DNA of 64,000 nt from Guillardia theta CCMP2712 (GCF_000315625.1 NW_005434561.1:62001-126000); one strand, 5' to 3'. Positions 1-64,000 are shown, numbered from the stretch's first letter. The notes: generated from the sequence alone by a model not told the origin. Translations and numbers: made by a program.

Positions 1-332
1 TTCTCCTTCTCCTCTCCTTCTGTTTCGCGCTGTGCACATCACGTGATCCTGGTTTGAATATCCTCATCGTCCTCTTCCCACTTCTTTCTTCTGTCCTCCC
101 TCCTCTCCTCCCTCCTTCCTCTCCCCACTTCTCCCTCCTCTCCTTGCTCCTTGCTCCTCTCGTTCCTCCTCCTCATCTCATCACTCCTCCCTCCTCACCT
201 TCCTCCTTCTTCCTTCCTCCCTCCATCCTCATATCCTCTCTCCTTCTTCATCTCCTCTCACCTTCCTCCTCTCCTCCTATTTCTCTTCCCGCCATCACAT
301 CTCTGTGCCGCATCGCACGACGGCACGCTCTC

Positions 333-406
333 ACTGCCCCGGATACTGCACCGGATACTGCACCGGATACTGCACCGGATACTGCACCGGATACTGCACC
401 AGATAC
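333..406. repeat. 12-bp tandem minisatellite (CCGGATACTGCA)x5 plus partial copies
   Basis: Identical units at 339, 351, 363, 375 and 387, with degenerate flanking copies. Confidence 0.95.
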
Positions 407-460
407 AATGTCGGCACGGGCCGGGCCCGGCCGCCGAGTCACCCGTACGGTACACTCTAT

Positions 461-560
461 TTACTCAAAGTGAAGTTAAAAACGGTACCGGCGTTCCCAG
501 TTCTTTACTCAAAGTTAAGTTAAAAATCTCAGTTCTAGTGACACTGATCGGGTATCTCGA
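461..560 (+). repeat. Two end-copies of dispersed CTTTACTCAAAGTTAAGT repeat family
   Basis: ttactcaaagtgaagttaaaaa at 461 and ctttactcaaagttaagttaaaaatc at 503-528 match the ends at 1731-1808, 29565-29646 and 45323. Confidence 0.85.
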
Positions 561-681
561 AATTTTAGTTAAAACACCGTCATCCCTCAAACCAGCAGAA
601 ATCCGACCAAACCGTCCCTTTATCACCTGTACAGGACACGGCTGAAGTGGGAGCAGGAGGAGAGGCAAGGGCGGTCAGGGA

Positions 682-1260
682 GTGGCTCAGATAGTAGATC
701 AGAGGATGGACACGACTGATATGGATGAGATGAGTGAGCTAGACGATGGAGAATCTGAATTTCGAGAAGTCTGGCGGCAAAGGGACTTGGAGCACAGGAA
801 ATGTCTGGAGGAGGCTTTCAAGGTGATAGACTGCACTGCAGACGTTAATGTGCAGGCCATGTACGATCCGGGCAAGTACTACTATGAGGAGGAAGGCAAT
901 GAATTCGAGGAGTGCTGCTTTTTCCGAATATTTTTCGAGGAGGACGTTTTCTGGGACCATTTCTTTGATAGGACGGTGTTCAATAAATGTTGGGTTCTAG
1001 CGAGTAATGATTATTTCATGAAGATATTGGATTATCACGGGGATATTTTCAGAGTGATGACACCGATCATGCCCATACCAATGAGATTGTACATTCTCAA
1101 AGAGCTGTTGGCATGGTTGCGCAAGGAACAGAAATGCATAGGCGATTTTGCGGAAATTTTTCAATTTATTTGCCATGTTCTTCCTGAGAACATGGATTTC
1201 AAGAGGCATGTGCTCTGTCACTACATCTATTTCTATTATAAACAAAATCTCATTCCGTAG
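682..1260 (+). CDS. Intronless AT-rich hypothetical protein (192 aa from GTG; first ATG at 706)
   Basis: Open frame with a non-repetitive protein and AATAAA at ~1291; no family recognised. Confidence 0.55.
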   Translation: MAQIVDQRMDTTDMDEMSELDDGESEFREVWRQRDLEHRKCLEEAFKVIDCTADVNVQAMYDPGKYYYEEEGNEFEECCFFRIFFEEDVFWDHFFDRTVFNKCWVLASNDYFMKILDYHGDIFRVMTPIMPIPMRLYILKELLAWLRKEQKCIGDFAEIFQFICHVLPENMDFKRHVLCHYIYFYYKQNLIP

Positions 1261-1730
1261 AAACGAGCTAGCCCGCTAGTATAAAATTGCAATAAAGAAA
1301 ACAGTGCCATACTTTCCTTGCTTCCTTATGTTTTTTTTCAAATTCCTGTTTTTTCCTTGCTTACATAGATTGAATTCGTCTTTGTAGGAAGTAAAAGTAT
1401 CCATGAAAGAAAGACTCTCAAACCCAACTGTGCTCAGAGGACCTGATAGTAGCCAAGCCTTATAAACTTCGAAGTTTCACTTTCCGAAGTTCCGAAGTTC
1501 ACCGCTGTGGTAAGTTGGCCACGCCACGCCGGATTGCCCGCCGTGATTCGTCACAGTGCCGGGCACTGCGGCAAGGCCGGGCTCGGCCGCGGCGCCCGGC
1601 GCGCGCCGCGGCTCAGCTCGACTCGCCGAGGCGGCCCACTGCCGGGCACGGCCTAGGCTACTTGAAGTTGCCAGTGGCCAGTGAACTGACCGTGATCCGT
1701 TTGGCCTGTGCGACAGTGTCAGGGTCAAGC

Positions 1731-1808
1731 CTTTACTCAAAGTTAAGTCAAGCCTCCTCGACTCTCCTGATTGTCCTCGTACTGATTTTAACTTAACTTT
1801 GAGTAAAG
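1731..1808. mobile_element. 78-bp MITE-like element with perfect 18-bp terminal inverted repeats
   Basis: ctttactcaaagttaagt (1731-1748) ... acttaactttgagtaaag (1791-1808); related copies elsewhere in the window; no clear TSD. Confidence 0.7.
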
Positions 1809-2699
1809 TAGACCGTGATCCGGCTTGCTAAACGCGTCCGCGTTGAATTGTGAGGGAACAATGGAAGTGAGGGACCCGACCCAGGCCGCCGGGCCCGCGT
1901 GGCGGCGCTGACAGCCCGGGCCGCCGGCCCGGCCGGGCGCGGCCCGGTGACCGTCAGCGTCAGTCCGTTGACTCTACCGTACTACCGTCCGTCACCCCGT
2001 GGCACGTGCCAGGCAGATAAGGTCAGACTGCGATGATACGATGTGATATGTCAACGATTTGACGGGGACGCACTCTGAGAACTCTTTGAAAAGAAGTCTT
2101 TTCAACTTACAAAGAACGTCGAGCATGTAAAAACATGACAAACCGGCATTTCTCTGCATCCTGCTCCTGCCTGCTCCTGCCGTTAATCTTGCCCAGCGTG
2201 GAGGATCCCAGCACATATCTTTGATTCATTGTTGTGATCATGATTAAGTCAGCCGACAAGACTGTTTTCCTCAGCTATTTTGGTTCCGGTGCCACCCCTT
2301 GCGTTGTATCAGACAAAGATGATATGGTCACAGCTTTGCGAACTCAATCTCTGCCTCAGGAAAACGAGTTACAAAACAAAGTATGTCAACCATTTGAACA
2401 TCTTTTAGCGAGTAGCATTCCTGCTCAAATCAAGAGTTAGATAATATGATATTCTTTAAACACAACAAGTTGTTATAAGACCGTAAGATGTTATTCTATT
2501 TTACAAAAAATAAACTCAAAAACCAATGGCTTATCATCGTTTTTTCGGTAGGTTGGTATGGCATCATTAAAAGAATTTTCATGAGTGTTTGACTTTGTGA
2601 ACATATAAGGTTACTTTGTGAATATATAAGTTTATTGTACCAGCGGAGCTAAGACTTAAGAATCGTTCGATGATATCATAAATCTTAATTCATCCTGCT

Positions 2700-4130
2700 T
2701 CATTACGCCGATATTGAAATGAGTAACTTACTTTGGGGCAGACTTCAACTAGGATCATGCTTCAACCAAGCAGATGGATGTTATTCATCCTACCCCGAAC
2801 ATCAACATATTGTAACGGGTGATGTTATTGATTCACTTCAAAGAAAAACCACGAGCTACGACTTGACAAAAGTCTATTACGACTTGAGTCCTTCATAAGA
2901 CTCTACAAAGGATTATGCCATGTAGAAGGATCCCACATCTGCGATAAGCTTAATTCCCAGTGCTCAAAGCAACGCAGCCGTCACCACACTAGTTTCTCCT
3001 GCAAGATATCTTTCAACGCTTTGCTTCTCGAACTTCTTCTCTTCAGCAGATCGCAGTCTGTTCCTCACACAACATCACTAAATTTCAAAATGTTGTTGCC
3101 AAAAAACCACCTGGGCGAAGTGAGGTCAATGTCCCAATTACCAGCAGCGAGCGACTGAGTGCTTGGGGTTGAGAGCTGCATCAAACCATGATCAATCATC
3201 GAATTACTCATTCATTTCTTTGCGGCAGACCTCCTTGAGCGACTTCCTGCGAATCCTATTGGCGTAAAGTGCATGCCAGCTGGCCGGGTCCCAGGGCTAA
3301 CAAGGTCAGTTCTCACGTCGTATGTCAGCGCGTCAAAACCTACCACAGAGCTCTCTCCATTCTGATATCTCTGATACGCCTGCTGATTGTATTTATGCTC
3401 TTCTGCTCTTTTCAATCTGCACCATAACACAATCAAGAACGAAAATTCCCTTGTGCCCTTGCCTGGATGACGTCTGGTCTACATCCCAGTTACCGTGGGC
3501 TAAAGACTGAACACGCATATTTCTGGCCTGTTGATGGTTATAAATGCGTAAGTTTCTGGGAAGATAAACATACATAGACAGGGGTCGGCTCCCCTCGAGC
3601 GATTCTCTCGTCCTGTTCGATGTCAAACAAATCAATCTTTTACATGAATGGTTTGGCAATCAACCGCTTGCTTCCAGAATTTGTCCATCTCTTGCATTCG
3701 GCGAGACGAGGTTCTCTGCTCGATGTTCCATGGAGCAGAGTTCAACATCTAGCATGCGAGGTCATCGCCAGAGGATTCTGACAAAGAAGCATTTACCTGC
3801 TTGGTGGCATATGGCGGGTAGACCTCCAACAGTTGCGACCTGATGTTCAGAGATGAGCACACCTTCATATCTTAGATCGCATGTCCATACCCGTGAGCCG
3901 ACTTGTGGTGGACAACGAGAACCACCATGGACACCAAAAATATCACACAGCTGGCAGCAGCAATGCCTGAGAACCATCATCGTGAGCGACACATACAACC
4001 CGGTCTACATCAGGTATGACGAGAAGGAAGTTAACAGCACAGACAGGAGCATGAAGAAACGAAGTGGATTCCACTGACGTGCATGCTGGCCTCGCAAGGA
4101 CACGTACCTGCCAGCCCCATCGCGACATGC
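2700..4130 (-). pseudogene. Probable degraded or unresolved gene with an internal peptide repeat
   Basis: Fragmented ORFs; QSLAHGNWDVDQTS (~3465-3510) and QSLAAGNWDIDLTS (~3115-3160) recur. Confidence 0.3.
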
Positions 4131-4796
4131 CGCGAAGAGCCATACATTTTGGCACACAAACTGGCGCCGTGCAACTGTGACCGGGAACTTAACCGGCCGT
4201 ACGCCGTTATTTGCCGTTACGTGGGGATGAGGGATGCAGGGGATGAGCGGGGATGAAGGGCCCTCGCTGCTAAAATGAGACCTCTTGGGCTTGACCCCGG
4301 GCTAGCAGAAAGAGATGGGGGTATAGGTAAGGGGATTCTTAAATGAGACAATAAGGTAAAAGCTGAAGGGGGGATGGTGGTAAGGATGCTCTAGGAGCTA
4401 ATCGCCCAGGGAGTCTGCCAGGGAGTATGCACGAGGACGACAAGGGTGGGCAGCAGCAATGAATGCGCACATAAAGAGCGACGTGTATAAGATGAGAGGA
4501 AGAGGACGAGAGAGAGAGAGTATGTATGCATGCACTTGAAGAGTTGTTGATGCTACTCCCTTAATCACTTCGGTCTTGATCGAACACGACAAAGTCATGT
4601 TGTGAATCGAGCACCGGTGCCTTCCTAGGTTTTGACCTGGAGAGGACAGATGAGGAGGAGAGAAAACCACGACCAAAAGTTTTACTAGTGATGTAGGACG
4701 CATGTATGATCAGTCAGTGTTCATTCCTGCAAGGGGCTGAAACGGTTCGAGCTCTGCTCGTTGATCAAAGTTAGTACACTGAAAGTGAGTCGGGTC

Positions 4797-7109
<2,313 letters not shown>

Positions 7110-7464
7110 GCGACAGTGCGCGACGTCCGAAGCAAACCAGCTTCTCGCCCATGTGAAGCTCTTGTATAGTCAAACCTCCCACAACCTCTCTTCGTGTTGT
7201 CTCTGAACTCTCTTGACCCTGTTTGTTTTCCTTTAATCCTGTGTGATGCTACGTCACGTCCTGAGAGGCAAATGCAGAATAAACTTCAGTGCAGCTGATA
7301 GACGATCTAGACCCATACTTGATTGAAATTTAGAGGTAGGCAATGCAAACTCGCCTCAGAGGAAAGAAATGACTGTCTTTGAGACAGCAAATTGCTCCTA
7401 CACTCGAATTTAGAGGAATGATGCGGACTTGATGAGTCTCCTCAAATAGTCGCAATGTGAGAGA

Positions 7465-7650
7465 ATGGAGAGGAGGGAGAGGAGAGGAGAGGAGAGGAGA
7501 GGAGAGGAGAGGAGAGGAGAGGAGAGGAGAGGAGAGGCGAGGCGAGGCGAGGAGAGGAGAGGAGAGGAGAGGAGAGGAGAGGAGAGAGGAGAGGAGAGGA
7601 GAGGAGAGGAGAGGAGAGGAGGGGAGGGGAGGGGAGAGGAGAGAGGGATG
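7465..7650. repeat. (GGAGA)n pentanucleotide microsatellite
   Basis: Seen directly. Confidence 0.95.
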
Positions 7651-7944
7651 GAGTGAGATAATTTGAATAAGAATATCCTGGATAGATGATATTCGTTTTC
7701 TTTTCTTGGTTGTTTTGTGTGGTCAAGTGTCAGTGACTTTGCCTAGAGGTCGTGTAGACTGGTAATGGTTGTGACTTGGGAGAGAGAATTGAGTGAGGTA
7801 GATGCGATGCTTCTCATCAATTGTAGATTGTTTATTGATGCCTTGAATATGTGCAGATGAAATAGCACCACATGCTTTTATGAGGGGGAAAGCACTCGGG
7901 AATTGCGAAACCAAATAACTCTGCTAAGAATCTGGAACGGCGCC

Positions 7945-10900
7945 ATGATGTTTGTTGAAGGCGACCAGATGGAACGCACAAACAGCGGGGATTCTATCAT
8001 ATCGAAGCACAACTCATCCTCAAACTCAGTCAACGAACTTCTCACCAACAACTTTGCTTCGCCAGTCCCTGACCTCTCCTCTTTGTCATACGTAGACTTC
8101 GATGTAAGAACTTTTTTCCGCGAGTTCGATCCTATCTCGTCCGCTTGCTGGATGACAGCTGGACTGTTTGAGATCTTCTTCATCCGCATCCCTGACTTGT
8201 TGTGCGATTTTCTGCCCTACTGCGGCTCAGTGGTATCAGGAGCGGCGCTATACATCTTCGCTCAAACCCTCGCGCTCCTGTGGGGGTTCTTGGCCATTGC
8301 CGTTGCAGTCTTATGCACCAAGACGGTCAATCACATCGAGAACTGCTGGTTTGACCACCAGCTGACGAGCTCGACTTGTGCTGAGCCGGTATGGAGGATC
8401 CTTGTGTTTGTCTACATCTACTACTGTGTGATGGACATATTCTGGATCCTCGCCAAGTCTCTCTTTGAAGTGGGCTGGGAGATGTACGGGGACTTCCCAG
8501 GAGCACGCATTCTGCTGAACCCCAAGATCTACTTCCACGAGGTCTTCGGGGAGGAGAAGCGACAGGAACAGGAACCCAGCAAGGACGGGAGTGCGAGGGC
8601 CCTGCTAGGGAGGGTCCAGTACAAGTGTCTGCTGATCCCGCTACTCGTGATCTTCATCGTGTCAGTCCTGCTCTCCGCACTTCAGATATGTGCTGATGTC
8701 TTCTGCCGGGAGAAAGAGTCTCCTTGGATCCTTGAGTTGCTCGCAAGACCCTCGTCGAGACTCTCCCGTACTCTGAGGTTCACCCTCTTCATAGGGCTGC
8801 TGCAGTGGGCACAGACGTTCCACGCTATCTTTCCGAGGTGGTACAGGACCTTGAACAAGCTCAGAGGCGCTGCCGTCCTCAAGTCCTTCTTCATCTTCGT
8901 CGGAATCCCCTCCGGCGCTCGCCTGATGGAGTGGACCCTCCATCCCGGCGAGCCTTCAAGGATCTTCCCTGGCCTCTCCCACACGACCATCGACAACATC
9001 CTCGTCATCGCCTGGACGGGCATCTTCCTCTTCGCCTCCTCGGAGATCCTGCGCCTCCCCCTCAAAGACCTCAAGGAGGCGGGCCTGCAGAAGGAGATGT
9101 TCAAGGACTCGAAGCTCTGGTGCCGGCAGACGCTGAGGTTCAAGTTCATGCTGGTGTCGTGCGAGGTACTTCACTTCATCCGGGGGGTCCTGTCGGCCAG
9201 GATGGGCTTCACCTTCTCTCAGAACGATCTTATCCTCATCTCCCTCGAGTACCCCATCCTCCTGGTCGTCATCTGGGTCTCCGTCTACTGCTCCCTGGTC
9301 CTCTCCTACCATGACCTCGCCCTCGTCTCCTTGACCCCCGTCCTCTCCTCTTTGGGCTCGAAGCTGCTGGGGGTCGAAGCTTGGGGCATCGTAGTCTTTG
9401 TAACCCTCCACCTCGAAGGCTTCCTGGTGGACCGAACCGCCTCCTCCTCCAAACTCATCCAGGGCTTCCGCAAGTCTCGTCTCCTCTTCGACTCTCAGCA
9501 GCACAGTGCCTCCGCTGCCACGGAACCGCGCATGGCCAACGGGTACGAGAGGAAGCTGGGAGGACAGATCGCGCACGTCTTTCTGCTCATAGCGTTGGGC
9601 TTCTGGTGCTTCCTGGCCATGCTAGGCATTCTCTCTGCTATCCAGGTCGACCAGGTCAGAGGAAAAGGAGGACGAGGAGGAGAGGGAAACAACAGCTGAC
9701 ACCCTGCAGGGCTGGTTCCCCGCAAACGCTTTCATAGCTCTCGACAAAGTTTCCGACAACTCCACCAAGATCTTTCACGACTTCGGTCACCGGCGGTCGA
9801 GCCCTGCAGTCGCTCACCTGGCTGACAGGTACCCTCACCCTCAGCAAGCGACTGTCTCCCGGCCCCCACGCATCCTATGTGGGTCTACCCGAGTACGCGA
9901 TCTGCAACAACGAGTTCTGGGGTATGAGAGCCATCGACTACGGGCTCCTCTCCCTCGCTGCTTACTTCGGCCCAAAGGAGGTCAGAAACTCGTCCGTTGG
10001 TTCTCCCCTTCCTTCGTTCTCTCCCTCCTTTCCTCCTCCCTTCCTCCTCCTCCTGCCTCTTCCGTTGCGCTTGTCTACCCTGCTCCCAGCTACTCCTTAG
10101 CAGCTCCCTACAGGTCGACGCCGTCCTATCTGCTTTCTTTCCTCAGCAGAGCTGCACCAGTCTTCATGACAAGTATGCTCCTCCACCGTGACCGCAGCCC
10201 CTGATGGCCGCGCAGGAAGCTCGAAGACGCGTTCGACACGTGCAGGAACTCGAAGCTTCCTCGGCACGTCGATCAGCATGAAGGAGTCGACCCGTCCCAG
10301 AAGTTCTGGACGGAGGTGAGAGGAGCGGGGAGGGGGGAAGGTCATGACAGGGAGGGGCTGCCAGGTTGTCTTCGAGGAAAGAAACTTGACTGTCATCTCC
10401 GTTCGCGGCACAGAGTTTTGGAGGCTCAGTGACTGGCTCGAGGACGTGCGCATGTGGACCGAGCCAGCAGGTCTGACCGCCTCCTCCTCCTTGAGCTCTG
10501 TCACGCTACCGCAGTCTTCACTCTCCTCTCCAACGTCTTCCCCACCATCAACATCTGGTCCCCGCAAGCCACCGCGATGGTGACGGACACATACCAGGCA
10601 AGTGCCCAGCTTGTCTGTCTTCCTGACCTGCTCCTCGGCATCCGTTGCCTTATTTGCAGTCCCTTCCCTTGTTTCTCTTCTCCTTCAATCTGCCTCCACT
10701 CCCCTTGCCGACTCTCTTCCCTCCCTCTCTTCCTTCTTACCAGATTTCCAGAGCCTTCTGAAGGCGATCGGACTTCCAGACTCAGAGGTACCTTCCCTTC
10801 CTCCTCCGCTCCCTTCCTATCCCTTTCTCACCTCCTCAATCCTTCTCTCTTCTCTTCATCCACCGCTCTCTCTCCCCTTCCCTTCCTCGCCTTCCTCTTT

Positions 10901-11675
10901 CCCCCTCAACCCGCAAACCTCCTCCACCATTCATCTCCCTGCTCACCTTGCTTGCAGTACAAGTACAATCGCCTCGTCCGTCACATCCGCCATCGAGTTC
11001 TCCCTCGAACGCCTCCGGGCCATCAGGTAGTTCTCACCGGCCACTCCCTCGGCGGGGGAATTGCTCATGTAGTAGCTGCGCTGCTCAACCTGCCGGCCGT
11101 GGCCTTCAACCCTCCGGGGGTGTACAAGTCCCTTGCCAAGCACCTGCACTGGCACGGAGAGGAGAGGAGGCAGATGCTGCATGCTGCGCACAACCGGACG
11201 GTGACGGTGCTGGCGGAGAACGACTTCATCGGCCGCCTCTTCGACTCGCACGCGGGGCTGGTGCAGACCATCACATGCAGCACCGACCAGATGGGACCCC
11301 TGGGCTGCCACATGATCGAAAACGCCGTGTGCAACCTGCTCCGGCACTGCAACAACGACCCCCGATGGCAGGTGAGGCGACAAGACGCTTTTTCCTCCCT
11401 CACCCTCCCCGCAGACTTGCTGGTACTCGTACGACATGCAGCCGCTGAAGAAGGGACTCACTCCGTCCTTGAAGGGGCTGCGGGAGAAGCTGCAGATGCT
11501 GGCAGAGCGAGTGAGGGAGAAGAGCAGAGCAGGGAACCTCTCAGTCATGGTTGAGATGCTTCTGACCCTCGTCGCCATCCTCGCCACCATCTCACTGAGC
11601 CTGCGGCTAGTCTTCATGTCCGTCCTGGACGTTAAGATAACCTCCAACCTCGACCTGCCCAAGCAGCCGCACTGA
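7945..11675 (+). CDS. Multi-pass membrane protein with C-terminal class-3 lipase domain, multi-exon
   Basis: Long hydrophobic first exon; later exons give VISVRGT, DWLED, VVLTGHSLGGGIA (GxSxG), AVAFNPPG. Confidence 0.8.
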
Positions 11676-11769
11676 AGGCGAGCGGGTGGGAGACAAGCTC
11701 AGAGGGAGTGAGAGTGTGAGAGTGAGAGAGGAGTGAGAGAAGACGGGGGAGCAGGAGCTTGTCAGAGAG

Positions 11770-13600
11770 CAGATAAATGTAAACATAACAGTGAAAAAGC
11801 GCTTTCTATCCTCATGCGTTGTACTTGGCCGAGGCTACCTCCAGGTCCCGCAGGTCTTGTTGCTGCAATTCAGTCAGTACTCTACTTCCCTTCCTCCTCC
11901 TAATACCAGGCTCGCGGGGAGGACGATCCCCTTCTTGGAGTACTGCTTGAGAAGATCCTTGATGGACTGGCCGTACCTGAGGGGCGAAGACGTCAGGAGC
12001 ACGTGAGACAAGCACTGGCGACAGTCATACTGATGAGCATCTGACTGTGAGAGCTGCTTGCCGAACAGTTCCTTCTGCAGCTTGTGATCCGTGTCCTCGA
12101 TCTCCTGCAGCAGCCTCGTCACTCACGTGCCACCATCGGCACTTCCCTGCCTTATCGCTCTCCGCCGTCGACTGGAAGAGAGGAAGGTTGAAGATCTGAA
12201 TCCCTCCCTGCTTCCTCACTGGTTGAAGCGCTTCCACCTCCTCAGCCACCAGGTTGCTGGAAGGAGAGGGTCAGCAGCCGATCTCTCATCGCGAGCATCT
12301 ACTTGAATCTGCTCTCTGCTGACTTCTCGGCAGCACCGGCTGCCAGGTACTTGGCAAGGCTGTCGGCGACGGACTGCAGGCTGTGAGCACAGGAAAGGGA
12401 TGGTCTTTCACTCACCTGACTGTACTGGGGCAGCTGAGAGCTGAAGAGGTTTTCTCCTGCAGTGCCGCTTGTGTTCCCGGGGTCCATGACCTGCGGTGAT
12501 ATGAGGGGAAGAGGAGGGAGGGAAGGTAGGGAGGGGAGGGAGTGAGGGAGGGATCGAACCTTGTGGGTCTGCAGCCAGGCTTGCGAGCCCTGATCGGGCA
12601 TCCACGTTCTCTGCTGGCAGAACTCTTCGCCGAAGGGCTTCTGACAGAAGGAGCTTGTGAAGCCTGTGGCAACGGTCGGTGATTCGGAGACGTTCCGACT
12701 TAAACTTGTCAAGTTACCTGTGCAAGGGCCACCAGCCTCATGGAGCTTGCTGGTCATGTCCGGCTTGCAGAGATCCTGCTGGAGCATCTACGCAACCCGT
12801 GAGTTGTTCAGCCCTCGACTCTAGAAGTTGTGTGCTGCTGCTGCACCTGCCCCGGCCTGAAGTCTTGACCGCAGCTGTTGCACTGACATTCGAAAAGGAC
12901 TCTAATCGCCAAGCACTGGGCTTGTGCTGACTGGATGTCGTCAGCATAGACCTTCTTGATCTCATCTTTCTCGACTTCAAACTGTTGAATGTCTTGTGTG
13001 AGAGATCTTGATGGTTTCAGGTGCAATCAAGTATCTCACTGTCGCTTTGCATTGCTCATCACAAGCATTGGCGGGAGGGGGTCCTTGCTGCAAGGTTGGG
13101 TATGACGTATAGGGACCATTGGCCTGCAACTCATGGTTCAACATGAGCGACAAGGACTATGAGACAGGTTCCTCGCTGTACCTTAGCATTCAATCGCTGG
13201 TAAGCTGAGAGAAAATCGTTATCTGCATGGCTCGAAAGCAGCTCAGCGGTCTTACCCATATAGCGAGGATCATATCGAGCGTACGCTTGCGGGTTTGCTG
13301 GGAAGGCCGGCATGTTGCTCAGCTCGTGCTGCCATGTTCCCAACGGAGCTGAGAAGGCAATGGTCAGGCTACCAAGAGATGATATCCATCATTGAAACAT
13401 GTGAACCTGAGTTCTCGTCAGCCCACAGTTTCGAGGCTGACATACTGGTTCGCAAGGGAGAGTCGAGCTCTCCTCTTGGAGAGATCGCAGTGATGACCAA
13501 GGCGGTCGCAAGCAGACCGAATGACAGCATGGCGACTGATCTCCACGAATCCACCCGTGCACTCCCCGTCTCCTCAGGCAGCCTGTATGGTCCCAATATC
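11770..13600 (-). CDS. Hypothetical Cys-containing secreted or membrane-anchored protein, multi-exon; ends approximate
   Basis: Chain of minus-strand ORF pieces with GT-AG introns; N-terminal hydrophobic segment VAMLSFGLLATALVITAI. Confidence 0.5.
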
Positions 13601-13878
13601 AGTCACATAATCACAGAGTGCTGCTCTCCTTAGCACTTCTCTTGATCTCTTCCTCCTGCCTCGCTCGCCTCCATCACTTTCTCTCCCCAGCATCTCATCG
13701 TCGCTTACCTTCCTTCCTCCTCGTCCGCCATGGCTGCCTCAGGAGCTCTATTTCGGGCGACCTGACTTGACAGCCGATCAAGTGGGGCTGAGTGGAGATG
13801 AGGGCACAATTGGCCTTACAACGGTCGGTTAACGGTTGAGCGAAGAAAGGGGAACTAGGGAAGAAGAGCAGAAGGAAG

Positions 13879-13879
<1 letters not shown>

Positions 13880-13959
<80 letters not shown>

Positions 13960-13966
13960 TTGTTGT

Positions 13967-14050
<84 letters not shown>

Positions 14051-14410
14051 GGATGATGATGAGGAGGAGGAGGATGATACTGATGATGATGATGATGAGG
14101 ATGATGATGAGGAGGAGGAGGATGATACTGATGATGATGATGAGGATGATGAGAATGATGATTTGTTGNNNNNNNNNNNNNNNNNNNNNNNNNNNNNNNN
14201 NNNNNNNNNNNNNNNNNNNNNNNNNNNNNNNNNNNNNNNNNNNNNNNNNNNNNNNNNNNNNNNNNNNNATGATGATGATGATGATGAAGATGAGGATGAT
14301 GATGAGGAGGAGGATGTTGTTGTTGTTGTTGTTGATGATGATGATGATGATGAGGAGGAGGAGGAGGAGGAAGATGAGGATGATGATGATGATGTTGTTG
14401 TTGTTGTTGT

Positions 14411-14452
<42 letters not shown>

Positions 14453-14575
14453 GGAGGAGGAGGAGGAGGAGGTGATGGTGTTGGAGGTGGTGGTGGAGGA
14501 GGTAGAGGAGGAGGAGGAGGAGGAGGAGGTAGAGGTAGAGGTGGAGGAGGAGGTGCAGGAGGTGGTGTGGTGGTG
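13880..14575. repeat. Compound (GAT)n/(GAG)n/(GTT)n microsatellite spanning an N gap (14169-14268)
   Basis: Seen directly; possibly intronic in a small + strand gene (~13690-15124). Confidence 0.95.
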
Positions 14576-16240
14576 TGGTGTAGGCAGAGGGAAAGTCATC
14601 AATCATATGATGAAAGTCATCTTTTGGTTTTCAAGCGATTTGAGTTATGGGAGGAGTTGACGGCTTCTTGATTTGCAAGCTTTAGTGTTTACTTGTTTCT
14701 GCTAGATTGGTGTGCTCGTATGGGTGCTGGAGCCAGCGCTAACAAGCGAAGGAGGGAGCAGCCAAGAATTAGAAACACGCTCCAGTCTCGGAAAACAGGT
14801 AGGCGTCGGAGTGGTGATTTTGCGATCTCCAACTGAAGGTAAAGGAGCAGAGCAACGACTCGGATGATGTTGAACCTATCGAAGATGAGGAACATATCAA
14901 GCGAGTCCGATCATTGTTGTGCTCAGATTTGCAGCTAGAGGACAATGAAGTCAACAGTGCAGCGGTATCGGATCATTTCCACAAGATAAAGCAATCGAGC
15001 CTCAGGTCTCGCAGGTCTGCCTCCTCTTCGCTTGTAACTAATGCGGTGCAGCTATGGATTTGAGCGACACGTTCAAGAATGCTTGAGCCGTTTGAGCTCT
15101 GATGATCCACAGAACTTGCGTTAGAGGCAAGGTCTGGTCATCTCTTCGATGCGATGGGCTCGATCCTCTGCTGCGGAGGATCTATGCCATGAGCCGTATC
15201 GTCATAGACCTTCTCCTGGCAACAGATGATGATGTCAGTTCTGGCACTCTTGTCTCTCTGAATTCGCATGCGCGTTGCAAATGATCTTGAACATGAAAGG
15301 AATGAGGGAGCCTAGTAGGCATCGGGAGCTTGAAACTTGTGACGACTGATGGTCGGAAACTACCGCAGCACGTGTCACTGTGTATTCAAGTTGACAGTGA
15401 ACGGCGAATGCGAGGAGTGTTTGCATAAAATTTCCCTAAGGTTATCTAAATATCATGTTTCATATTGAATATCAGGTCAAAATTGTCGCATCAGTGGTGC
15501 TTGTGACGGTCAGGCTGACTGGCGCTGATGAGTTATGACGGTTTCCGACCCCGCCCGCGGCCGGTGACTCCTGGGCCGGAGGCTCATCGCCGCGGGGGCC
15601 GCCTGTTAGGCAGCCTACGGTGGGCGCCCGCCGGGCCCGGCCAGCGCCACTGGGGGGCCTGGCAAGTTCCGCTAGGCCGGACTCTCGGAAGTCCCAACTC
15701 GCAACTTGGCAAAGCGGCCCCCGCGGCTGTGAGAGTCAGTTCAACCCGGGCCGCCAGTAAACAACCGTTGAACCGTTGCCGGCGGCCGGCCCAACTTGTT
15801 CCGAAGTTCCGACCGAGGTGAAGTTCAAGGTAATGTGACCGTTACAGTCAACCGTTGCGTGTCACTTTAGAATTGGGTAAGCGCGGAGATGAGGGCTTTT
15901 GGCAGCGTCAGCTCACAGACAGAAATGGCAGGGAATGAGTTCGCTACTGCGAGGGGAGAGAGGAAGAGGAGGGGGGGGAGGAGGGGAAGAGAAGGAGGGG
16001 AAGAGAAGGAGGGGAAGAGAAGGAGGCAGTAGAGGAGAGAAAGTGGAAACGCATGAAGATATGATGCTAGAAATGCTCAGCACCTTCGAGTCAAGAATGA
16101 ACGAGGAATGGATCCCAAGTCCTTGGTCTCTCTCGCCTGCCCTCCTGTGTTGATGCTGATGCTGATGCTGTTGATCTTGGAGCTGATGCATGTTGTCAGG
16201 TTTCATAAGCTAGAGTTGACGAGCTCTCTGCTTGTTCGCT

Positions 16241-18352
16241 ATGGCTGAAACAAGCATTGCCATGCGAATGATGCGTGCGGGGAGCTTAGTGGCAGCGCTA
16301 TGCATGATGTGTGCGATGCTTCGGCTGAATGACTCGAAGCCCTCGGAGTTATCGATGAAGTTGAGAAGTCATGATGCGGAGGCGATCGGGAGCAGACACT
16401 CTGCCTCTCTTCACCCTTCCTCGTCCCCTCATGCGACTGTGCCGCACGCTCACACTCACCTCAAGGCAAGAGCTTTGCATGCGAGCTCGAGGAAACTTTC
16501 AGCGAAAGAAATAAAAGAGCAGCGGGAGGAGGACGAGATCTGGAAGACGGAGCAGGCGATGAAGGCACAGCTCAATCAGGAGACGAACGAGCGGCAGGGA
16601 AAACTCTGGCACCAGACTGTTGCCGTCGTGCACGCGCACGACCCCAACGCCAAGCTGATTGCGAAGCTGGAGCCGAAGGAAGGGGTTGTGAAGAGCAAGG
16701 GGCCGGCTGAGGAAGAAGGGAGGCAGACCAGCAGAGGTCGAGCTCATGAGGGTACGAGCTCGAGCACCCAGAACCTGCTCAAGGATCAGCTGGACAATTC
16801 ACTCAAGTCGAAGATGGCAAACAGCTTTAACAGCATCCAAACGAGCGAGCAGAAGAAGCTGTCCAAGACAACTCGCAACAGCAAACTAGCTGAGACGGCA
16901 GAAGCGCATGCCAAGATGGCGAGGAGTGACATAGCGAAGATGCTGAAGAATCAGCTAGACTCGTCTGTGAAGGAAGAGATCTCTCGTGCTAAGCAGCTGA
17001 GCTCCTTCAATAGCAACTCTCAGCTGGAAGCGCGACTGAAAGCTGAACTCGACAGCAAGGCAAAGGAGCAGCAGAAGAAAATGCTGGAGGAATCGTCCAA
17101 GCCAAGCATGTACCATGCTCGCAAGAAGCTCAGCGGCTCCGTGGAAAGAGCAGAGAGAATTCGAGATCAACTGACGCGGAAGATGAAGGAGGAGGACGCG
17201 ATCAGGTCGCAACTGAATCAAGCAACAAAACAGAAGGAAAAGGAGCTTTGGAAGGACCAGAGAGAGGGGAAGAAGCCTGCGGAGGATGAGGTAAATAGCC
17301 TAATTGTTGTTGACGCGACCTCAAACAAAGCGTGTGACTGCAGCATAAATCGAAGAAGCACGGTTTGCAATACTACCTCCGAAAACAGCTGGACAAGAAC
17401 TCGGCCTCTTCAGAGAATCAGCTTTACCTGCAGAGCATGCAGAGCAAGCTGTTGGAGGGGATCAAGAAGCTCGTCTTGGACAAACACTTGGATGCGACGG
17501 ACAGGCAGAAAGCGATTCATGCTGCTGAGATGAGACTCTTCAAGGCCTCGATGAGCGGTGAGCCGTCAGATCGAAAAGTCCAGCCTGTTTGTTACATGTG
17601 CTGACGTGTGTGCAGCCGCCAGGAAGAGGGATCAGGATGCTTCGTCTTCGGTACACGATGCTCCTTGCCAGAGATAAGTTTGACTCACAAGGTCATTGTC
17701 AGGAGCCTGAGCACCAGGCAAAGAAGGTGAACTCGGGGAAACTCTACTCCGACGAGAAGAATCTGCTTGAGAACGCACTCAAGGTACGCAAACACTCTAG
17801 TCTTGTGCTCTCTGATGGACTTGTTAGCTGCACGTCGAGGGGAAGTCAAAGTTCTTCAACTCTGTAATGACAGCGCATTGTGAATCTGAATGACGGGCAG
17901 TTCCAGGTGTCGAAGAGTTCCTCTGCAAAGCAGGATGAGGTAAGGCTCTCTTGTCCTGCTCCACTTCACCGCTGAGTTGCCACCAGGATACGAGGACGAA
18001 GCCGAGCTCTGTGAATTCTCGACACATGGTATCTTGTGATCAGCTGCATCATGGTTGACTGACGGAGGTTGAGATTCACGACATGGCGCATGCCAACCAG
18101 AGGATCAAGGACCATGTGAGAGCGCGGCATGGTGTCCCTGCGATCGCTGACGGTGTTGACAGTTCCGAGCGGACTGGGTTCCCTTCATGGACTCCCTGAA
18201 GAGCTCAAATGCGCTGCAGGTATGTGAAGCAACAAGCTTTCACCATGTTGAGCTGCTTCCAGGCGGCGGATCAGGCGGCAAAGCGGCTGGCAAAGAACCG
18301 GGAGAAGACTGTGAAAGAGGCTACTCAGGATATGGACGAAGCCGTTGAGTAA
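16241..18352 (+). CDS. Hypothetical coiled-coil protein with N-terminal hydrophobic segment, multi-exon
   Basis: 433-aa ORF rich in K/E/Q/L heptads, followed by short GT-AG introns; TAA at 18350-18352. Confidence 0.65.
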
Positions 18353-18534
18353 GACAGCCGCAGCTGGTCAAGCCCTAAGATAGAAATGGACTGCTCTTCT
18401 GTTATAATACTAAAATCTGGATTTCCAAATTTTGTTCGCTTTGTTGACAAAAATTGGACGACTTTAATGATTGCAGATTCACTTTTACCAAGAAATGTGC
18501 CGAATATTCTCAGCAGATCCCGAACAAGCGAACA

Positions 18535-21376
18535 TTATGTTACGCTGGTTGCAAAATTCAATGTAAGGTAATCAAATCGGCAGATTTTGTCATGGATGTA
18601 GTGATTGGAGAGGTTTGATAGTGAATTGGATCCTCCCTGTGAAATAGCGTTCAAGCATTCGATCTCGTACTTTGAATCTTGTATCAACATCTCTTCGAGC
18701 TCGTTCCTCCACCTAGGATTCTCTTTGATAACCTTGTAAGAGGTCTCAGATTGACCTCTCAAAAGATTACTTCTTCTCGCTCACCTTCCTTTCGCACATT
18801 CGAGAAATTCTTGCTCGGTCTCTTGACGACAACTCAAGTCTTAACGCTTTGGGTACTCCAAATACTTTCATGTCGTTGGAATGCAAACCAAGCCATCGCA
18901 TCGTAGGGCAACGAAGAAACTCTCTTTCGTGCTCTCGCGAGTGACTTCCAAACGCATATGTCAAAATAATCTCAACGCCATCTGGATCCCAGTCCGCAAT
19001 TCCATAAATCGGGAGATTGGGATGCGATTTGCTTAATCGGCTCAAGAGAATCCGTGTTTGCACATCTGGCAATCTCAATCTGAATCATTCTTACTTGAAA
19101 TTGTTTTTACCTGGGTAACCACAACCTGTCAACAGGATAGCTCTGCCTGCATATTTGCTGACAGCGTATGGAACGTTAGCAGCGATGGATATCTCAAGTG
19201 AAAGAGATTCTAAATAACCTTTCAATAAATTTGTCTGAATAAATTTGGGTTAGCAAGGAGCATCATTTTGCAACGTGCTGACCGTCACACAATCTTCGAA
19301 AGATGCATTCCTTTTCTACGACAAAAAGTGCATGGGCTTGGTCCACAAAAAGCTCTCTGCAACAACATGATGTGAACATTGGAGGCATTTTTCATGAAAA
19401 ATTGACATTTCATGTGAAAACGATGGAAGGGTTGTTGGTCCTGAGTGACAATGAATTAAATTTCCTTGCAAATCCTTCATGACAAGAGCTCCATAGACTA
19501 ATCCTTTGGAATACGAGACAATGTTGAGCTGAAACCTTGGGACATTACATATCCTCGCCAAAAGCTCTATTGCCTTGTCACTGAACAGATAATTCAATTA
19601 CAGATCAAAGTGGGAGAGCTTAGTGACAGACACCTGTTAATTTGTTTTCCAAACACCTTTCCATCAGCATAGAATATATCTGCAATCAAAGCTCAGATGC
19701 CTGTTTTAGATCCTAGTATCACAATTGTGCATGAACCTCGCTTCGTGGACGTTTTGTTGGCTTTCAGCAAGGAACATACCAACTGTGCAACTCTGAAGAA
19801 GCGAGCGCATCTGAGCAAATTCTTGGAACTCCTGCCTCGTAATGACAGAACACCAGAGGAAAATTTAAATCCATCTTTTGGATCTTCAAAATCTAAACAT
19901 TCGTTCGGAGAATCGTCCATGTACATTTGTCCTGACCGATATTTGATAGTCGGGAACTTGTCGTTGGCCAAAGCCCTAAAACAGTGCGCAACGATGGAAA
20001 GGACTCTGTCGAGAACTAGTTCACGCTGAGAATCTTTGATCGAATACTCTCTAAGCGGATCGGATGATTCAAAGGCATCCAGCGCATTGAAGACTTCCTC
20101 CTCGGTACTGAGCTATGTCAGAGTCTGTTCAAGTATACAATGCTTGCATACGTATCATCGAAATCCTTCATCCTGTTGAGAAGAAGCGATAATAAGGTAT
20201 TGCTTGATTCCATACCAAACGATTCAAACACATTAAATTTGTTCGAAATTTCTTTGTGGCACTGGTCCAAGCATAAGCATAGACTCTTCGCAAAGCTCTG
20301 ATGACTGCAGTTAAATTCATGGCAGATCACGCGAATGAGTCACCGGATGAACAATCTCTTCGCGAACTCTTTGTAACGACTCACTCCCCATTTCTGTGAT
20401 AGCTTGTCGAAACATGCTTGAGATCGTTGATGTTAATGTCGACAGTGGCACAGAATCACCCCCGGTTTCATTCCAGCTGATGTAGCAAGTAATTTCTGTG
20501 TTGTCCTCAAGTCGAGCTCTCCGTTCTGATCGTTTCACCCGATTTGTGTTGCCGTAAAAGCTGCACGGCGTTGAAATGTACTTTTCAAAGTAGGTCAGAA
20601 ACTTGTCTATGTTTTCGAAAGGAGATATGTTCATGGGAACGCAGTTAAGAAACGCAAAAATTTTGATACGTGACTCCGGCTTGCTGTCAGGATCATGAGC
20701 CTCACAACTGGTATGCAGTCCCACCCAGACATGAACCTCGGCACCTGCAACTTGTTTCATGATTCGATGACTTAACTCGCTCTTCTGATGTTCTGTCAGT
20801 CTTTGAAAGTTGGTCTCGAACGAATTGCGAACTTGGAAACCCCCATACACAACACAGAAGTTGCTTGCAACGGACTTAAGCCTCACACATACCGACTGTG
20901 GCCTTACTGGTCAAAACCAATGGAAATGATAAGCACAAAGCAGATGACTTACTGGATTCAGGCGCTGCAGAAGCACACAGAACTCTTCTAGTGCAGCATG
21001 TCCTTGCAGACATCCAACAGATCCATCGAAGGTCAAAATTAGGATATTCGATGACTGAGTGCCAACAGTTTGAAATGAAGAAAACTCCCCCTCAGTCTTT
21101 TCAATAAGTTAGACAAAACAAACATTGACGCAGAGAGCCTTTACTCACTTTTTCGTCATCATCAGCCATCCTGGCATTCTGGCAGATGCCGTTCGATACA
21201 AATGCTGACAGCCACGATTTTTCCTCCTCGATGGATTCGAACAGAAATCCTTCCCCGTCGTCCCCGATGCCGACTAGCCATTTGTCATTTCTCTGCTCGC
21301 AGATGATTTTAAAGTCTCGGCATCTTCTTCGGGTCGCCGCGTAGCTCAGCGCCTTGTGCATAGCTGCGCCGAGCAT
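18535..21376 (-). CDS. SPO11: Predicted TOPOVIBL(Top6B-like)-SPO11 fusion protein, roughly 760 aa, about 12 exons
   Basis: SPO11 part: STKRDIFY (catalytic Tyr codon 19669-19671), VPRFQLNIVSYSKGLVYG, VVEKE, TGCGYPD, IADWDPDGVEI, RWLG, KYEIE. B-like part: IGDDGEG, LQRLNP, IFAFLNCVP, HPSFAKSL. In-frame introns at 21097-21148, 20896-20952, 20298-20343 and 20108-20151. SPO11 identity is very strong; the fusion is a splicing prediction. Confidence 0.82.
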
Positions 21377-21543
21377 TTGGCGGGAAAGAAGTTTGTGGCT
21401 TTCACTCTAATAATATTTTATTAATAAAGGGTCGCCAAACTAAAAACCCCGTTCCCCTTCCTCCCCTTCCCTCTACGATTTTTCGTGCTCGGTAACCAGG
21501 TTGATATTTCGGCGCTGTGACGTGCCAAGGTTTGCCCATCAGG

Positions 21544-22245
21544 ATGGTCGAAGAAAATGATCACACAACGAAGAAGAAGACGGACGACGTCACGCTGCTT
21601 GCATCAGGCCTAGACGAAATGCTTGACGCCTCAGCCATATCTGGGGGCCTTCTCGACGAAGACTCTTGGTTTCTCTTGCGTGCTGAGTCCCTCCGGAGAA
21701 AGAACGTCCATGATGCCCAAGAGACGGTCACACAATCGCTGGACACGCAAGAGCTGAAGTTGAGCGAGATCCTCCCCACGGAGACAGGCTTGCAGACCAA
21801 GAGGAGGAGAGTGGAACGAGCTTGCGAGTTCTGCCGAAGGAGGAAGCTCAAGTGCGACGATCAGAGGCCCTGCTCCAGCTGCGCTGGGAGGATGACAGGC
21901 TGTAGAGACTGTCACAAGGGAGCTGAGTGGGAGGCGCAGCTCGCCGCGCTAGGCAAGAATGCTGGGCTCTACTGGAAGATGCGCCACAATGTTTCGCAGG
22001 CATGCGACCGTTGCAGGAAGCTCAAGTCCAAGTGTGGAGACACTCGACCATGCTGGCGCTGCGTGAAGAGCGGGTGTGCGGACAAGTGTGCGGACGAGGC
22101 CAAGGTCTCAAACTCATCGCAGACACCAGAGTCAGACTACTGGGGGAGTGACGGGGAATTCGATAGGGCGAAGCAGGAGTCGCCGCTGTCATCGTCCCCC
22201 GCCTCACCTGCCGTGTCGCTGGTCAACGATCACAAGCTCGAGTGA
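21544..22245 (+). CDS. Transcription factor with two Zn2Cys6 (GAL4-type) clusters, copy 1
   Basis: ACEFCRRRKLKCDDQRPCSSCAGRMTGC and ACDRCRKLKSKCGDTRPCWRCVKSGCADKC. Confidence 0.88.
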   Translation: MVEENDHTTKKKTDDVTLLASGLDEMLDASAISGGLLDEDSWFLLRAESLRRKNVHDAQETVTQSLDTQELKLSEILPTETGLQTKRRRVERACEFCRRRKLKCDDQRPCSSCAGRMTGCRDCHKGAEWEAQLAALGKNAGLYWKMRHNVSQACDRCRKLKSKCGDTRPCWRCVKSGCADKCADEAKVSNSSQTPESDYWGSDGEFDRAKQESPLSSSPASPAVSLVNDHKLE

Positions 22246-22279
22246 ATGAAAGAGCACGTGTGAGAGCCTTTTGTGTACT

Positions 22280-22599
22280 GAAGCTGTACCTGGAGGGATC
22301 GTTGAGGGCCTGGGCCTTCATCAAGCGCTCCATGTTAGCGGTGTAGCCGTAGGTTCCAGTGACAACGGCCATGGGGGAGGTGGTGAGGCGGTTGGAGATG
22401 ACGAGCTTCTCCACCTTGTCACCGAGGAGCTTCTTGTACCACTCGATGAGGTCCTTGAGGTTCTCCTTGGCCTTCTCCCTCCTCTTCTTCTCCTTCTTCT
22501 CCTCCTTGTCTCCGAACTTAAGGTCCTCCTTGGCTGCGTTCATGAGCTTGTGGTCCTCGTACTCGTCCATGTGCTGAACGGCGTACTCGTAAATGGGGT
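22280..22599 (-). pseudogene. Duplicated internal fragment of the GRP94/HSP90B1 gene
   Basis: Encodes [16 protein letters not shown]...LNDPSRYSF, near-identical to 26669-26988; no upstream in-frame ATG. Confidence 0.92.
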
Positions 22600-22847
22600 G
22601 GACTTGCACAAACCATGGATCATTGTCAAGGTTTGCTTGCAGTTGCACAATTTTATTCTGGATCAGGACAACGAAGATGCACAACCATTGGATGAAATTT
22701 CGTTACCCATTAAGCACAGATGTGATATAGCTGTTCCTGATCGATTGCAAGAGTGCGACCGACCGCTCCGCAATGAACATGGAGCGCCTGCGTACACCTT
22801 ATGTTATCACCCACCGCCGGGTGCAAGTGAAAGCAACCACAATCACC

Positions 22848-23666
22848 TCATGCGTTCTGCCCTGGTGCAGAGGATGCAGGACCTAAATCTTCGCCGTCCT
22901 CCTGTTCGGTGATCGTGGTTTCCTGTCGTTTGTTCGATGTGTCCGCTTGGCGTGCATGCCACTTGAGCTTTTGCTGTTTCAGTTCACTTTCTAAAATATA
23001 CCGCACGTCACTTGGCAAGGTATGGTCACGCAGTTCCCGTGTAATTCGCAGGATCTGAGATACTATCAAGCGAGTTGTCCGCGCATCGACTTCTGCAAGT
23101 CTGGCCACGGACTCAGCTTCCCTTGCCTTCGACTTTGCTTCCCTTGCCACGGACTCAGCTTCCCTTTGATTCCATGCATCTCTACGAGCATGTTCCGCAG
23201 ACATAATGATACGATCTATCGAAGGGGCGGCATCGTTCACAGATCCAGTCATGCTCGAAGATGCTGTATCGGAATGTCGTGACGAGTAGTCTGCCATAAT
23301 AAGCTTCTGCTTCTTTGCTGACCCCTTCGATCTTTCATGACATTCCTTCTCGGATGCGATAGGGGAACCTCTCTTTTTACCAACCTTGGCACTCCTGTTC
23401 ATGCAGTCGGGTACTCCATCAAGGAAACGGTTGCCTTTCAGTGGCGTTATCAGCGACTTTGTATAGTCGGTCGATGACTTTTCATGCCCTTTGAGACGCT
23501 TTAACATACGCAAAGACTGCCTTGCCTCGTCGTCATCGTCTTCGGACCATTCTTCATCCCATTCATCACGATCATAAAGATCATCGGTACGTTCGTCTTC
23601 AGGCAAAGATTCCTCATCCCATTCATCAAGATCATCAAGATCACCGCATTTTGTCGCTTGCTGCAT
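22848..23666 (-). CDS. Intronless hypothetical protein (acidic N-terminus, basic middle, coiled-coil C-terminus)
   Basis: ORF from MQQATK; internal repeats DEWDEE x2 and EAESVAR x2; AATAAA downstream at ~22655. Confidence 0.55.
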   Translation of the reverse strand: MQQATKCGDLDDLDEWDEESLPEDERTDDLYDRDEWDEEWSEDDDDEARQSLRMLKRLKGHEKSSTDYTKSLITPLKGNRFLDGVPDCMNRSAKVGKKRGSPIASEKECHERSKGSAKKQKLIMADYSSRHSDTASSSMTGSVNDAAPSIDRIIMSAEHARRDAWNQREAESVAREAKSKAREAESVARLAEVDARTTRLIVSQILRITRELRDHTLPSDVRYILESELKQQKLKWHARQADTSNKRQETTITEQEDGEDLGPASSAPGQNA

Positions 23667-24629
23667 GTCAAGCGGTGGCGAGAGCAACTCACGAAATGCA
23701 AGCGCGCCAAAATTGCAACTATTGTGCCACTGAGCGCGGCCGACCGCAGCGAATGCCGGGCCCGGCACCGGGTGAGAGCCCTCATCCCCGGTAGGAACTT
23801 CTAGAAGAGGTGACGTGGAGCATAACCGTTGCCGTTACATCCACGTCACCCCTCAGTTTCTATCACCCCTACCCTCCTGTCTCTCCCCCCACCCCCAAGA
23901 AAGAATCAGAGGACAATTCGACCCGGTGTACCACCTCCAGACCCTGCAAGAACCCTACATTATGCCTGCATAAGTACCCATATTCACAGTACCCCTACCC
24001 ACCAATGCACTACGTCGTCCACCCTCTACCCTATCCTTACTCACCCCACCTACTATGTGTCAACCCAACCACCTACCCTCCAGTTTGATCACTGCAGGGA
24101 CCTAAGTTCCCCTACCCCTACTCCAAACACCCCTACCTCCCTTTATACCCTAGCATCTCACAAGGGGTGTTGTTGTCCACGTCACATTCCGGACCCCTGG
24201 TCAGACACCACCCCACATTTGACTTTTACCACCCCGCAAAACACAGCAGATACCACCCCCACCCCACGATTATCTAGAACAGCCGCAGCCTCCTGTCTCC
24301 CTCAGAGCTCCACACAGGTCGCGACATGCACGCATGCTGTTGTAGTCCTCCCCTCGCCCGCGATCTTGTGCCCTCCTCCCTTTCCTTCTTCTCCTCCCTT
24401 ACCTCCATACTTGTTTCGTATTCCTCTCCTCCTTTTCTTCATACATTCCTTGTTTTCATTTCGTATTTACCTCTGCATACGCTAGTGTCTGCCATTTCTG
24501 CTGCATTCTAGACTTTGAGTGATTGTTGTCTTCCTGTTCCGCTCAACGTTTCCGCCTTGATATCTGTTTAACGGTAACTGACATGCTGCCTGCAGCACTT
24601 TTTTGTTGTTGGATAGTGCGTGGAAGACA

Positions 24630-27300
24630 ATGGGGGACATCAAGATCCTTCCTATTCTTTCAGCGACGCTCCTCGTTGCTTGCTTGTTGCAGGCATGCTT
24701 TATGACGGGTCAGTCTTGTTGCTGGGCTTTGCACTCCATTTGACATTCCATTACAGGCGTTCACTGCGACGGAACTCCTGCCGCCTCGGCTACCGCCGAT
24801 GGGGACCTCGGAACCGACAAGGCTGCCTCGACGCTCAGCTATGACGGCTTCAGCGCGGAGGAGAAGAAGGCCCTCGAGCAGGGTGGACAAAAACAAGAGT
24901 TCCAGGCCGAAGTCGGTCGTCTCATGGACATCATCATCAACTCGCTCTACTCCAAGAAGGAGATCTTCTTGCGTGAGCTCATCTCCAACGCTTCCGATGC
25001 CCTGGACAAGATCCGCTTCCTCTCGCTCACCGACCCCAAGGTTCTTGGAGAGGGTGATCAGTCGAAGTTGGAGATCCGTATCGAAGCTGACAAGGAAGCT
25101 GGAACCATCAGCATCAGCGACACTGGTATCGGCATGACCCGCGAAGACCTCATGAACAACCTTGGAACTATCGCCAAGTCCGGAACCTCCTCCTTCTTGG
25201 AGAAGATGGCCAAGGAGGGCGACATGAATCTCATCGGTCAGTTCGGCGTTGGTTTCTACTCCGTGTACCTCGTCGCTGATTCAGTGACCGTCGTCACTAA
25301 GCACAACGACGATGACCAGCACGTGTGGGTCTCCCAGGCGGACGCTTCCTTCACTGTTGCCAAGGATCCCCGCGGAAACACTCTTGGCCGCGGAACCAAG
25401 ATCACCATGAAGGTGAAGGAGGACGCTACTGAGTTCCTCGAGGAGGACCAGCTCCGTACCCTCATCAAGCGCTACTCTGAGTTCATCAACTTCCCCATCT
25501 ACCTCCAGACTACCAAGACTGAGGAGGTGAATCTGCTGTGCTTGTGACTTGACGTCGTTCGCTGACTCAAGCATGCAGGTTGAGGTTCCTGATGAGGATG
25601 CCGAGAAGAAGGATGAGGAGAAGAAGGACGAGGAGAAGAAGGAGGAGAAGAAGGATGAGGACGTAAGTTGAATTTGCCTGCAGCCAACAACCAGTGCTAA
25701 TCTTTGACGACAGGATGTTGACGTCTCTGATGTTGAGGAGGAGGATGAGTCCAAGGAGGACAAGGACAAGCCCAAGACCAAGAAGGTCAAGAAGACCAGT
25801 AAGGAGTGGGAGCTTGTCAACGACACCAAGGCCATCTGGGTTCGCTCCCCCAGTGACGTGAAGGATGATGAGTACAACAACTTCTTCAAGTCTCTCACCA
25901 AGGAGTTCGACGATCCTCTCGACAAGATCCACTTCACTGCGGAGGGAGAGATCCAGTTCCGCTCCATCCTCTTCATCCCCAAGAAGGCTCCTTCGGACCT
26001 CTTCGACAAGCTGCAGACCAAGCAGAACAACCTTCGTCTCTACGTTCGCCGCGTCTTCATCTCCGACGAGTTCGACGATCTCATGCCAAGATACCTCAGC
26101 TTCATCCGTGGTGTTGTTGACAGTGAGGACTTGCCCCTCAACGTGTCCCGTGAGATGCTCCAGCAGTCTCGTGTCCTCAAGGTTATCAAGAAGAAGCTTG
26201 TCAGCAAGGCTCTCGACATGATGAAGAAGCTCTCTGAGGCTGAGGAGAACGCCATCGAGGCTGAGGAGGAGGAGGACAAGGAGGAGGAGGACAAGGCTAA
26301 GGCCGAGGCCGCTGGCAAGGAGGAGAAGAAGGAGGAGGACAAGGAGGAGGAGGAAGAGGAGGGAGAGAGTGAGGACGGCGAGGAGGCCATCAAGAAGTAC
26401 AAGGACTTCCACGAGTCCTTCGGCAAGGCCATCAAGCTCGGCATCATCGAGGACACCAAGAACAGAAAGAAGCTCGCCAAGCTCCTCCGCTTCGAGTCCA
26501 CCCGCACCAAGGACGGAGAGACCGTCTCCCTCTCCCGTTATGTGAAGAGGATGAAGGAGGGACAGAAGCACATCTACTACATTGCTGGCGACAGCAAGAA
26601 GGACCTTGAGGCCTCTCCCTTCCTTGAGAAGCTCAAGAAGCGCGGCTACGAGGTCATCTTCATGACCGACCCCATCGACGAGTACGCCGTTCAGCACATG
26701 GACGAGTACGAGGACCACAAGCTCATGAACGCAGCCAAGGAGGACCTTAAGTTCGGAGACAAGGAGGAGAAGAAGGAGAAGAAGAGGAGGGAGAAGGCCA
26801 AGGAGAACCTCAAGGACCTCATCGAGTGGTACAAGAAGCTCCTCGGTGACAAGGTGGAGAAGCTCGTCATCTCCAACCGCCTCACCACCTCCCCCATGGC
26901 CGTTGTCACTGGAACCTACGGCTACACCGCTAACATGGAGCGCTTGATGAAGGCCCAGGCCCTCAACGATCCCTCCAGGTACAGCTTCATGGCCTCCAAG
27001 AAGACTGTGGAGATCAACCCCTACCACCCTGTAATCATCGAGCTCAACAAGAAAGCCAAGGACTCCCCTGAGGACGATGAGACCAAGGACCTCGCCAACG
27101 TGCTCTACGACAGCGCTCTCATCACTGCCGGATTCGACATCGACGACTCGAGCGCCTTCCAGAGCAGGATGCTCAAGATGCTCAAGGCTGGCCTCAAGAT
27201 CGACGAGGATGCCAAGGTCGAGGAGGAGCCCGAGGACGACGGAGAGGAGGAGGAGGAGGAGAAGAAGGAGGATTCTGAGGAGAAGAAGGAGGAGCTATAA
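24630..27300 (+). CDS. HSP90B1: Endoplasmin / GRP94 (ER Hsp90), 3 introns
   Basis: Signal peptide [21 protein letters not shown], intron 24709-24756, [45 protein letters not shown]-terminal KEEL. Confidence 0.97.
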
Positions 27301-27634
27301 GCGGTGAAAGAATGTTAGATTGATTAAAACCAAGTAACGAATCTGACTCTCATTCGATTCTTCCTTTCATCTCAACCATCGCTGGTCAATCATGGGGATT
27401 CGTTCAACAGTGTTGTCTCTACCTGCCGATAACCTGAAAGACTACCTTATCCTGATGCCACGCACTCAAAAGAGTGAGCATTCCTGCTCCGTCTGCCCCG
27501 CATTTTCCACATCACAGGGATACCAGACGAGATACGGCTGGAGACGACATGGCTTGCAAGTACTTACTGCATGATTCATTCAATCCTATCTTTACATCAT
27601 AGTACACAAAATGCTCTCACACGTGCTCTTTCAT

Positions 27635-28336
27635 TCACTCGAGCTTGTGATCGTTGACCAGCGACACGGCAGGTGAGGCGGGGGACGATGACAGCGGCGA
27701 CTCCTGCTTCGCCCCATTGGCTTCCCCGTCACTCCCCCAGTAGTCTGACTCTGGTGTCTGCGATGAGTTTGAGACCTTGGCCTCGTCCGCACACTTGTCC
27801 GCACACCCGCTCTTCACGCAGCGCCAGCATGGTCGAGTGTCTCCACACTTGGACTTGAGCTTCCTGCAACGGTCGCATGCCTGCGAAACATTGTGGCGCA
27901 TCTTCCAGTAGAGCCCAGCATTCTTGCCTAGCGCGGCGAGCTGCGCCTCCCACTCAGCTCCCTTGTGACAGTCTCTACAGCCTGTCATCCTCCCAGCGCA
28001 GCTGGAGCAGGGCCTCTGATCGTCGCACTTGAGCTTCCTCCTTCGGCAGAACTCGCAAGCACGTTCCACTCTCCTCCTCTTGGTCTGCAAGCCTGTCTCC
28101 ATGGGGAGGATCTCGCTCAACTTCAGCTCTTGCGTGTCCAGCGATTGTGTGACCGTCTCTTGGGCATCATGGACGTTCTTTCTCCGGAGGGACTCAGCAC
28201 GCAAGAGAAACCAAGAGTCTTCGTCGAGAAGGCCCCCAGATATGGCTGAGGCGTCAAGCATTTCGTCTAGGCCTGATGCAAGCAGCGTGACGTCGTCCGT
28301 CTTCTTCTTCGTTGTGTGATCATTTTCTTCGACCAT
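27635..28336 (-). CDS. Transcription factor with two Zn2Cys6 clusters, copy 2 (likely parental)
   Basis: Same protein as copy 1 except LPME vs LPTE and EANG vs EFDR. Confidence 0.88.
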   Translation of the reverse strand: MVEENDHTTKKKTDDVTLLASGLDEMLDASAISGGLLDEDSWFLLRAESLRRKNVHDAQETVTQSLDTQELKLSEILPMETGLQTKRRRVERACEFCRRRKLKCDDQRPCSSCAGRMTGCRDCHKGAEWEAQLAALGKNAGLYWKMRHNVSQACDRCRKLKSKCGDTRPCWRCVKSGCADKCADEAKVSNSSQTPESDYWGSDGEANGAKQESPLSSSPASPAVSLVNDHKLE

Positions 28337-29564
28337 CCTGATGGGCAAACCTTGGCACGTCACAGCGCCGAAAGATCACTCTGGTTACCGAGCACGAAAA
28401 ATCGTAGAGGGAAGGGGAGGAAGGGGAACGGGGTGAACGAAAGATTCTAGCAAGGGATCAGAGAGTGTCGAAAGGTGATGGACAAGAGGAGCGGAGGATT
28501 GACCGAACAAAGACGGGCTGGGATGAGGATGCACTGGATTCGAGGCTGTGCAGAGATTGATTGCGAGCAGGGGGAAAGGGCGGGGAAGGCAATTCAAGGG
28601 GAAAGGGATATGGGGGACTAGATGGTACGGGGTCCAGTACTGTGAGAAACAAGGTAGGGGTCTGTCAGCAGATACGCCCCCTCCTGGGCGAAAATACAAT
28701 GGATGAGGATATCATGTCAGCATTAACGTAAGCTTCATTCAAACGATGTTATTTAACCTTCTTTCGGATGATGATGACAAATATGACTGGAGTAAAAAAC
28801 CCTGACCGTGACAAAAGGATCGCATTGAACCCCCATGTCCTCACCAAAAACACTGGGTCCATATGATATCGGTTTGGATTGACCAAGGGTATTTGTATAA
28901 AATAACAAAAAACTTCTTGTTCACTTATCAACCCTATGATTTACACCACTGGTGGCCTTAAACTCAGACCCATAATTATCTTTGTACCAAGATGGATTAA
29001 AATAAGTCCATCAGCAACTGTCATCACTGACCCCTCATGTCATAAGGTCTCAACCTTCGTGGGTAGTCCAACGAACCTCAACAGAACGGGTACTGTCGTA
29101 TCAGTCTTCCAGGGGTAGTAGCTTCTTCATTCGGGGGTGGGGTTATCCTTCTCTAAAGGACCCCCCGTGGTCATGTTGAAGGTTGCTGATGTCATCCTCG
29201 ATTTACCCCTAAAAGGGTGGGAGGGAGGGTATCGGTCCAAGGTGATCGATTTCTTATCTGAGTCCCTAGTGTATCAGAGCGATGCCCCATACACACTCCA
29301 GCATCCTCAAAAGACTTCTTTTCCGGTTTTGCGGCTTTACTAGGCTTTTCTTTAAAAGACATGGTTTGGTGTCACTGTGCTGACATCGTTTCGTACGAGA
29401 GTCAAACAAAGTTGCAGAGTTGAGCTGAAATAGCAGGAAAGCAGCTAAAAGCAGCACGATAGAGTTCGATTTAAGTGAGATATAGGTAAATTAAGATGGA
29501 ACTGACTAAAATCTTAAGGGGGGAATGAATGACTGCATCACATGGCCTGAAATCTCAAAATTCA

Positions 29565-29646
29565 CTTTACTCACAGCCTCATGTGTGACTCTCTACTGAT
29601 CTCCAGATTGTCCTCGTACTGATCTTTAACTTAACTTTGAGTAAAG
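29565..29646. repeat. Diverged copy of the 78-bp MITE-like repeat
   Basis: gattgtcctcgtactgatctttaacttaactttgagtaaag matches 1769-1808 with one substitution/insertion. Confidence 0.85.
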
Positions 29647-29903
29647 CCTTGAGCCCTCAGTGACAAGCTTCCGACTAAGTAAACTGCAGTGGCGGACTCC
29701 GGCGGCCCCCGACCGTATCCGGACCGGGCCGGCTGCTGACCGTCTCAGAACCGGGTAACGTGGCCCGTGGCCGGGCCGCATATGATACGCCGGGCCCGGG
29801 TCCGGGGGCCTAGTGGCACTCAGTATAGCCCGTCGGTGACTCGGCGGTGGTTCAGTGTCAAGTTTGGTAACTTATTAGTAAAGTGACGGTGATCACGGTT
29901 AAC

Positions 29904-32341
29904 CCATTCCATGGCATTTCAAAGTTTTCTAATGCTCGCTTTTGATCATTTTCGAGCGGGGTACCTCAGCCCAGGATTTTTGAATGGTCGGCGCGCTGAA
30001 AATTTGTACCAGAAACTTCGATAATGGTTGAAAGTATGTTTGAATCGGGGACCGTGTCGAGCAGTTTTAGGTTTACAAGTATTCTTGCTTCCTCCAAACA
30101 ACAAGGTTTCAAACATTAAAACTATTTTTGACCTTACACGCTTTTACACGCCTGGGGGGTGCATATACAACCAAATCGCCTGCCCTACCCTTCCCCCATT
30201 GCTGCATCCGCACCCGCCGGCGCAGGCGGCGTTTGTTTGAATCCCAGATGGCTCTCAGCCAATGGCTCTTTCATCGTATTCAAGCTCCAGGCCATCCAAG
30301 GTTGGATCATGTGTGAATGTTTGTACTTTTTGCGACATACTGCAAGACGACGTTTCAAACAGCTCGAGCTTGTTTTTCAAAGGAAGCTGTAGGAATCAGC
30401 ATCGCCATGGATTCCAGAGCCTAGGGCTGTTTTCGAATCCTTTTGATGCTCATTGCAAGATGGAGAATTGCTCGTTTTTGGTGATCAAGCATCCACAACC
30501 CTCTTTCGTATGATTGAGCTTCGAGCACATCTCTGACTGTAGAGTTGTTTGGTGTCAAGATTGTTCTCGTAAAGGATCTCTCTGATTAGGCAATTGATTG
30601 TTGTTTTGGTTGGCATTCTACAAGACCCATACTTCCTCCTCTCTGTGTCAACCAAGCACATAAGCATAAGGCATGTCAGTCGTGTAGGCAACTTGATTGC
30701 AAATAGATCGCAAGTGTAAGATCGATGAACTATTCAACGCCATGAATGCCGGATGTGAATGAACTTCCCTCAGGACTTCTCAGTATCAGAACCAGCGAGC
30801 TAAGACATAAGGTAGAGTCTCCATTGAATATCATTCCTGCGAATGTAATGTTTTTATCAGTTGTGGGGAAGAGAAGCATGGAGACAAGCGGGTGCCCAAG
30901 CGAATAGGAACATCTTGCGGATGTAGGTTTGGACAAAGACGGCGATGATTCCGAGGTTGTGAAACAGGCAGCGAAAAGATGCTGAGGTTTTCGGAGTTCA
31001 TAAACATGGCTTGTGACGAGCATGTCACACGTAAAGCGATGGAAAACAACAAACAAAAATTGTAAAGCAATCGAAAGCAACGAAAATCAATGGAAAACAA
31101 CAAACAAAAATTCTTCTCAAAGGTCTCACTCCTTGACTTCAACCACTGATTGAACATCTTTTTGACCTCGGTCATATCTCGACAAATCCGATTGTACTCC
31201 GCCGCTGAACAGAAAGTTGTTTGCGCCATCGTTTCAACGAGTGGTGCCGGGTTTGCAATCGAGAAGTGAGAGATTTCACAATATTTATTATTTTCGATGT
31301 CGTCTTCATGAAAAAATATATACCCATGCACTCTGAAATTATCGTGGAGATCATCGTTGGCATGCTCCAACATGCAAGGAAAGCTGAAGAAACACATTTT
31401 TGGTATAGCATTTATTTCATCCGTATCCTTGTAAATTGATTGATAACAATCACGGTTTCCAACTTTGTTCAAAATTCTTTTCAGGGCCACACAGGGCACT
31501 CGATTAGTTATAATGGTTTCGTCTACATGTTCCAAGAGGACTCCATTGTACATGATGTACACTTCGACAACCTGTGCATCTGAGTGCAGCGATTTGATCA
31601 TGCCCAGTCGATTCACTTCAACGCCCCTGTGATCTTCACACTGATATTGAACCCCTGTGCCAGGCTCAAGTATGATATTCAAATTACTGCCTGGCTTTTT
31701 CCAGTACATCCTGGGCAAGTCTCGATCATCAACTGACGTATGCAGGATCATTCGAAGCTTCAAATCTTCAGGTGTCTTTGACTCATCACAAGTCTCTTCC
31801 TGCTCCAAGAATGTATCGAAATCTTCCTGCCTTCGCCTTCTCTGAATTCCATTTGTTGCTGATACACGACGGTGAAGATTCATTTGTTTGGTGTCTATAA
31901 CTGGAGCGCAAGGGAAAGGGAAGCAACGGGGAGGGAGGGGAGCAGGGGGGAGGGAGGGAGCAGGGAGGAAGTGAGGGGAGCAGGGGGGGAGGGAGGGAGG
32001 GAGAAGAGCATGGAAGGAGGAGGGGAGGGATACTTGCAATGGAGATCTCAGGATTTTTAATGAAAATTATTTGCTCTTTGATCGGGGGCAAAGGGACCTG
32101 TGTATAACCCTACCCCCTCCATATCAGATAAACATACCGGTACACAGGGTAGAGAGCAGCTAAGAGGCGTGTAAGCCGGAACTCAAATGCTTAAAACGAA
32201 TATAAAAGAGTACTGAGTGGTACAAATCATTCTGGTACAAAATTGACTAAAACTGTATGCTTATGATCAAATTAACAGGTACAAGTGTTTGTTAAAAGGA
32301 TATTAATTTATAATTGGGCATTAGTAAATGCCATGGAATGG
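29904..32341. mobile_element. 2.4-kb TIR-bounded putative non-autonomous DNA transposon
   Basis: 16-bp perfect TIR ccattccatggcattt (29904-29919) / aaatgccatggaatgg (32326-32341); subterminal tttgtaccaga (~30003) / tctggtacaaa (~32231); AT-rich interior; no TSD seen. Confidence 0.72.
30831..31883 (-). CDS. Hypothetical intronless protein with BAH-like segment; 3' part probably decayed
   Basis: ORF from MNLHRR; LEPGTGV...LGMIKSL...VEVYIM...ETIITNRVPCVALKRILNKV resembles the BAH pattern; overlapping broken ORFs continue to ~30300. Confidence 0.45.
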   Translation of the reverse strand: MNLHRRVSATNGIQRRRRQEDFDTFLEQEETCDESKTPEDLKLRMILHTSVDDRDLPRMYWKKPGSNLNIILEPGTGVQYQCEDHRGVEVNRLGMIKSLHSDAQVVEVYIMYNGVLLEHVDETIITNRVPCVALKRILNKVGNRDCYQSIYKDTDEINAIPKMCFFSFPCMLEHANDDLHDNFRVHGYIFFHEDDIENNKYCEISHFSIANPAPLVETMAQTTFCSAAEYNRICRDMTEVKKMFNQWLKSRSETFEKNFCLLFSIDFRCFRLLYNFCLLFSIALRVTCSSQAMFMNSENLSIFSLPVSQPRNHRRLCPNLHPQDVPIRLGTRLSPCFSSPQLIKTLHSQE

Positions 32342-32649
32342 TGCTCAGTGACTCCGGGACTCAGAGTCTGAGCCTCATCGCCGAACTCACGCCCGGCCGG
32401 ATTGCCAGGGTATCATGAACATTCAAGCCACGTTTAAGCCCAAGTTAGTGAGCAGAACAGAACTTAGCCCGGCATGCTGACTCGAACGGTCAGAACCTAG
32501 TCGGAACTTTCTCAAGCTAACTGAACTGTGACTTGATCTGGCCCGCGCGATGGCGGCGGCCTGCCACTCCTGGCCTTAGCTGACGATGAGCTCGAGCTGG
32601 CAGGTCAAGGCCCAATGATCGGTGATGTGTGTAACTGTTGCACATTTTG

Positions 32650-34600
32650 AGAGGAAAGGGGGACATGCCGCAGCTCACCTTCTGGGATCGGCCTCTGCCC
32701 CTCAGGGATTACGAGGCAGAGCTCCTTGACCTAGAGTAGGCTGAGTGAGGGCGGGAGAGAGGGACGTCCTCTACCTGCTGAGGTTTCATCCCGCGGCACA
32801 GAATCGCGTCGTCACAGACGCTTCGCAGCATCTGCGAGGAAATGTGAGGGAGGAGAGCCTTGCGGAGAGCCCTTACCCCGCCCCCGTACGTCGTGATCCA
32901 CCTCTCAGCAGGGCTACCGTCCTCGCCCGTGTAGCCGAATGTTGGCCGCATGTGGTCCACCACCGGCTCAGCGCTCGCCTGCAGTGTCATGAGGCCCGTG
33001 GGAAGGAGAGCGCACAGAGGAAAGACGAGGGGGAGGAGGAATGGAAGAGGAAGTCGTCGATGATGGCAGAAGTCGGAGAGGATCTGTGAGGTTACTTTGG
33101 CTCGCTTTTCGCTCCTCAAGCTGGCATTGACCTGCACATCCTCAGGTTTGGAGACACCAGGCTGTCAGGATACCTCCACCAGGTCGCATCGCTCATGTAG
33201 GCGGCTCAACAAGTATCTGGCAGCCGAGGAGAGAATTGGCTGAGGAGGATTTGTAAGAGGAAGAGCCGGGGGCCGGGAGCAGCAGCTCATACCTGAGAGT
33301 GGAAGGAGCTGAATCTGATGTTGAGATTGAGATCGGCGGCCAGGATGAGAGGAGATGACGATGGCACTTGTCGTCCGATGAAGCGAACAAGCTCATCCGC
33401 TTGCGATCTTGCGAGAAGTGATCAGTGAAGTTGGGAGGATGGTAAGGACATTGGAGCACCTGCGGGCAAAGCGGATGGGCCAACTGGTAAGGGACGAGTA
33501 AGGACCTAGTGCTGCGGTCAGTCGTCAGCCTGACAGTCCTCATTCCCAACCGTTCGCTGAGGCGTCGGGAGCGACGTGGGCTGTCACGACATGAATGCCG
33601 TTCTCGAGTTCAGCATGCAGTGCTCCGCGATTGACGTTGAAGGACTCGACCGACGGCCTGCAAGAGGAGCGTGAGAAGTTGGTGAATCCTGGCAGAGAGC
33701 AAAACCCGAAGCAAAGGTCCTTCCATCTAACGATCTTGAACCTGAGAAGACAGGCTGTCATTTCGGGCCAGGCACCAGCTGAGGAGAGCTGAGAGAAGGG
33801 GAGAGCGGAGCTTACCTGGATAAGATAACAAGTCCCGAGTTGATGGACAGGGTACCAGGAAAACGAGCTATCGCAGGAGGACACGCGGCATGGAGAAAGC
33901 CCAACCTCTTGGCACCTTCGATCAATCTCTTTCTGTTGGTTTCAACACATCATCACGACCATCGGTCGGCCTTGAAGTCTCAAGTCAAACCTGTATCCCC
34001 CAGAGAGGAACAGAGTTTCGTAGCACTCTTGCACACAGATGACGTCGAGCTGGTCCTCATGCTTCTGTAGGAACGCGAGGAATGCATCAATCCGCTCACT
34101 TTTGTACTGTAAGCCAGGCGTCGCGTCAAGATGCGGGAAGCGAAGTGGCGCAGTCATACATCATTTTTTCTTGGGAATAAAAGGAAGCTGCCAAACCCTA
34201 TAAAGATTCGGACCAGGACGACTCCGAGAATGAATCTGGAAGAATTGAGACAAAGGAGGGGCAAGGGAAAAATACCCGGAAGGGACTAGCCAGAGAAGGA
34301 AGGAAAGCAAGGCAACAGCAGCGCTGGTGTAATATCCTCCGGCGAACAGCACAAAATGAAGACAGACGTTGAAGAGGAGAGTGGCGATGCAGAGCTACAT
34401 CAAAGTCAGCAACAACAAGACATGGAAAATGTCTTAACAGAGAAGTCAAACAGAGAAGGTTCATACATGTCTGGGGAAGTGACGGTTCCGAAGTCCACAA
34501 GGAAGGACGCACAGATTGACCGTCATCACAGTGACAGACTTTCTGGACGGCAAACCTCGCCTGCATCCCTCGGATCTCATTTTCCCAAAGGCTGGAATGC
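32650..34600 (-). CDS. Endonuclease/exonuclease/phosphatase (DNase I-like, sphingomyelinase-like) family protein, multi-exon; ends approximate
   Basis: LDVICVQECY, RGALHAEL, IHVVTAHVAP, ILLAADLN, RPTFG motifs across exons. Confidence 0.7.
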
Positions 34601-36362
34601 GACCTCAAGAACTAGTCTTCAGTGTAGAATGCTCTTTCCTGGCTCGCAGACTTGACCCATTCTGCAAATGACCCACTCTAAAATCAACCGTATATAGGAT
34701 TCACTGTAAAGAAGCTGTTGATATCAGGACAGGTATAAAAACAATAGAGATAAGAGGCAATCCTATTATGTTTGTCCAACGAGAGACTCTGATCCTTCGA
34801 TCACTGCTGCTCCTTCTGATCTTCTCCCACTGAACTACGAAATACCTCTTTTCTTCACTGGTTGTTTTCTTTCTATTCTTATGCTCTGTTTGAAATAATT
34901 ACCCACTCTTATTTGAGAATTTACCAGATCCCCTCCTTTGATTCCTTACACACTTCACCTTTTCTTCATGCCTCTCCCCCTTTTACTCCATAAGTGCCGC
35001 CTTCTCCGGTTCACCACGATGTAACCACTACCATCATCTCAGCTTCACTCATCTCCAGTCGCTTATCCTTGCTTTGATTCTTGGAAATCCTAAAAATCCC
35101 CTATAATGCTGTTATCGGTACCCCTGCATTTATTATCCATCCTTAATCTTTTCTCCACGCTCTTATCTCATATTCTCCCTGAGATCTTATCTCATCCTCT
35201 TTCTCCCCTTCTCTCCCCCTCCACTCTCCCCTTCTCCTCTCCTCTCCACCCTCCCCTCTCCTGCTTCCCTCCCTTCCCCTGTGTCCCTGCTCAAAATCAT
35301 TTCCGACTGGCTGGTTGGGAAAACATCCTTCAATGATAACCGGACCCCCTTCTCGGATGACCCCACATTCCCCCACATTTTCGCCTACTTGCTACGGGTA
35401 CTAATGCAGGTAATGCATCCAAATACCCCTTCCCTCACGAGCACTCGGTGGAAGTCACAGGTACCCGTGTTTCTGACTACCCTACCCGTCTTAATCACTC
35501 AAAACCACCCCCGTCTCAACCTCCTCCCCACACCCCCATACCAGGAGTACCCCCAGGGACTTGTGACATCCAACTCTGTTGTACACTTTCACACTACTGC
35601 TGCGGGGGAGCCATGATGAAAAAAAAAGATTTAAAAAAAAGATAAAAAGAAACTTGGAAACCAGTACGAGAGAGGGCAGAGGAGGAAGGTGAAGGTAGGC
35701 GCGGGAGAGGAGGAGAGGAGTGAGAGCTTGCTAGAAAATCATACGTTAGCACACGATGTCCCTGATATGAATGCAAAGTACGATGATACTGTTATCAGAG
35801 CTCTGCCAAGGTAAGCTCAAGCCTGTTGAGCAAGAGTGGGCAGCAAGAGAAGCGATGGTCGTCACTTACAACCACCAAGGCAGCAAGGGCTCTATCGGCT
35901 ACGGGACCTCTGGAGTAGATACAAACCCTGTTGGGCGACAGAGTGTACAAAGTACAGTGGTATGTCCTCTACTGGTAACACTGTAAGACTTTGAGGAGAA
36001 TATGCTTAGCCGAGGTCCTTAGCGTCGCAGTAAACCCCAGTAGAAGCGGATGGGTCTGGGTTGTGGCTGAGGTATCGACAAGACTACAAAGAGCGTGATG
36101 TCACATGCTTTTCATCCTCTAGAGCCTTTACTTCAAACGGGCTTGCTGCTTCTAGCTGATGCTGTGGTGTGCCCTCGGACTCTGTGTATGGAGCGAGCAC
36201 CAAGTTGTAACTGAGGCATGTCATGGCATGACCAATCGGCGAATCAATGCATCTTGGTTCGGCTGTTCCGGCTCGCTTTTATTGAGTATCCATTAACGAT
36301 GTAGCCTGTCTCACCGACGCTCTCCCGACAACCACCCTACAATGCCAGCTCCTGTCAAGAGC

Positions 36363-38313
36363 CTATGCTGACTTGAAGATCAGGTTGTAGTTTCCGCTCC
36401 ACTCAGTGCGTCGGTAGCTTCTGCGCCCGTCGCACAGAGCGGCCACGGGAGCAGCAGTAAGCGTGAAGATCACGACGACGCCGTCCAAAGTCGGAGAGAC
36501 TGATTGCAACGAGTAAACACGCGTCCCCCCTTGCCCTTCTCCTAGTACCTTGTCAAAGGATGCTGAGATCAAAGTCTTGCCGTCCCAACTGTCACATACA
36601 AGGCATGAGAAGGTTTAAGAAAACATTCAAGATATCAGAAGTGTGCAGAATCGCCATGGCTCCCTACCTGATGTCTAGATCTCGGACTGTTCCAGTGTGC
36701 CCCACCAGCTGGGCAACAACCTTCTGGCTAGTGACCTTCCAGCAGTACAGCTTCTGATCCTGCGAAGTCACATAGATGTACGCCCCCGAAGGATGCCAGC
36801 AAGCTCGCGTCTAGGAAAGAGCCTCACGTTCCACACGAGCCTCCAGTCTATTCACCTGACAGAGCTCGTCGTTTACAGCACCGTAGTACCATCGTAGCTG
36901 CGCGCTGGAGCCCACAGGGTACAAGACCAACCTCGACTTGCGGGGTGGGGTTAGAGCGCCAGAGAATAACTAGGGCAGAATGAGCATACCTTGTCAGTGG
37001 ACGCTAGCAAGTACTTCCCATCAGGTGAAGGGACAAGGTCCAACACCGTGAAGCTGACATGGTCGTCGCCTTGCTGGTTGAGATTGACCTGGCACCGTTT
37101 CAGATTATCCATCGGCACGACGAGAAGGGAGTCGTTCTCAACACCTTCATATCTTCCCCACTCTGCGTGTCTAGATAGTGCAGGTAGTTGTCTCCCCGGA
37201 TTGATATCACGAGGGTTGCAGAGTCTGAGAGGAAAGCAATGGCTTCCGGGATGTTGACAAACTCCTTGCTGCGGAACTTTTCGAAAATCGGAGCCTTAGG
37301 TGCTTCCAGCGCTTCCCCTGGTTCCCCTTCGACCACTTTATAGATATTCACGTGCTTATCGTGGCCGCAGGTTGCAAAGAGCTGGCCATCAGGGGACCAG
37401 GCTCCTCGGATAACGTATTTGTTGTGGTTTTTGAAGGTAGCCACTACCTCCCCTGTCTCTGCGTTGGAAATAGCTGCACTGTTGTAGGGTACGAAGGATC
37501 AAACGCCTGCTCAGCCACATTCACAAACATAGCACCTTCCATCCATCGCCGTGGAGAGCAGGAGATGAGGCGAGGTAGGGCAAAATGCAAGGGAGAGCAC
37601 AGGGGATTCATGCGCGACTATCGTTCGCAGCTGTGTATCGAGCATGTCACAAGAGGAAGCCTCTTGTATGCAGAGAATCATCAAGGTGTGTTCACCACTT
37701 TTCTTGTCTCGAAGTCAACGATCTGCCAGAGATTGTCAAGAAGCATCAAACGCAGCCATCTGCATACTTTCGTCGATCGGTCGGCTGAACCTGTAGCGAT
37801 GTACTCTCCATTCGGACTGATCTTCACAGCTGACCATCAAACAGATTCAGACATGGCTGGATTTGAGCAGGATGGATTGCAAAGACCAATGATGTTGGCT
37901 GAATGAACATTCCTCAACTCTGCAGCAAAAACAGACGGGAAGCTAACATCCTCGGGTAGGCTCAACAGGTCTTCCTCTGCGGCTCGTCGCTCTTCTGCCG
38001 CCCACAGGCCATGTGAGATGGTGAGAGGAGCACTCAAGCTGAGGGCGTCTGAGCGACTGACCTTCAAGAATGTCCACAGGTCGATCCTCAAGAGAGTTCT
38101 TCATCTCCACGAAGTCATACAAGATCGAGCACAGCTGCCCCCCCAACTCAGCTTCCTCTGCCTCAAAGCCGCTTTCCTGCTCCCGAAACCACGTCAGAGA
38201 ACCAACATCCGGTCAGAAGGAGGAGATGCCTCCTGTAGAGTCCTCAGAGTTCGCAAGTAACCCCTTTCTTGGAGCCACTGCTGTATGAGCGAGTTGATCT
38301 TCTCCTCATCCAT
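36363..38313 (-). CDS. LisH-like plus WD40-repeat protein, multi-exon
   Basis: MDEEKINSLIQQWLQERGYLRTL; HNKYVIRGAWSPDGQLFATCGHDKHVNIY; YIATGSADR; SASFDK. Confidence 0.85.
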
Positions 38314-39970
38314 CTAGACATCAGTTATCAGTATGCCTCTGAGATCATGGACTTGTCAGGATCTTCACTGAGCTTGACTGATCCACGTACCAAACCTCCC
38401 TCCTATTTTCCTCGCCATCCTACTAGTCTGCAAGTTGTCGAGCCATATCAAAAAAACCCTCATACCGCTTGTTGGTTTCTTTGGCCCTCATACCGACAAG
38501 TCCATTCCGGCCCGCCGGGCTCAGGGCCCGGACACCGTGGACATCTTGGCGGCCATGGTGTTCTCCCTAGGTACACTTTAATTGGATGAATCTAATTTTA
38601 ACGAGTAAATTTGAAATATTCTACAATAATGTTGTAGTGGCAAGTCGAATCATACCCCACAAACCACAGCAAACGAAACTGATCACTACCCCCTTGTCTC
38701 AATGATACAACACCCGTGGTTGTTAAATGATTGCTTTAGACGACATCTACCCCTACCCTCATTACGTCCAGTGCAATGATGAGGGGGTAAGGTTAGACTT
38801 TTAGTCTATAGGGGTGGGTATGAGGGTAGGGTTCACGAGAAGTGGTTCACACCCCTACCCCCTCAAATCAGCTGTGCAAGGGAGCGATCCCACCCCCATG
38901 GTGCTGATGAGACGCATCGCTAGGTTGGGTCATAAAGACTCGTAGGCTGACGTGCAGGGAGACCCACTGGGGTGGTATTTCAGATTTTCAGAGCCTCTGG
39001 GGGTGGGGTGGACTTAAAAGGGGTTGGGAAACTCAAAGGGTCCTGTGTGCTTCGGTAGGGTTGACCTACCACTGGTGAGGAGCATGAGGTAAAATAAGGG
39101 GGTGGGGTAGTATGGGTTCTAGAAGGTATCGATATCGTGGGTCGGTGTTTTTCATATGGGCATGCACAAGGGGGTAGGGGTATGTTTGTGGGGTAGGGGG
39201 TACATAGCTTACGTAATCCAGGGGTGAGGGGTCACAATAGCAGGGTGCTGTCCTGTTTATGTCCTTTTTCCTGGGTGGGTGATTAATCTGTTGTTCTAGA
39301 AGATGGTGGTGGTGTTCCGCTCATATTCGCACGCAGGGGGTGGGTAGTAGTCATATGTCCAGGACAATTTCCGGTAAAATAAAAGGAAAGGAGTTGGTGG
39401 GGGTGTATAGGATGATACCCATTGAGACCCAGAGGACTATGGATGTTAAAGGGGTAGGGGTAGTGATTGAAGGGGGTATGAAGATAAAAATAGGGTGGGG
39501 GTTGTAAGCAAGGGGGTGTAGGATGTGTGTTGGGGTACCAAGCACGTGTCCTGCCGCGGCAGAAGTTCGAGATTGCTGCATGCAGTAGGATAGGAGCATG
39601 TTTAGGTATACGCAAGCGAGAATGACCTACGTCGAAAGATGGTTGAAAAAGGCGAGGCAGAATGTATGACTTCAAGGATGGCTTGGTGTTTGAAGAGAGG
39701 AATATGCCAGATTCCATCTAGGGCGGCATGAAAATGTTAGCAATAAGCTGTACATCGAAGCTTTTTCGTACAATGCAAGTTGTCATAGGCCTGATGACTC
39801 GACCACTACCCATTGTGTTTCGATAGAAGCCAAGACGTGATTTTGATCACCAGTATTATTATGTAAGCATTTACGAAGCGAGATGCCGAGTAACAGGATC
39901 CATGTTAGGACACCAACAGCTGAAAAATTGAAACTTCAATTGACAAGGATTGGCAGTGTGAGCTGTCGCC

Positions 39971-42271
<2,301 letters not shown>

Positions 42272-42419
42272 GGTATTGAGATTTCAGTACTAGATGGTCT
42301 GGGGTTTGCTTTCTTGAAATCATCTGGGGGGTTCAAATGTGTAGCTAGTTTTCTTATGTCGGATATCGTAAACTGTAAGTCCTTCGCCACCTATCTCCCA
42401 ACCCTCGTCACCTCATTTC

Positions 42420-44866
42420 TCACCTTGAAGCGCAAGAGCCCACAGCGAGTTCTGCGAGAAACCTGCAACTTGGTGAGCAAATAATCATCAGGTCAGGTGA
42501 CAAGTTACAATCCTCTTCCAACTTCGCGAACTCAGCGAGGGTCATGTTCTTGAGTTGCGTCCAGTCAACCACGGATGTGCCGCTGAGGCGCCTGTAAGCC
42601 TTGTAGCTCGCCACCAGGTTGGCCCGCTGCTTCGATACTGAATCGAGGAATTCAGAGGGCACAGCGTCTTCTCGCGTGTCCCAGTCTGTGTCGAGATCGT
42701 CCCGGTCCATCCCCGTCCCGTGCTTGTGGTCTGACGGTGCCATGGAGCTCGTCGAGCGGTGCGAGGTCTCGCTGCTCTTATCGTAGTTCTGCCAGCCCTC
42801 GTCCTTGCGCTCCTTGGCTGCCTCGTGGGTTCGGTTCTTCTTCTTCTCTGCCTCCTGGTAGTCCCGCATGCTCTCGATCTCCTTGAGAGCCTCCGTGTAC
42901 CGCTGCTTCAAGGCCACGTGCACAGCGCTGGGCACCATGCCCGTCATCTTCTCTTTGGTCATCTCCAGCACGCTTGACATGTCTTGGAAGCTCTCTGTCA
43001 TGGCCTCCATCCTCTTGGATACTGCCTCGTACTTCCCTCTCCAGTAGTTGACATCGTCCTTGGCATTCAGCATGGCATCCTTGGCATCTTTGAGCTGCTG
43101 GATCAGGTTGTGCATGGCGCTCTGTCTCTCCATCGTGTTGGCGATCTTGGCGTCTTGTTTGGCTCCTTCCAGCAGCATCTCCCGCATGTCGTCTTGCAGC
43201 TCTCCCAGCAGGAAACCTTTCTGCAGCTGGTCGAACTTGTACTTGAGCTCCTCGTACTCGGCCTGCCCCATGCGTTAGACTGATCAATAGGTTGCGAAGA
43301 GACAGGGGATAATCTCAAGTCACCTTCATCTTCTTGAGAAGGGACTCTGTCTTGCTTGCTTGCTCGTTCGTGTTCGAGGCCCTTTGCTGAATGTTGAACA
43401 GCTGGTTTTCAAGGTTCTCCTTTTCCTTCTTCACCTCTTTCAGTTCCTTCTCTGTCTGCTTCAACAACCTGCATGGAACTTGAGCTGGACCTGCAGGTCA
43501 ACATCAACTCTTACACTTCGTTCGTGGTCAGAGCGCTCAAGGCCCTCTCTCGCTCTCGCTTCATCTCGGGCACAAGTTGTACCCAGGCGACTTTGTGGCC
43601 GGTGGGCTTGAGGTAGTCTTGCTCATCACTGTAGCAACTGCACTGCAATCAGCTGGAGGATGGCGGCGGGAGGAGCAGCACCACTTGTACAGCTCATCCT
43701 TGATAGTCCTGAGGACCTTGCCGAAGGGCCCGGTGGACAGAAGAATCTCATCGAAGATGTCGAAGAGCTTGGGGAGCAGGAAGTCATACGCCTTCTTCCT
43801 GCGCAATCACACTCAGATCCTTCCTGCAGATAGGAGGGAGGGAGGGAAGGAGGGAGGGAGGGAAGGAGGGAGGTCACCGAGCCTCGGTCAGGGGCGGCCG
43901 CTTCCAGATAAGATCAGCTTCGTCCAGCGCCTCCTTGAGCTGGAGCTCGAGTTGCCGCACGAGAGCGTACTTCCCGAAGCTGTTGAGGTTTCGCTCGAGC
44001 CTTTGATCTTCGTCCTCTCGGAAGAGGGTGGACATCTCGTCGGCTAAGAGCATGCTGCTTGCGAAGCCTGACGGGGTGCTCAACCGGCTGAAGGTCTTCA
44101 GGGACTCCGGTCGACGAGGAACGAACTCAGGCATCTTGAGGAACCTTCCCTTGTGCCTCCTCGCCTCCCGCGCATCGACGTCTGCTCGTTGACGGGGCTC
44201 TCTCGATCGCTGCGGCTTGTGCAGAGAGTCTTTCTGCCTGGACGGCACTCGCTGCCTCTCTCTGCTCGCAGCAGACCTCTCCTGCTCCGCTGTCATGCTT
44301 GACGGCTCAACCGCTGTTGACGGCTCTTCCTCCTCCTCGAATCTGATCTTTGCATGTCGCAATGAAGGTTCAGCTGACTTGGGAGGACCGCGCTCGAGTT
44401 TTGCTTCTGATTCAGCCCTCTCCTGCACCTTCTCTCCTCCTTTTGGGATCTCAGGAGCCAAGACAAGGGGGGGGGAGGAGAGGGGAGGAGAGGCGTTCCA
44501 AGTGTAGTATCTCTCCCTCTTGGAGCTCTGCTCAGACTTGCCTTGACCTCTCTTGTTTACCTCCTCCTCCTTGAGAACGATCCCCGTCCCTCGCACACTG
44601 TTCCCCCCGCTGTTTTTCCTGCCCTTCCTCGCTTTCCCCGGACTCTTCAGCGCTCTCCCTGTGAACTGCTTGTCCGCAAAGCTGCTTTGCGGTTGGCTGC
44701 TACGGGAGTCATGCCTGGTCCAACTGCCGAGCTCGTCGCCTTTCTCTAAGGCATCCTCTTCATCTCCGAAGCTCAAGGTGCTGAGCTGAAGGTAAGCTTT
44801 GAGGGACGCAGTAGGCGAGACGAAAGGCTCTTGCTTGGAAGCTTCTTTCTTAGGAGAGCTTGTCAT
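42420..44866 (-). CDS. Coiled-coil protein with possible TSNAXIP1-N/C6orf118-like segment, multi-exon
   Basis: 330-aa and 283-aa ORFs linked by exons; LFDIFDEILLSTGPFGKVLRTIKDELY followed by long heptads. Confidence 0.6.
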
Positions 44867-45322
44867 GTACCTGCTTCGCTCATATGATCGTCGAAGGCTC
44901 AGTGGCTCAAAACATTCTCATGCTTCTTGAGAGTCCCTGTGATCGCCACAAGTCAGTTGACTGGAAGTGTGATCGATCCCTGGCAGTCGACGGTCATCTG
45001 AACTGCGACGCTATCCATCTGATATCACTTTAGCTCATCTACTGACAAGGGTCAACCCATCCTCTAGACTCACTGGTCTACTATGCCATCACTCTTCTGC
45101 ATCTCTCACTCAGTCTTCCCTGTTTGTCGCCACTATCTCCCAAACGATGTCGCTACTTCTACTCAGGTCCTTGCATTTCTCCTGGCAGCGCTGCCGTTTT
45201 TTGTCCCTCATCCCCAGCCGGGGCCCGAGCCTACTGGCACAGCTACTGGCAGCTCAGTATCACATCACTGAGCTATCCGAATCCGAACGTGGCACCGTGA
45301 CTTTACTCATGACTTTGCTGGC

Positions 45323-45460
45323 CTTTACTCAAAGTTAAGGTAAAAATCAGTACGAGGACCGTACGGTACAATCCGATGATCAGACCCTGAGAGTCGAGGA
45401 GGCTTGGCATGACTAGTGTCTATCAAACTCCGAGATAAGTTGAAAATTAGTACGAGGACG
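45323..45460 (+). repeat. Copy of the MITE-like repeat (opposite orientation to 1731-1808) with micro-insertions, plus a degenerate second end
   Basis: ctttactcaaagttaaggtaaaaatcagtacgaggac...gagagtcgaggaggcttg; aagttgaaaattagtacgaggac at ~45437. Confidence 0.85.
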
Positions 45461-45763
45461 GTTGACAACCCGTGACCGTCCTGGCATCACTGACTGAGTC
45501 ACCTGTACGGTACTCCCCGGGCCCGGCTCGGTACTAAGCCTTGGGCCAAGCCGGGACCCGCTGGAGCCGGGCCCGCGGCACTGCGCGGGGCGCGGCGCCC
45601 CGCCTGGCGCGATCATCCGATCCGACCGATTATCCGATCGGACGGTCCCCCGGGCCTGGCCCGGACGGTGAGCCTGTTTTCCGAGTGGACCCCTCAGTAC
45701 CCCCTCACTGAAAACCAGGCTTGAGAGTTTGACCTTCACCACTTCGCACCCACAACCGTGATC

Positions 45764-47700
45764 ATGTCGACGGCGTCTTTGCGCGCGCCGACATTGAAGT
45801 CGCCGGGGCAGCAGACGCGGCGAAGAAGCGTGAGGTCGATCTCGTTCTATCCTCAGAATGAGAGGAGCCAGGGCAAGATGACTGAAGAGGTCAGCCGATT
45901 GAATGTAGTGCTCTCGTTGCGATGGTCCTTGACCGAGTCGAGTACTATACAACGCCGTGTGATGACTGATGGCTGCGATACAGGAGATCATTCCTGAGAG
46001 GATTCTGGAAGGCCTGGCGCTGGAAGTGCACCAATGTCCGATACTGCAACAAGAATGGGTGGAGCAGATGTGATCGTTTGCTTTGGATCAGTTGTTTGCC
46101 TTTGACTCCCATCAGTTTCAAGCACAATCCGGCAGCTTCCCCTGAAGGGTCGTACATGATATGGAGACCTACAGCATCTTCACGATTAGCTTCAGGAGTT
46201 GTGAGTACGCTGCTATTGTTTTTTGTTGCACTCATGCGAGTTCAGCTCGATCACCATCGCGGCTTCACCTTGATAGCCATCTCATACGTCCGTCTGGGAG
46301 ATTTTCTGTGTGTTGCAAACGGTTTGTTTGCTGGTTCTGAATGAGAGATAGGTACAAAGGAAACTATCGAAACCTTACAGACGCGACGATGATGATTCAT
46401 AGTTGGCACAATCTAAAAGTTGAGCACAAGGTCTTGCAGATTTTTTGCCTTTGGAAGTGAACTGACGCCAAGGTCACTCGCAGCTTGTATGGGCTGTCGG
46501 GGGAGAAGGTCAGCAAGACAAATGCTTGAGCATAAGTTTTCTTCGTCTAAGTTTGCACCAGGTGGCTTCACGTGCTTTCCTCACAGGATGTGGGCACCCT
46601 ACAGGTACAATCATGACACGAGAGGACGTACGAATGTGACTAAGTCAACCGCCAGAGGCGCGATCATAACAAATTTCAACCCCTGGAACTTTGTTCCGAT
46701 AGACCTGGCCATGTCCCGCGAGCTCTACACAAATCTTGAAGCCTTCGTCAGGTGTTGATACCCGACCATGCTGAAATCGTTGTTCACTCGCAAGGCAGAG
46801 CATGCCCGGAGCTCCGCCATCGTTTAGATCCGCACCGGTGTGCATGAGAGAGCATCAGGGTGGCAAATGTTCTGAGCCCAGTGTTGTAGATTTGACGGCT
46901 GTCCTCCACGGGGAAGCGAGGATAGCCTGAGGCTCGAGCACGTCAGGTCTTGTTGCGACCTGCTTGCGGGCTAGTGTGACGTTCCTTGCAGACCGCATGC
47001 GGTCAAACAACGTCGCGATGATGATCCGAATGTTCTCGCTGAAGTGACGAGTCGATCTTGTGATGCACAAGATGCTCTGACAAGTTGTTGACGTGCAGCG
47101 TTTGGAGCTGATTAAGTTGAGGAGGAAGCAGGACAAAGCGATTGACGACTTGAATGCCCTCCAGCAGCAGAGGTCTGATGAGCTTGCATGTATCACCCCG
47201 TGAGGCAAAGTCAGGTCTCAGCTAAGAGCACAAGGCGAGAGACTCACAGACGAAGCTGAGGATCTTCTTGACGACATTGCCAAGTTGGAAGCAAGATTAG
47301 ATTGCGTGGTCTCTAGACAAGCATGATGACCTTGCAAGCGGTGAAGTAACCTGTTACAGGTGTATGACTACAACGAAAGCGAGAAGATTGAAACCATCCA
47401 GCTTAAGTTGCAAGAGGTATCTGTGAAGCTGAACGAAGCCAAGTTTGTCACCCATCTTGCCCACGCTCTCTCCTTACGTTGGGATGCCATAGGATGGTGA
47501 TCTTGCAGGGCTGTCAGATACCCGACCAGCGATACAGGTAGACGCTGGAGGGCGTCGAGCCATGATAGATGTGCTGACTTGCTTTCTGCAGATCTTGTGT
47601 TCTTCGAGCACAAGAGCTCAAAGACCGTCTTGTCCAGCTAAGCATTGCCCACGAGAAATTCAGCTAGTGCTGGCTTCCTGCTGGGCTTCCTGTGGCAATC
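45764..47700 (+). CDS. Hypothetical multi-exon protein with C-terminal coiled coil; end approximate
   Basis: Regular short GT-AG introns and linkable exon pieces; no family recognised. Confidence 0.45.
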
Positions 47701-47879
47701 GCTGTTAGCTTGTTGTGGCCCAGCCGTTGTGTCGAGGCTCGCCGGCTGCTTTGGCCCCGGCGTAGTTCAGGCCAGGCCCGCCTCCGTACGGTATGTGATA
47801 GTAAAAAACATCTGTAAAACGTCAAAAAACATTTCCCTTGTCCACAAGACGGATCGCCTTATCCGACCTTGCCAGAGAG

Positions 47880-48160
47880 CGAGAAAGTGAGGGAGGAGGA
47901 AGAGGAAGAGGGAGAAGAAGAGGAAGAGGAAGAGGGGGAGGGAGAAGAAGAGGGAGAAGAAGAGGGGAGGAGGAGAAGAGGAGAAGAAGAGGAAGAGGAA
48001 GAGGAAGAGGGGGAGGGAGAAGAAGAGGGAGAAGAAGAGGGAGAAGAAGAGGGGGAGGGAGGAGAAGAGGGAGAAGAAGAGGAAGAGGGAGAAGAAGAGG
48101 AAGAGGGAGAACAAGAGGAAGAGGGGGAGGGGAAGGGAGACCGGGGAAAGGGAAGTGAAG
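47880..48160. repeat. Polypurine (GAAGAG/GGAGAA)-type low-complexity tract
   Basis: Seen directly. Confidence 0.9.
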
Positions 48161-48324
48161 GACTTGTTCCCGGAGACTGAAGCAGATCGATGGAGGTCGG
48201 TGCGAGGCAGAGGGACCAAGCAGGCAGCAAACAGAGAGGTCAAGAAGCTGACGAATGAAGGCGGATGGAATCCTTCTCTCCTGAGCTTGCAGGAAATGCA
48301 TGCTCGGCGGGGTGCTGAACGCAA

Positions 48325-50917
48325 ATGGGAACAAGAGCAACAAAGGGAGTGTTGGTCCTTCTCGCCTTGTGTCTGCATCTGCATCAGAATCAATGCGGAG
48401 GACAAAAATGCAGGAGCAGCCAAATCTTGACGGGACTGCGTTCCTCATGTCTGCTCTCGCTCTCGCCCTCCCTCCAGCTGCGAGGAGGTAAAGCGGTCAA
48501 GGCGCGGAGGACTAGCGATGAGAGGAGGAGCAAGGCGGGAGACTCGGGCTCGCACGTCTCCGATGCTGCTGGGGAGGAGGATGACACGTCGGACTCACAA
48601 GGATCCCCACAGTGGCTAGAGGACATGGTCAATGCAACCAAGAGGAAGAGAAGGAAGGCGCTGAGAGGAGACGACCTCGTTGCCCAGTTCCTGGCATACA
48701 ACTCTGACTTCTCAGGGTCTGAATCGTCGATGCATACCAGCGACATGTCCGAGGGCTACGGGCCCAACGCCACTCAGGAGACGGTGATGGCGAAGCTGGA
48801 GGAGATGGAGGCGAAGGTGACGCGTCGCTGTGGTGGACGGAGATGGAGGCGGTTGATGTCGTGGAGCAGGTGGATGAAATCGAGGAGAAGAACAACCAGC
48901 ACATTCAGGGGTGTGAAGCCTGTCGGACTCACTACTCCAACCTCACGTTCCCCGAGTCCGACAGCCTCAGTACCTCCAACGACGGCGACGAGGAGGTGAA
49001 GCAGGAGGACGGAGGGAAGGGCTGATAGCTCAGAGCTCCTTGTCCAGGTCCTAGAGGAGGTGGAAGCAGAGGAAGTGGAGCTGAGCGAGGGCAAACCTGG
49101 TCTCGAACTCTCAGACTCACAGTCGGAAGCCTTGGAGGTTGTGACATTCCCGTCTCAGCGGTATCCCACCATCGCGGATCTCGCGGAGGTGATGCCTGCT
49201 GCTGGGGGGAAGAGGACAGGAGCTGAGAGGTCTGGCAGGGTGACAGCTCGCCAGGACGAGTCGAGCTAGAGCCAGGGGAATACAACTGGACGACTTTGAT
49301 CAGGGTCAACAGCAGCAGGTTCTGGATGCGAGGGAAGGGAGTCAGCAGGGAGAAGACGTCAAGTCTCTTGATCAGAATCTTCGATGTAGGACGTTCGCTC
49401 GATGGCAACTCATTGACCGTAGCTCTGGTTCGTTCCACACTGTCCTGGTGCCCTGTTGTTGAAGAGTGTTATTTTGCGATCTCTTGTTCTCTCACGTCTT
49501 TTATATTATCTTTTATCTTTTATCTTTTATCTTTTATCTTGTGCATTGTGTCTTGCATATCCTCTCACTTTCTCTCCTCCTCCTCCTCCTTCTCTTTCCT
49601 CTCCTTCCACTCTTGACCGAATTTGATCATGCAGGGGGTATCAACAACCTCTTGCTTCGTTGGCGTCCCAACGAGGAGACCCGATACGATGAAATCGCTA
49701 TCTTCGTCGTAGGTGATGCCTGCAAAGTTTTTCTATCCCCGTCAGCCATCCTCCTCCCCTCCTCTCCCTCCCTCAACTGATGAGAACACTTCCGTCTCTG
49801 TTCCTTTCTCTCTTCATTCTCTCTTCATTCTCATCCCCCAGACCCCTTCAAGACAACTTTGCCTCTTCTTCATTTTGCTTCCATTTGATTCTTCTTCTCC
49901 CCCGCTGCTTGTTCAACTTTCAGCCTCCTTGTCCTCTACTTCACCTTTCTCCTTCTCTCTTGTCCTTCTCTCTTCTCTGTTCACCTCCTCATCATCTAGC
50001 AGCGACAGTATGCAACTCCAAGTGGAGGATTCAGTCCAGCTGCATCGGAGCTGTGGGGTGTGGAATACTGGGCTGCATAGGAGACTCGAGAGTGCTTGTG
50101 AACCAGGTACAAGGATGATGATGCTTGAGATGTGATGAGCAAGATGCGATGGAGTGATGGAGATGATAATTCTCATCATCTTAGTGCTCATGGAGATAAT
50201 GGAGGAGGAGGAGGAAGAGAGGAGGAAGGGAGGAGGAGGAAGGGAGGAGGAAGGGAGGAGGAGGTGGTGGTGGAGCAGGAGCGGGAGCAGGAGCGGGAGC
50301 AGGAGGAGATATTGAGTGCTCATATTGCAGAGTCTTCTTACTGGCATGCCTGGTCGATGCTCGAGCACCGTCTTTGGGTTTGAAAGGGAAGTAGACAAGG
50401 AAGCGAAATGTGATAACGACGATGATCTTCTTTCCAGCTTTGATGTTTACAATCAGACAAACTGATGGCAACGGTGGCTATTGACGCAAAACACACATCA
50501 AGCGTTGAGGTAGCTGGAAGTGTTGTTCGATACACTGGACTGTACACGTGAGTTGTTGTGTACACTTTCTCAACCTTTCTCCCTTGTACCTATGATGAAA
50601 TGTTGGAATGAAAAGTTTTTGTTCATCTTTTCAGGAATCCAGCTATCGTTGCGGACGACTCAGTGAGTATAAACATCTCCAGCACAAAAATCCACCACAA
50701 CATGGTCAACTATCTCACCATCACTGCTCGACTTGTGATCTTCTCATGTTGCAGGTCGGGGTTGAGGTCTGCCATCGGGCTTCGGTCAGTCTCTTCAACT
50801 GCTCGTTCAGAGCGAACAAGCTCGGTCAGCACATGCCAAAAGCGTTGCGCTCTCACTTCCTCCTCCTGTTGCTCGTTTTCTTCCTCTCTCGCCTAAACTT
50901 GATCCTTTCCCCGTCCT

Positions 50918-50978
<61 letters not shown>

Positions 50979-52062
50979 TCTTTCCTCTTTCTCTTCCCCC
51001 TTCCTGTCTTCTCCCTTCTCCTGGTTTTCGTTTAATCCTTATCAGGTTGCTTCCTTTCCTCCGACGGCTCTGGCGACGCGTCTCTCACTCTCGAGCGCTG
51101 CTTGCTCTTTGGGCCCTCCTTGTGGTTCAACTCAGTCCGTCCCGGTCGTATCCTCGCTCGACGTAACGCCTTCGTCAACATCTCAGCTTGGTACGTCCTT
51201 CTCTCCTCTCCTCCTCTCCTCTCCTCTTCTCTTCTCTCCTCTCCTCTCCTCCTCTCCTCTCCTCTTCTCTTCTCTCCTCTCCTCTCCTCCTCTCCTCTCC
51301 TCTTCTCTTCTCTCCTCTCCTCCTCTGTTCTCTCCTGTCTTCCCGCCTTCTGTCTTCTCTCTCCCAACCACTGTCTTTCCCTAATCGCTCCTCCTCCCTC
51401 TTCTCACTTCCTCCTCCTCCAGGTTTCCTTCCCAAGAACCCCCGGGCCCCAACGACACCCAGGCGGTCAACGCGAGCTCAGTTGCTCTCCCACTGGCGCA
51501 GCTCGGAGGACTTTACGCGCTGATGCAGGGATACGAGGGTGGCGAAGAGGAGGGGAAGGAGGAGGGGACGGGAGAAGCCAAGGAGGAGGAGGAGGAGGAG
51601 GAGGAGGAGGAGGAGGAGGATTTAGGGAGCTACCGCCCAGCTGACGAGGAGCTAATCGACGGGATGCCGGACATATTCTCTGCGTTTGCCCATATCAACC
51701 CATCGGCGATAGAGGTGAGGACCCCTGCCCCCTTACCAGCTGGGCTGGAGCTGAGAAAGCCTATCAGCTGGAGGTGACAGGCTCGAGCTTCCACAACGAC
51801 CTGATGAATCGAAGTTTGCGGACTTTCGAGGACGAGAATTTCCTCTATGTCAAGGATGACAACCAGCTGGACTTTGTCAACCCCTCGCACACACTCTCGG
51901 CGTTTCCTCTGAGGTGAGCAAGAGCTGGGGAGGGAGGGGGAGCTGAGAAAGCCTGCCAGGGACTTGAGACAACACGATGTGCTGGGGCTGACTTGGCTCA
52001 CGGAAGAGAGAGAAAAGGCCATGCGAGAGCTTTTAGAGCAGCTGAGGAATAACGGGTCCTGA
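48325..52062 (+). CDS. Signal-peptide protein with LQLRGG motif and probable right-handed beta-helix region, multi-exon
   Basis: Hydrophobic N-terminus; FPSQRYPTIADLAE...LEPGEY; VEVCHRASVSLFNCSFRAN-type repeats. Confidence 0.55.
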
Positions 52063-52114
52063 TCCTACCCATGCTCCTTCCCGTTCCCCTGCCTCTGCTG
52101 CTGCCTCTGCTGCC

Positions 52115-52156
<42 letters not shown>

Positions 52157-53060
52157 GCCGCTTTCTCTCCATTTCTGCCTGTCCATCTTCCTGCTCCTCA
52201 GAAACTCCTTCCAGCCTCTCCCTAATCATTTCCACATTCATATGTAATCCACTTCCCCTTCAGTGCTTTATAACCCCTGCCCCCTGCTCCCCTCCCTTAC
52301 CCCTTCCCTCCCCCCTCCCCCCTTCACCCCCCTGCTCCCCTCCCTTACCCCTTCCCTCCCCCCTCCCCCCTTCACCCCCTGCTCCCCTCCCTTACTCCTT
52401 CCCTCCCCTCCCCCCTTCACCCCTGCNNNNNNNNNNNNNNNNNNNNNNNNNNNNNNNNNNNNNNNNNNNNNNNNNNNNNNNNNNNNNNNNNNNNNNNNNN
52501 NNNNNNNNNNNNNNNNNNNNNNNNNNNNNNNNNNNNNNNNNNNNNNNNNNNNNNNNNNNNNNNNNNNNNNNNNNNNNNNNNNNNNNNNNNNNNNNNNNNN
52601 NNNNNNNNNNNNNNNNNNNNNNNNNNNNNNNNNNNNNNNNNNNNNNNNNNNNNNNNNNNNNNNNNNNNNNNNNNNNNNNNNNNNNNNNNNNNNNNNNNNN
52701 NNNNNNNNNNNNNNNNNNNNNNNNNNNNNNNNNNNNNNNNNNNNNNNNNNNNNNNNNNNNNNNNNNNNNNNNNNNNNNNNNNNNNNNNNNNNNNNNNNNN
52801 NNNGGGAGGGAGGAGGAGGAGGAGAGGAAAGAGGGGACGAAGGAGAGAGGATGGGATGTACAGGATAGGTATGAAGACAGGACGACACTTGCTTGTTCGA
52901 TCTTGAGAAGCTTGAAGATTGAGAGGAAATGTGGAGGGGGGGAGGGTGGGGCGAAGAGTCGTAACTCTATACATGGGGACAACGAAGACAGAGAGACAAG
53001 TTGTGTTGTGAAGGGAGAGATGATGATGGTGAGAAGTTGACCTTGGTGTTGGCAGAAGGG
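52060..53060. repeat. Low-complexity intergenic region ((CTG)n, C-rich ~43-bp duplication) around N gap 52427-52803
   Basis: Seen directly. Confidence 0.85.
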
Positions 53061-53312
53061 ATATCGGTACGCGGTCACTGGGAGATGAGATATCCGTTAC
53101 GATGCTATCAGAGCATGTATGAGTGATGCAGGGAGTCAGGATGGCATGATCGTCGTATGAAAGATTTTGGTTTCTTTTCTGGACTTCTTGGTTTTTTATT
53201 TGTGCTCCCCTTTCGAGCTTGTCTCGACCTTGTCAGAGCGTCTTGCTCACCTCGGACCACAACTCTCTTGCTCGTGTTAGTCGCAGTCTGTGTTGCCGAA
53301 GGCTCTGCGACC

Positions 53313-56455
<3,143 letters not shown>

Positions 56456-56615
56456 TCGGCTACTGTGCGTGTGGAGGAGCTTTCATGACGATGTGTTTGA
56501 CTTTTTTCTTTCCTCCTTCCATGCTCTTGATTGAAACTTGTCAATTTTAAACATCGAATTACACTTCTCCTCCTCCCCCTCCCTCTTCCTGCATTTTACC
56601 TTGATCCGCCTCCCC

Positions 56616-59600
56616 TTACGCCTCATCGTCCATACCTCCCTCCTCGCCTGCCCGTCCTTCCTCGTCTCCTACTTCGCCCTCCCTTCCCTTCCTCCTTCCT
56701 GCTCCTCTTGACTCTCCAGGCTCCATCCTTCGCAGCAGGTCAAACTGCTTCTTCAGTCTCTTCTGCACTATCACAAAGTTCCCGTCGGGGCTGAGGGAGT
56801 AGGGAAACTCCATGAGGCCGTCAGCTATCTTCGCATCCAGGTCGTAGTTCTTGTGCCGGGCAGCCAGCTCGTCTATCTTGGCCCGGTCGCGCGTCTTGAA
56901 CGCAACCTCGACCTCCTTGGCGAGCGGGTAGAGCGCCATCATCAGAGCATACTTCTCGTCGTTCACCGCCATCGTCAGGTACGCTCTCAGCTCGCAGATC
57001 CGGTCGTAGACGGACTCAAGTTTGCGGTCGCTGGGGGGGTCGAAGAGCTTGTTCGGGTCCAGCTGTGGGTATAGGCTCTTCCACTCTTCCTCTTCGAGGT
57101 GGAGCGCGACGGAGAGCTCTAGAGCCTCGAAGTACTTCTTGGTCAGCTCCAGCTCCTTGGTCAGCCTCCTCCTCTCCGCTTTGATCTCGGTGCCGTTGGG
57201 GATTGGCACCCGCATCTTGTGCGCGTAGTCCCACAGGGCGGGGATGATAATCTGGTTCCACTCCGGGGCAGAGAACATCCGGAAGGACTCGTCGACCGTC
57301 CTGTTCCTCTCCTCCTCCGCCATGTCGTCCAGGGTAGGGAAGGGCACGTAGCCCAGCTGGGCTAGCTGGATCCTGTCCTCGCAGGGGAGCTGCATGAGCT
57401 GCGTCTCGTTGCTGAGGTCGAGCTCGAGGGGGGCGATCTTGCCGTTCTCGAACTTGACCCCCTCGAACCAAGGCGCTTTCATCCACCTCTCCTGGTCCAC
57501 CAACTGAAGCGTACCGTCCTCCTCTTCACGCTTTTCTATCCCCATCTCCTTCTCCTCCTCTTCCTCGTCCGCCATTCTGTCATCCCCCGGCTGGCTGACG
57601 TTCTCAGCTTGCACTGCGAGGAGGGAGGCGGCAGGGTCGGTGTACGTGGACGCTGCCGACTTCTCTTTCAGCGCCCCCTGGAGCTGAGGGTAGATGGGAA
57701 AGAACGGCCACACAGCAGCTCTGACGTAGCTGGGGATGAGGTCAGGCATGATGTGGTACCTTCCCACCTTGATGTTGGTGGTCGGTACCCCCTTTTCATC
57801 GATTTGACACCCTCGGTACTGCCCGATGAGCTCGCGCAAATCATCTTCCCCTACTGAGATGTTGCTCAATGCCTGCTGGAGTTCTGCTCTGACCTCCTCG
57901 TCCTGCTCCTCCTGCAGCTTCTTCTTCAGCCAGTACTCGCTGGCCAGGTCCCCCTGGTGGGACTCGCGGACGATGGATCTGATGATGCGTATGGTTTGCG
58001 AGGAGGAGGAGGAGTTCATGAGCTGAGAGAACCGAGACACGACAGGCCCTCTTCTCTCCGCCATCATCTTCTTCCTCTTCCTTAGGTTGGACATCTCCTT
58101 TTTGTAATTCTGCGGCTCGAGCTCCTCCCTCCACAGCCACTTCCCCTCATTCAATGCTCGCGGGGAAGAGGTATCCAACGCGTCCTCCATCGTCCCTTCC
58201 CATCCCCAGTCCTGCAGGATGATCTCCTTGCTCCTGTTCAGCATAATCTCCACCTCCTCCAGGTCGTCTTCGAAGATATCGAGCTCAGTGTGTCCCCTCA
58301 CGTTGCCGTACCCGTCCTCCGGGTAGTCTCCGTCCTGGAACCCAGCCTTGTGCAGCATCTTTCTCGGCCACCAGATCTCGTGGTAGCTATCCCCGGACAC
58401 CATCACGGGGTCTTCGATGTTTGCCTCGCGCGCCTGTTCCCATCCGGGCCGGCAGGTGTTGTTGAAGAAGCGCTTGCCGGGGAGGTAGACGTTGTTCTCC
58501 TCCTCCAAGAACTTGGGCCTGTAGTACGTCAGCCACTTTCTCCCGACTACCGTGCTGTTTCTCAGCTGCAGCCGAGCTCCCCCCTGAGCTGTGATCTTGG
58601 TCTCGAACGCTGCCGTGTGCCGCCACAGGGGAGAGTGCGACACGCTCTCGTTGAAGTAGCAGGAGGAGAAGGAGCATTCCGCGCAGCGGGACATGGCGAC
58701 GGCAGCGCCACCCATGCACCCGTTGCTGTTGAAGACGGAGTCGAGGACCACAACTTCGTTACACTCGTCGACCTTGAGACCGTAGATCTGCGTCTTCTGT
58801 ATGACACACCTGACCAAAGTCGCTATGGCGGCCCCCTCCATCCTCACACCCATGTACGCGAGCTCCAGCCGATCCCACTCGTTGTCCGGCTGGTCGAGGT
58901 AGACGGGACCGCCGATGGCGCAGTCGATGAAGGAGGAGTTGCTAACCTGATAGAACAGACAGCATCATGCTCCTCATCAGACCCATCACCTCCTCGTTCT
59001 CCTCTCCCCCCACTTCCCTTCTACCCCTTGTTTCCATCAAATACCCGTCACCCATTTCCAGATCATCTCCCCCTCCACCCCGCTCTTCTCTTTCCTCGAA
59101 CTCGTCCCTTCCTTCCTCCTCCTCTCTAAGACTCTCACATCGACGGCGTAAACGGCAACTCCGTCGAGGCAAAAGATGTCGCAGGAGACGAACTTCCATC
59201 CGCTCCCCATGATCAGGAAACAGTCCTCCGTCAGGGTTCGAGGTCGAAACCTCTCCCCGACTTCAACTGGCTCCTGGTTTTGGACAGAAGGTTTCAGGTC
59301 TGCTCCTCAGTCAGAGTTCTGAATTCGACTCTTCCCTCTCCTGGTCAATTTTCGTTTCCTCCCTTGTTTGCCCTACTTCCCCTCCCCTCCCCTCCCCTCC
59401 CCTCTCCTCTCCTCTCCTCTCCTCTCTACCTCCCTATTTCTCTATTTCTCTTCCCTCCCTCCCCTCTCCCCCTGCTCTCCACAGCTCCTTTCCCCTCTCT
59501 TCTCTCTTCTCTCTCCTCTACCCCTCCCTTCTCGTTCTCCCTCTCCCTCGCTCCTCTCCCTTCCCTTGCTTCACCCTCTCCTCCTCTCCCCACATTCAAA

Positions 59601-62600
59601 TCACCGCAATGCATCCCCGGATAGCTTCCAGCTCGAGTGTAGCAAGTGAGGTGGTGGAAGAGCCCGGAAGTCTCTTCGCAAAGGAACCACATCCCATGCG
59701 CAAACACGTCTCTCCTCAGCGTGATATTGTGCGCCCTAGTCGTTTGGTTGTCGTTCTCGTCCGTGAACGATTGGATCTCATAGATGACTCCATTTTGCTC
59801 CTCCATCCCGTCCTGCATGCTGAGAGGTCCCACGTTGACAGTTCGATGCTCGTCCTCCCACAGCATCGGGATCTTCGAGCTGGTAGCGTGAACGAACGTC
59901 TTGCCGTACCAAAAGTGGAGGCCAGGATCGAGGAGGATAGTCTGACCGTTCCTGGCTTGCCGAACAGCATGCTCTACCTCTTCGAAGTCATCTGAAGGAC
60001 TCGCGTCAAAGTTTCATACCCAGCTCTCTCTTCCTCCTCGTCCCCTTTTATCTCCACCTCTCCTCCTTCCTCTGTTCCCTTCTTCTCCCCAACCTCGTCT
60101 CCTCATCACTTGCCTGGAACGCGAATAAAATCTCCCTCGGGCGGTGCCGGCAGTTTATCAACCGCCAAGTCGTAATCGTGTTCATCAAATTCACCCTGAG
60201 TAAGAAAACGTGAGGAAAAAGATGTGTGAGAGAGGAGAAGAGAAGGAGAAGAGAAGAGATGATGGGAACGAGGAGAGGAGTTATGCACGAGAGAAAATAG
60301 AGCAATGAAATAGGAGGGGAAGCAGGAGAGGAAGGGGTGTGTGGAGGCGGAGAAAAAGAAGGGAACGCAGGGAGTGGAGAGGGAATGAGCGGAGCGAAAA
60401 TTCAGAGGAAGAGGGTGCAAAAGAGGGGAGGGGGAGAGAGAGAGAGAGTGAGTGAGTGAGTGAGTGAGTGAGTGGAGTAGGGATAGAACAGGAGGGAAGG
60501 TGTAAGGAGAATGGAAGTCAGGGAGGAGGGAACCGAGAGAGAGAGAGAGAGAGAGAGTAGGAGGGGTAAGTTACAAGTCCTGTGGCTGCTCCCGGCTGGT
60601 TGAAGGTGTAGTTCTTGTTTCCGACTTTGATAGTGAAAGGAGCGTAGAGAATGTTCTGATCGATTCTCTGTGTCAGCTCCTTGAGCTGGATTCTTTTCTT
60701 CTCCCTTGTCTTCTCGTCCATCCCCTGCACCCAACATGTCATGCACAGGAGCGGAGAGTGCGAAAGTGGAGAAGAGGGAGGGGACGAAGTGGTGGAGGAA
60801 GTTGTGGAGGAGGAATGGTTTGGCTGGATCGAGGAAAGGAGGACGGAGGAAAGGGGAACGGGCGTACGATGAGAAAAAGGGAGGAGGCGGATAATGAAAA
60901 GAGAATAAAGGACGGTTCGACAGGAGAAAGGAAGAAGGAGAAAACGATGTGAGTATCTCGGAGATGTCAAAAACCATGAGTGTGGTGGTCGATGATGCAG
61001 AGGTTTCTTACAATCACGTCGGCTCGCTTCAGGTCCTCTTCCATCTCATGGCGCACCTATCATGGAGTCAGGTGATGAAAAGTGAGGAGGGTTGATTGTA
61101 AGAGAAAGACTGTGCGGGCCCACCAGCAGCATCTCCTTGACAGTCTCAGAGGAATCCTCCTGTATTGAGTTCAATGGGCGACCAAGAAACGATAGCAAGG
61201 AGGCGGCTGAGAAGGGAGCAGAGGAGATGAGAGGCGATGAATGATAAGGATCAGAAGGAGATACTGGTGTGGTGCGGGTGGAGGTGGAAAAGGAGGAGGA
61301 AGAGGAAAAGGAGGAGGAAGAGGAAAAGGAGGAGGAAGAGGAAGAGGAAGAGGGAGAGGGAGAGGAAGAGGGAGAGGGAGAGGGAGAAGGAGAGGGAGAG
61401 GGGGAGGGAGAGGGGGAGGGAGAGGGAGAGGAAGAGGAAGAGGGGGAGGGGGAGGGGGAGGGAGAGGGAGAGGGAGAGGGAGAGGGAGAGGGAGAGGAAG
61501 AGGAATATGGTTTAAACTACAGCGCTCACCTTTATTTGAGGGCAATCCCAGTATTTATGATGAGTGCTAGGGGTTTGAGTGTCAGCCTCGCCATCATCCA
61601 GTGACTTTTCCTCACCTCTTGCAGAACGAACAAGGCGCGTTGACTTTCTGCATCCATCGCTTCTCGTCGTGCAACTCCCTCAGTTCTTCCACACGAAGTC
61701 AGAGCTCACTCCTTCCCTCACCTCCTCTCCTCTCCTCTTCCTTCCCTTCCCTTCCCTTCCTCTCCTCTCCTCTCCTCTCCTCTCCTCTCCTCTCCATTCC
61801 CCTCCTCTCCATTCCCCTCCTCTCCCCTTCGCTGTCCTTTTCCCCTGCCTTTCACATTTTCTAATTCTCTTGTCTTGCCTACAATTGCCCCTTCCGCATC
61901 CTCTCCCTCCTTGCATGCACCCCATCTTTGAATCCTCCCACCCTCCTCCTCCTCCTGTCCCGCCCTACAGACCTTCCAACGGCTTTCCGGTCATCAGAGA
62001 TAGTCTGCTGAGATGGAAGGGGCTGTGGAAACCTCTTTCAAACCGCGCAAACACCACCCGTACCTTCACCTTGTTGAAGATATGATCTCCGACACGTTGA
62101 CGGTACTTGGAGTAATCATGTATCTATTGGACTCAATCAGACTCACGATTTCCTCGCACCCTTTGCCCTCCTCCTCCTCCTCCTCTCTCTCTCTCTCGCT
62201 CTCTCTCGCTCTCCTCTATCGTCGTTGTCTTCTTCAACCTTCCCGTCCTCGTCCTCCTCTTCCACCCGTCCCCTTCTTCCTCCTCATTCCCCCAGCCTCC
62301 TCTTCTTCCTCCTCCTCCTCCTCAGCTCATGCATTACTGGGCAGGCTGTTGACACTCCCACGGGTGAGCAGGTCCGACCATTTTCCTCGGGATCGTGTGA
62401 TAATGCAGCTGGTTACAAGAGTCACTTGCCAGAAGCATCCTACCTCTCCTACCTTGTTGTTCTCATCTCTTGTGATCACCACATTGCCCAGACAAGGCGT
62501 CTGATGCGTCTTATCAGGTTTGATCTGCTCGATCCTTTCCCAGCAGCCGCCATGCCCGGTTGCAGTTGGAAGTGACGTACCTTGTTTCCGCATGCGCATC

Positions 62601-62748
62601 GTTTAGCGAGGCTGTTCTTTCCTTTCGGCTTCCTCTTGAAGATTCTGGACAGCAAGTGATTCAGCAGCAACTCTCTTGCAGCAGTGCAGCAGCTCTCTTT
62701 CTCTCTCCCTCAACACTCCCATAACCCTTCTCCTCTCTCTGGTTCGGT

Positions 62749-62785
<37 letters not shown>

Positions 62786-63691
62786 TTATTCACTCACGAT
62801 AGTCCTCGCTTCTCGGTCTCTCTCGACGTCAACAGCCTTCCAGTCTCCTCATCAAGCACACGCCTGTCGTTGAACAGCCTTAGCAACATGCAGGAGAAAA
62901 GAGACATGGGGGAGGGAAAGCAATACACGGAATGAAGAGGTATGTGAAATGAAAGAGGCATATGAAATGTAAGAGGATCGGAAAGTGAGAGAGGTATATG
63001 AAGGGAAATGAAAGAGTATGTGGAGGATAGATGGTATGCGCAAGGGGAGATCTGTCTCACTTGATTCTGCCGAAGGTTTCTAGCGACATAGGCTCGGGAT
63101 AAATCATATCTCCATCCTCCCCATATTGAACCTGCAAAGGGCATAGAGCCTGAGGAGCCCCGGACGAGAGAGGAAGAAGAGGAGAAGAGACGCATACAGG
63201 CTCAGGAGGGTAGACATCCGGGTCCAATGATTTCCTCACTTCCTCCATGACACTAACTGCGACACTTGTTGAGACTGCATGTCCGACGACGAAATCAAAC
63301 CTTGTGTGACGTTGAAATAGTAGGGGTCGTCGTCGTCGTAAAGCTCGATCGGCCGCGCCGGCACGTTTATTTTGAACTCTGAATCTGAGTCCAAGTATCC
63401 TCCTCGAAGTCTGAGCAGAGGATAGGATGGATCTGCCGCGAAAGTCATGAATGCGCCGATGTTGTGTTGAGTTACCTGGCTGCATCCCCAACATGTGCCC
63501 ACCAGGGCTCCTGCATATCCTGCCCGTGTTCGTGCGAGCACTTGGTCTGAGAGGAAGGAGGTCAGAGGAAAGCAAGATACGTGTCCGACATGCTGATACG
63601 TCAGGAGCGATGAGTTCTCCACGTTGATGCATAGATGCAAGGAGACTATGCAGATCAGGGCCAGGCGATGGCTCCACATGCCGCTCCTCAT
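56616..63691 (-). CDS. Large signal-peptide protein with LRLRGG motif and probable beta-helix region, many repeat-filled introns (could be two genes)
   Basis: MRSGMWSHRLALICIVSLHLC; YPLLRLRGG; GVRMEGAAIATLVRCVIQKTQIYGLKVDECNEVVVLDSVFNSN; 745-aa ORF. Confidence 0.55.
61280..61830. repeat. Intronic (GAGGGA)n and (CTCTC)n tracts
   Basis: Seen directly. Confidence 0.9.
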
Positions 63692-64000
63692 GATCGCAGG
63701 AGACATCCGTCTCCATCAGCTATGGCAGCAGACCGCTGCGAGATCAGTCATGATCTTCTGTCTCTTACCGCATGACCCTCCTCTCCTCCTCTCTTTTCCT
63801 CCCCTTCATCACAGGGCGCATTGCGGCCGATCGCATCGGACCATTCTGAGGCGGGCTGATGTTCCAGATGAAATGTGAGGGTGGGTGTTCAAATATAGGA
63901 CAGGGGTGGGGGGGGGGGTTGTTTTTCGAAAGCGCTCAATGCGCGGAGACCGATGAAGAGGAGGGGCAAGAAAGGGAGGGAGGAGGAGAGGAGAGAGAAG

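What the first reader, a model, noticed from the sequence alone, without database searches (positions are those of the whole stretch)
18535..21376. Single-gene TOPOVIBL-SPO11 fusion: a candidate one-chain meiotic DSB enzyme
Seen: exons 21376-21149, 21096-20953, 20895-20344 and 20297-20152 splice in frame through GT-AG introns of 52, 57 and 46 nt into ~357 aa. A 44-nt phase-2 intron (20151-20108, gtatgc...ctgac...ctcag) then joins ...MKDFDDT to TEEEVFNAL...RELVLDRVLSIVAHCFRALANDKFP, the SPO11 N-terminal helices. That SPO11 exon has an in-frame TAG just upstream and no ATG before these helices, so it needs an upstream exon. The upstream part carries Top6B-family motifs in the right order: IGDDGEG (GHKL DxGxG), LEEFCVLLQRLNP, AEVHVWVG, KIFAFLNCVP (cf. 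RFANxxP), EITCYISW, MFRQAITEM, HPSFAKSL (cf. MTOPVIB PDLARSI). Established: SPO11 and its B-like partner (MTOPVIB/TOPOVIBL, yeast Rec102) are normally separate genes, the B C-terminal helix docks on the A N-terminus, and B-A fusions are known in prokaryotic Topo VIII. Inference: a natural B-A fusion with a short acidic linker that fixes stoichiometry and points to meiotic machinery in this protist. I cannot confirm it is unreported.
Basis: partly seen in the sequence, partly recalled or inferred. Interest (0 to 1): 0.95.

Follow-up and report, generated by a model that had tools for sequence, protein, structure and literature searches.

The report
Algal SPO11 fused to its partner
In the alga Guillardia theta and its relatives, the enzyme that cuts chromosomes to start meiotic recombination (SPO11) is encoded in one gene with what looks like its normally separate partner subunit, an arrangement I found described in no other eukaryote.

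Summary
Observation confirmed; the fusion is well supported. The window is Guillardia theta CCMP2712. Twelve exons (21376-18535) splice through eleven GT-AG introns of 44-61 nt into a stop-free 758-aa protein, with SPO11 (catalytic Tyr, Glu, DxD intact) at the C-terminus. The locus is almost silent in the RNA runs laid; no read crosses the junction. Comparative DNA carries the case. Three further lineages from metagenomes have the same order. In two, the junction intron (106-547 nt) always joins in frame with equal spacing, while stand-alone start and stop codons are not conserved. In the third (three independent assemblies) there is no junction intron: one 437-codon exon runs from the upstream part's last helices through the linker to SPO11's catalytic tyrosine. 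That the upstream half is a TOPOVIBL is likely but not proven. Two exon groups align at the expected Top6B motifs above all shuffles, and three C-terminal helices are predicted, but no Pfam, PDB or fold search names it. ATP-binding motifs are degenerate and H2TH is absent. NCBI annotates two separate genes. I found no paper on a natural SPO11-TOPOVIBL fusion. The scan had not noted it on other DNA.

The parts
21149..21376 (-). Exon 1: ATG; degenerate GHKL N-box helix (no Glu/Asn) and G1-like DDGEG
   Evidence: the exon-1 group aligns on Top6B residues 57-107 (N-box to G1), above 40/40 shuffles; Hanusia P0002:1-76 is 64% identical
20953..21096 (-). Exon 2: end of the GHKL-like fold (G3-like strand and following helix)
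   Evidence: the matching exon of lineages A/C lands on the Top6B G3 strand, score not above shuffles
20344..20895 (-). Exon 3: short link (no H2TH) and most of the transducer-like domain; largely unannotated in NCBI
   Evidence: 62% identical to Hanusia; strand/helix order, low confidence
20152..20297 (-). Exon 4: last helices of the B-like half (SFAKSL motif); holds the ATG (20208) that NCBI uses as SPO11 start
   Evidence: homologous to residues 126-176 of the fused lineage C exon, score 25.5, 0/30 shuffles
20108..20151 (-). Junction intron, 44 nt, phase 2, GT-AG
   Evidence: kept in strain L001; no intron at this junction in lineage C; no RNA read across it
19737..20107 (-). Exon 5: acidic linker, SPO11 N-terminal helices, start of the winged-helix domain
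   Evidence: Pfam TP6A_N E=5e-4; hhalign to lineage C residues 228-348, 0/30 shuffles
19634..19679 (-). Exon 6: catalytic tyrosine motif (RDIFY, Tyr484 of the model)
   Evidence: RDVYY in the other lineages
19407..19580 (-). Exon 7: end of the winged helix and beta region
19283..19356 (-). Exon 8: Toprim glutamate motif (VEKE)
19219..19234 (-). Exon 9: 16-nt micro-exon (DKFIE), inferred; absent from the NCBI model
   Evidence: keeps the frame; matches DNFVER of lineage A
19111..19157 (-). Exon 10: GCGYP motif
18785..19065 (-). Exon 11: Toprim DxD motif (DWDPDG)
   Evidence: Pfam TOP6A-Spo11_Toprim E=6e-22
18535..18732 (-). Exon 12: C-terminal Toprim part (EIECL) and TAA stop
   Evidence: Pfam E=4e-5

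Best explanation
One gene encodes a single chain: an N-terminal, ATPase-degenerate Top6B-like (TOPOVIBL-type) half, a flexible linker, and a catalytically intact SPO11. The fusion is shared by G. theta and at least three related lineages, so it is old and maintained. Shown: the reading frame, the intronless junction in lineage C, intact SPO11 active-site motifs, near silence in the RNA runs laid. Inferred: the last helices of the B half fold back on SPO11's N-terminal helices within the same chain, forming the 1:1 unit that mouse SPO11 and TOP6BL form as two proteins. Two such chains dimerise on DNA through the SPO11 halves and cut both strands through phosphotyrosine links to start meiotic recombination, without ATP-driven strand passage. 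The fusion fixes co-expression and stoichiometry, and removes the free B C-terminus that binds REC114 in mouse, so recruitment must use another surface (linker or SPO11 N-terminus).
For: In frame, 758 aa, 11 GT-AG introns. Lineage C: 437-codon exon without stop or intron across the junction in three assemblies, with no Met before residue 347. Lineages A and B: in-frame junction intron in every locus, with the same 30-nt spliced spacing although the intron sits 2 nt apart; this spacing equals the unspliced spacing of lineage C. In L021 a stop kills the only stand-alone ATG. G. theta exon 4 is homologous to the pre-linker part of the fused exon. The Hanusia model joins exon 1 and exon 3 homologues to SPO11. 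Top6B-like motifs at the expected places. Predicted long helix plus two helices, disordered linker, then Top6A/Spo11 fold. G. theta has a separate canonical TOP6B (PMC11302465). 1:1 unit and dimer-dependent cutting in mouse (PMC11922745, PMC11922746). A haploid-diploid cycle in cryptophytes (PMC7486100).
Against: No RNA read or cDNA crosses the G. theta junction. No Pfam, PDB sequence, Foldseek, VIA or Atlas search names the B half. Most exons do not beat shuffles against Top6B, and one beat them at a wrong place. The exon-1 and exon-3 homologies between G. theta and lineages A/C are weak by score. The intramolecular interface could not be inspected. SPO11-1 versus -2 versus -3 was not resolved with labelled references.
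Confidence: 0.76

Rival explanations
1. Two adjacent genes, as NCBI annotates: a B-like gene ending in the 44-nt stretch and a SPO11 starting at an ATG inside exon 4; the in-frame intron is a coincidence.
For: NCBI has a 132-aa gene and a separate 410-aa SPO11 starting at 20208. A stop follows 48 nt after the anchor if the intron is kept. No junction read.
Against: SPO11 would have to start inside the other gene's last coding exon, in the same frame. Lineage C has no stop, intron or Met at the junction. L021 has no stand-alone ATG. Stop and start positions differ in every lineage while the spliced frame does not.
Confidence: 0.04
2. The gene is one chain, but the N-terminal half is not Top6B-derived; it is a lineage-specific extension, and a true TOPOVIBL is elsewhere or lost.
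For: No significant database or fold match for any upstream exon. The profile tests used only three haloarchaeal Top6B sequences and were mostly at chance level.
Against: Best local hits fall on the N-box/G1 and on the last transducer strand (GPMIVLVHIVS on GPAVIMIHVAS), above all shuffles. Two more exons land on the G3 strand and on the first transducer strands once the target is cut into domains. IPSVAKSI resembles IPEVSRSL of 2ZBK chain B (by eye). Such loss of detectable similarity is typical of TOPOVIBL (PMC9665070).
Confidence: 0.1
3. The chain is a non-meiotic, Topo VIII-like single-chain topoisomerase used in vegetative cells.
For: B-A fusions are active topoisomerases in prokaryotes, one of them without ATP (PMC4117785). 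DDGEG is kept in G. theta and Hanusia.
Against: N-box Glu/Asn and the G2 loop are missing, G1 is eroded in lineages A and C, and there is no H2TH. The gene is silent while its neighbours are well expressed. The species has a canonical TOP6B (PMC11302465). The A half is long-branched from archaeal Top6A and groups with eukaryotic sequences.
Confidence: 0.05
4. A fused gene with a second output: in lineages that keep the junction intron, intron retention yields a free B half, or an internal start yields free SPO11, as a regulatory switch like SPO11 alpha/beta.
For: A stop lies 9-48 nt past the anchor in all intron-bearing loci, and in-frame ATGs lie near the junction in G. theta and lineage B. 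Conserved SPO11 splice variants exist in plants and mammals (PMC9665070).
Against: Early stops are expected in any intron; stop and ATG positions are not conserved; lineage C cannot do this.
Confidence: 0.05

Closest known systems
Meiotic TopoVI-like complex: SPO11 with TOPOVIBL/TOP6BL (mouse), MTOPVIB (Arabidopsis), Rec102/Rec104 (yeast)
   Same: SPO11 winged-helix and Toprim domains with Tyr, Glu and DxD; B-like half with degenerate GHKL motifs, no H2TH and three C-terminal helices next to SPO11's N-terminal helix; near silence in the RNA runs laid.
   Different: One gene and one chain instead of two or three; no free B C-terminal domain of the REC114-binding kind; three lineages carry an insertion with a CxxC...H..H motif in the transducer.
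DNA topoisomerase VIII (Gadelle et al. 2014, PMC4117785)
   Same: Type IIB B and A subunits fused in the order B-A.
   Different: Topo VIII is prokaryotic, on plasmids and integrated elements, and forms a separate divergent clade. Here the gene is nuclear and intron-rich, the A half groups with eukaryotic SPO11-like sequences and the ATP motifs are degenerate. Most likely an independent, convergent fusion (inference).
Canonical Topo VI (archaeal Top6A/Top6B; plant and algal SPO11-3/TOP6B)
   Same: A-half fold (VIA Z 12.0, rmsd 2.4 over 107 residues to 2ZBK_A); traces of B motifs in the same order.
   Different: Topo VI B keeps all four Bergerat motifs and H2TH, and the subunits are separate; G. 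theta has its own such TOP6B.

Membership tests
SPO11/Top6A | Winged-helix (TP6A_N) and Toprim domains | tested here: met
   Pfam PF04406 and PF21180; fold matches to 2ZBK_A, 1D3Y, 2Q2E_A, 8URU_A
SPO11/Top6A | Catalytic Tyr, Toprim Glu and DxD | tested here: met
   RDIFY, VEKE, DWD in the model; conserved in relatives
Meiotic SPO11 (SPO11-1/-2, not SPO11-3) | Phylogenetic placement outside the TOP6A/SPO11-3 clade | tested here: inconclusive
   Tree without labelled eukaryotic references; the cryptophyte-like clade (99/99) is far from archaeal Top6A and unresolved among eukaryotic rows. NCBI names it meiosis-specific; PMC9665070 lists SPO11-1 for cryptophytes
Meiotic SPO11 (SPO11-1/-2, not SPO11-3) | Expressed and required at meiosis; forms protein-linked breaks | not testable with these tools
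   Only near silence in the RNA runs laid was seen
TOPOVIBL/MTOPVIB | GHKL-like fold at the N-terminus | tested here: inconclusive
   Exon-1 group aligns on N-box/G1, score 22.7, 0/40 shuffles, HH probability only 3%; no PDB hit; the joined domain was not folded
TOPOVIBL/MTOPVIB | Transducer domain | tested here: inconclusive
   Last strand aligns at the right place in lineages A/B/C, 0/40 shuffles twice; the G. theta exon 3 model had pLDDT 39 and no meaningful fold match
TOPOVIBL/MTOPVIB | Three C-terminal helices (3H) that bind SPO11 | tested here: inconclusive
   Helices 99-137, 139-156 and 159-178 predicted in the fused lineage C exon, pLDDT about 50-65; contact with SPO11 could not be inspected; no PDB hit
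TOPOVIBL/MTOPVIB | No H2TH domain; Bergerat motifs often degenerate | tested here: met
   Only about 25 residues lie between the putative last GHKL strand and the first transducer helix; N-box Glu/Asn and G2 are absent; G1 is eroded in lineages A and C. Depends on the domain assignment above
Canonical Top6B | All four ATP-binding motifs and H2TH | tested here: not met
   criterion from PMC11302465
Topo VIII | B and A fused in one polypeptide | tested here: met
Topo VIII | [quoted passage not shown] | tested here: not met
   Nuclear, intron-rich eukaryotic gene between eukaryotic neighbours
Topo VIII | Belongs to the Topo VIII clade | not tested
   No Topo VIII sequence was in hand; the SPO11 half found only Top6A on plasmids

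The most novel reading that the evidence does not exclude
The first natural single-chain SPO11-TOPOVIBL known in eukaryotes, fixed across a cryptophyte clade, which has lost the free B C-terminus used for REC114 binding and, in some lineages, gained a zinc-finger-like insertion. It would be a self-contained meiotic cutter with its own mode of recruitment and an easier subject for structure and biochemistry than the two-chain complexes.
Probability: 0.7. Interest if true: 0.85.

Novelty: new variant of a known kind. Interest (0 to 1): 0.76.

Why it matters
SPO11 and its B-like partner are described as separate genes (yeast even splits the partner in two), and the partner is so divergent that it is undetected in many lineages. 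This locus shows the opposite outcome, fusion, and suggests that missing partners elsewhere may hide as unannotated exons 5' of SPO11. It supplies a candidate cryptophyte TOPOVIBL and a marker for the poorly seen sexual stage of an abundant algal group. A natural one-chain 1:1 unit makes open questions testable: what the B half does without ATP, whether weak dimerisation still limits cutting, and how the enzyme is recruited without the C-terminal REC114-binding helix. It also corrects a public annotation.

Tried and rejected
RNA evidence: four runs were laid; the locus had only a few scattered reads and one unspliced 221-nt contig, with no joint. Pfam on each upstream exon of G. theta and of lineages A and C: nothing meaningful. 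PDB sequence searches with single exons and exon profiles: only chance hits, such as a viral replicase cofactor at E 0.05, rejected. ESM Atlas by features: noise or blank. Single-sequence fold of exon 3: pLDDT 39, Foldseek and VIA matches meaningless. A fragment alignment on exon 3 (A4) was wrong and discarded. Intron-poor SPO11 proteins (P0025 cluster) first looked like spliced transcripts but proved to be genomic variants that keep the junction intron. The Hanusia model lacks exons 2, 4, 5 and the catalytic Tyr, so it is used only for order and adjacency. More distant SPO11 loci (L008, L038) end before the junction. The genome scan for Top6B partners returned one eukaryotic-looking contig, and a viral-contig scan returned nothing. 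Lineage C as a processed copy or chimera was rejected: it keeps other introns and is the same in three assemblies.

Full report
Source. The SPO11 half is identical to NCBI protein EKX36265.1 / XP_005823245.1, 'meiosis-specific transesterase' of Guillardia theta CCMP2712, scaffold JH993077.1. The window is therefore the nuclear genome of this cryptophyte.

Observation. Extending the model gives 12 exons, 11 GT-AG introns of 44-61 nt, like the 43-47-nt introns seen spliced in the neighbouring gene, and a 758-aa product with catalytic Tyr, Toprim Glu and DxD intact. A related strain keeps all splice sites and has a 5-nt indel only in intron 1. The SPO11 exon has no start codon of its own. The window alone is not decisive, because NCBI starts SPO11 at an ATG inside exon 4 (20208), uses a 38-nt intron, calls a separate 132-aa gene over exons 1-2 and leaves most of exon 3 unannotated. 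RNA does not settle it: both neighbours are well covered, the locus has only scattered reads, and no joint was seen.

Relatives. A search with exon 3 found the strain and one Hanusia phi model of 537 aa that joins homologues of exons 1 and 3 to the C-terminal half of SPO11. It lacks several exons, so it shows order and adjacency only. Following the closest SPO11 hits into metagenome contigs gave three further lineages: A (L002, L004, L007, L020-L022, L025, L026, L034), B (L009-L012) and C (L035-L037). Their SPO11 winged-helix region is about 44-50% identical to G. theta's. A and C form one supported clade with G. theta, Hanusia and two unplaced rows (99/99); B is close to A and C by alignment. 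I take them for cryptophytes, but no record names them. In all of them a multi-exon gene lies directly 5' of SPO11 on the same strand, and its last part carries IPS(I/V)AKS(L/I)SLC, the homologue of G. theta exon 4 (score 25.5, above 30/30 shuffles).

The junction. In lineage A a phase-0 GT-AG intron of 106-251 nt, and in lineage B a phase-2 intron of 403-547 nt, join this part in frame to the SPO11 N-terminus in every locus that covers it. The introns sit 2 nt apart, yet the spliced spacing is the same in both, 30 nt. Read-through stops vary, and the possible stand-alone ATGs lie at different places. In L021 a stop removes the only one, leaving no Met until just before the catalytic Tyr. Lineage C is decisive: in three independent assemblies one exon of 437 codons, with no stop, no intron and no Met before residue 347, runs from the upstream helices through the linker (SRSLQHLVEVSDKDLP) and the SPO11 N-terminal helix to RDVYY and the Toprim Glu. 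Its spacing matches the predicted spliced joins of A and B residue for residue. It keeps other introns, so it is no processed copy. Whether C lost the intron or the others gained theirs, the coding frame is continuous. That G. theta makes the same fused transcript is an inference from this, and a strong one.

What the upstream half is. No library names it. Exon-by-exon profile comparison with three haloarchaeal Top6B proteins placed the exon-1 group on the N-box to G1 region and the GPMIVLVHIVS exon of lineages A/B on the last transducer strand GPAVIMIHVAS, each above 40/40 shuffles in the full 820-aa target; six other groups were not above chance. With the target cut into domains, two more exons fell on the G3 strand and on the first transducer strands, at chance-level scores, and one group beat its shuffles at a wrong place, which shows the limit of the control. 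IPSVAKSI resembles IPEVSRSL in the C-terminal helix of S. shibatae Top6B (by eye). An AlphaFold model of the fused lineage C exon (mean pLDDT 53) shows a long helix and two shorter ones, a disordered linker, the SPO11 N-terminal helix and a confident winged helix. Only the SPO11 part finds its fold, at VIA Z 12.0, rmsd 2.4, 107 residues to 2ZBK_A. The layout fits the 'three helices' that Brinkmeier et al. describe as the main surviving feature of divergent TOPOVIBL (PMC9665070). N-box Glu/Asn and G2 are missing, G1 is kept in G. theta and Hanusia but eroded in A and C, and there is no room for H2TH. G. theta has a separate TOP6B with all ATP motifs (PMC11302465). I put the TOPOVIBL identity at about 0.85-0.9, on motif order and context and not on a significant match.

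How it most likely works. Mouse SPO11-TOP6BL is a 1:1 unit that cuts only as a 2:2 dimer, and TOP6BL raises DNA-end binding (PMC11922745, PMC11922746). The fused chain would be that unit in one piece: B-half helices dock on the SPO11 N-terminal helix in cis, two chains pair on DNA, and each Tyr attacks one strand. Degenerate ATP motifs argue against gated strand passage. Because the B C-terminus is tied to SPO11, the free C-terminal helix that binds REC114 in mouse (PMC9671922) cannot exist in that form. Cryptophytes have haploid and diploid stages (PMC7486100), which fits a gene that is nearly silent in the runs laid. All of this paragraph beyond the cited facts is inference.

Novelty. Fused B-A type IIB enzymes are known only as prokaryotic Topo VIII (PMC4117785). 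Seven full-text searches and term look-ups in the two phylogenetic surveys and a 2025 review found no natural SPO11-TOPOVIBL fusion. The supplements of PMC9665070 were not held and most subscription papers are not searched, so prior mention cannot be excluded. The range beyond these lineages is unknown: more distant loci end before the junction. I class it as a new variant of a known kind.

Limits set by the operators. Reads were laid on 4,501 letters. The spliced model was searched exon by exon by reference; the joined search and the joined fold were left out, and exons were joined in scripts only to check the frame.

Noticed in passing
window 21517-22245 (+): Zn2Cys6-cluster gene divergent from the fusion's ATG, only 141 bp away; it is covered by RNA contigs while the SPO11 gene is not, so a shared promoter region seems to work in one direction only.
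   Followed up: partly
window 21446: An RNA contig of the Zn-cluster gene has 165 letters before 21446 that lie on nothing here, another turns to the opposite strand there, and both differ from the reference at several places. Chimera, strain difference or something else; unexplained.
   Followed up: no
window 22171-22300: The 3' end of the HSP90-like gene (- strand) runs into the 3' part of the Zn-cluster gene; possible antisense overlap.
   Followed up: no
window 19104 and 19388: One DNA run lacks one base at each place; both lie in A-runs inside introns 10 and 7 and do not touch the frame.
   Followed up: yes
L035:3330-3570; L002:4650-5110; L012:655-830: Lineages A, B and C carry an insertion in the B half with CPLC and two later histidines, a possible zinc finger, absent from G. 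theta and Hanusia; Pfam gives only a chance-level Rad50 hook hit.
   Followed up: partly
L035:4059-4100; L002:5707-5745: The linker of lineages A-C is longer than G. theta's and holds a conserved DKDLP.KR.R basic patch, perhaps a nuclear localisation signal or partner site.
   Followed up: no
L002:5914-5997: GC-AG intron inside the SPO11 N-terminal helix of lineage A; the join is confirmed by the intronless lineage C sequence.
   Followed up: yes
L002, L004-L007, L025-L034 (SPO11 part): Close variants of lineage A (92-99% identical DNA) differ in which SPO11 introns they have; intron gain or loss seems to be under way.
   Followed up: partly
L014 (JBBAPG010000029.1): A SPO11-like gene 62% identical to a eukaryote-type protein sits on a 4.8-kb contig of a Polaromonas MAG; probably contamination.
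   Followed up: no
ESM Atlas row 2: A cluster of 950-aa Thorarchaeota Top6A proteins with extra helix-hairpin-helix domains; a long Top6A architecture that I did not examine.
   Followed up: no
L022:6679-9042 (-): The convergent neighbour in lineage A is a translational GTPase, eRF3-like by my reading; neighbours differ from G. theta's, so only the B-A order is conserved.
   Followed up: no
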